From the IMG/VR virus record IMGVR_UViG_2671180637_000017, positions 1 to 13,572 of that record: a stretch of 13,572 nt of DNA, one strand, 5' to 3'. Shown piece after piece: positions 1 to 13,572 of the stretch (positions are counted from its first letter, which is position 1; every line of letters begins with the position of its first letter). Source of the stretch: a virus. Taxonomy: Duplodnaviria > Heunggongvirae > Uroviricota > Caudoviricetes. The notes below the pieces were generated by a model. That model made no database searches. It saw only the letters and a program-made list of their open reading frames with translations, and had not been told where the DNA came from. The translations under genes and the position numbers were made by a program.

Positions 1-34
1 TCAGTCCGGAACAATTTGAAAACCAGAACCTCGC

Positions 35-922
35 TTAGGCCTGTGTCCATATTACGTGGGTAGGATCATACGTCGTGTCACCACAAATCCACGGCACATT
101 TACAGCACTGCCACCATGACACTGCGCGTTAAACACAGTGAGGTCAGCACGAAACTGCTTCAGCATGGCTGTAAACAGCGCAGGTTGCTGTGCGTGGGTG
201 GCGGCGCTCATGTCAAACTCTCCCTGCATCCAGCACACCGCCAGCAACACATTTTTCGGGTTCTTCTGTAATGCAGCTTTAGTGCGCGCAATCAGGTCCT
301 GATATAACGGTTTACCCACCCCCCAGCGCGCCGAATCCTGGCTGGCCCCCGCGTCCGCACTGAATGTCCCCTCCGCGCCCTGGGTGAATGCCGAACCACC
401 ACGACAGCATGGTACCAGCAGGATCCCCGCGTTATTCGGGATATACGGGAGCAGTTTTTTGGCAATATGTAAGCCCTGGCCGACACAGCCGTACTGCCCT
501 TTGCTCAGGTCTGCCTTCGGATGATTCAGCGTACTCATATCCTGCACATCATGCAGACAGTGGTCAGCCGGGATGATGTCGTTATACGTACAACTCTCTC
601 CACCCGGAGTTACCGTGCTGCGGCGCGCCAGCTGTTTAATGCGCGGATCCGGAGCATCGTAAGAATCCGGTAACGGAAGCCCTTCACCGTAGGCCATGCC
701 GTTGGACTGTCCGGCAAGCACAACCACGTAGAACCAGTCCGGCTCAGTTGCACCACTGACGACCACATCACCTTCTGCTGCAATCGCCTGCATCAGGGTA
801 TAAGGGGTTATGGCCACCGGACTACCAAACGGCTGCCAGCCCTCTTTCAGTTTATGTGTCAGCTTTTCCGCAAGGTCTGACGGCGACGCCGCCCTGACAA
901 CATCATAGTATTTAAATGCCAT
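35..922 (-). CDS. Prophage esterase: DUF1737-like N-terminus fused to an SGNH/SASA-family (sialate O-acetylesterase-like, NanS-p-like) domain
   Basis: 295-aa ORF with the SGNH-type GQSN block (VVVLAGQSNGMAYGEG). Its position downstream of Q and the tRNA array matches where this esterase family sits in lambdoid and Stx-type prophages. Family call is from memory, not searched. Confidence 0.7.
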   Translation of the reverse strand: MAFKYYDVVRAASPSDLAEKLTHKLKEGWQPFGSPVAITPYTLMQAIAAEGDVVVSGATEPDWFYVVVLAGQSNGMAYGEGLPLPDSYDAPDPRIKQLARRSTVTPGGESCTYNDIIPADHCLHDVQDMSTLNHPKADLSKGQYGCVGQGLHIAKKLLPYIPNNAGILLVPCCRGGSAFTQGAEGTFSADAGASQDSARWGVGKPLYQDLIARTKAALQKNPKNVLLAVCWMQGEFDMSAATHAQQPALFTAMLKQFRADLTVFNAQCHGGSAVNVPWICGDTTYDPTHVIWTQA

Positions 923-1371
923 GAATCCTCCCGGCCGGGATAATATTGTGAGTAAAATGAGGAGCGGGCTGAAGTCCGGAAGTTACAGGACAATGGCAGA
1001 AGAGAGACAACAGTCCGCAATACGAAAAAGGCCGCGCTATTGCGCAGAGTGATTACTGTCGGATATTATTCGCCAGCTGAAATATTACTTCACGTTTTGT
1101 TGTTTATTCCTTGCCGCCCGCGTCTCCCTGCGCGGGCTTTTTTTGTCCATAAGAAAGCCCCTCCGGAGAGGGGCTGGAGAGTGGCGCTATGTGCCATTGC
1201 ATGGTGCCGGGTGCCTCCCGGTGAATTCAGTACCAGCACCTGAATCCGCGATTATCCCATATACCTACTCGCTGATTGCCCCTCCGCACAGGTGGATTCA
1301 CCATGCCAGTTTCTTTTAACAAACTCCCCGCAAAACAGACAACTGTCAACCGTCTGAATTGTGAGACATTT

Positions 1372-1397
1372 AAAAAAAAGGCCCGCAAAAGCGAGCC
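1372..1397 (-). terminator. Rho-independent terminator downstream of the tRNA array
   Basis: Minus strand reads GGCTCGC-TTTT-GCGGGCC (7-bp stem with one G-U) followed by an 8-U run (plus-strand A8 at 1372-1379). Confidence 0.5.
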
Positions 1398-1413
1398 GGG
1401 AAAATAAGTGTAG

Positions 1414-1487
1414 CGCGTTGTACTGGAGTCGAACCAGTGACCGATTGCTTAGAAGGCAATTGCTCTGTCCTGCTGAGCTAACAACGC
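1414..1487 (-). tRNA. tRNA-Arg (anticodon UCU)
   Basis: Cloverleaf folded by hand on the minus strand: acceptor GCGTTGT/ACAACGC, D-stem GCTC/GAGC, anticodon stem ATTGC/GCAAT with loop CTTCTAA, T-stem ACTGG/CCAGT with loop TTCGACT, discriminator G. The 3' CCA is not encoded (CTA follows). Confidence 0.8.
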
Positions 1488-1500
1488 AGAATACCGATAA

Positions 1501-1576
1501 TGGACCACCACCGGGGACTCGAACCTCGCACACTCAACTTAAAGGGTTGACGCTCTTTCCTGATGGCTAGTGGCGG
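1501..1576 (-). tRNA. tRNA-like sequence, possibly degenerate; anticodon UUU if the loop is in canonical register
   Basis: 76-nt tRNA-shaped sequence with encoded CCA: acceptor CCGCCAC/GTGGTGG (one G-U), T-loop TTCGAGT, anticodon stem TCAAC/GTTGA with loop CCTTTAA. It has C rather than U at position 33, a poorly paired D-stem and an A-C mismatch in the T-stem. Confidence 0.45.
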
Positions 1577-1577
1577 T

Positions 1578-1653
1578 TGGTGGCCCTTGCTGGATTTGAA
1601 CCAGCGACCTGGCGATTATGAGTCGCTCGCTCTCACCACTGAGCTAAAGGGCC
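1578..1653 (-). tRNA. tRNA with CAU anticodon, ileX/ileZ-like tRNA-Ile2 (lysidine type) or Met
   Basis: 76 nt with encoded CCA: acceptor GGCCCTT/AAGGGCC, D-stem GCTC/GAGC, anticodon loop CTCATAA, T-loop TTCAAAT. It is the Q-proximal tRNA, as ileZ is in Stx/lambdoid prophages. Confidence 0.8.
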
Positions 1654-1758
1654 GGGCGCAGGATAATAACGTTACGAAATCAATGTTGCAAGCATACAAA
1701 AATCACCCTTATCTCCTCCACCAGCGCATTCACCATGTCTATCCGAGATAAGTGGCAC

Positions 1759-1782
1759 AAAAAAACCCGCTTGTGGGCGGGT
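1759..1782 (-). terminator. tR'-like rho-independent terminator between Q and the tRNA genes
   Basis: Minus strand CCCGC-CCACAA-GCGGG stem-loop followed by a 7-U run (plus A7 at 1759-1765). The plus strand also has a T-rich tail, so it may act bidirectionally. Confidence 0.6.
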
Positions 1783-1836
1783 TTTGTTTGCTTTTGCCAT
1801 CACGTACAAAATCGGCAAAATATCAGATTTGCATGA

Positions 1837-1865
1837 AATATATGCCTTTCAATCTACTTTTGCAA
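1837..1865 (-). promoter_or_regulatory. PR'-like late promoter with a downstream -10-like pause element (candidate qut region)
   Basis: Minus strand TTGCAA (plus 1860-1865), 17-bp spacer, TATATT (plus 1837-1842). The -35 overlaps the 3' end of the Q ORF. The predicted start is near 1830, followed by TGATATT (about 1819-1825) resembling a sigma70-dependent pause element. Confidence 0.5.
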
Positions 1866-2538
1866 CACTTTGCTTTGAAAATGCCGCCTTTTGTTTTGAA
1901 CGTGTTCTCATTACAAATAATAAAGCCTCACTATCCAGTCGGTGAAAAATGTGTTTCATTGCAACCCAGTGACGAGTAAATGTTTTGGACCAGTTTTTAG
2001 TTGTCACTCCCGCCAGTAATGCCAGCTCCTGATATTCATAACCTTCCCCACCAAAAAGTTCTGCTTTTACTGCCTGCGCCGCCAGCCAGATTAATTTTTT
2101 CAGGCGTTCCTGCGTTTTCCCAGCAATTTTTCTGGTACCGGATTGAGTATTAAATTCATTCCACGCCCACTGTGTTATCGCGATCTGATATTCCCAACAA
2201 ATACTCCCGCTGTAACACCACAACAACCAGGCTTTATGATGTTCTTCAAGAGACAGAACAGCCCGCCGCCACGATGATGTCAAAAACTCAACCGGACTGA
2301 CGAGAGGAATTGACGCCCCCTTCGCCAGCGATTGCTTTCCCGGGATTGGTGGATTATCCCGCGTTATCATTTTTCCAGTCACTTCATCGCGGTACCGGAT
2401 TTTTTTACGCCTGTAACGCCCTGTATCAAACATGGCATTCTCCTGCCAGGCCTCAAGCTGCCCTTTTGTTGATCCACTCAAATCGGCGGTGGCAATCATG
2501 AGTTGCTCACGAACAAACTGTAAATACTGGTTATTCAT
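1849..2538 (-). CDS. Late-gene antitermination protein Q-like
   Basis: 229-aa ORF immediately downstream of rusA with an ATGA start/stop overlap, followed by a PR'-like promoter, short terminator and tRNA array. The call rests mainly on synteny; sequence family not verified. Confidence 0.5.
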   Translation of the reverse strand: MNNQYLQFVREQLMIATADLSGSTKGQLEAWQENAMFDTGRYRRKKIRYRDEVTGKMITRDNPPIPGKQSLAKGASIPLVSPVEFLTSSWRRAVLSLEEHHKAWLLWCYSGSICWEYQIAITQWAWNEFNTQSGTRKIAGKTQERLKKLIWLAAQAVKAELFGGEGYEYQELALLAGVTTKNWSKTFTRHWVAMKHIFHRLDSEALLFVMRTRSKQKAAFSKQSVAKVD

Positions 2539-2894
2539 GCATACTCCAGTTCTGTGATTTTTATCCCCAACCGCCCACCAGGAACAAGCTGACCGCGCAC
2601 AATATTAATTTCATCAAACTGCTCGTCGTCTATGAGCAGCCCCGCATGCGTCAGTACATCCAGTGGTGCCTTCAGGATATTGTCCAGGTCACGACGGCGC
2701 TTATCCGGTGGCTCTGCAATAATTTCTATTGCCGGCCTTCCGGACAGGTTTAATTTCAGTTGCTGCTGGCGAACAATAAGCGCCACATCACGGCGATAAC
2801 GCTCACCGACTTTTGATACAAAATATGTGCTGCCACGGCGTCGCCAGTAAGTGTTCACCGTCGGCGGGTAAGGTAAAACCAAATCTATGAGCAT
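2535..2894 (-). CDS. rusA: Holliday junction resolvase RusA
   Basis: 119-aa protein with the conserved RusA core (PDKRRRDLDNILKAPLDVLTHAGLLIDDEQ) and a GGRL motif near the C-terminus; similar in length and motifs to E. coli RusA as recalled. Confidence 0.85.
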   Translation of the reverse strand: MLIDLVLPYPPTVNTYWRRRGSTYFVSKVGERYRRDVALIVRQQQLKLNLSGRPAIEIIAEPPDKRRRDLDNILKAPLDVLTHAGLLIDDEQFDEINIVRGQLVPGGRLGIKITELEYA

Positions 2895-2906
2895 CAGTCA
2901 CCTCTT

Positions 2907-3956
2907 TTACCCAAGCACGCCAGTTGCAAAGGCGTGATCAAGAAAACGAAAAATTAAATCAACCTGAGAACCATGCTTTTCTTCGAACGCCAGCGGATCC
3001 GCATGAAGCTCGTTGTGATGCTCCCGACACAGCGGTAGCGTGAAAATATCGTGAGATTTTGTCCCCATTCCGCCCTGACCATGACCAATCAGGTGATGGG
3101 GATCGTCGGCTGGCTTACCACAACACGCACACGGCTGTGTCTTCACCCAGCGTGTGTATTTCTCGTTAACCCAGCGGCGACGTTTAGGTCGTTTCATGAA
3201 AGATTCCGGAGACTCAGGATCAACGGCAATGCTGACCACCGTCTTTTCCTGTGGTGGGTTCTGTTGCTGGTGGGCGTGAGGCAGCGGCGCAAGATTTTTT
3301 GTGCGCTGTTTCAGTATGCTGGTGGCGGTCTGCTCTCCCGGTACGATGTCGCTTTCACGGTACATTGAGCGAATTTTTTCCGCACGCAACCCCAGCGAAC
3401 GACGTAATACCGCTTCCGGTAGCGCGTCCGCCACCTGATTGCGGACCGCCCACCAGGATAATTCAGCCAGCGATAATTCCCGTTCCTGCGAGCCATTCAT
3501 TGCATGGCGTATGACGTCAATCATCCATGCAGACAGGTTTTGGTGAGCAAGTTGCCCGAGTGATTCGGAGGTCTGGTCGCGCAGCTGGTTGTCGCAGTGC
3601 CAGCACAACACCATTGCGCCGGTACCATAACGGTGAATGACGGTTTCACTGTGGTGATAATCACCGTGTGGCCACTGGCAGGATTTAACATGGCGCAGTA
3701 ACCAGTCAGACAATGCGCCAGCGCCACCAGCAGCACGAATCACTCGTTCGTCGCTGAAAAATGGCAGTAATGATTTATCCTCCGCCAGCGGCTGGCGAAC
3801 GGCAGGAACGACCCCGGACGGCAGATTACGCATGCTTTTCGGTTCCGGCTCCACCAGTACCCGGGTATTGTGGAATACCGGCATGGATTCACGGCCCGGC
3901 TTAACGATCACCAGCCCGAGTTCCGGTACCAGAACAGGTCGAAGTAATACCCGCAC
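2907..3956 (-). CDS. DUF968-like lambdoid prophage protein (YdfU-like) with C-terminal HNH-like Cys/His motif
   Basis: 349-aa ORF; C-terminus CACCGKPADDPHHLIGHGQGGMGTKSHDIFTLPLCREHHNELH is Cys/His-rich like HNH/zinc-finger nucleases. Sits in the nin-like position upstream of rusA. Family call from memory. Confidence 0.55.
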   Translation of the reverse strand: MRVLLRPVLVPELGLVIVKPGRESMPVFHNTRVLVEPEPKSMRNLPSGVVPAVRQPLAEDKSLLPFFSDERVIRAAGGAGALSDWLLRHVKSCQWPHGDYHHSETVIHRYGTGAMVLCWHCDNQLRDQTSESLGQLAHQNLSAWMIDVIRHAMNGSQERELSLAELSWWAVRNQVADALPEAVLRRSLGLRAEKIRSMYRESDIVPGEQTATSILKQRTKNLAPLPHAHQQQNPPQEKTVVSIAVDPESPESFMKRPKRRRWVNEKYTRWVKTQPCACCGKPADDPHHLIGHGQGGMGTKSHDIFTLPLCREHHNELHADPLAFEEKHGSQVDLIFRFLDHAFATGVLG

Positions 3957-3957
3957 G

Positions 3958-4347
3958 TTACCTCCAGATCCGTTGCTGGAATGTGCGGGACGGACGCGGT
4001 GGGCGTTCGGAGTAAGGAAGCCTGACGGAGATTATCCAGTGACGGTAGTCGAGGCTAAGGGCTTTTTTAACCTCGTATCCGCGCCTGCGGTAACACTGAA
4101 TTATCCATTCAGCCTGCTCTTCAGTGCATGGTGGATGCTGGAACCAGTCCGATTTGAATGCATGAAAACGCCGTCCGCACCTGCTGGCAAAGACGGCAGA
4201 ATCATCAGAATTGTGTAATTTGGTATCGTGCGCCATCGGTTGTCTCTGCTGGCGCAGCAGGTGCCAGTTGTTCAGGCTGGCGTATAAAGTATAAATAAAC
4301 TGGTTCCAGTGTAAAGCCCCTACATTAATGGAATAAAAGTCAAACAA
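3958..4347 (-). CDS. Hypothetical prophage protein, start uncertain
   Basis: ORF abutting the start of the DUF968-like gene. The track start at 4347 is a TTG without a convincing SD; the internal ATG at 4234-4236 (MAHDTKL...) would give a 92-aa protein and may be the real start. Confidence 0.4.
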   Translation of the reverse strand: MFDFYSINVGALHWNQFIYTLYASLNNWHLLRQQRQPMAHDTKLHNSDDSAVFASRCGRRFHAFKSDWFQHPPCTEEQAEWIIQCYRRRGYEVKKALSLDYRHWIISVRLPYSERPPRPSRTFQQRIWR

Positions 4348-4501
4348 CAGATTGTTGGGATAAACACAACGCTTATTATTAAAAGCGATTAGATAAATTA
4401 AATTTTAATGTTATGCAATTTTACCAGATCACCATAACATCTCGTTTGAAACCACCGAAACAACAACCATATCAACATTGATTATGTTAAAGTGAGTAAA
4501 T

Positions 4502-4588
4502 ATGGAAAACAACAAATCTGCACATTACGCTCCTTTTTTATCTGTGATACTTTTTGTTTTATGCTGTGTGTGGGCATTATTTTTATAA
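4502..4588 (+). CDS. Candidate small hydrophobic peptide (28 aa) MENNKSAHYAPFLSVILFVLCCVWALFL
   Basis: ATG at 4502 with a weak upstream GTGAG, one predicted transmembrane-like segment, stop at 4586-4588. Convergent with hok and ending just before the shared hairpin at 4609-4626. No homology evidence. Confidence 0.2.
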   Translation: MENNKSAHYAPFLSVILFVLCCVWALFL

Positions 4589-4597
4589 AAATATTTA

Positions 4598-4627
4598 CAG
4601 ATAAAATAAACCCGCCGAAGCGGGTTA
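4598..4627 (-). terminator. Rho-independent terminator at the 3' end of the hok transcript
   Basis: Minus strand AACCCGC-TTCG-GCGGGTT stem-loop followed by a U-rich tail (TTATTTTATC). Confidence 0.55.
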
Positions 4628-4694
4628 AGTGCGGGTGCATTGAGGATGCCTGACACATCAGAGGTGGCGAGGGATTTCTCCCTCGCCGGGTCTC

Positions 4695-4850
4695 TTACTC
4701 CTCAGGTTCGTAAGCTGTGAAGACAGCGACCTCCGTCTGGCCGGTTCGGATTCGTACCTCGCAGAGGTCTTTCCTCGTTACCAGTGCCGTCACTATGACG
4801 GTTAAACAGATGACGATCAGGGCGATTAACATCGCCTTTTGCTGCTTCAT
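4695..4850 (-). CDS. hok: Hok-family type I toxin (51 aa), HokD/RelF-like
   Basis: MKQQKAMLIALIVICLTVIVTALVTRKDLCEVRIRTGQTEVAVFTAYEPEE: one transmembrane helix plus the conserved Hok C-terminus. Matches chromosomal HokD as I recall it; not verified by search. Confidence 0.85.
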   Translation of the reverse strand: MKQQKAMLIALIVICLTVIVTALVTRKDLCEVRIRTGQTEVAVFTAYEPEE

Positions 4851-4907
4851 AGCCTGCTTCTCCTTGCCTTTCGGCACGTAAGAGGCTAACCTAGATTTGC
4901 CGTTCAT
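4695..4907 (-). CDS. mok-like in-frame N-terminally extended reading frame over hok
   Basis: In-frame ATG at 4905-4907 with GAGG about 10 nt upstream, giving a 70-aa frame that shares the hok stop, as described for mok frames of chromosomal hok loci. Confidence 0.35.
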   Translation of the reverse strand: MNGKSRLASYVPKGKEKQAMKQQKAMLIALIVICLTVIVTALVTRKDLCEVRIRTGQTEVAVFTAYEPEE

Positions 4908-4958
4908 AGATTGAGCCTCAGATTAATGTTAAGCGTCTTGCAGGACGCGTAATGTTAA
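4899..4958 (+). ncRNA. Candidate sok-like antisense RNA
   Basis: Plus-strand TTGCCT (4864-4869), 17 bp, TAACCT (4887-4892) predicts a start near 4899. The transcript would be antisense to the mok start and SD and ends at hairpin GCGTC-TTGCAG-GACGC followed by GTAATGTT. Ends are predicted, not measured. Confidence 0.3.
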
Positions 4959-5446
4959 CTGGGGCTTTTCTCTATCTGCCGTTGGTGTTCATGCCTGAGA
5001 CAGATAGCCTCAAGCACCCGCAGCCATTCTACTTAACTCCCGTCACCTCGCCAATATGAAATCAGTCAGAAAGGCGATCCATAAGAACAACAGCAAGGCA
5101 ATAAATTGCCATTACAGCAGCAATAGCCAGCGCACATTTGAGAACCAGCACCACAACCTCCTGTATTGGACGTACACCAGTCCTGATAAATATGAGGCTG
5201 TCTCGTCAGTGATTCAATACAACTATTGGGTATAGTTTCTGTGATTTTGTTCTGTAGAAATGGAACACAACAACCAGTCACCACCAGCACTTCTTTAAAT
5301 ACGCCAAGTCCGACGCAAGCTAACCTTCTAGGCCGCTTTGAGCGAAGAGCGGACGCTCGCATCTGTCCCAACACACTGAGGGCTTCACGAACACCTAGGT
5401 GTACTCGTCAACTGGGAAAAAGTCAGATTATCTGCGTAAGTTTCAG

Positions 5447-5475
5447 CGTAAAAATTGGGCACTATAAAAGTGCCC
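5447..5475 (-). terminator. Rho-independent terminator closing the KAP NTPase island transcript
   Basis: Minus strand GGGCAC-TTTTATA-GTGCCC stem-loop followed by AATTTTTAC, 24 nt past the stop of the 713-aa ORF. Confidence 0.5.
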
Positions 5476-5498
5476 AAACTGTAGAAAAATACATAATG

Positions 5499-7640
5499 CT
5501 ATGTATCTGAGCCAAACATAGAGCGCCGCCTTGTTATTTTATAATAAGTGGGATTTTCATTATCCACCTCAAAATCAGAGAAGAAGTGGTTATCTCTTAA
5601 TGCTGTTAATAAACTTTGATTAGTTGAATCAACTTCAATTTTAGGTTTGCCTCGCCCCAAAATTTTACTGAACTCCGATAAACCAAGCAGATCAAGATAC
5701 TCTTTGCAAGTCGTCTTACTCAAATCCTTACCCGGCAACAAAGCGATTAGCAGTGCTATTTTATTCTGCATATTCAGTCCCTCTGCGACAAACAGGTTTT
5801 TTAGTAACGGTTCAGAAACATCATTAGGACTTGCTATCAATGCTGATATATCCTGTATTGCTCGACTCAAGATGAGCGACTGAGTAGAGGTTCCCCAAGT
5901 TTTATAAGATGACGTCAAGATTAGAAGTTCATCTGGTTTAAAATTATTTTCTAAAATATAGTCATTAACGACCTGAGAGTAATTCTTACTATAAATAGCC
6001 AACGGAGTTTTAACAAACTCGAGTAGCTTAACTTTCAAATCATCATCAACTTTCCAAGAAAGTATTGATATAGCCTCATCCAAAATAAAGTTATCAATCG
6101 TCATTAATTCAACGTATGCCCTGATATTCTTATGAATATAATAGGAAAGTTGCTCTGAATAGTTATCTCGTATGAAATTAAGTGGCGCAACATTCATACG
6201 AATAATATTTTTATCCACTAATATTTTGAACTTATCACTCGCGATATTACTAGCGCTAAAGGATGCTTTACAAATAATATTTAGTGAGCAAATTAATTTT
6301 TCATATTTATCATTTGATAAATCATTACAGATAACAATCGATTTAAATAATTTACCTTTAAGCTCGTTATCAATATTAATATTTTGAAAATTCAGGTCTA
6401 CATCAGTTCTATTGATAAATTCGATAAGTGAGTCATCCAGTCCATCAACATGTTCAAAATAAGAGACAATATTTTCCTCAGAGCACACTGCTCTATCTTT
6501 ATCCAACAAAGATGACCATAAAGATTCGCTCTCAACCTCACTCAGAGATGTCACGAAAGTTTGCAAAGCGTTTATATACTGGCCTTTTTGTTCATCAGAT
6601 ATTCCCTCATTATTAAGAACGGATAAAACAATGGATTCATCATCCACGATTGAACCATCACAACTAGATAAAACCATATCCAGATAGTCCCTAATATGGT
6701 TATTAACATAACTAGCCAAGGGAGAATCAGGTTGTGACATCACTAGTGTATAGTTCTTATGGCGAATATCATCTTCACTATTAAGCGTGTAAACCTTACT
6801 CAGCATTAAGGTCAGGTTGGAAAAATTAATATCATAAAGTGAATGCTGGTAAACCGCATCAAAGAGTACTTTATTTGCGTTTTCAAATTTAATACTGACA
6901 AAAGAGACGTTAAGCAACTTAAAACCACTAATTAATTTGTCAACCTTCGGTTCTGATATTGCTAAATAACCTGCCGAATCAGAGATGTAATCAGTCAGAC
7001 AATCATCAATATTAATGGCCTCGATGGCGTCATTGGCAGAATAATAAAACGTGCCTATAGAGTAGAGTTTAACCCAATCAGCAGAAAATTCACTCTCTGT
7101 CAGCGCATAAGAAAAAAACTCAGGCCACTGTGTATTTAATCGATTAATGAAGACAGGCTGAGCCCTCTCAGTTTCAAAGTAACCACGAATAAACTCAACT
7201 CTTCTATCTTTTCTTAGTTGTTTGAATAAACGTTTTATTAAGTTTACCTGGGCTGGCGTTTGAAGCAGATAAGCTAATAAATCAAAATTAAGCGCCTCTT
7301 CCTGTTCAAAATCCACTTCTCGAAGGCGGGCAACGACCAGCTTGGGGTTCTTGAGTTGATAAGTGAACTCTTTGCCTTTTTGATCGGTAATGCTGCGTAA
7401 AAACATCTTATCAATTCGACTCAGGCTATTTTCATAAAAATAGGTCATATAGTCGGTATAGGTTTCATCAATATAACCATCACGAATAAGGTATTTAAGC
7501 AAGTCAAAATACTCACTGCTTTTTATTTCATTAAAGTCTCTTTCCTCTCCAATTTCATTGGTATAGGTGAGTTTAAATATTTCATCAATGTTTTCTCTAG
7601 TTATTACTTCTTTAAGTCTTTTGTTTCTAGAATCAACCAA
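5499..7640 (-). CDS. Large alpha-helical protein, probably the C-terminal portion of the KAP NTPase gene
   Basis: 713-aa ORF in AT-rich DNA whose track start is a TTG. By hand translation the same frame stays open a further 75 codons upstream to 7865 (KKEIEAINDEILNSSQEVD...), where it meets the upstream ORF at an A6 run. Confidence 0.6.
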   Translation of the reverse strand: MVDSRNKRLKEVITRENIDEIFKLTYTNEIGEERDFNEIKSSEYFDLLKYLIRDGYIDETYTDYMTYFYENSLSRIDKMFLRSITDQKGKEFTYQLKNPKLVVARLREVDFEQEEALNFDLLAYLLQTPAQVNLIKRLFKQLRKDRRVEFIRGYFETERAQPVFINRLNTQWPEFFSYALTESEFSADWVKLYSIGTFYYSANDAIEAINIDDCLTDYISDSAGYLAISEPKVDKLISGFKLLNVSFVSIKFENANKVLFDAVYQHSLYDINFSNLTLMLSKVYTLNSEDDIRHKNYTLVMSQPDSPLASYVNNHIRDYLDMVLSSCDGSIVDDESIVLSVLNNEGISDEQKGQYINALQTFVTSLSEVESESLWSSLLDKDRAVCSEENIVSYFEHVDGLDDSLIEFINRTDVDLNFQNINIDNELKGKLFKSIVICNDLSNDKYEKLICSLNIICKASFSASNIASDKFKILVDKNIIRMNVAPLNFIRDNYSEQLSYYIHKNIRAYVELMTIDNFILDEAISILSWKVDDDLKVKLLEFVKTPLAIYSKNYSQVVNDYILENNFKPDELLILTSSYKTWGTSTQSLILSRAIQDISALIASPNDVSEPLLKNLFVAEGLNMQNKIALLIALLPGKDLSKTTCKEYLDLLGLSEFSKILGRGKPKIEVDSTNQSLLTALRDNHFFSDFEVDNENPTYYKITRRRSMFGSDT

Positions 7641-7735
7641 ACTTTCTCTTGATCTTGATATAAGCTCATTAATTTCTTCTATTTTACCATTAAATTTATT
7701 TTCAACACTTTCTTTTCTAGCCGCCCTTCTCTTTG

Positions 7736-9130
7736 CTATATCAGCTTTCTCAGCCTGATTATAGTGAGGATGATTATTATATCTAGATAATTCCTTATCG
7801 TATATAGCATCAACCTCCTGACTAGAGTTGAGTATTTCATCATTGATTGCCTCAATCTCTTTTTTCTATCTCTAATATCTTTTTCTATTTTCTTTATTTC
7901 TTCAATAATAAGGTTGTCTTTTTCACTAAATATGGTATAAACCATACCTTGATTAAGTTGCAACTCACTAAAATCTCTTGGGAAAATATTCTTATAGGCA
8001 ATAATGGCCAACATTTTATTACAGTCAAGTTCTGTCGTGTTTAATTTGTTATAATAAATTTGAAATTCGTTATAAATATTCTTCAATATTCTCATATCAT
8101 CAATATATAAAGACATCCCTTGTAGAAATCTTTCATTGAACAACTTGAGAATACCACCACCATCAAAATGTGTGATAAACTGATCGTAAGAGTTAGAACT
8201 ATCAACAACAGGAATAACTGGAATGATATAATCAAAGAATTTGGTTCTATCCTTCGAAATGAAGATATCATCACGAAGCAAGTAAATAAAACGTAACGTC
8301 GATTTCTTGTGCCCTGCTGTGTCCCGTTGAATATTAACCAGTCTGTTAACCTCATGAAGACGTTCAAAGATGTTATTACTATTAAAACGGTCCATGTCTT
8401 CAAAAACAATGGCATCAGCATCAACGTTCTCGAAAAGGTACAATACTTCATTTAAATATCTATCGAAATAAGACTCGTTACTTTCTTCAAAAATCTCTAT
8501 TTCATTACCCTGTAAATTTATTTTCTTAAGAACATTACGATTCTTTTGGATTTTTATTAACTTGTAAATGAAAATACAAGATAGGATAGTACATATAAAC
8601 CCACTAATTAAAAGCGTATCGTATTTAGTTGATAATGTAAGTAGTGTCTTTATATTACCTTCAGATAAAAGTGAAACAAACTTTTCCCACTTATTAAATA
8701 GCGTGATATGTAGTATCATGGCGATAAATAACACCGTAAAGATGGTGTTTATCACAATGTTGTTAGTTTTTATTTTTTTCTTTACTTTAAAATGTGTCTG
8801 GGGAATATCATCAGCATTAATTTGGTGAATTAACTGGTTAAGAACTTTACCTTCTAACGCGGTTTCATTTATATCTTTACTTGGTTCATTAGTTTCAGCT
8901 TCCTCAATCGATCTGAAATGAGCAAGTGAGATATGAACAAACTTTATATTTGAATGACTTTTCTTATAGGATTCGATAAGACTACTTTTTCCTGCGCTAT
9001 ATTGCCCTGATATCGCAACATTTTTTAGATCGTTATTGGCAAAAACAAAATCTATCGCATTTTTATATACACCCAGCTCAACATCGCTGAACGGAGTTAA
9101 CTTTTGAAATTTATAGCTATCATCACTCAT
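7736..9130 (-). CDS. KAP-family P-loop NTPase (N-terminal NTPase module with membrane insert)
   Basis: Walker A GQYSAGKSS (plus 8984-9007), two hydrophobic helices (IVINTIFTVLFIAMILHITLF and TLLISGFICTILSCIFIYKLI), then Walker B-like AIVFEDMDRF. A transmembrane insert between Walker A and B is the hallmark of KAP NTPases. SD GGGAAGGGA lies 5 nt before the ATG. The last ~45 codons look like out-of-frame read-through. Confidence 0.8.
   Translation of the reverse strand: MSDDSYKFQKLTPFSDVELGVYKNAIDFVFANNDLKNVAISGQYSAGKSSLIESYKKSHSNIKFVHISLAHFRSIEEAETNEPSKDINETALEGKVLNQLIHQINADDIPQTHFKVKKKIKTNNIVINTIFTVLFIAMILHITLFNKWEKFVSLLSEGNIKTLLTLSTKYDTLLISGFICTILSCIFIYKLIKIQKNRNVLKKINLQGNEIEIFEESNESYFDRYLNEVLYLFENVDADAIVFEDMDRFNSNNIFERLHEVNRLVNIQRDTAGHKKSTLRFIYLLRDDIFISKDRTKFFDYIIPVIPVVDSSNSYDQFITHFDGGGILKLFNERFLQGMSLYIDDMRILKNIYNEFQIYYNKLNTTELDCNKMLAIIAYKNIFPRDFSELQLNQGMVYTIFSEKDNLIIEEIKKIEKDIRDRKKRLRQSMMKYSTLVRRLMLYTIRNYLDIIIILTIIRLRKLI
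7859..7865 (-). other. Candidate -1 frameshift site A_AAA_AAG (or 1-nt indel in an A6 run) joining the two KAP ORFs
   Basis: The upstream frame reads AGA AAA AAG (R K K). A -1 slip or one extra A yields KKEIEAIN... continuous with the 713-aa ORF. The heptamer is the same as the dnaX slippery site. Confidence 0.4.
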
Positions 9131-9211
9131 TGATATCCCTTCCCAATCTTCACCGAGAGAGCTGGCTTTCGGAGTTAATCAAACAAAATCATGCAGATAA
9201 AATTTCGCCTT

Positions 9212-9220
9212 ATTATAGCA
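9212..9220 (-). promoter_or_regulatory. Extended -10 promoter (TGCTATAAT) for the KAP NTPase gene
   Basis: Minus strand TGCTATAAT with no good -35, about 80 nt upstream of the KAP ATG. Confidence 0.4.
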
Positions 9221-9529
9221 GACACAACTGCAAAGATTAGCTAAAGCCTCGTTGTTTTCTTCATCTATCCCTATAATTTTACACTACAGTTAGCACTTAC
9301 TATACCTGAAAGCTTTGCTCGTAAAGAGCACAATCGCAAGTCAGCAAAGCACGACTTTGCAATCGAGCGCCGCTAAAACAGTGCTGAATCGCTACGACTT
9401 AGGCAGCCATCTTATCGGTTGGCAGATAATTTCTAACTTCCGCTTCTGGCACAAAGCGGACAACCACGATAGCTCTATCCTGTGCCACAAAATGTCAATT
9501 CACATCTTAACTAATGCATTTTAATCTCG

Positions 9530-9952
9530 TCACTTTAATAAATACCGAACATTCCCCTGATAAAACGACAATATGCGCTGCATAACTTCGCTTTTACGAC
9601 ACTCAGTACAAATTATATTATGATGCCTGTCGTAACGACGTATTTCTCCATCAGGTAATGACCAGATAAGGTCCGGATCAACCGCAGATGGTTTCTTCAG
9701 CTTTGCCCTTGAGAGCTTTTTACGGGCATTTTGCCAGTCCTTACGCGCCTGTTCAGACGGGAATAACCCGTAACCAGAATTGTATACATCACCGCTGGCA
9801 ACCAGCTCTCTCGCGAGAACGCTCATCAGATATCTTGTCGCACCTGTCTTGACTTCCAGTTGTCGTAACGTCTCACGCCCACTCTGGCGTACGAGTTCAA
9901 CAACCTGCCCTTTAATTTTTTCTCGCTCTTCTTGTGTAAATACTTTTGCCAC
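9530..9952 (-). CDS. Hypothetical prophage protein (140 aa) downstream of the replication initiator
   Basis: Clean ORF with typical GC, 40 bp after the initiator stop; basic and Cys/His-containing (RYDRHHNIICTECRK). No family recognised. Confidence 0.5.
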   Translation of the reverse strand: MAKVFTQEEREKIKGQVVELVRQSGRETLRQLEVKTGATRYLMSVLARELVASGDVYNSGYGLFPSEQARKDWQNARKKLSRAKLKKPSAVDPDLIWSLPDGEIRRYDRHHNIICTECRKSEVMQRILSFYQGNVRYLLK

Positions 9953-9992
9953 AAGTCCTCCTGAAAATTACCTCATGACCTGAAATAAACAC

Positions 9993-11069
9993 TTACCCCC
10001 TGAAGCCCGGCGGAATTTCGGTATCCGGTTCAGAAATATGATTCACACAACGCTGGTTGTTCGTGCCGTTTACCGGGAGCAACCAGGGGTTTTCAAAATT
10101 CCGGTCCGGTCCAAAAAACGTCGTCGCTCGCTGAACAAATTCCGTTCCCGTTTTCCCGGTAACCGCCAGGTATCTTGCGTAACGCCTCACGCCATCCAGC
10201 ATGGCCTCTGGTGGCACCCCCTCGCGTAATCTGGCCTTCCAGGCACTGAAAGCGGATTTCTTCGGGTTTGCCCCGGCACGCAACGGGTACTCCCGCCAGA
10301 TCTGTTCGAACACATCCGGATAATCCACTCGTCCCACAGGCTGCCCGGTGTTTTCCGGGACTACCCGATCGGCTTCCCGCTGAATGGCGGAATCGGCTTC
10401 AGGCTGCTGCAGTTGGTGTGATTGCTCCGGCCTTGCGGTCATCACCTGCTGCACAGCGCCCGAATCGGCTTTCAGCGCATACGCTGAATCGGCTTCCGGT
10501 GTCGTGCCTGCTGGCTGACCAGGGTTGACGGTCTGAACATCCCCTGCCTGGTTCGTGGCGTTTTTTACGCCATGAACCATAGTATTTTGATCTTCTTGAT
10601 CTGTATCTTTATCTGTATCTTTATCTGTCGTGACTCGTCGTGACATGTGCGTGACATTTCGTGACGCGTCGTGACAATCGCCATTTTGTTCCCGCTTTCT
10701 TTCCCTCTCACGCTGCGCCCTCTTGCGCTCTGCCGGAGATTTTGCGGTTTGCGAAATATTGCCGTTGTCCTCTTTAAGCACCTGGCGTTTTTCCCATCCA
10801 GTGATTAAATCACCATCAAGTACCCGCCCCTGCATCGTCTGCAAAATTGAATCAATTACCTCTTCTGTCACGTCGAGCGCACTTGCCAAATCTTCTGTCG
10901 TGACATCAATGTGACCTCGCGTGACATTTCGTGACGCGCTCACCAGGAGGTGGATATACACTGCCATCACTGTTGCAATTGGCTGCCCTGACACCCTGGC
11001 AATTGTTCGCCACTTAGGGTCATTTGGCATGTCATGCCATAATCTGAGCCAGGCGTTAGCCATACTCAC
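9993..11069 (-). CDS. Replication initiator, lambda O-like / replisome-organizer type
   Basis: 358 aa: N-terminal winged-helix-like region (AWLRLWHDMPNDPKWRTIA...), low-complexity acidic/basic linker (DKDTDKDTD, ERKRAQRERERKRE) and a C-terminal domain. Iteron arrays lie inside the coding sequence, as ori-lambda lies inside O. Confidence 0.6.
   Translation of the reverse strand: MSMANAWLRLWHDMPNDPKWRTIARVSGQPIATVMAVYIHLLVSASRNVTRGHIDVTTEDLASALDVTEEVIDSILQTMQGRVLDGDLITGWEKRQVLKEDNGNISQTAKSPAERKRAQRERERKREQNGDCHDASRNVTHMSRRVTTDKDTDKDTDQEDQNTMVHGVKNATNQAGDVQTVNPGQPAGTTPEADSAYALKADSGAVQQVMTARPEQSHQLQQPEADSAIQREADRVVPENTGQPVGRVDYPDVFEQIWREYPLRAGANPKKSAFSAWKARLREGVPPEAMLDGVRRYARYLAVTGKTGTEFVQRATTFFGPDRNFENPWLLPVNGTNNQRCVNHISEPDTEIPPGFRG
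10588..10675. repeat. Origin-like element: two GATC sites, tandem ATCTGTATCTTT repeats, then five CGTGAC iterons phased at 10-11 bp
   Basis: CGTGAC starts at 10629, 10639, 10650, 10660 and 10670 (spacings 10, 11, 10, 10). Immediately preceded by about 2.5 copies of ATCTGTATCTTT from 10599 and GATC at 10588-10591 and 10598-10601. Confidence 0.55.
10867..10938. repeat. Second iteron cluster (CGTGAC/TGTGAC at 10-11 bp phase, with an inverted GTCACG)
   Basis: CGTGAC at 10899, 10920, 10930 and TGTGAC at 10910; inverted copy GTCACG at 10867-10872. The 20-mer GCGTGACATTTCGTGACGCG occurs in both clusters (near 10649 and near 10919). Confidence 0.45.
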
Positions 11070-11134
11070 CTCTTCTGATACCGAATCTTTTTACTCACGA
11101 GTTGCCGGAAGCGATTCGATATGACTATTGTCAG

Positions 11135-11560
11135 TCAATGTACTGCCACAGCATTTCCTGCCGGGCCACCACGGTTCATCTGATTGAAACCGGCGATTGC
11201 CACTGCGACAAAATCATCAGCGTCTCTCACCAATCGCTCCCGCGTCTCCACCAGCTCCCGAAAATAAGCTGAACTGTGGCTGCGCATTCTGGCCACCAGC
11301 AAAGGTGGCATTGCCTTTTCGATCGCTGGCAACAACGCCTTAATTTTTTCAACAGCATCAGGGGTGTCTTTCTCTACCCAGCGGAAAATTTTCTGGGTAT
11401 TGCGAGCCAGGGCTTCCGGATGGCTGTCGTCGTACAGTTCAGGAAACGTCATACCCAACTCAAAATAAGCCTGGGTTATTCCAGCTGCCGGAACTTTTTC
11501 GCCATCAGGACGCGCCCAGGCATTCATCGCCATGCGGATGTGTTCATGCTTGATTTTCAT
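11135..11560 (-). CDS. YdaT-like protein (CII-like position in Rac-type immunity regions)
   Basis: 141 aa starting MKIKHEHI, ATGA overlap with the cro-like stop. Resembles E. coli Rac YdaT in length, N-terminus and position as recalled. Confidence 0.5.
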   Translation of the reverse strand: MKIKHEHIRMAMNAWARPDGEKVPAAGITQAYFELGMTFPELYDDSHPEALARNTQKIFRWVEKDTPDAVEKIKALLPAIEKAMPPLLVARMRSHSSAYFRELVETRERLVRDADDFVAVAIAGFNQMNRGGPAGNAVAVH

Positions 11561-11811
11561 GAATCAACTCCCATCAGCTTTTTCGTAGTAGTTTTATTCC
11601 TGCCAATAGTTAAAATTGCATCGGCAGAAAATAATCCGTTTGATGCAAGAGCGATTTTTTCAGCGTAATTTGTTTCGCCGGTATATTCTGTGCGAGGCAA
11701 TTTTCCGTTATCCATCCATTTATAGATTGCTCTTTGGCTGACACCACAAACGTCGGCCACAACAGCAACGCGAACAGTTTTGATTACATCTTCAAGTGTT
11801 TTCTGGTTCAT
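11557..11811 (-). CDS. Cro/YdaS-like HTH transcriptional regulator
   Basis: 84 aa from the ATG at 11811 (MNQKTLED...), which has SD GAGGGTGAT 1 nt upstream; the longer track ORF to 11883 has no RBS. HTH segment DVCGVSQRAIYKWMDNGKLP. Divergent from the cI-like gene. Confidence 0.65.
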   Translation of the reverse strand: MNQKTLEDVIKTVRVAVVADVCGVSQRAIYKWMDNGKLPRTEYTGETNYAEKIALASNGLFSADAILTIGRNKTTTKKLMGVDS

Positions 11812-11890
11812 ATCACCCTCACAATGTGAACTTTGAGTACATGCTATAACAGAACTGACAGTACATTCAAGAGCGAATATCATTGAACTT
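11812..11890. promoter_or_regulatory. OR-like divergent promoter/operator region between cro-like and cI-like genes
   Basis: 79-bp intergenic with AGTACAT motifs (GAGTACATG near 11835-11843, CAGTACATT near 11859-11867). Leftward TTGAAT...TATAGC for cro; rightward CTGACA (11854-11859), 18 bp, TATCAT (11878-11883) placing the start at the cI ATG. Confidence 0.45.
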
Positions 11891-12310
11891 ATGGTTCATG
11901 AAGATAAAGCGCGTAAAGAGTTCGCCAGTAGGCTTGCGCTAGCCTGTGAAAACGCTGGTTATGAACAACATGGAAGGCAGGCAGAAATTGCCCGTCGAAT
12001 GAAATTAACACCAAAAGCGGTTAGCAAATGGTTTAATGGCGAAACAATTCCTCGCCGGGAGAAATTAAGGGAATTAGCAACACTAATAGGAACAACACCA
12101 ACCTATCTTTTGGGAGAGGATACAGAAGAAAGTGGACAGGTACGTTTCTATCAGGAGTTAAATCCAAGACAAAAAATCATCATTGACCTTCTGGACGAGC
12201 TCCCTGACAGTGAGACAGATGAACTTTTAAAAACTCTTGAAGAGAAAAAACAGAAGTACAATGCAATTTACGAAGAGTTAGCACGAAAGAAAAAACAAAA
12301 AGCCTCTTAA
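11891..12310 (+). CDS. cI-like prophage repressor (HTH XRE family)
   Basis: 139 aa with a classic XRE HTH (QAEIARRMKLTPKAVSKWFNGETIPRREKLRELATLIG) and a charged helical C-terminus. Divergent from the cro-like gene. Confidence 0.75.
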   Translation: MVHEDKARKEFASRLALACENAGYEQHGRQAEIARRMKLTPKAVSKWFNGETIPRREKLRELATLIGTTPTYLLGEDTEESGQVRFYQELNPRQKIIIDLLDELPDSETDELLKTLEEKKQKYNAIYEELARKKKQKAS

Positions 12311-12373
12311 ACCAGCATAAATCCGGTAGCGCCTTCCTCCGGGTTTGTGCTTCACTTTATCCCATCTCATTTT

Positions 12374-12432
12374 TTTACACACAAAATGTACTAAAAGTAC
12401 TTTAAAACAATGAACGCAAAGTGCATTATATA
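12374..12432 (+). promoter_or_regulatory. OL/PL-like promoter-operator for the rightward early genes
   Basis: TTTACA (12374-12379), 18-bp spacer, TACTTT (12398-12403), overlapped by ATGTACTAAAAGTACTT, which repeats the GTAC-core motif seen in the OR-like region. Confidence 0.35.
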
Positions 12433-12526
12433 CCTACCACCCACCCCGCCCCACAGAATGCAGGGCAATACTTCGAGTTACCCGGCAGTGGTCAGGGGTT
12501 AAGTAGCCAGCCCGAGGCGTAAGAAC

Positions 12527-12763
12527 ATGACGGCAGGGTTCAACTTTAATAACTATGCAGCAGGTTTTTGTTCCGCTACCCCGGCGTTAAGGGGAAATGA
12601 GGTCAGCATGGATACTATCGATCTTGGCAACAGCGAATCTCTGGTATGTGGCGTGTTCCCCAACCAGGACGGTACGTTCACCGCGATGACGTATACCAAA
12701 AGCAAAACGTTTAAAACCGAAAATGGTGCCCGTCGCTGGCTGGAAAGAAACTCAGGTGAGTGA
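12527..12763 (+). CDS. Small prophage early protein (YdaF-like); alternative start at 12608 gives a 51-aa product
   Basis: 78-aa ORF. The internal ATG at 12608 has a better SD (TGAGGT) and its product MDTIDLGNSESLVCGVFPNQDGTFTAMTYTKSKTF... resembles Rac YdaF as recalled. Confidence 0.5.
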   Translation: MTAGFNFNNYAAGFCSATPALRGNEVSMDTIDLGNSESLVCGVFPNQDGTFTAMTYTKSKTFKTENGARRWLERNSGE

Positions 12764-12764
12764 T

Positions 12765-12893
12765 ATGGATTTCGACACAATCATGGAAAAGGCTTACGAA
12801 GAATACTTCGAAGGTCTTGCCGACGGCGAAGAAGCTCTCGGCTTCAACGAATTTAAACAGGCGCTTTCCAGTTCGGCAAAATCTAACGGCTGA
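12765..12893 (+). CDS. Small acidic prophage protein (YdaG-like, 42 aa)
   Basis: ATG at 12765 follows the upstream stop with a 1-nt gap; MDFDTIMEKAYEEYFEGLADGEEALGFNEFKQALSSSAKSNG. Not in the supplied ORF track (below its length cutoff). Family from memory. Confidence 0.45.
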   Translation: MDFDTIMEKAYEEYFEGLADGEEALGFNEFKQALSSSAKSNG

Positions 12894-12922
12894 TAAGCGA
12901 AACAGCACCGCGAGGAATCAGT

Positions 12923-13141
12923 ATGCAGAAACGAGAACCCGTCATCATCGCGCCAGACTATACCGATGATGAACTTTATGAGTGGATGCGCCAGAAAATT
13001 AATGCAGCGCAGGATTTGAAATGGGCCAATGAAGCCAGGGCTAAGCAGGCTGAAAATCTGTCCGCTCTGGAGCAGGATATCACCAATCTGGAAAAAGCAG
13101 CGGCATTAAGCATTGCCAGAATGATTACATACCCGCGTTAG
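12923..13141 (+). CDS. Kil-like small protein (72 aa), possible cell-division inhibitor of the KilR type
   Basis: ATG at 12923 with GAGG 7 nt upstream; MQKREPVIIAPDYTDDELYEWMRQKINAAQDLKWANEARAKQ... Position in the early-left operon and resemblance to Rac KilR as recalled; unverified. Confidence 0.4.
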   Translation: MQKREPVIIAPDYTDDELYEWMRQKINAAQDLKWANEARAKQAENLSALEQDITNLEKAAALSIARMITYPR

Positions 13142-13572
13142 TAGCTAATCAACAAAGCTAAGGTTAGTAATTAAGGAGTTCTCCACGGGTGAGGTGGAGT
13201 GCGTGCGCCGGACACGGGTGAGCATCCGGCATTGACAGTTTACTGAAAGGATATTTCCCTGAAAAGTCAGACCATAACGCGAAAGCGCACGGCGAGGTAG
13301 CTGGTTCATAGATAGCCTGTCGTTAAATTTTCGTCGACCGTGCGCTTCCGGTTGTGGCAATCCGCGAAATGGCGCGGCGGTAAGTATGGCGGGGTTATTC
13401 CTTCCCCCGTTGAGGACACCGGGTTGTCAGGTTGACCATACGCTTAAGTGACAACCCCGCTGCAACGCCCTCTGTTATCAATTTTCTGGTGACGTTTGGC
13501 GGTATCAGTTTTACTCCGTGACTGCTCTGCCGCCCTTTTTAAAGTGAATTTTGTGATGCGGTGAATGCGGCT

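What the first reader, a model, noticed from the sequence alone, without database searches (positions are those of the whole stretch)
5447..9221. Self-contained AT-rich island encoding a KAP-family NTPase, inserted between the replication and nin/hok modules
The DNA between about 5450 and 9300 is visibly much more AT-rich than the flanking phage genes (by eye, not computed), which suggests separate acquisition. It carries its own extended -10 promoter (9212-9220), a good SD and its own terminator (5447-5475). The cargo is a KAP-type P-loop NTPase followed by roughly 750 aa of helical sequence with no catalytic motif I can recognise. It occupies the accessory slot between replication and nin genes where lambdoid prophages often carry host-benefit or anti-phage cargo. 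A membrane-anchored NTPase with a large sensor-like C-terminus in a prophage is a plausible abortive-infection or exclusion candidate of unassigned type. The island ends carry only a weak imperfect inverted repeat (AACTGTAG at 5477-5484, CTACAGTT at 9284-9291), which I do not consider significant.
Basis: partly seen in the sequence, partly recalled or inferred. Interest (0 to 1): 0.85.

Follow-up and report, generated by a model that had tools for sequence, protein, structure and literature searches.

The report
Frameshifted Tmn anti-phage gene cassette
The AT-rich island is a mobile single-gene cassette encoding a divergent member of Tmn, an already characterised membrane ATPase that defends bacteria against phages, and in this contig the gene is broken by a one-base deletion.

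Summary
Window 5362-9438 is 33.7% GC against about 50% and 48% in the flanks. It carries its own extended -10 promoter, Shine-Dalgarno sequence and terminator, and sits between the replication genes and hok/DUF968/RusA/Q of a Qin-like (DicF-bearing) prophage. The cargo is not of unassigned type. [quoted passage not shown] A profile aligns it end to end with a plasmid 'anti-phage transmembrane ATPase' (hhalign probability 100%, 1125 columns). Tmn was reported in 2020 and characterised mechanistically in a 2026 preprint: a decamer triggered by phage RIIB, with ATP turnover, Mg2+ export and plasmolysis. Pairwise identity to the plasmid Tmn is only 26%, so this is a divergent member. I found no evidence that this subtype has been tested. 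In the window the gene is split by an A7-to-A6 deletion at 7860-7865; all 31 comparable complete E. coli genomes carry the extra base. The same cassette, about 5331-9460, recurs in Klebsiella and Serratia. It ends in two related 22-26-nt palindromes that also bound cassettes in the Z region of P2-like phages. The finding is ordinary as a gene. The cassette ends deserve follow-up.

The parts
9435..9460 (-). Upstream boundary repeat 'U': TCCGCTTTGTGCCAGAAGCGGAAGTT, an imperfect palindrome of the form TCCGCT-N10-AGCGGA.
   Evidence: Pattern search finds 2 matches in the window against 0.01 expected. It folds as a 7-bp hairpin, z = -3.0. Homology to prophages lacking the cassette resumes at 9439. 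Homology to the Klebsiella and Serratia copies ends at 9462/9461.
9212..9220 (-). Extended -10 promoter element TGCTATAAT.
   Evidence: Read directly. It is identical in the E. coli, Klebsiella and two Serratia copies of the cassette. It was not found by the two-hexamer scan because the -35 is poor.
9136..9144 (-). Shine-Dalgarno-like GGGAAGGGA, ending five bases before the ATG at 9130.
   Evidence: Read directly. Conserved in L001 and L006.
7736..9130 (-). ORF1, 464 aa. Residues 1-424 are the authentic N-terminus (YobI-type P-loop NTPase with two inserted transmembrane helices). The last 40 residues are out of frame.
   Evidence: PADLOC Tmn model 9.2e-57 for aa 1-424. This exact 464-aa product is on record as CTY60806.1 / WP_261310675.1.
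8984..9007 (-). Walker A motif GQYSAGKS (aa 42-49).
   Evidence: G42, G47 and K48 are invariant in 74 homologues.
8537..8767 (-). Two transmembrane helices (about aa 122-146 and 170-198) inserted between Walker A and Walker B.
   Evidence: Kyte-Doolittle peaks of 2.29 and 2.16. AlphaFold helices at 122-143 and 170-198.
8396..8413 (-). Walker B motif AIVFED (aa 240-245).
   Evidence: F243, E244, D245, D247 and R248 are invariant.
7860..7865 (-). Frameshift site: an A6 run on the coding strand where intact alleles have A7. It creates an in-frame A_AAA_AAG heptamer.
   Evidence: Pairwise comparison with L001 and L002. All 31 full matches in complete E. coli genomes span 302 bases for the 301-base query. 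Frames shown.
5499..7859 (-). Remainder of the gene in the -1 frame (aa 425-1210 plus stop): a coiled-coil 'proximal arm', a small alpha/beta unit and an alpha-solenoid 'distal arm'.
   Evidence: Translation rejoins to a 1210-aa protein with 3 substitutions against P0002. The AlphaFold model is all-helical from about aa 540. The hhalign alignment to plasmid Tmn extends to the C-terminus.
5447..5477 (-). Intrinsic terminator: stem-loop TTGGGCAC-TTTTATA-GTGCCCAA followed by TTTTT.
   Evidence: The stem is conserved in Klebsiella and Serratia copies.
5331..5353 (-). Downstream boundary repeat 'D': TCCGCTCTTCGCTCAAAGCGGCC, the same TCCGCT-N10-AGCGG form.
   Evidence: Homology to prophages lacking the cassette ends at 5354-5361. 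Homology to Klebsiella and Serratia copies ends at 5348/5333.

Best explanation
The island is a roughly 4.1-kb single-gene mobile cassette carrying a Tmn-type (YobI-family) anti-phage defence gene with its own promoter and terminator. It is lodged in the variable slot between DUF977 and hok/sok of a Qin-like prophage.

**Shown here.** The intact protein (1210 aa) has a cytoplasmic P-loop NTPase split by a two-helix membrane hairpin. A coiled-coil arm and a long alpha-solenoid arm follow.

**Inferred by homology with characterised Tmn (about 26% identity).**
- Protomers assemble into a membrane-anchored oligomer.
- The solenoid arms bind a phage protein made early in infection.
- Binding switches on ATP hydrolysis, which drives ion (Mg2+) export and plasmolysis and depletes ATP.
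- Phage development stalls, and ATP-sensing defences may be triggered.
- Which phages and which trigger this variant recognises is unknown. The arms are the diverged part.

**State in this contig.** A one-base contraction of an A7 run truncates the protein after residue 424. The arms are then not made, and the system is most likely inactive. At most, rare -1 ribosomal slippage on the resulting A_AAA_AAG heptamer could restore the exact wild-type sequence. This last point is inference and was not tested.
For: **Family and architecture.**
- Pfam YobI-ATPase, 410.9 bits against a cut-off of 27, aa 22-398.
- PADLOC Tmn model, 1e-66.
- BLASTP to the plasmid 'anti-phage transmembrane ATPase' WP_231828659.1: 26% identity over aa 4-612, E 4e-55. 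That plasmid protein matches the Tmn model over its full length at 2055 bits.
- A profile of 74 homologues against that protein: probability 100%, E 1e-61, 1125 aligned columns spanning 5-1196 and 20-1252.
- Walker A, Walker B and the two inserted transmembrane helices.
- AlphaFold model with mean pLDDT 85, showing a coiled coil at 404-502 and an all-helical region from about 540 to 1180.
- The best PDB fold matches are ARM/HEAT proteins and AAA+/ORC ATPases, all weak.
- Residues whose mutation abolished defence in Tmn-25 (Walker A G/K, Y262, D276/R279, N297, K325/F326, R374) align with G47/K48, Y231, D245/R248, N266, K297/F298 and R347. All of these are invariant among 74 homologues.

**Mechanism of the family.** PMC13001434 and earlier work.

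**Frameshift.**

**Mobility and self-containment.**
Against: - Identity to any experimentally tested Tmn is low (26% in the N-terminal half), and BLAST finds nothing in the last 600 residues.
- The C-terminal 786 aa alone gives no PADLOC hit.
- No member of this 1210-aa subtype is known to me to have been tested. I could not place it in the published clades because no supplementary tables are held.
- The mechanism comes from a preprint on one plasmid variant, with an 11.6 Angstrom map.
- pTM of my model is only 0.49, so the relative placement of domains is uncertain.
- The frameshift could be an assembly error, in which case the gene is intact.
Confidence: 0.8

Rival explanations
1. The frameshift is a sequencing or assembly artefact. 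The strain carries an intact, active Tmn gene.
For: - The difference is a single base in a homopolymer.
- All 31 comparable complete E. coli genomes carry the extra base, that is A7.
- The rest of the gene shows no further damage: 3 substitutions against P0002.
Against: - The same 464-aa truncated product, with the same out-of-frame tail, is on record on another allele background (T194 instead of I194). It occurs in 5 contigs, including a 5.19-Mb chromosome.
- Other copies are also inactivated, by IS66, by IS5 plus IS903, or by a different frameshift. That is 4 of the 32 near-full-length matches. Loss of this gene is therefore common.
Confidence: 0.2
2. The A6 allele is a functional low-expression or switchable state. 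Either -1 ribosomal frameshifting on A_AAA_AAG yields some full-length Tmn, or slippage between A6 and A7 works as an on/off switch for a costly defence gene.
For: - The heptamer is in the correct phase, and a -1 slip gives exactly the wild-type sequence DRKK-EIEAIN.
- A_AAA_AAG is the dnaX slippery site in E. coli (established knowledge).
- The same contraction is seen on two allele backgrounds.
Against: - I saw no Shine-Dalgarno-like stimulator upstream, and only a 5-bp AT-rich stem downstream.
- A7 is short for a contingency tract.
- The intact allele needs no frameshift.
- This gene was not tested for frameshifting.
Confidence: 0.07
3. The protein is a YobI-family membrane NTPase with a role other than phage defence, for example prophage maintenance or a host-benefit function. 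Its resemblance to Tmn would then reflect shared ancestry only.
For: - The C-terminal two thirds are too diverged for pairwise detection.
- NCBIfam and PHROGs have no specific model.
- No experiment exists on this subtype.
Against: - Homology to Tmn is full-length and collinear.
- Catalytic-site residues needed for defence are invariant.
- The genomic settings are typical of defence cargo: a prophage variable slot, a P4-like island next to HNH and methyltransferase genes, and sporadic occurrence in 32 of 5426 E. coli genomes with frequent inactivation.
- The published family survey treats all PADLOC-detected clades as Tmn and found defence in a distant clade VIII member.
Confidence: 0.1

Closest known systems
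Tmn (transmembrane NTPase) defence system. Reported by Gao et al. 2020 as cited in PMC13001434 and in 10.1101/2022.08.21.504612. Mechanism in Wu et al. 2026, PMC13001434.
   Same: - A single large polypeptide with a YobI-type P-loop NTPase and two transmembrane helices inserted between Walker A and B.
- A coiled-coil proximal arm and an alpha-solenoid distal arm.
- Collinear over about 1125 columns.
- Essential NTPase residues conserved.
- Carried on mobile elements. The published tree includes a ring marking prophage association.
   Different: - 1210 aa, against about 1270 aa for the tested enterobacterial clades Ia and Ib.
- Only 26% identity to the plasmid (F/I-type) variant, with arms diverged beyond BLAST detection.
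- Prophage-borne on a 33% GC cassette with its own boundary repeats.
- Target phages and trigger are unknown.
- Frameshifted in this contig.
Pfam PF20693 YobI-like P-loop NTPase (the family of Bacillus subtilis YobI)
   Same: Full-length match of the domain model, 1-363 of 363. RefSeq names the intact protein 'YobI family P-loop NTPase'.
   Different: The Pfam family defines only the N-terminal domain and says nothing about function.
KAP family P-loop NTPases (Pfam PF07693; for example PifA of the F plasmid)
   Same: A membrane-associated P-loop NTPase with helical repeat extensions and links to phage exclusion. Tmn was originally called a KAP NTPase.
   Different: No match to the KAP_NTPase model at E <= 1. 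The 2026 paper treats YobI and KAP as separate families.
Avs / STAND anti-phage NTPases
   Same: The same logic: a repeat-containing sensor arm binds a phage protein and switches on an NTPase-driven oligomeric effector. Avs3 appears among the weak fold matches.
   Different: A different NTPase class. Avs has no membrane insertion and carries a separate effector domain. In Tmn the membrane assembly itself is the effector.
Left and right 'inverted repeats' flanking variable ORFs in the Z region of P2-like coliphages (GenBank AJ512681 and AJ512685; Nilsson, Karlsson and Haggard-Ljungquist 2004, paper not readable here)
   Same: The annotated left repeat (3-115) of P2-EC67 ends with TCCGCTCTGTGCCAGAAGTGGA-AGTT. 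The right repeat (1255-1345) begins with TCTGTTTTTCGCTCAAAGCTAAC. These are the same U and D sequences that bound the Tmn cassette.
   Different: Here they occur in a lambdoid (Qin-like) prophage slot, in a Klebsiella P4-like island and in a Serratia chromosome, and they bound a Tmn gene. I could not check what the 2004 paper claimed about mechanism.

Membership tests
Tmn defence system / YobI family | YobI-type P-loop NTPase domain with conserved Walker A and Walker B | tested here: met
   PF20693 at 8.3e-123, aa 22-398. GQYSAGKS at 42-49 and AIVFED at 240-245. These positions are invariant across 74 homologues.
Tmn defence system / YobI family | Two transmembrane helices inserted inside the P-loop domain | tested here: met
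   Hydrophobic windows at aa 122-148 and 170-195 lie between Walker A and B. AlphaFold helices at 122-143 and 170-198. No dedicated topology predictor was available.
Tmn defence system / YobI family | Match to the PADLOC Tmn model (PDLC02220) | tested here: met
   1e-66 at 223.7 bits, best stretch aa 9-439 on model positions 27-474 of 1273. Only about 35% of the model is covered by that stretch. PADLOC's own coverage rule could not be applied here.
Tmn defence system / YobI family | Full-length collinearity with a Tmn of the tested type, including the proximal and distal arms | tested here: met
   hhalign probability 100%, E 1e-61, 1125 columns, query 5-1196 against target 20-1252. The reference protein scores 2055 bits on the Tmn model.
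Tmn defence system / YobI family | Coiled-coil proximal arm plus alpha-solenoid (ARM/HEAT-like) distal arm | tested here: met
   In the AlphaFold model (pLDDT 85), long helices at 404-502 are followed by about 45 short helices from 540 to 1180. The top Foldseek PDB hits are ARM/HEAT proteins, but at E >= 1e-3. This rests on prediction only.
Tmn defence system / YobI family | Residues shown to be essential for defence in Tmn-25 | tested here: met
   Aligned equivalents G47/K48, Y231, D245/R248, N266, K297/F298 and R347 are invariant. The numbering offset of +2 between Tmn-25 and the L003 protein is my inference. The proximal-arm residues could not be mapped reliably.
Tmn defence system / YobI family | Uninterrupted open reading frame | tested here: not met
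   The A6 run at 7860-7865 shifts the frame. This concerns the allele in this contig, not the family assignment.
Tmn defence system / YobI family | Protection against phage; decameric membrane complex; trigger-dependent ATP turnover and Mg2+ export | not testable with these tools
   These need experiments. They are known only for other variants.
KAP family P-loop NTPase (PF07693) | Match to the KAP_NTPase domain model | tested here: not met
   The model is not among the Pfam hits at E <= 1.
Integron gene cassette (attC-bounded) | Boundary sites with paired R''/R' core sequences RYYYAAC and GTTRRRY, and a nearby IntI integrase | tested here: not met
   The conserved site ends in GTT, but the following bases do not fit RRRY. 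Upstream AAC is present in only about half of 15 composites, and consecutive sites do not pair as expected. No integrase was seen in the loci inspected.

The most novel reading that the evidence does not exclude
The two boundary palindromes (TCCGCT-N10-AGCGGA; 'U' upstream and 'D' downstream) may be the recombination sites of a cassette-exchange system that is integron-like but is not an integron.

Under this reading, the system moves self-expressed defence genes between several kinds of site:
- the Z region of P2-like phages;
- the DUF977-hok slot of Qin/Rac-like prophages;
- P4-like islands;
- chromosomal arrays in many Proteobacteria.

The recombinase is unidentified. The Tmn cassette would be one passenger.

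The break in identity falls inside U, between its left arm and GTGCCAG, and at the left arm of D. That placement is what a crossover in the spacer of a core site would produce.
Probability: 0.25. Interest if true: 0.7.

Novelty: new member of a known kind. Interest (0 to 1): 0.32.

Why it matters
**As a gene.** It adds little. Tmn is a named defence system with a proposed mechanism, and this exact protein is already in RefSeq as a YobI-family NTPase. The useful points are practical:
- It is a divergent Tmn whose sensor arms share no detectable pairwise similarity with tested variants. The repaired allele would therefore be a good probe of how arm sequence sets phage specificity.
- It is inactivated in this strain, so the strain should not be scored as Tmn-positive.

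**The cassette ends.** This is the more interesting lead. The same 4.1-kb unit, promoter and terminator included, sits between the same two palindromes in a lambdoid prophage, a Klebsiella island and Serratia chromosomes. The same palindromes separate other defence genes in P2-like prophages and form one-orientation arrays elsewhere. If a dedicated recombination mechanism is behind this, it would explain how prophage 'hotspots' exchange defence genes. Rousset et al. 2022 left that question open.

Tried and rejected
**Searches that found nothing useful.**
- PHROGs: no hit. NCBIfam: only noise.
- PDB by sequence: no hit at E <= 1.
- PDB by fold: only weak ARM/HEAT and AAA+ matches, and no Tmn structure.
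- tblastn against 50,697 phage records: no match.
- A 62-base query across the frameshift gave nothing, probably because of low-complexity masking. It was replaced by a 301-base query.
- No supplementary tables of the Tmn preprint are held, so the clade could not be assigned.
- Full-text search for the boundary sequence returned only unrelated primer coincidences.
- Nilsson et al. 2004 and Odegrip et al. 2006 are not held.

**Ideas considered for the boundary repeats and set aside.**
- Canonical integron attC: the core consensus and its pairing are not met.
- REP/BIME-type repeats: only 1-7 copies per E. coli genome, and a single orientation within arrays.
- Intrinsic terminators: no T tract follows.
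- Rfam families: nothing at these positions at gathering thresholds.

The 8-bp repeat is real but internal to the cassette, and is treated as chance.

Full report
**1. What is in the sequence**

A sliding GC profile shows a trough of 28-40% GC from about 5400 to 9400, against 45-58% on either side. Using boundaries defined by comparison (see section 5), the block 5362-9438 is 33.7% GC. The left flank is 50.3% and the right flank is 48.4%.

On the minus strand the block holds two long ORFs: 9130-7736 (464 aa) and 7640-5499 (713 aa from a TTG). Translating all three frames across 7560-7905 shows that the second frame is open from 7865 onward. The two frames meet at a run of six A residues (coding strand AGA AAA AAG AGA) at 7860-7865.

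- TGCTATAAT at 9220-9212, read directly.
- AAGGGA five bases before the ATG at 9130.
- A 9-pair stem-loop with a T tract at 5477-5447.

**2. The gene is a frameshifted copy of an otherwise intact gene**

- Megablast of 5300-9400 against 5,426 complete E. coli genomes finds 32 near-full-length matches at 99.7-99.9% identity. Most span 4102 bases for the 4101-base query.
- In strain 1-62 the region is annotated as one 1210-aa CDS, WP_001278661.1, 'YobI family P-loop NTPase'.
- Base-by-base comparison shows that the window lacks one A of an A7 run. It differs otherwise by three substitutions.
- A 301-base query around the site shows that all 31 full matches carry the extra base.
- Joining the two frames at the run gives a 1210-aa protein with three substitutions against P0002.
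- The truncated 464-aa product is on record for this 13,572-base contig (CTY60806.1). A second 464-aa protein with the same out-of-frame tail, but T194 instead of I194, occurs in five other contigs, including a 5.19-Mb chromosome. The same contraction therefore appears on two allele backgrounds. This argues for a real and recurrent slip, but does not prove it.
- Four of the 32 near-full-length copies are broken in other ways: IS66, IS5 plus IS903, a C-run deletion, and a three-piece annotation.
- The A6 allele places A_AAA_AAG in the zero frame. A -1 slip there would give DRKK-EIEAIN, which is the wild-type sequence. That heptamer is the dnaX slippery site (established knowledge). I saw no clear stimulatory elements, so I treat this only as a minor possibility.

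**3. What the protein is**

Sequence evidence:
- Pfam gives one strong hit, PF20693 YobI-ATPase: 8.3e-123, aa 22-398, full model. KAP_NTPase does not appear.
- PADLOC gives Tmn (PDLC02220) at 1e-66, best stretch aa 9-439.
- NCBIfam and PHROGs give nothing useful.
- tblastn against plasmids finds 629 records, mostly E. coli conjugative plasmids. The matches are about 28% identical over the first 400 residues, and several are annotated 'anti-phage transmembrane ATPase'.
- One such protein (L003, 1271 aa) matches the Tmn model end to end at 2055 bits. It aligns with the window protein at 26% identity over aa 4-612, E 4e-55.
- An exhaustive HMMER search of 1.84 billion representatives finds 4,742 clusters at E <= 0.001. 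The best 150 listed are 34-51% identical, and most of them match over nearly the full length (collected).
- A profile of 74 of these homologues aligns with the plasmid Tmn over 1125 columns, from 5-1196 to 20-1252, with probability 100% and E 1e-61. The diverged C-terminus is therefore homologous too.

Motifs and structure:
- Walker A (42-49) and Walker B (240-245) bracket two strongly hydrophobic segments.
- An AlphaFold model built on the 74-sequence alignment has mean pLDDT 85 and pTM 0.49. It shows:
  - a five-stranded P-loop core;
  - two long helices (122-143 and 170-198) inserted in that core;
  - a coiled coil at 404-502;
  - a small mixed unit;
  - a run of short helices to residue 1180.
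- Foldseek against the PDB returns only weak matches (E >= 1e-3), to ARM/HEAT-repeat proteins and AAA+/ORC ATPases. No solved relative exists by sequence.

**4. What is known about this family**

According to PMC13001434:
- Tmn is a YobI-family NTPase with two transmembrane helices inside the P-loop domain.
- It forms a decamer with proximal (coiled-coil) and distal (ARM/HEAT-like solenoid) arms.
- It is triggered by phage T2 RIIB binding to the arms.
- It then raises ATP turnover, exports Mg2+ and causes plasmolysis that arrests the phage.
- ATP depletion activates Gabija and Septu.
- The family has ten clades that differ mainly in the arms. Five variants gave different protection profiles.
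- Residues essential in Tmn-25 (Walker A G/K, Y262, D276/R279, N297, K325/F326, R374) correspond in my alignments to G47/K48, Y231, D245/R248, N266, K297/F298 and R347. All are invariant in the 74 homologues. The +2 numbering offset is my inference.

Earlier work called Tmn a KAP NTPase. An anti-Tmn phage protein is also known (PMC11846954).

The window protein is 1210 aa, whereas the tested enterobacterial clades have a median of about 1270 aa. I could not assign its clade.

**5. Context and mobility**

The window is the early-right region of a Qin-like prophage. Its features are:

| Feature | Coordinates and strand |
|---|---|
| DicF RNA | 13484-13535 (+) |
| DUF1391 (ydfA-like) | 12527-12763 (+) |
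| HTH repressor | 11891-12310 (+) |
| Cro-like HTH | 11557-11883 (-) |
| YdaT | 11135-11560 (-) |
| Replisome organiser | 9993-11069 (-) |
| DUF977 | 9530-9952 (-) |
| The island | about 5331-9460 (-) |
| sok | 4845-5019 (-) |
| hok | 4695-4907 (-) |
| DUF968 | 2907-3956 (-) |
| RusA | 2535-2894 (-) |
| Q antiterminator | 1849-2538 (-) |
| Two tRNAs | 1414-1487 and 1581-1653 (-) |
| STnc100 sRNA | 1145-1335 (-) |
| DUF1737/SASA esterase | 35-922 (-) |

Presence and absence at the slot:
- A query made of the two flanks shows many E. coli prophages with the same flanks but different content between them.
- UMNK88 has an 810-bp gene on the other strand. Strain A20 has only 218 bp.
- Homology to both breaks at window 5354-5361 and resumes at 9439.

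The same gene at 92-97% protein identity occurs elsewhere:
- in Klebsiella, in an island with a P4-type integrase, AlpA, an HNH protein and a methyltransferase;
- in Serratia liquefaciens, between ordinary chromosomal genes.

DNA homology to the window runs from 5348 or 5333 to 9462 or 9461. These are essentially the same ends. Promoter and terminator are conserved. GC is 33% inside these copies against 54-60% in most of the flanks, and 42% on the island side of the Klebsiella copy.

**6. The cassette ends**

On the gene strand the block starts with TCCGCTTTGTGCCAGAAGCGGA-AGTT (U) and ends with TCCGCTCTTCGCTCAAAGCGGCC (D). Both have the form TCCGCT-N10-AGCGG(A). There are 2 matches in the window against 0.01 expected. 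U folds as a hairpin (z = -3). D does not clearly fold.

Where identity breaks:
- Among the four contexts, identity begins inside U, after its left arm. The left-arm-plus-two-base stretches are TCCGCTTT, TCCGCTGA, TCTGCTTT and GTGGCTTT, and the shared GTGCCAGAAGCGGAAGTT follows.
- Identity fades after the left arm of D.
- Prophages without the cassette retain U-like and D-like sites around their own cargo.

Distribution of the motif:
- A scan of one genome per species for GCTNNGTGCCAGAAGCGGRAGTT gave 40 loci. About two thirds are Enterobacterales. The rest include alpha-, beta- and other gammaproteobacterial assemblies and one Actinomycetota MAG. By my estimate, less than one match is expected by chance.
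- Only one locus (Serratia oryzae) has Tmn behind the site.
- D often lies 16-19 nt upstream of U, forming a composite of about 66 nt.
- Several loci hold three to five composites in one orientation, 0.7-2 kb apart, with unrelated gene units between them.
- In E. coli the composite occurs in 1182 of 5426 genomes, at 1-7 copies.

Examples in other elements:
- In a P2-like prophage the variable locus between tail-fibre assembly and tail sheath reads U, gene, D-U, DUF3800 gene, D.
- In another strain a Hachiman HamB helicase and a PDC-S15 (FRG) gene are separated by a D-U composite.
- GenBank entries AJ512681 and AJ512685 (Z region of P2-EC48 and P2-EC67) annotate a 'left inverted repeat' that ends with U. 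In P2-EC67, the 'right inverted repeat' begins with D.

These repeats were therefore noticed around 2003-2004 in P2-like phages. The associated paper's title speaks of site-specific recombination, but I could not read it. The sites do not fit integron attC rules, and they are too rare and too uniformly oriented for REP elements. I found no recombinase. An IS110-family transposase gene lies next to the truncated D in Klebsiella. Short-homology recombination by phage Rad52-like or RecET functions remains an equally good explanation.

**7. Verdict**

The gene is a divergent, untested-subtype member of the known Tmn family, and it is disrupted in this contig.
- Interest as a gene is low to moderate.
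- The conserved cassette ends, shared with the P2 Z region and with arrays in other Proteobacteria, are the part that merits follow-up.

Noticed in passing
window 9435-9460 and 5331-5353; L006 5670-5695; L009 5670-5695, 9778-9800, 9820-9845; L052 7300-7321, 9004-9067, 10481-10503; L055 93-118 and 1256-1278: Two related palindromes (TCCGCT-N10-AGCGGA) bound the Tmn cassette in E. coli, Klebsiella and Serratia. They also bound other cassettes in the Z region of P2-like prophages. Elsewhere they form 66-nt composites arranged in one-orientation arrays in many Proteobacteria. GenBank entries of Nilsson et al. annotate the same sequences as left and right inverted repeats.
   Followed up: partly
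window 7860-7865; proteins P0271 and P0273: The same A7-to-A6 frameshift, with an identical 40-residue out-of-frame tail, occurs on a second allele background (T194) in five other E. coli contigs. This suggests a recurrent slip at this homopolymer, or a recurrent sequencing error.
   Followed up: partly
hits H10, H11, H15 (L002 6200-9831) and H20: Four of the 32 near-full-length E. coli copies are disrupted in other ways: an IS66 insertion, IS5 plus IS903 insertions, a C-run deletion near the 3' end, and an annotation in three pieces. The gene is therefore often lost.
   Followed up: partly
L004 3576-4385 (E. coli UMNK88), at the slot equivalent to window 5362-9438: A different cargo occupies the same prophage slot: a 269-aa protein on the opposite strand with no Pfam or PADLOC match. 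It may be another accessory or defence candidate.
   Followed up: partly
L053 5690-10646 (E. coli ECCHD184): A Hachiman HamB helicase gene and a PDC-S15 (FRG-domain) candidate defence gene are separated by one D-U composite, next to IS fragments and e14-like prophage remnants.
   Followed up: partly
L006 9784-11051 (Klebsiella): An IS110-family transposase gene lies immediately beyond a truncated D repeat. IS110-type elements are known to target palindromic repeats, so D may be such a target.
   Followed up: no
window 13484-13535 (+), 4845-5019 (-), 1414-1487 and 1581-1653 (-), 1145-1335 (-): Rfam finds DicF RNA, a sok antitoxin RNA next to hok, two phage tRNAs downstream of Q, and the STnc100 sRNA. 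Together these identify the element as a Qin-like lambdoid prophage.
   Followed up: no
window 35-922 (-): A DUF1737 plus SASA (sialate O-acetylesterase-like) protein lies downstream of Q and the tRNAs.
   Followed up: no
L009 5650-5670 and 9800-9825; L055 85-92 and 1279-1290: The motif TCTGACAG, or its complement, sits just outside U and D in both the Serratia chromosomal site and the P2-EC67 repeats. The conserved boundary element may therefore extend beyond the 22-26-nt palindromes.
   Followed up: no

What the first reader, a model, noticed from the sequence alone, without database searches (positions are those of the whole stretch)
7640..7870. The two large island ORFs join at an A_AAA_AAG heptamer: possible programmed -1 frameshift or a homopolymer indel
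The 464-aa KAP ORF passes through AGA AAA AAG and then reads about 45 low-quality codons to a stop at 7736. The frame of the 713-aa ORF is open, by hand translation, from 7865 and is -1 relative to the upstream frame. A -1 slip on A_AAA_AAG, or one extra A in the A6 run, gives a continuous ...IRDRKKEIEAINDEILNSSQEVDAIYDKELSRYNNHPHYNQAEKADIAKRRAARKESVENKFNGKIEEINELISRSRESLVDSRNKRL... protein of roughly 1,180 aa. A_AAA_AAG is the slippery sequence of E. coli dnaX. A short hairpin (GATTG-AGG-CAATC) starts 1 nt downstream, though I see no strong upstream SD-like stimulator. A genuine frameshift would yield a short membrane NTPase and a long fusion in a fixed ratio. Alternatively the A6 tract is a phase-variable switch, a pseudogenising mutation or a sequencing error.
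Basis: partly seen in the sequence, partly recalled or inferred. Interest (0 to 1): 0.75.

Follow-up and report, generated by a model that had tools for sequence, protein, structure and literature searches.

The report
One-base deletion splits prophage defence gene
The two large ORFs are the halves of one 1,210-residue Tmn/YobI-type anti-phage NTPase gene carried by a lambdoid prophage. The gene was split in this E. coli lineage by loss of one A from an A7 run, so this is an ordinary frameshift allele and not a programmed frameshift.

Summary
On the minus strand, a 464-aa ORF (9130..7736) reads AGA AAA AAG at 7865..7859. The -1 frame opens exactly there and runs to 5499.

The interpretation as a programmed -1 frameshift fails.
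- Joining the frames gives a 1,210-aa YobI-family (Tmn-like) transmembrane P-loop NTPase. This product is identical to a natural intact protein.
- Hundreds of E. coli and Shigella copies are one uninterrupted ORF with A7 (AGA AAA AAA GAG): 31 of 31 complete E. coli genomes and 11 of 11 viral or metagenome contigs.
- All 80 species-level homologues read straight through the junction, and their Lys-Lys pair is not conserved.
- No upstream Shine-Dalgarno-like (SD-like) element or downstream structure is present.

Deleting one A from A7-G leaves A_AAA_AAG in phase, so the heptamer is the footprint of the deletion.

The allele is real. Independent assemblies with 0-2 SNPs carry it, and an intact A7 copy with the same two private substitutions also exists.

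The most likely result is a broken defence gene: NTPase and membrane hub without the sensor arms. It may leak a little wild-type protein through unprogrammed slippage, about 0.1-10% by inference from literature.

Shortened tracts (A6, A5) also turn up on other allele backgrounds. That suggests a mutational hot spot, but sequencing-platform artefacts are not excluded.

This is ordinary and of low interest.

The parts
7736..9130 (-). Upstream ORF of 464 aa. Residues 1-424 are the native N-terminal part of the YobI/Tmn protein (P-loop NTPase with two inserted TM helices). Residues 425-464 are an out-of-frame tail ending at TAG 7738..7736.
   Evidence: ORF list and translation. Pfam PF20693 YobI-ATPase covers residues 22-398, E 6.4e-123. 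PADLOC Tmn HMM E 1.1e-66 over residues 9-439.
8984..9007 (-). Walker A motif GQYSAGKS (residues 42-49).
   Evidence: Motif search and back-translation check.
8546..8767 (-). Two hydrophobic transmembrane segments (residues 122-148 and 170-195) lying between Walker A and the Walker-B-like AIVFED (240-245). This is the KAP/Tmn-type membrane insertion. The lineage-specific T194I substitution sits at the end of TM2.
   Evidence: Kyte-Doolittle scan, 19-residue windows, peaks 2.29 and 2.16. Coordinates checked. T194I.
7859..7865 (-). A6 tract plus G, giving A_AAA_AAG in phase (AGA AAA AAG). This is the site of the one-A deletion relative to the A7 of intact alleles (AGA AAA AAA GAG).
   Evidence: Direct reading. 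A7 in L001-L003. 31 of 31 complete E. coli genomes carry one extra base and no mismatch over 121 nt. 11 of 11 viral and metagenome contigs are A7. Codon view of intact relatives.
7866..7868 (-). TAG stop in the -1 frame, immediately 5' of the tract. The downstream frame therefore opens exactly at the tract.
   Evidence: Frame analysis. Sequence check.
5499..7865 (-). Open -1 frame encoding residues 425-1210 of the intact protein (predicted coiled-coil proximal arm plus all-alpha distal arm). The listed 713-aa ORF (7640..5499) is only its part downstream of the first start-like codon, TTG. No ATG, GTG or TTG occurs in this frame between 7865 and 7641.
   Evidence: The -1 product is identical to the natural 1,210-aa protein P0269. 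AlphaFold2 model of the 787 residues is all-alpha, mean pLDDT 61.7, with residues 1-80 at 73-88.
7845..7857 (-). Small hairpin GATTG-AGG-CAATC, 1 nt 3' of the heptamer. It is too weak and too close to act as a frameshift stimulator.
   Evidence: Free energy -2.6 kcal/mol. The 79 nt downstream fold no better than shuffles, z = 0.22.
5455..5477 (-). Terminator-like GC-rich hairpin with a T tract, about 20 nt after the gene's stop codon. This fits a self-contained single-gene cassette.
   Evidence: Consensus scan. Such matches are about as frequent as in shuffles, so this is suggestive only.

Best explanation
The two ORFs are one gene. It encodes a 1,210-aa YobI-family (Tmn-like) transmembrane P-loop NTPase. 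It is a single-gene, low-GC cargo cassette in a lambdoid prophage, sitting between the replication genes and hok/sok and the Q region.

In this E. coli lineage one A was lost from an A7 run (AGA AAA AAA GAG became AGA AAA AAG AG), most likely by replication slippage. This is a real, inherited frameshift allele, not a decoding device. The slippery heptamer is the automatic by-product of the deletion.

Standard translation yields a 464-aa product: the NTPase/membrane hub (1-424) plus 40 junk residues. It lacks the cytosolic arms that in characterised Tmn bind the phage trigger and are needed for defence. The inferred consequence is loss, or strong reduction, of defence.

One further inference concerns leakiness.
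- A_AAA_AAG is the most shift-prone -1 motif in E. coli.
- It sits exactly where the frames must be rejoined.
- A small fraction of ribosomes, perhaps 0.1-10%, would therefore make a protein identical to the wild type.
- This would be unprogrammed leakiness.

Shown: the deletion, the single-ORF state of homologues, the family assignment, and the absence of stimulators. Inferred: loss of function, the level of leak, and the mutational mechanism.
For: 1. Identity of the gene.
- The fused product hits Pfam YobI-ATPase, E 6e-123, and the PADLOC Tmn model, E 1e-66.
- It has Walker A, a Walker-B-like motif and two TM segments between them.

2. Homologues are one ORF.
- Over 90 hits of 1,210 aa at about 100% identity in E. 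coli and Shigella. Hits at 92-97% in Klebsiella, Serratia, Yersinia and Pectobacterium.
- The consensus allele P0137 is seen on 427 contigs.
- 80 of 80 species-representative loci are continuous across the junction, and the KK pair is not conserved outside Enterobacterales.

3. Tract length.
- A7 in three fetched genomes.
- One extra base and no mismatch in 31 of 31 complete E. coli genomes.
- A7 in 11 of 11 viral and metagenome contigs.
- A relative at 88% identity has AGA AAA AAG GAG in frame, so the third codon position is free to vary.

4. The allele is real.
- The same 464-aa and 713-aa pair occurs in an ENA metagenome assembly (2 SNPs in 8.8 kb), in Logan ERR178191 (identical) and in ERR6109018 (1 SNP).
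- The exact repaired protein, carrying this lineage's private I194 and A956, exists as a natural 1,210-aa protein, P0269. The deletion is therefore recent, on a background that is still sampled intact.

5. Hot-spot logic. The repaired gene's longest homopolymers are three 7-mers, and the lesion is in one of them.

6. No stimulators.

7. Function of the missing part. In Tmn-25, proximal-arm mutations abolish defence, and an NTPase-only fragment does not bind the RIIB trigger (PMC13001434).

8. Leak estimate.
- Unstimulated motifs gave 2-10 times a 0.055% background in a reporter (PMC4066793).
- One-bp-deletion mutants of lambda cI were suppressed at about 10%, with the peak at an A_AAA_AAG (PMC10861913).
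Against: - No expression data exist, so neither loss of function nor the size of the leak is shown.
- I could not inspect raw reads, so within-sample A6/A7 heterogeneity is untested.
- Shortened tracts on other allele backgrounds (P0123, P0283, P0284) could mean the tract switches more often than a simple one-off mutation implies.
- The protein matches the PADLOC Tmn profile only over the N-terminal 440 residues. It has not been tested for defence, so the functional consequence rests on analogy with Tmn-25.
Confidence: 0.8

Rival explanations
1. Programmed -1 ribosomal frameshifting. The gene is built as two overlapping ORFs. A_AAA_AAG directs a fixed share of ribosomes into the -1 frame, giving a short membrane NTPase and a long fusion protein, as in dnaX or IS elements.
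For: The heptamer is in the correct phase and at the only place where the -1 frame opens. A_AAA_AAG is among the best E. coli -1 motifs (PMC4066793; PMC5009743). The -1 product is a bona fide full-length protein.
Against: The split is confined to a few near-identical contigs. Hundreds of intact A7 alleles and 80 of 80 distant homologues are single ORFs. The KK codons are not conserved. There is no upstream SD (anti-SD -2.9 kcal/mol) and no downstream structure (hairpin -2.6 kcal/mol; z = 0.22). An intact progenitor of the same lineage exists.
Confidence: 0.03
2. Sequencing or assembly artefact. The isolate really has A7, and the contig under-calls the homopolymer.
For: Homopolymers are the classic site of base-calling errors. 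The difference is a single base. The other A6 and A5 observations (P0123 on a 5.19-Mb contig; single Logan contigs P0283 and P0284) could come from error-prone platforms.
Against: The window's exact allele was recovered independently by NCBI, Logan and ENA assemblies. These came from different runs, with 0, 1 and 2 SNPs of difference over 4.3-8.8 kb. The same pipelines return A7 for hundreds of other samples. A 7-base run is well within short-read accuracy (established knowledge).
Confidence: 0.06
3. Contingency (phase-variable) switch. The A tract expands and contracts at high frequency, turning a costly prophage defence gene OFF (A6, A5) and ON (A7) within populations.
For: Both A6 and A7 exist on the same I194/A956 background. 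A6-type products also exist on the consensus background (P0123, 5 contigs) and on the K293Q background (P0283). An A5-type product also exists (P0284). The defence gene is also often inactivated by other routes: IS insertions and other frameshifts in 4 of 32 complete genomes, plus P0273.
Against: A7 is short compared with classical phase-variable tracts (established knowledge). All 31 complete genomes and all 11 viral or metagenome contigs are A7. No A8 or A9 product was found on the backgrounds tested. The tract is not conserved: an AAG interruption occurs in a close relative and KK is absent in distant ones. Two other 7-mers in the gene are equally long. Platform artefacts may explain the non-window cases.
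Confidence: 0.1

Closest known systems
[quoted passage not shown] 2020; mechanism in PMC13001434)
   Same: - N-terminal YobI-like P-loop NTPase with Walker A and B, and two TM helices inserted in the NTPase domain.
- Long alpha-helical C-terminal region of about 790 residues.
- Single-gene cassette on a mobile element (prophage).
- Strong hit to the PADLOC Tmn profile over residues 9-439.
   Different: - Length is 1,210 aa, against a median of about 1,270 for the enterobacterial clades Ia and Ib.
- The C-terminal arms do not match the PADLOC profile.
- No defence phenotype, trigger or oligomeric state is known for this protein.
- In this window the gene is interrupted at residue 424, at the NTPase/proximal-arm boundary.
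E. coli dnaX and IS3/IS911-type programmed -1 frameshift sites (A_AAA_AAG)
   Same: Identical heptamer in the correct phase. The same single tRNA-Lys(UUU) decoding applies, so some -1 slippage is expected.
   Different: - No upstream SD and no downstream stem-loop or pseudoknot.
- Not conserved among homologues.
- It arose by a recent deletion.
- The zero-frame product ends in 40 junk codons rather than forming a defined functional isoform.
Unprogrammed suppression of 1-bp-deletion frameshift mutants ('leaky' frameshift alleles, e.g. lambda cI FS mutants in PMC10861913; 'savior indel' concept in PMC5009743)
   Same: A single-base deletion followed by a window in which a -1 slip restores the frame. 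An A_AAA_AAG motif was the main slip site in the published cI case.
   Different: Nothing has been measured here. In this case the slip site coincides with the lesion itself, so the rescued protein would be exactly wild type.
Homopolymer frameshift pseudogenes and contingency loci in bacterial genomes
   Same: A one-base length change in a mononucleotide run inactivates an accessory, potentially costly gene. The change recurs on several allele backgrounds.
   Different: The tract is only 7 nt, is not conserved, and is overwhelmingly in the ON length. Expansions were not observed.

Membership tests
YobI-like P-loop NTPase (Pfam PF20693) | Significant full-length match to the family profile above the gathering score | tested here: met
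   411 bits against a cutoff of 27, E 6.4e-123, profile positions 1-363 of 363, residues 22-398.
Tmn defence system / KAP-type NTPase | Walker A and B P-loop core with two transmembrane helices inserted inside the NTPase domain | tested here: met
   GQYSAGKS at 42-49. Hydrophobic segments at 122-148 and 170-195. AIVFED at 240-245. PADLOC Tmn HMM E 1.1e-66 over residues 9-439. The strict Pfam KAP_NTPase model did not hit at E <= 0.01.
Tmn defence system / KAP-type NTPase | Long cytosolic C-terminal arms: coiled-coil proximal arm plus alpha-solenoid distal arm | tested here: inconclusive
Tmn defence system / KAP-type NTPase | Protects cells from phage infection as a single-gene system | not testable with these tools
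   Only context is available: a stand-alone low-GC cassette in lambdoid prophages and IMG/VR viral contigs.
Programmed -1 ribosomal frameshift site | Slippery X_XXY_YYZ heptamer in phase at the ORF overlap | tested here: met
   A_AAA_AAG at 7865..7859 in phase. The -1 frame opens at the heptamer.
Programmed -1 ribosomal frameshift site | Two-ORF arrangement and heptamer conserved among homologues | tested here: not met
   Intact single ORFs in 31 of 31 complete E. coli genomes, 11 of 11 viral or metagenome contigs and 80 of 80 species loci. KK is not conserved.
Programmed -1 ribosomal frameshift site | Stimulatory elements: upstream SD-like sequence and/or downstream stem-loop or pseudoknot at 5-9 nt | tested here: not met
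   Best anti-SD duplex -2.9 kcal/mol. Hairpin -2.6 kcal/mol at 1-nt spacing. Downstream 79 nt z = 0.22 against shuffles.
Programmed -1 ribosomal frameshift site | Trans-frame protein product made at a defined ratio | not testable with these tools
   Needs a reporter assay, western blot or mass spectrometry.
Phase-variable (contingency) homopolymer locus | Tract length varies among close relatives, in both directions and at appreciable frequency | tested here: inconclusive
   A6 and A7 occur on the same I194/A956 background. A6 also occurs on the consensus and K293Q backgrounds, and A5 once. A8 and A9 were not found. A7 is present in all 42 DNA loci inspected outside the window lineage. The sequencing platform of the rare variants is unknown.
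Phase-variable (contingency) homopolymer locus | Repeat tract conserved, or longer than composition would give | tested here: not met
   The gene is 33% GC and has three 7-nt runs. The tract is interrupted by AAG in a relative at 88% identity and is absent in distant homologues.

The most novel reading that the evidence does not exclude
The A6 allele is not dead. It is a dosage-tuned 'pseudo-pseudogene'. Unstimulated -1 slippage on the A_AAA_AAG created by the deletion supplies a few percent of exactly wild-type Tmn-like protein, alongside an excess of arm-less NTPase/membrane hub. Recurrent A7 to A6 or A5 contraction then acts as a crude reversible dimmer for a costly abortive-infection gene carried by a prophage.
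Probability: 0.08. Interest if true: 0.5.

Novelty: already known. Interest (0 to 1): 0.15.

Why it matters
The main value is as a correction. The locus should be annotated as one frameshifted YobI/Tmn-family gene, not as two genes or a recoding site. An in-phase A_AAA_AAG at an ORF junction should be read first as the signature of an A-run deletion.

It adds a small data point to the picture that prophage-borne defence genes are often inactivated. In this gene the routes include IS insertions and several independent frameshifts.

If the leak were shown to matter, the locus would be a natural example of unprogrammed frameshift suppression restoring an exactly wild-type protein. It would also offer a handle on how much Tmn-type protein a cell needs for defence. 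Nothing here shows that.

Tried and rejected
- **Programmed frameshift.** Rejected on comparative grounds and for lack of stimulators.
- **Independent translation of the 713-aa ORF.** Judged unlikely. Its TTG is simply the first start-like codon in a frame that is open 75 codons further upstream. No ATG, GTG or TTG lies between 7865 and 7641, and the zero-frame stop is 96 nt upstream. The one promoter-like match in the overlap is within chance, 10 found against 19 expected.
- **Transcriptional slippage as the rescue route.** Judged minor. Efficient bacterial RNA polymerase slippage is documented for runs of 9 A or T (PMC5009743). This tract has 6.
- **713-aa proteins from other genomes (P0141, P0142) as evidence of the same lesion.** Rejected. 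Strain ST2350 has A7 at this tract yet still yields a 713-aa CDS because of other indels.
- **Searching the protein database with the 464-aa product to count frameshifted alleles.** Uninformative. Only cluster representatives were listed.
- **The third protein search, for diverse C-terminal homologues.** It returned only sequences at 90% identity or more, so the structure model stayed at low confidence.


Full report
**What is in the sequence**

The window is the whole 13,572-nt contig CYEI01000041.1 of E. coli assembly GCA_001285545.2. Both large ORFs lie on the minus strand.

- The 464-aa ORF runs 9130..7736. The listed 713-aa ORF runs 7640..5499.
- On the coding strand the upstream ORF reads ...GAT ATT AGA GAT AGA AAA AAG AGA TTG AGG....
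- The heptamer A_AAA_AAG occupies 7865..7859, in the X_XXY_YYZ phase.
- The -1 frame carries a TAG at 7868..7866, immediately before the tract. It is then open for 787 codons down to 5499.
- The zero frame continues for 40 codons to TAG at 7738..7736.
- The '713-aa ORF' is only the part of the -1 frame after its first start-like codon, a TTG. The 75 codons before it contain no ATG, GTG or TTG.

Small corrections: 40 codons rather than about 45, 1,210 aa rather than about 1,180, and minus strand.

**What the gene is**

- The joined protein matches Pfam PF20693 (YobI-like P-loop NTPase) end to end, at residues 22-398, E 6e-123.
- It matches the PADLOC Tmn model at E 1e-66 over residues 9-439.
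- It has a Walker A (GQYSAGKS, 42-49), a Walker-B-like AIVFED (240-245), and two strongly hydrophobic segments between them, at 122-148 and 170-195. This is the membrane insertion that defines KAP/Tmn-type NTPases.
- The remaining ~790 residues have no Pfam, PHROG, NCBIfam or PDB sequence match.
- An AlphaFold2 model of them is all-alpha but of low confidence, mean pLDDT 61.7. That is compatible with the coiled-coil and solenoid arms described for Tmn but does not prove them.
- A 2026 preprint characterises Tmn as a YobI-family decameric membrane NTPase. Its cytosolic arms bind the phage trigger (T2 RIIB). Proximal-arm mutations abolish defence, and an NTPase-only fragment does not bind the trigger (PMC13001434).
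- The break in this window, after residue 424, falls at the boundary between the NTPase core and the proximal arm.

**Context**

The gene is 33% GC, against flanks of about 50%. It sits in a lambdoid prophage. The gene order is:

- a CI-like repressor, a cro-like gene, YdaT, a replisome organiser and DUF977;
- then this gene;
- then hok/sok, DUF968, RusA, the Q antiterminator, tRNAs and a DUF1737/SASA esterase.

The same cassette sits in differently mosaic prophages of other strains and in IMG/VR viral contigs. Only 32 of 5,426 complete E. coli genomes carry it. Its nearest non-enterobacterial relatives are from Bacillota, at 40-55% identity.

**Is the split programmed?**

No. Four lines of evidence agree.

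- A protein search returned over 90 proteins of exactly 1,210 aa at about 100% identity from E. coli and Shigella. It also returned proteins at 92-97% from Klebsiella, Serratia, Yersinia, Pectobacterium and others. The consensus allele alone is recorded on 427 contigs.
- At the DNA level, the three genomes I fetched have A7. All 31 complete E. coli genomes that match the 121-nt junction differ from the window by exactly one extra base and nothing else. All 11 viral and metagenome contigs that match a pattern allowing A6-A8 have A7.
- In 80 species-representative loci the reading frame runs straight through the junction. The few interrupted genes are broken elsewhere. The Lys-Lys pair is not conserved outside Enterobacterales. 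A relative at 88% identity has AGA AAA AAG GAG in frame, so the third position of the second Lys codon simply drifts.
- There are no stimulators. The 79 nt downstream fold no better than shuffles (z = 0.22). The best upstream anti-SD pairing is -2.9 kcal/mol, against -6.3 for a dnaX-like element computed the same way.

The key point is that deleting one A from AGA AAA AAA GAG must yield AGA AAA AAG AG. The slippery heptamer, its phase and its position at the frame junction are the footprint of the deletion. They are not independent evidence for recoding.

**Real mutation or artefact?**

The evidence favours a real mutation.

- The exact 464-aa and 713-aa pair is found in four assemblies from three sources. 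These are this contig, Logan ERR178191 (identical over 4.7 kb), Logan ERR6109018 (1 SNP, at 7744) and an ENA metagenome assembly (2 SNPs over 8.8 kb). I cannot tell whether ERR178191 is the same isolate as the window. The other two differ in sequence.
- The window allele carries two private substitutions relative to almost every intact allele, T194I and T956A, plus one synonymous change.
- The exact 'repaired' protein with I194 and A956 exists as a natural 1,210-aa protein on a 4,691-nt Logan contig. That is one base longer than the 4,690-nt A6 contig. The intact progenitor of this lineage is therefore still sampled, and the deletion is recent.

**Hot spot or switch?**

- The repaired gene's longest homopolymers are three 7-mers, and the lesion lies in one of them.
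- Exact look-ups found the A6-type product on two further backgrounds: the consensus (P0123, 5 contigs) and K293Q (P0283, 1 contig). An A5-type product was found once (P0284).
- A8 and A9 products, and A6 on six other backgrounds, were not found.
- This points to recurrent contraction of the tract. However, the non-window cases come from a 5.19-Mb contig and from single Logan contigs of unknown platform, so homopolymer under-calling cannot be excluded.
- Other strains inactivate the same gene in other ways: ISEc8 and IS5/IS903 insertions, a G4 to G3 deletion, +2 indels in T5 and A5 runs, and a frameshift near residue 245.
- I read this as an accessory defence gene under weak or fluctuating selection that decays by whatever route is most mutable. 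A dedicated contingency locus is possible but weakly supported.

**Consequence (inferred)**

- Standard decoding gives the NTPase/membrane hub plus a 40-residue junk tail and no arms. By analogy with Tmn-25 this should not sense a trigger.
- The C-terminal part has no credible independent start.
- E. coli decodes both Lys codons with one tRNA, and A_AAA_AAG is among its shiftiest -1 motifs (PMC5009743).
- Without stimulators, motifs of this class gave 2-10 times a 0.055% background in a lacZ reporter (PMC4066793).
- In contrast, 1-bp-deletion mutants of lambda cI were suppressed at about 10%, with the main slip at an A_AAA_AAG (PMC10861913).
- A leak between about 0.1% and 10% of exactly wild-type protein is therefore plausible but unmeasured.
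- RNA polymerase slippage is a minor candidate, because efficient slippage is documented for runs of 9.

**Verdict**

The finding is real as an observation and ordinary as biology. It is a one-base homopolymer deletion in a known kind of prophage defence gene. The programmed-frameshift reading is not supported.

Noticed in passing
window 1413-1653 (-): A cluster of three tRNA genes lies downstream of the Q antiterminator. ARAGORN calls them Arg(TCT), Lys(TTT) and Met(CAT). Rfam at gathering score reports only the outer two. A prophage-borne tRNA-Lys(UUU) would decode the very codons at the slip site. Whether it is functional, or affects frameshifting, is unknown.
   Followed up: partly
window 4695-5019 (-): A hok/sok type I toxin-antitoxin module lies immediately downstream of the YobI/Tmn gene. 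The sok RNA is at 4845-5019 (Rfam, 107 bits) and the Hok/Gef ORF at 4695-4850.
   Followed up: no
window 13484-13535 (+) and 1145-1335 (-): DicF antisense sRNA (76.7 bits) lies at the contig end, and STnc100 sRNA (130 bits) lies near the Q/tRNA region. Both are typical cargo of Qin/Rac-like lambdoid prophages.
   Followed up: no
window 5499-9130 (-); residues 194 and 956: The window lineage has two private amino-acid changes, T194I (end of TM2) and T956A, relative to nearly all intact alleles. It also has one synonymous change. An intact A7 copy with both changes exists (P0269), so they predate the deletion.
   Followed up: yes
L001 (NZ_CP151038.1), L003 (NZ_CP031321.1), L100 (Logan SRR12159410); hits H7 and H11: The same gene is inactivated by other lesions in other strains. 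These are G4 to G3 at gene nt 3236, +2 indels in a T5 and an A5 run, a frameshift near residue 245, an ISEc8 insertion, and IS5/IS903 insertions. In all, 4 of 32 complete genomes carry a disrupted copy.
   Followed up: partly
intact alleles, e.g. L002 gene nt 1266-1272: In the wild-type A7 allele the tract is itself an in-phase A_AAA_AAA. A -1 slip there would terminate two codons later (…RKKRD*), giving an arm-less product of about 426 aa. An 88%-identical Enterobacter homologue (L010) even has A_AAA_AAG in phase within an intact ORF. No evidence that this is used.
   Followed up: no
window 5499-9130 versus flanks; loci L011-L087: The gene is 33% GC inside a prophage of about 50% GC. Beyond Enterobacterales, its closest full-length homologues (40-55% identity) are almost all from Bacillota (Clostridia, Bacilli). 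This suggests fairly recent horizontal acquisition.
   Followed up: partly
L001 9594-10663 (NZ_CP151038.1): In strain 19KM2326N the neighbouring phage replisome-organiser gene is annotated as frameshifted, and IS3 elements flank the region. The prophage as a whole looks degraded in some hosts.
   Followed up: no

Follow-up and report, generated by a model that had tools for sequence, protein, structure and literature searches.

The window, a stretch of 13,572 nucleotides of phage DNA, carries on its minus strand a large ORF whose product the earlier note had read as a membrane-tethered P-loop NTPase of KAP architecture with no known function. This raises the question of which NTPase family the protein belongs to, whether it indeed sits in the membrane, and whether the gene is complete. 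We think it very likely that the ORF is the N-terminal domain of a prophage-borne gene for a YobI-family (Tmn-type) transmembrane P-loop NTPase, of which the copy found here is frameshifted and most likely a pseudogene. The elements of the NTPase domain are as follows.

7736–9130, minus strand: ORF1, 464 amino acids, assigned by Pfam PF20693, the PADLOC Tmn profile and alignment to the intact gene
8981–9007, minus strand: Walker A (P-loop) GQYSAGKSS, residues 42–50; its GQYSAGKS part (G42–S49) occupies 8984–9007
8384–8413, minus strand: Walker B strand AIVFEDMDRF, residues 240–249, with the [DE]DxDR signature; AF2 strand at 240–244
8267–8296, minus strand: strand 4 with the sensor-1-like motif LRFIYLLRDD, residues 279–288; AF2 strand at 280–285

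Residues 1–422 of ORF1 form an N-terminal YobI-type P-loop NTPase domain with a membrane hairpin, and residues 423–464 are an out-of-frame tail that runs up to a premature stop. The Pfam YobI-ATPase model (PF20693), named after Bacillus subtilis YobI, aligns with residues 22–398 over its entire length (profile positions 1–363 of 363; E = 8.6e-124, 414.2 bits against a 27-bit cutoff). The same model scores the intact allele at 410.9 bits, and RefSeq names the intact 1210-amino-acid protein 'YobI family P-loop NTPase'. At E ≤ 1e-3 the family takes in 4145 cluster representatives, most of them proteins of about 1200 amino acids. Both sequence signatures of YobI proteins are present in ORF1: the Walker A pattern GxxxxGK[ST] as GQYSAGKS (residues 42–49), and the Walker B pattern hhhh[DE]DxDR as IVFEDMDR (residues 241–248). 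Across 55 homologues, the residues G42, G47, K48 and S49 of Walker A, F243, E244, D245, D247 and R248 of Walker B, and R280, F281, Y283, L284, R286 and D287 of the strand 4 motif are invariant. The core of ORF1 is an ASCE-type five-stranded P-loop domain with a Walker A motif and a Walker B motif of the [DE]DxDR type.

Neither the window ORFs nor the intact protein nor plasmid Tmn is matched by any NCBIfam model, a search of PDB sequences with the family profile gave no match at E ≤ 1, and Foldseek against the PDB returned weak AAA+/ORC matches, none of them at E ≤ 1e-3. The AAA+/STAND initiator-type NTPases (Cdc6/ORC, TnsC, RFC, Apaf-1/NLR) are about 10% identical to the ORF1 protein and, unlike it, have no membrane hairpin in the core; nor do they share the C-terminal arms described below. 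Compared with the YobI-like family (PF20693), we see no difference at the level of domains, except that in the window allele the last two thirds of the protein are no longer in frame.

Between the two Walker motifs, the P-loop fold is interrupted by a predicted membrane hairpin.

8696–8758, minus strand: TM helix 1, IVINTIFTVLFIAMILHITLF, residues 125–145; hydropathy peak 2.29; AF2 helix at 122–143
8615–8695, minus strand: inter-helix loop, residues 146–172 (27 residues), predicted to be periplasmic
8555–8614, minus strand: TM helix 2, LLISGFICTILSCIFIYKLI, residues 173–192; hydropathy peak 2.16; AF2 helix at 170–196

The two strongly hydrophobic segments that the earlier note had described in the stretch from Walker A to Walker B have been borne out. 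Their Kyte-Doolittle (KD) peaks of 2.29 and 2.16, computed in 19-residue windows, compare with a classical threshold of about 1.6, and exactly two hydrophobic segments lie between the Walker motifs in 137 of 148 diverse family representatives, counting those with recognisable motifs. The span of 8555–9007 given to the interrupted domain was also right, with Walker A at 8984–9007 and the end of TM helix 2 at 8555, and Walker B (8384–8413) falls just outside it. What had been called a short polar loop is 27 residues long and contains two short helices in the AF2 model (145–154 and 159–168).

In principle, these hydrophobic stretches could be buried core helices of a soluble protein rather than membrane spans. 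The topology is a predicted one, the AT-rich gene gives a protein with much Ile, Leu and Phe, and one window with KD ≥ 2.0 appears in 19% of shuffles. Two separate windows at or above 2.0, however, arose in just 22 of 2000 composition-preserving shuffles (1.1%), and the segments are kept in 137 of 148 diverse relatives. In an alignment of 134 sequences, residue identity in the TM columns is 0.34, against 0.71–0.81 in the Walker regions, yet mean hydropathy in these columns holds at 2.0–2.2, a pattern of lipid-facing helices and not of a protein core. The flanks, moreover, obey the positive-inside rule. A Lys-rich stretch (HFKVKKKIK) precedes TM helix 1, a Lys/Arg-rich one (KLIKIQKNRNVLKK) follows TM helix 2, and Lys plus Arg have a density of 0.293 in the outer flanks but of 0.096 in the loop (n = 138), in agreement with a hairpin of N-in/C-in orientation. 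The earlier note had proposed structure prediction as a check, and the AF2 model of ORF1 (pLDDT 78) shows continuous helices at 122–143 and 170–196 between a strand at 64–68 and the Walker B strand at 240–244. Lastly, purification of Tmn yielded a membrane complex solubilised in detergent (PMC13001434). Taken together, these observations make a soluble protein exceedingly improbable.

We therefore return to the membrane hairpin. Its position between strand 2 and Walker B, together with its positive flanks, gives a predicted topology in which the NTPase parts on either side of the hairpin are cytoplasmic and the 27-residue loop faces outwards, and the equivalent loop of Tmn has been modelled as periplasmic (10.1101/2022.08.21.504612). 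Hydropathy, AF2, family conservation and the positive-inside pattern thus all predict the two TM helices within the P-loop domain that are typical of YobI proteins, and the central idea of the earlier note, an NTPase tethered to the inner membrane by a hairpin within its P-loop fold, holds at the level of prediction. The two-helix insert is not a new architecture: it is a published signature of Tmn and an already-known hallmark of YobI/Tmn anti-phage membrane ATPases.

The comparison with KAP NTPases holds in part. Some published work calls Tmn a KAP NTPase (10.1101/2022.08.21.504612; PMC11846954), whereas later papers place it in the YobI family and a 2026 preprint keeps YobI and KAP apart as two families (PMC13001434). 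Our profile searches side with the later view, in that the protein falls into Pfam YobI-ATPase and the Pfam KAP_NTPase model (PF07693) gave no match at E ≤ 1 with the intact protein or at E ≤ 0.1 with the window ORF; PifA matched that model in the same scan at 3.2e-43. The KAP family (PF07693; PifA of plasmid F, Kidins220/ARMS) resembles the protein in having an ASCE P-loop NTPase that plays a part in conflicts with phages, in its Walker B of the D-D/E-x-D-R type and in a long insert that separates strand 2 from Walker B. This insert reportedly holds two or four TM helices in many KAP members, and the KAP architecture, as reportedly defined by Aravind and colleagues in 2004, has TM helices inside an NTPase domain that is itself cytoplasmic. 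By this definition, ORF1 has the same arrangement, on the same predictions as for the YobI insert. PifA differs in having no hydrophobic segment and an unrelated C-terminal region. When we aligned a YobI profile (134 sequences) with a PifA-clade profile (119 sequences) in hhalign, the probability was 93–94% (E = 1e-7 to 3e-7), with a confident part of just 34 columns that covers strand 1, Walker A and strand 2. With default settings, the alignment with PifA ends after strand 2 whether the TM insert is kept or excised, and it takes a relaxed alignment to bring FEDMDRF opposite DDLDRL, and RFIYLLRDD opposite RFTHILCYD of PifA. We did not accept this long relaxed alignment as proof of KAP membership.

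Downstream of the NTPase domain, the reading frame is broken, and the gene continues in another frame.

7860–7865, minus strand: A6 homopolymer (T6 on the plus strand), the frameshift site; A7 in intact alleles (codons R-K-K-E)
5499–7862, minus strand: C-terminal part of the gene in the shifted frame, an open frame of 787 codons, listed as ORF 5499–7640 (713 amino acids)
5455–5477, minus strand: terminator-like GC hairpin with a T-run, 22 nt past the stop codon

Deletion of one base (A7 to A6) breaks ORF1 after residue 422. All 31 matching complete E. coli genomes have A7, differing from the window by this one base, and in these genomes, as in many other Enterobacterales, the 1210-amino-acid protein (WP_001278661.1) is uninterrupted. 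The 787-codon frame downstream of the break is 100% identical to residues 424–1210 of the intact proteins. Where the intact allele encodes a single polypeptide that joins the NTPase/TM core to the sensor arms, the window contains ORFs of 464 and 713 amino acids instead. That the next ORF is the C-terminal sensor part of a gene split by a frameshift had been missed in the earlier note. As for a separately initiated second ORF, we rejected it, since the only start on offer, a TTG at 7640, is preceded by no more than a weak purine-rich stretch.

A difference of a single base in a homopolymer, with A7 in every matching complete genome, might reflect an error of sequencing or assembly, in which case the A6 tract would be artefactual and the living strain would carry an unbroken gene. 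We consider this unlikely, as the exact 464-amino-acid product followed by the 713-amino-acid ORF is found on four contigs from independent assemblies, including the Logan assemblies of ERR178191 and ERR6109018 and the NCBI assembly GCA_001285545.2, and the same error would have had to occur repeatedly. Because it recurs in this way, the broken allele is probably a real pseudogene.

Still, a split gene may function, either through two cooperating polypeptides or through slippage or phase variation at the poly-A tract that restores the frame in some transcripts or cells. Homopolymers are classical substrates of slipped-strand changes and transcriptional slippage, the downstream frame is fully open for all its 787 codons, and the N-terminal 1–440 region of Tmn has been modelled as self-assembling (PMC13001434). 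IS elements have also inserted into the gene in other strains, which suggests that it is costly and often switched off. A tract of six or seven A is, on the other hand, short for efficient slippage, and the first start available to the downstream part is the poor TTG mentioned above. In Tmn, N-terminal fragments without the distal arm failed to bind the trigger, and mutations in the arms abolished defence (PMC13001434). Complementation in trans finds no support, and we judge a functional split gene to be very unlikely. The truncation caused by the A7 to A6 change parts the membrane NTPase core from the sensor arms, and for this reason the copy in the window is, judging from its sequence, most likely a non-functional pseudogene. 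In annotation, ORFs 7736–9130 and 5499–7640 are best merged into a single disrupted defence gene of the Tmn type (YobI family) that the prophage carries as cargo, instead of being listed as an orphan ORF next to a membrane NTPase of unknown kind.

The part of the gene that follows the frameshift links the protein to Tmn over its entire length. This C-terminal part is presumed to be the sensor and to consist of a coiled-coil proximal arm and a long alpha-helical distal arm. BLASTP of the C-terminus against Tmn recovered just a patch of 75 residues, and hhalign of the C-termini alone gave a probability of 99.2% (E = 3.5e-19) over 674 colinear columns, which points to homology with the alpha-helical arms, proximal and distal, of Tmn. 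An AF2 model of the C-terminal 787 residues is almost all helix and begins with a long helical pair; its confidence is low (pLDDT 63, pTM 0.32) because only near-identical full-length homologues could be used for its alignment, and we took from it the secondary-structure content alone. Judged by profile alignment, the C-terminal region of about 790 residues, alpha-helical throughout most of the model, is a homologue of its counterpart in validated Tmn and runs colinear with it.

Tmn (PADLOC PDLC02220), found on IncF plasmids of E. coli and Klebsiella (for example WP_286005026.1; Tmn-25 of ECOR25), is the closest known system. Both Tmn and the intact protein are single large polypeptides of about 1200–1270 amino acids, encoded by a stand-alone gene on a mobile element, and both combine a Walker A motif, two TM helices and a hhhFEDxDRF Walker B (FEDLDRF in plasmid Tmn). 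Plasmid Tmn and the intact protein align colinearly over 1116 residues (E = 7e-50), with about 28% identity in the NTPase domain, and their arms are homologous at the profile level only. The PADLOC Tmn profile matches the window ORF1 at E = 6.9e-57 and the intact protein at 1e-66. In the latter case the score is 224 bits, with the best stretch at residues 9–439 (profile positions 27–474 of 1273), that is, mainly in the N-terminal third; plasmid Tmn proteins reach 2052–2224 bits from end to end (2052 bits for an 'anti-phage transmembrane ATPase'). The prophage protein thus belongs to another clade. It is somewhat shorter (1210 amino acids compared to about 1270 in Tmn), and its gene lies in a chromosomal lambdoid prophage whereas Tmn is encoded in an IncF plasmid's leading region. 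In addition, the window copy is frameshifted.

The function left blank in the earlier note can now be filled in for the family, since Tmn is an experimentally studied defence system (PMC13001434), and the suggested link to phage defence was right. According to the 2026 preprint, which includes an 11.6 Å map, Tmn forms a membrane decamer that senses a phage protein with its C-terminal helical arms, burns ATP and exports Mg2+, so that infection is arrested by plasmolysis (PMC13001434); its mechanism is treated further in two other papers (10.1101/2022.08.21.504612; PMC11846954). Walker-dependent protection, oligomers in the membrane, ATP turnover set off by a trigger, export of Mg2+ and plasmolysis have been shown for the tested Tmn variants only (PMC13001434), none of which appears to come from the prophage clade. 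By analogy, the intact prophage protein would oligomerise in the inner membrane and bind a phage-encoded trigger protein with its C-terminal arms. ATP hydrolysis would then rise, leading to export of ions (Mg2+), depletion of ATP and plasmolysis, and phage development would be arrested as a result. For the prophage clade, the trigger, the ion specificity and the defence role itself are extrapolated from tested Tmn, given the level of identity in the NTPase domain, the PADLOC match confined mainly to the N-terminal third and the small BLASTP patch in the C-terminus.

The genomic setting bears on this extrapolation. The gene lies in a low-GC island (29–38%, compared to about 50%) of a DicF/Qin-type lambdoid prophage, between replisome-organiser/DUF977 replication genes on one side and hok/sok, RusA and Q on the other. 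A scan of the island found fewer sigma-70-like sites than in shuffled sequence (11 vs 17.9), and we claim no promoter. The gene's place inside a prophage, adjoining replication genes, could mean that the membrane NTPase serves the prophage in some other way, for instance by excluding superinfecting phages when their DNA enters or by controlling lysis or the membrane. The distance of the clade from tested Tmn would allow for this, the outward-facing loop could contact incoming phage components (as suggested in 10.1101/2022.08.21.504612), and PifA, a KAP relative, counters T7 at the membrane. But homology and colinearity with Tmn extend over the whole protein with its sensor arms, and the catalytic motifs that were mutated in Tmn are invariant here. 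The gene also behaves as typical accessory defence cargo: it is a variably present low-GC moron, found in 32 of 5426 E. coli genomes, and a collection of 50,697 phage records contained neither a DNA match nor a protein homologue. A role other than defence is for these reasons improbable, and a Tmn-type defence function remains the reading we favor for the intact gene.

This chromosomal, prophage-borne clade lies far from the studied plasmid Tmn and has been inactivated repeatedly, by the frameshift in one lineage and by IS insertions elsewhere. Without opening a new question, it is a reasonable candidate for probing the reach of the Tmn mechanism and the range of its triggers. There is a small chance that the Enterobacterales clade is functionally distinct from tested Tmn, with another trigger, exported ion or effector output, and that the A7/A6 change and the IS hits reflect reversible on/off switching of a costly defence gene instead of decay. 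Such a divergence is conceivable because the arms resemble those of Tmn only as profiles and because the nearest relatives outside Enterobacterales, proteins of about 60% identity, come from Bacillota, and from gut metagenomes. Within Enterobacterales, the clade is borne by prophages of E. coli, Shigella, Klebsiella, Serratia, Yersinia and Pectobacterium at 90–100% identity.

The membrane-hairpin candidate lies in an ORF on the minus strand whose P-loop domain was located by motif mapping:

7736-9130 (-), ORF of 464 aa with the P-loop domain
8981-9007 (-), Walker A, GQYSAGKSS, residues 42-50
8696-8758 (-), first hydrophobic segment, IVINTIFTVLFIAMILHITLF, residues 125-145
8555-8614 (-), second hydrophobic segment, LLISGFICTILSCIFIYKLI, residues 173-192
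8384-8413 (-), Walker B, AIVFEDMDRF, residues 240-249

The span 8555-9007 singled out in the earlier note is correct: it covers everything from Walker A through the second helix, and Walker B follows just downstream. The loop between the helices, which it had called short, is a 27-residue linker (NKWEKFVSLLSEGNIKTLLTLSTKYDT). The Kyte-Doolittle (KD) maxima of the two segments are 2.29 and 2.16 (19-residue windows). Owing to its high Ile, Leu and Phe content, the protein gave one window of KD ≥2.0 in 19% of composition-preserving shuffles, but two separate windows in only 1.1%.

An exhaustive HMMER search returned 4145 cluster representatives (E≤1e-3), mostly of ~1200 aa. We surveyed the hydropathy of the best 150 of these 4145 (43-68% identical to the query), 148 of which had recognisable motifs. 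Exactly two segments of KD ≥1.6 lie between Walker A and Walker B in 137 of the 148, and 122 of those 137 have no such segment elsewhere; the two-segment insert is a trait of the family. In an alignment of 134 sequences, the segments have a top-residue frequency of 0.34 and mean column hydropathies of 2.03 and 2.19, and conservation in the Walker regions is 0.71-0.81. At the sequence level, this low identity combined with retained hydropathy is the signature of predicted lipid-facing helices rather than of a soluble core. The outer flanks (15 residues each) contain 0.293 lysine plus arginine per residue and the loop 0.096 (n=138), a pattern that fits a predicted N-in/C-in hairpin with its loop outside. 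In line with the two helices proposed earlier, an AF2 model of the N-terminal domain (residues 1-422, 55 homologues; mean pLDDT 78) renders the hydrophobic stretches as helices 122-143 and 170-196, at a block pLDDT of mostly 80-91, and adds two short helices between them. These helices are preceded by strand 37-42, the P-loop, helix 48-58, strand 64-68 and helix 89-103, and followed by helix 226-234, the Walker B strand 240-244 and strands 280-285 and 301-305. In this order, the core is a five-stranded ASCE fold, and the modelled hairpin is inserted after its strand 2 and before its Walker B strand.

The architecture had been matched to that of the KAP P-loop NTPases. The layout is indeed KAP-like and a distant relationship to KAP is plausible from the sequence comparisons, but Pfam KAP_NTPase gave no match at E≤1 (PifA of plasmid F, a KAP member, gave 3.2e-43); the protein falls outside Pfam-defined KAP, and its precise assignment is YobI/Tmn. 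Aligned with hhalign, the YobI and PifA-clade profiles reached a probability of 93-94%, with confidence limited to strand 1, Walker A and strand 2; relaxed settings paired FEDMDRF with DDLDRL and RFIYLLRDD with RFTHILCYD. No hydrophobic segment was found in PifA. Aravind et al., who defined KAP in 2004, reportedly put the transmembrane segments inside the NTPase domain in their title. The naming of Tmn, an anti-phage membrane NTPase system, differs between papers. Wu et al. (10.1101/2022.08.21.504612) describe it as a KAP NTPase with two transmembrane helices inserted in the P-loop domain, as do Yamashita et al. (PMC11846954), whereas a 2026 preprint (PMC13001434) places Tmn in a separate YobI family with the internal two-helix insert as its signature, and KAP NTPases are said there to have four transmembrane helices outside the P-loop domain. 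The membrane-inserted P-loop recognised at the outset is in essence the published definition of the YobI/Tmn family, and the function, then called unknown, has been described at the family level through the Tmn mechanism (PMC13001434).

The 464-aa ORF, which matches Pfam YobI-ATPase (PF20693, E 8.6e-124) and the PADLOC Tmn model (E 6.9e-57), is one piece of a split gene. The island at 5400-9300 was found in 32 of 5426 complete E. coli genomes (≥99% identity in 31), where it holds a single 3633-nt gene, 'YobI family P-loop NTPase' in RefSeq (WP_001278661.1, WP_032241071.1). Aligned with this intact gene, the window lacks one base of an A7 tract (A6 at 7860-7865); consequently, the frame is lost after residue 422 and reaches a stop at 7736. 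ORF 5499-7640 (713 aa) encodes the C-terminal remainder of this protein, in a frame that is open from 7862 (787 codons). The remainder matches residues 424-1210 of the intact E. coli and Shigella proteins at 100% identity, and is 90-97% identical in Klebsiella, Serratia, Yersinia, Morganella, Cedecea, Pectobacterium and Kluyvera. When the N-terminal 422 residues served as query in a word-indexed protein search, the best 120 matches were all ≤734 aa, many marked partial, so intact relatives are under-represented there; the search with the C-terminal part did list full-length 1210-aa proteins. Over 201 bp around the A-tract, all 31 matching complete genomes differ from the window, 30 of them by that single base; strain ST2350 differs more (98.5%), with extra bases (204 vs 201 bp). 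Four contigs carry exactly this pair, the 464-aa product and then the 713-aa ORF; they come from the record of the window itself (GCA_001285545.2, CYEI01000041.1) and from the Logan assemblies of ERR178191 and ERR6109018. Since these assemblies carry the same split, the frameshifted allele is most likely real and common to a lineage. In strain D1 an IS66-family element disrupts the gene, and in strain NN5 IS5-family elements do so; together with ST2350, these alleles point to recurrent independent inactivation.

Proteins named 'anti-phage transmembrane ATPase' (1264-1271 aa) on IncF plasmids of E. coli and Klebsiella score 2052-2224 bits with PADLOC Tmn; the intact protein scores 224 bits, mainly over its N-terminal third. 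It shares with plasmid Tmn the layout of Walker A, two transmembrane segments and FEDxDRF, at ~28% identity over the NTPase domain. A colinear BLASTP alignment of the two extends over 1116 residues (23% identity, E 7e-50); without the N-terminal domains, only a 75-residue patch aligns. A 125-sequence profile of the C-terminal part matches the Tmn C-terminus over 674 colinear columns (probability 99.2%, E 3.5e-19). Because homology spans the full length at low identity, we assign the intact protein as a full-length yet distant Tmn homologue of a different clade. A low-confidence AF2 model of the C-terminal 787 residues (pLDDT 63) is almost all helix, with a long helical pair first. Tmn has been described with a coiled-coil proximal arm and an alpha-solenoid distal arm, and the model is compatible with these. 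The closest relatives outside Enterobacterales are ~60% identical and come from Bacillota and gut metagenomes, and island GC is 29-38% in a context of roughly 50%, versus about 45-58% in flanking prophage DNA; together, these suggest acquisition from a low-GC gene pool.

By analogy with the mechanism in PMC13001434, the intact protein would assemble into an inner-membrane oligomer held in place by its hairpins, its NTPase cores forming the hub and its helical arms lying in the cytoplasm. These arms would bind an early phage protein (the trigger of Tmn-25 is RIIB of T2; PMC13001434), after which ATP turnover would rise and Mg2+ be exported. The cytoplasm would collapse by plasmolysis without depolarisation, arresting phage development, and the drop in ATP could switch on Gabija and Septu. 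Our own analysis contributes the domain layout, the conservation of the catalytic motifs, a predicted hairpin with its topology, and the arm homology to Tmn; the Walker residues mutated in PMC13001434 correspond to positions invariant in 55 homologues. In Tmn, fragments that lack the distal arm fail to bind the trigger, and defence is lost when the arms are mutated (PMC13001434). Because the frameshift parts the core from arms that Tmn needs, the window copy is probably inactive. Such a protein is already known as a kind; added here are its disruption in this genome and a prophage-borne YobI/Tmn clade divergent from the experimentally studied Tmn.

A lambdoid prophage carries the gene as stand-alone cargo. 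By falling coordinate, the order is DicF RNA, immunity region, YdaT-family gene, replisome organiser, DUF977, the YobI/Tmn gene, sok/hok, DUF968, RusA, antiterminator Q, three tRNAs, STnc100 sRNA and a NanS-like esterase:

13484-13535 (+), DicF antisense sRNA (Rfam, 76.7 bits)
9993-11069 (-), 358-aa ORF, 'phage replisome organizer' in RefSeq relatives (no Pfam match at E≤0.001)
5455-5477 (-), terminator-like hairpin 3' of the YobI/Tmn gene
4845-5019 (-), sok antitoxin RNA (Rfam, 107 bits)
4695-4907 (-), Hok/Gef ORF (Pfam E 3e-23)
1849-2538 (-), antiterminator Q
1413-1653 (-), three tRNAs (Met-CAT, Lys-TTT, Arg-TCT)
1145-1335 (-), STnc100 sRNA (130 bits)
35-922 (-), DUF1737 and SASA acetylesterase, NanS-p-like

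DicF identifies a DicF/DicB (Qin/Kim)-type prophage; in related loci, dicB, ydfB and ydfC adjoin DicF. The island-adjoining ORFs 3958-4347 (-, 129 aa) and 5066-5374 (-, 102 aa) had no Pfam match. A hok/sok type I toxin-antitoxin module (4695-5019, -) lies directly downstream of the Tmn-type gene, and the late region (35-2538, -) has the layout of Stx-type phages, without toxin genes.

Follow-up and report, generated by a model that had tools for sequence, protein, structure and literature searches.

A candidate replication origin with two phased iteron arrays inside the initiator gene of a lambdoid prophage of Escherichia coli

Short repeats spaced by one helical turn are found at two places within the replication initiator gene of an E. 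coli lambdoid prophage, contained in the 13,572-nt stretch of viral DNA analysed here (the window). The question is whether they belong to an origin of replication, as the initial annotation had proposed, or are present for some other reason. The region from 10549 to 10935 is probably the vegetative replication origin of the prophage, embedded in the gene of its own initiator: the identity of the initiator, the constraint acting on the DNA and the recurrence of the arrangement across homologs all support the proposal, as far as sequence can indicate.

The initiator gene and its repeats

The initiator gene spans 9993-11063 on the minus strand, with an ATG at 11063, the longest ORF starting from a GTG at 11069. 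The ORF matches phrog_3729, 'replication initiation protein' (E 9e-256), and is named 'phage replisome organizer' in RefSeq; the gene call is also supported by the annotation of phage Tritos. The operon context is canonical, the gene following cI, cro and a cII-like gene in this order.

In the product, a linker joins a winged-helix-like domain at the N-terminus to a DnaD/DnaT-like domain at the C-terminus. The AF2 model (pLDDT 81.7) contains a single winged-helix-like domain, and the segment at 10785-11063 (minus strand) is predicted to encode this DNA-binding domain, the presumed reader of the iterons. Its modelled secondary structure consists of helices at residues 4-14, 16-25 and 29-45, a loop, helices at 56-63 and 67-77, and a beta hairpin. 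By sequence similarity, the domain appears weakly tied to a known DNA-binding family: it aligns with positions 1-119 of the 121 of PF09681 (Phage_rep_org_N), at E=0.0081 and 16.6 bits, under the gathering score of 23.3, and PHROG 'replisome organizer' families match the initiator at 4e-6 and 1.3e-4. The top Foldseek matches are all winged-helix regulators, yet with E≥0.2, and the comparison of the N-terminal domain with solved structures, by sequence and by fold, gave no significant match.

The C-terminal domain, DnaD/primosomal-like and encoded at 9996-10592 (minus strand), is presumed to be the module recruiting the host replisome. It matches phrog_1701 and phrog_9327, as well as the DnaT chains 6aep, 2ru8 and 9zbt of the PDB (E 0.004-0.013), and its last 25 residues (9996-10070) resemble the DnaT C-terminus, with a match to the NCBIfam DnaT tail. 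Against Pfam, the full protein had no match at E≤0.01, and its N- and C-terminal parts, scanned separately, did not return the lambda O family at E≤10; no Rep family was matched in either Pfam or NCBIfam. No helicase loader gene of the P or DnaC type is found downstream, where a DUF977/Ren-like gene is followed by a YobI-like ATPase. Relatives sharing the C-terminal domain do have a DnaC-like gene.

Because the gene lies on the minus strand, the repeated hexamer, CGTGAC on the plus strand, reads GTCACG in gene sense. The linker array (array 1, 10629-10675, minus strand) includes five copies, expected from the initial annotation to be spaced by 10-11 bp; all five are exact, starting at 10629, 10639, 10650, 10660 and 10670 on the plus strand (GTGAC starts at 10630, 10640, 10651, 10661 and 10671), with spacings of 10, 11, 10 and 10 bp. 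The array encodes residues ~132-147, between the two protein domains. For the second array (array 2, 10899-10935, minus strand), previously described as four CGTGAC hexamers, the phasing holds, with spacings of 11, 10 and 10 bp on the plus strand (10, 10 and 11 bp in gene sense), while the count needs correction: CGTGAC is found at 10899, 10920 and 10930 and TGTGAC at 10910 (GTGAC starts at 10900, 10911, 10921 and 10931), and the array is therefore made of three exact hexamers and one variant, in gene sense three GTCACG and one GTCACA, rather than of four exact copies. It falls within codons of the N-terminal domain, at residues 45-57, corresponding in the model to the end of a helix and a loop. 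The two clusters, thought to be about 230 bp apart, are separated by a gap of 223 bp; the first-to-first distance, in gene sense, is 260 nt. A lone inverted copy, absent from the initial annotation, is located at 10867-10872 on the plus strand, 28 bp from array 2; it coincides with codons D66-V67-T68, in the turn predicted to join two helices of the winged helix, and occupies the same position in most homologs carrying GTCACG.

All units repeat directly, with a period of 10-11 bp and a core of 6-7 bp, and no internal dyad was found in them. The window contains 12 CGTGAC, against 4.25 ± 2.06 expected, a number reached in none of 200 shuffles, and 9 of the 10 same-strand copies of GTGAC between 10500 and 11100 belong to the two phased arrays. 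No other phased cluster of the motif is present in the 13.5-kb window; three GTGAC at 13448-13522, considered as a distant second site, were rejected, being unphased and overlapping the DicF RNA gene. The two arrays share 74% identity over 39 nt and encode near-identical peptides (ASRNVT).

Array 1 adjoins a candidate DNA-unwinding element (10580-10628, unstranded), AT-rich and purine-rich on the gene-sense strand, where GC drops to 26% (10575-10624). The tandem repeats and the two GATC sites that had been reported to flank the array were both recovered. Tandem Repeats Finder, the check suggested with the initial annotation, detected a 12-bp unit, ATCTGTATCTTT, repeated 2.9 times at 10594-10628, which in gene sense reads (GATAAA/GATACA)n, as well as a 10-bp unit repeated five times at 10626-10676, and the GATC sites lie at 10589-10592 and 10598-10601. 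Conservation of the GATC sites is only loose. The block includes the least stable 40-mer of the initiator gene, 3.6 SD below the gene mean, though not the stability minimum of the window, AT-rich cargo genes elsewhere being less stable. On its far side, a 13-bp inverted repeat (10549-10579, unstranded), TGGTTCGTGGCGT-5 nt-ACGCCATGAACCA, is 92% complementary; it is terminator-like on the antisense (plus) strand only. Within the candidate origin, no DnaA box and no match to the IHF consensus were found; matches to DnaA boxes, like the counts obtained by promoter and terminator scans, were at chance level.

Variation of the arrays among homologs

The comparison was performed on 80 diverse genomic homologs, with subsets of 76 for the recurrence of the motif in the N-terminal domain and of 72 for the AT-rich block. 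By sequence comparison, the design with two arrays is met again in related prophages throughout the Proteobacteria, each lineage having its own repeat sequence. The 5-mer with the best phasing occurs as two chains, at two constant positions, its sequence depending on the lineage, and the motif is found as GTCACG, GTAACGC, GCAACGC, GTGACG or CGAACGC. The equivalent of array 1 was found in nearly all homologs. Where the N- and C-terminal domains meet, iteron array and AT-rich block are found repeatedly, frequently with a palindrome; the palindromes frequent at this position are GC-rich. In 70 of the 72 loci a purine-skewed, AT-rich block of the (GATAAA/GATACA)n type comes after the linker array: over the 50 nt that follow the last iteron, GC is lower than in the ORF (mean -0.19), and the sequence is of the AGATAAAGATA / AGATACAGATA type. 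The conservation of the AT-rich block is thus family-wide.

Arrays 1 and 2 co-vary with each other and with the N-terminal domain: they switch motif jointly, in at least five iteron classes, tracking the N-terminal domain rather than the shuffled C-terminal one. The motif, defined from the linker alone, is present three or more times in the N-domain interval of 44 of 76 homologs, with a mean of 2.54 copies versus 0.25 for motifs of other classes. Array 2 is missing from about 40% of the homologs and hence dispensable for the design.

Single loci illustrate the pattern. In Pseudomonas phage phi1 the N-terminal domain is 69.5% identical, while the C-terminal domain is unrelated and the linker peptide different; four GTCACGC units at 10-bp spacing are followed by an AT-rich block, and the N-domain array is present together with the inverted copy. 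The initiator ORF of phi1 itself carries no annotation. Ralstonia phage Firinga has GCAACGC units in both arrays, and the linker of a myovirus from a metagenome contains units reading GAAACGC/GTAACGC.

The residues of the loop match the iteron class across lineages, being H, R, N or D/E for GTC, CGA, GCA or GTG, respectively. In a mutual-information analysis relating N-domain residues to iteron class, the top columns were the iteron-overlapping codons (residues 42-56, plus ~100-106 where some classes have an extra iteron); since these dominate the class-tracking residues, no independent recognition code emerges. The array 2 peptide is partly conserved at the amino-acid level. The helical phase between the arrays, evaluated on unique distances, is not clearly conserved: R=0.29 (Rayleigh p=0.11 at 10.5 bp), with the turnover of 10-bp units, gained and lost, as a confounding factor.

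These data bear on the possibility that the arrays are purely regulatory sites for the initiator or another regulator, serving autorepression, a transcriptional roadblock in the early operon or copy-number/incompatibility control, while replication starts elsewhere. Both arrays lie within a transcribed gene, array 2, lacking in so many homologs, resembles an accessory control element, and in plasmid P1 the incA iteron array serves control. However, directly after the linker array there is always the AT-rich, strand-skewed block, often with a palindrome beyond, which is the layout of an origin and not of an operator; the array's place at the domain junction is that found in ori-lambda and SPP1 oriL, and the window contains no other phased cluster of the motif. 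A purely regulatory role appears improbable on this evidence.

Even less probable is that the AGATAAAGATA-type block and the arrays mainly provide a patch of homology for the exchange of N- and C-terminal modules between phages, rather than an origin. The modules do appear exchangeable: N-terminal domains of the GTCACG class are paired with at least eight unrelated C-domain clusters, tblastn retrieves N-domain-only and C-domain-only relatives, and the matches break at residues 140-160, with array 1 and the AT-rich block encoding residues ~132-163. The junction falls exactly at the block, the sequence of which is similar across very distant lineages. A homology patch would nevertheless leave unexplained both the lineage-specific, helically phased arrays co-varying with the N-terminal domain and the synonymous constraint on array 2 described below. 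In lambdoid O genes, where origin function is proven, modules are likewise exchanged at the origin, and the two roles are therefore not exclusive.

Selection on DNA and on peptide

Copies of the motif occupy frames 0, 1 and 2. When codons were resampled by keeping the peptide fixed, 0.84 copies were expected in array 1, against 5 observed, and 0.48 in array 2, against 4 observed (P=2e-4 in both cases). Conservation at synonymous sites was measured over 23 homologs, showing 55-89% amino-acid identity. The motif codons TCA, GTC, ACG, GGT, CAC and GTG have a synonymous identity of 0.91-1.00, compared with 0.27-0.38 for the spacer codons and ~0.2-0.4 for other conserved 4-/6-fold codons; for the GTG codon of V67, in the inverted copy, it is 0.99. 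Since all three frames are used, the codon-resampling null is beaten and synonymous sites are frozen, the view that the repeats are DNA-level elements, and not a by-product of the peptide, is supported. A conserved second iteron array is thus, on the same type of evidence, placed inside the codons of the putative DNA-binding domain.

The near-identity of the two peptides and the similarity of the underlying DNA could suggest that array 1 was once duplicated and that array 2 is a relic of the event without function, or the reverse. A relic would hardly be expected to retain its motif nucleotides at synonymous sites among homologs so far diverged, nor to switch motif together with array 1 in one class after another, and this origin of array 2 is considered very unlikely.

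That the protein itself needs the repeated peptides, with the periodicity of the DNA as a by-product, is already contradicted and retains almost no probability: the peptide repeats listed in the initial annotation, ASRNVT..VTT (twice) and DKDTDKDTD, are present in the translation, and that of array 2 is conserved in part, but the 10-11 nt spacing carries the motif through all three frames, both arrays exceed the fixed-peptide expectation, spacer codons vary freely next to frozen motif codons, the linker peptides of E. coli and Pseudomonas differ while the DNA motif is kept, and the loop residues of other lineages follow the iteron class.

Proposed mechanism, known origins and distribution

From these features we infer a scheme for how the initiator binds and opens the DNA, how the helicase is recruited and what array 2 does. 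The N-terminal winged-helix-like domain would read the 6-7 bp core GTCACG, which is present once per helical turn, so that protomers could stack along one face of the DNA. The five sites of the linker segment would nucleate an initiator oligomer, expected to strain and open the adjoining AT-rich, purine-skewed (GATAAA/GATACA)n block, and the exchangeable C-terminal DnaD/DnaT-like domain would then recruit the host helicase machinery, the prophage being without a loader of its own. Array 2, with four direct copies and one inverted, about 260 nt upstream in the codons of the DNA-binding domain, would bind the same initiator and either build a larger, looped or wrapped complex or limit initiation.

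In the best reading, by analogy, the origin would work like ori-lambda or SPP1 oriL, through iterons, an unwinding element and a palindrome, without homology to ori-lambda. As in the lambda O gene, the origin would lie inside the initiator gene, at the linker of an origin-specific N-terminal domain and an exchangeable C-terminal one; the order of iterons, AT-rich strand-asymmetric region and palindrome is the same, and the initiator gene is located downstream of cro and a cII-like gene in an early operon of the rightward type. The differences are equally clear: no match to the lambda O family of Pfam, a 6-7 bp core every 10-11 bp instead of four to six dyad-symmetric iterons of ~19 bp, a second array in the codons of the DNA-binding domain, and DUF977 in place of a P-like loader gene after the initiator. 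The ori-lambda layout invoked in the initial annotation is thus retained for the design, iterons and an AT-rich block within the initiator gene, and not for the short direct repeats or the protein family; the likeness is one of design, not of homology.

The SPP1 initiator G38P binds direct repeats within gene 38, by which it is encoded; an AT-rich unwinding element lies next to them, and the protein has a second binding locus (PMC6316719). The same combination of direct repeats and AT-rich element inside the organizer gene is predicted here from sequence, and the N-terminal domain has, besides its PHROG matches, the weak full-length similarity to PF09681, below the Pfam cut-off, mentioned above. 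Unlike in SPP1, the second site is ~260 nt away in the same gene, rather than ~13 kb, and genes for a loader and a helicase of the G39P/G40P type are absent from the window; the hosts are Proteobacteria, whereas SPP1 and the related replisome organizers belong to phages of Gram-positive bacteria.

Two separate clusters of one initiator-binding repeat, the second of which is needed for initiation or controls it, occur in satellite phage P4 (ori/crr) and in iteron plasmids having auxiliary arrays, such as P1 (incC/incA). The arrangement described here may be analogous, having two separate clusters of the same short repeat, but the initiators are unrelated (the P4 alpha primase-helicase and P1 RepA), and the arrays of P4 and P1 are intergenic, kilobases or a whole gene apart, and not within codons of a DNA-binding domain. 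In iteron-controlled replicons with handcuffing (P1, F, RK2, pPS10), an auxiliary array pairs with that of the origin; here a second array exists and co-varies with the first, with no clearly conserved helical phasing between the two. These replicons differ by their WH1-WH2 Rep proteins and iterons of ~17-22 bp, in the place of a single winged-helix-like domain and units of 10-11 bp.

A broader reading can be offered tentatively, as one that we hold to be possible rather than probable. The locus would represent a widespread design of proteobacterial prophage origins, in which an NNNACG(C) heptamer, specific to the lineage, is read by the initiator and is also arrayed in the codons for the surface loop of the initiator's DNA-binding domain, thus dictating the amino acids of the loop. 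Array 2 would have a distinct role, either looping with the origin array towards an open complex or handcuffing and auto-limiting, and the near-universal (GATAAA/GATACA)n would be a sequence-specific landing site on single-stranded DNA, not merely an AT-rich stretch.

The comparative set amounts to a specificity series, NNNACG(C) motifs with matching N-terminal domains, for the reading of DNA by a small winged-helix initiator, and to a clean natural case of a coding sequence constrained by an overlapping DNA-binding code. It also suggests a simple rule by which origins of this family could be predicted: at the domain junction, look for phased heptamers with (GATAAA)n behind them. Should array 2 turn out to control initiation, phages would have a compact counterpart of plasmid handcuffing.

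A full-text search of the literature (iterons, replisome organizers, lambdoid phages, Rac oriJ, TP901-1, phage Tritos) retrieved no description of this origin, and none of the records looked at carries an origin annotation; the iterons of the Pf-5 paper belong to a different element. Relatives are found in prophages of Gamma-, Beta- and Alphaproteobacteria. Dedicated plasmid replicons were considered and discarded: the few matches in a plasmid database have the appearance of circular phage genomes or of prophages within large records. Phage Tritos, the complete genome of which has been deposited, carries the module with 97.5% identity. Of 81 E. coli viral contigs, 73 show exactly the same layout of four plus five iterons; the loci, being ~99% identical, are uninformative on co-variation and show the stability of the layout. 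The replication module is common in E. coli: a 3-kb query taken around it was covered to at least 80% at one place in 329 of 5,426 complete genomes.

Organization of the initiator gene and its repeats

The window is a lambdoid prophage of E. coli. Around the repeats, a 3-kb stretch shares 99% identity with several E. coli chromosomes and 97.5% with the genome deposited for Escherichia phage Tritos. A cI-like repressor gene (11891-12310, plus strand) is accompanied, on the minus strand, by a cro-like gene (11557-11883), a cII/YdaT-like gene (11135-11560), the initiator ORF (9993-11063/11069, 356-358 aa) and a DUF977/Ren-like gene (9530-9952). The 358-aa ORF has a full-length match (E 9e-256) to PHROG 3729, 'replication initiation protein', and carries the RefSeq name 'phage replisome organizer', which places the repeats inside an initiator gene. 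This gene lies on the strand opposite to the CGTGAC reading, and the repeat in gene sense is GTCACG.

The five phased hexamers described in the initial annotation for its first cluster (array 1, in the segment coding for the linker between the two protein domains) were all found, GTGAC starting at 10630, 10640, 10651, 10661 and 10671 on the plus strand. For the cluster within the N-domain codons (array 2), the four units were found as well (GTGAC starts at 10900, 10911, 10921 and 10931, plus strand); they are not all CGTGAC, the unit at 10910 being TGTGAC, and the hexamer is exact in 8 of the 9 arrayed units. An extra inverted copy, at 10867-10872, had been missed. CGTGAC occurs 12 times in the window versus 4.25 +/- 2.06 expected, a count reached in 0 of 200 shuffles. 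Tandem Repeats Finder reported a 10-bp array at 10626-10676 and a 12-bp repeat, ATCTGTATCTTT, in 2.9 copies at 10594-10628. Also present, as described, are two GATC sites near array 1 (10589 and 10598), an AT-rich block (GC down to 26% at 10575-10624) and the peptide repeats in the translation. Of all 40-mers in the gene, the least stable lies in the AT-rich block (-43.0 versus a mean of -57.3 +/- 4.0 kcal/mol); in other parts of the window, AT-rich cargo genes have still lower stability. Just past the block is an inverted repeat of 13 bp (10549-10561 / 10567-10579). The order in gene sense is array 2 (nt 135-171), inverted copy (nt 198-203), array 1 (nt 395-441), AT-rich block and palindrome. 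The palindrome (10549-10579) resembles an intrinsic terminator on the plus strand, which is antisense for the initiator gene, with the tail TAGTATTTTG; terminator-like sites are as numerous in this region as expected by chance.

Selection on the repeat DNA and overlapping code

Three independent tests agree that the repeats are DNA elements, not protein repeats. With a period of 10-11 nt, the motif falls in reading frames 2, 0, 1, 0 in array 2, and 1, 2, 0, 2, 0 in array 1. When codons were drawn from the window's own usage, holding the peptide constant, GTCAC was expected 0.48 times in array 2 and 0.84 times in array 1, versus 4 and 5 observed (P=2e-4 each). Synonymous conservation was evaluated on a codon alignment of 23 homologs sharing the GTCACG form of the unit (iteron class), with 55-89% amino-acid identity. 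Motif codons of array 2 are near-invariant (S46 TCA 0.91; V49 GTC, T50 ACG, G52 GGT, H53 CAC, V56 GTC and T57 ACG all 1.00), and V67 GTG, in the inverted copy, scores 0.99, whereas codons between units are free to vary (R51 0.27, I54 0.38) and values are about 0.2-0.4 for the other conserved codons with 4- or 6-fold degeneracy. Purifying selection therefore acts on the DNA of array 2, in addition to protein constraint.

The AlphaFold2 model of residues 3-130 (mean pLDDT 81.7) shows three helices, a loop, a helix-turn-helix and a beta hairpin, a predicted winged-helix-like fold. Foldseek matches were all winged-helix regulators (MepR, CRP/FNR, FixK2, DasR), none of them significant (E at least 0.2). 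PF09681 (phage replisome organiser N-terminal domain) aligned over its full length with E=0.008, below its cut-off; membership of the initiator in this family is weakly supported. In the model, array 2 encodes the end of the third helix and the loop after it; the turn within the helix-turn-helix is encoded by the inverted copy. At the position of H53, the GTC, CGA, GCA and GTG classes have H, R, N and D/E, respectively. Since loop residues switch with the iteron class as the DNA dictates, the putative binding site shapes the protein here, not the reverse.

Iteron classes in the initiator family

The initiator is modular, as seen by tblastn against phage genomes. Over residues 3-140 it shares 69.5% identity with an unannotated ORF of Pseudomonas phage phi1, the C-terminal half of that ORF being unrelated; over residues 160-358 it shares 64% identity with the 'O / primosomal protein I' found in Stx-type phages, where the N-terminal domain differs. 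The homology break coincides with array 1 and the AT-rich block. Phage phi1 has both the N-domain array and the inverted copy, and its four GTCACGC units, spaced by 10 bp, are followed by tgtataaagatacagaagaagagaaag; the linker peptide is different. Its initiator ORF (310 aa, both arrays; locus L002 2468-3400, corresponding to KT887557.1 32901-33833 reverse) is absent from the GenBank feature table, which has a gap between a 68-aa ORF and 'replication protein P'. Ralstonia phage Firinga, 37% identical in the N-domain, carries GCAACGC in both arrays, the first accommodated by a peptide insertion; a metagenomic myovirus has GAAACGC/GTAACGC units, then (CAGAGA)2(CAGATA)4.

The survey included one genome per species, for a total of 80 loci (34-99% identity) from Gamma-, Beta-, Alphaproteobacteria and others. 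In nearly all 80 loci, the 5-mer with the best helical phasing in the ORF makes up a linker chain at nt ~330-470, and a second chain of the same 5-mer, identical in sequence, is found in the N-domain (nt ~117-180) in most. The unit consensus is NNNACG(C), with classes GTC, GTA, GCA, GTG, CGA, GGA and a few rarer ones. The motif, defined from the linker alone, occurs at least 3 times within a 110-nt section of the N-domain in 44 of the 76 loci, with a mean of 2.54 copies versus 0.25 for the motifs of other classes. The repeat sequence tracks the N-domain, because at least 8 unrelated C-domain clusters are joined to GTCACG-class N-domains and each C-cluster is paired with several iteron classes. 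The 4+5 layout is unchanged in 73 of 81 near-identical E. coli viral contigs, Tritos included. Array 2 is missing in ~40% of homologs, and for this reason appears accessory.

The 50 nt past the last linker unit have a GC content below that of the ORF in 70 of 72 loci (mean difference 0.19); the sense strand of this stretch is almost always AGATAAAGATAAAGA, AGATACAGATACAGA or AGAGAAGAGGAGA, often with a GC-rich palindrome next. In the 30-60 nt past the AT-rich block (L089, L105, L004, L135 and L098), several distantly related loci have in common a short, near-identical element, (c)ctcactacgttcgg(t/a)agg, directly behind (GATAAA)n; others have a C-rich/G-rich palindrome (ccccccttaccccccagggg) at that position, where the window has its own 13-bp palindrome. 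Homologs of the AACGC class (L113, L117, L123, L130) show an extra lone iteron between the arrays, about 310 nt from the start of the N-domain; it falls in the disordered stretch that follows the wing (residues ~100-106) and gives class-specific residues there.

Precomputed HNH endonuclease Pfam domains (PF01844, PF14279) are present in some metagenomic N-domain matches of ~180-190 aa at 56-72% identity (P0042, P0060, P0061, P0073, P0097, P0098 and P0105); this suggests origin-binding-domain fusions, or truncations beside an HNH gene. Two non-mobilizable 50.9-kb Pseudomonas aeruginosa 'plasmids' (CP137943.1 and CP124671.1), which encode an N-domain of the GTCACG class (69.5% identity), probably represent circular genomes of D3-like phages that were assembled as plasmids.

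Origin model and related systems

Repeat anatomy, selection on the repeats and co-variation are demonstrated by computation. Comparative sequence evidence supports well the initial origin interpretation, and the segment is very probably the phage's replication origin; array 2 is probably a functional initiator-binding site. Initiator protomers would bind the five linker units, one per helical turn, on a single DNA face, and the oligomer would then open the adjoining AT-rich, purine-skewed block, the C-terminal domain bringing in the host helicase system. Array 2, with four direct and one inverted copy, would be bound by the same initiator, and may serve in a looped or wrapped complex, in handcuffing of sister origins, or in attenuating transcription of the gene that contains it. 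Helical phasing between the two arrays, confounded by gain and loss of 10-bp units, shows no clear conservation (Rayleigh p=0.11 at 10.5 bp, unique distances).

The initiator ends in 25 residues (9996-10070, minus strand; including NHISEPDTEIPPGFRG) that closely resemble the DnaT C-terminus of E. coli (SEPDxxIPPGFRG), with matches to PDB 6aep, 2ru8 and 9zbt and to NCBIfam NF002770. In the window, the initiator gene is not followed by a phage gene for a helicase loader; relatives with the same C-domain (PhiR5_2) carry a DnaC-like gene. The tail may mimic DnaT to reach host DnaB-DnaC.

The design is like that of ori-lambda and SPP1 oriL, with the origin inside the initiator gene at a domain junction and iterons adjoining an AT-rich unwinding element (PMC6316719). 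The ori-lambda layout initially proposed holds to this extent, but does not extend to membership in the lambda O family: there is no Pfam O match, the units are short direct repeats, and a P gene is lacking. An origin within a lambdoid initiator gene was already expected. The two-array layout is reminiscent of P4 ori/crr and P1 incC/incA, whose proteins are unrelated. A full-text search of mainly open-access literature found no publication on the origin, on the iteron classes or on the array within the N-domain codons. New and testable are the family-wide second array co-varying with the first, the overlapping code in a DNA-binding domain and the conserved (GATAAA/GATACA)n block.

A low-GC cargo region (ORFs 7736-9130 and 5499-7640, both minus strand) lies directly downstream of the replication module. 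It encodes a YobI-like P-loop NTPase (PF20693, E 9e-124), which matches the PADLOC defence protein Tmn over the N-terminal third of Tmn (E 7e-57), and, after it, a 713-aa ORF with no family match; together they may represent an anti-phage system of the Tmn type, in split or variant form. Rfam identified DicF sRNA, a sok antitoxin RNA (hok/sok-type) and STnc100, and ARAGORN three tRNA genes (Arg-tct, Lys-ttt, Met-cat), two of which are also reported by Rfam; the RNA features map to 13484-13535 (plus), 4845-5019, 1145-1335 and 1413-1653 (all minus).
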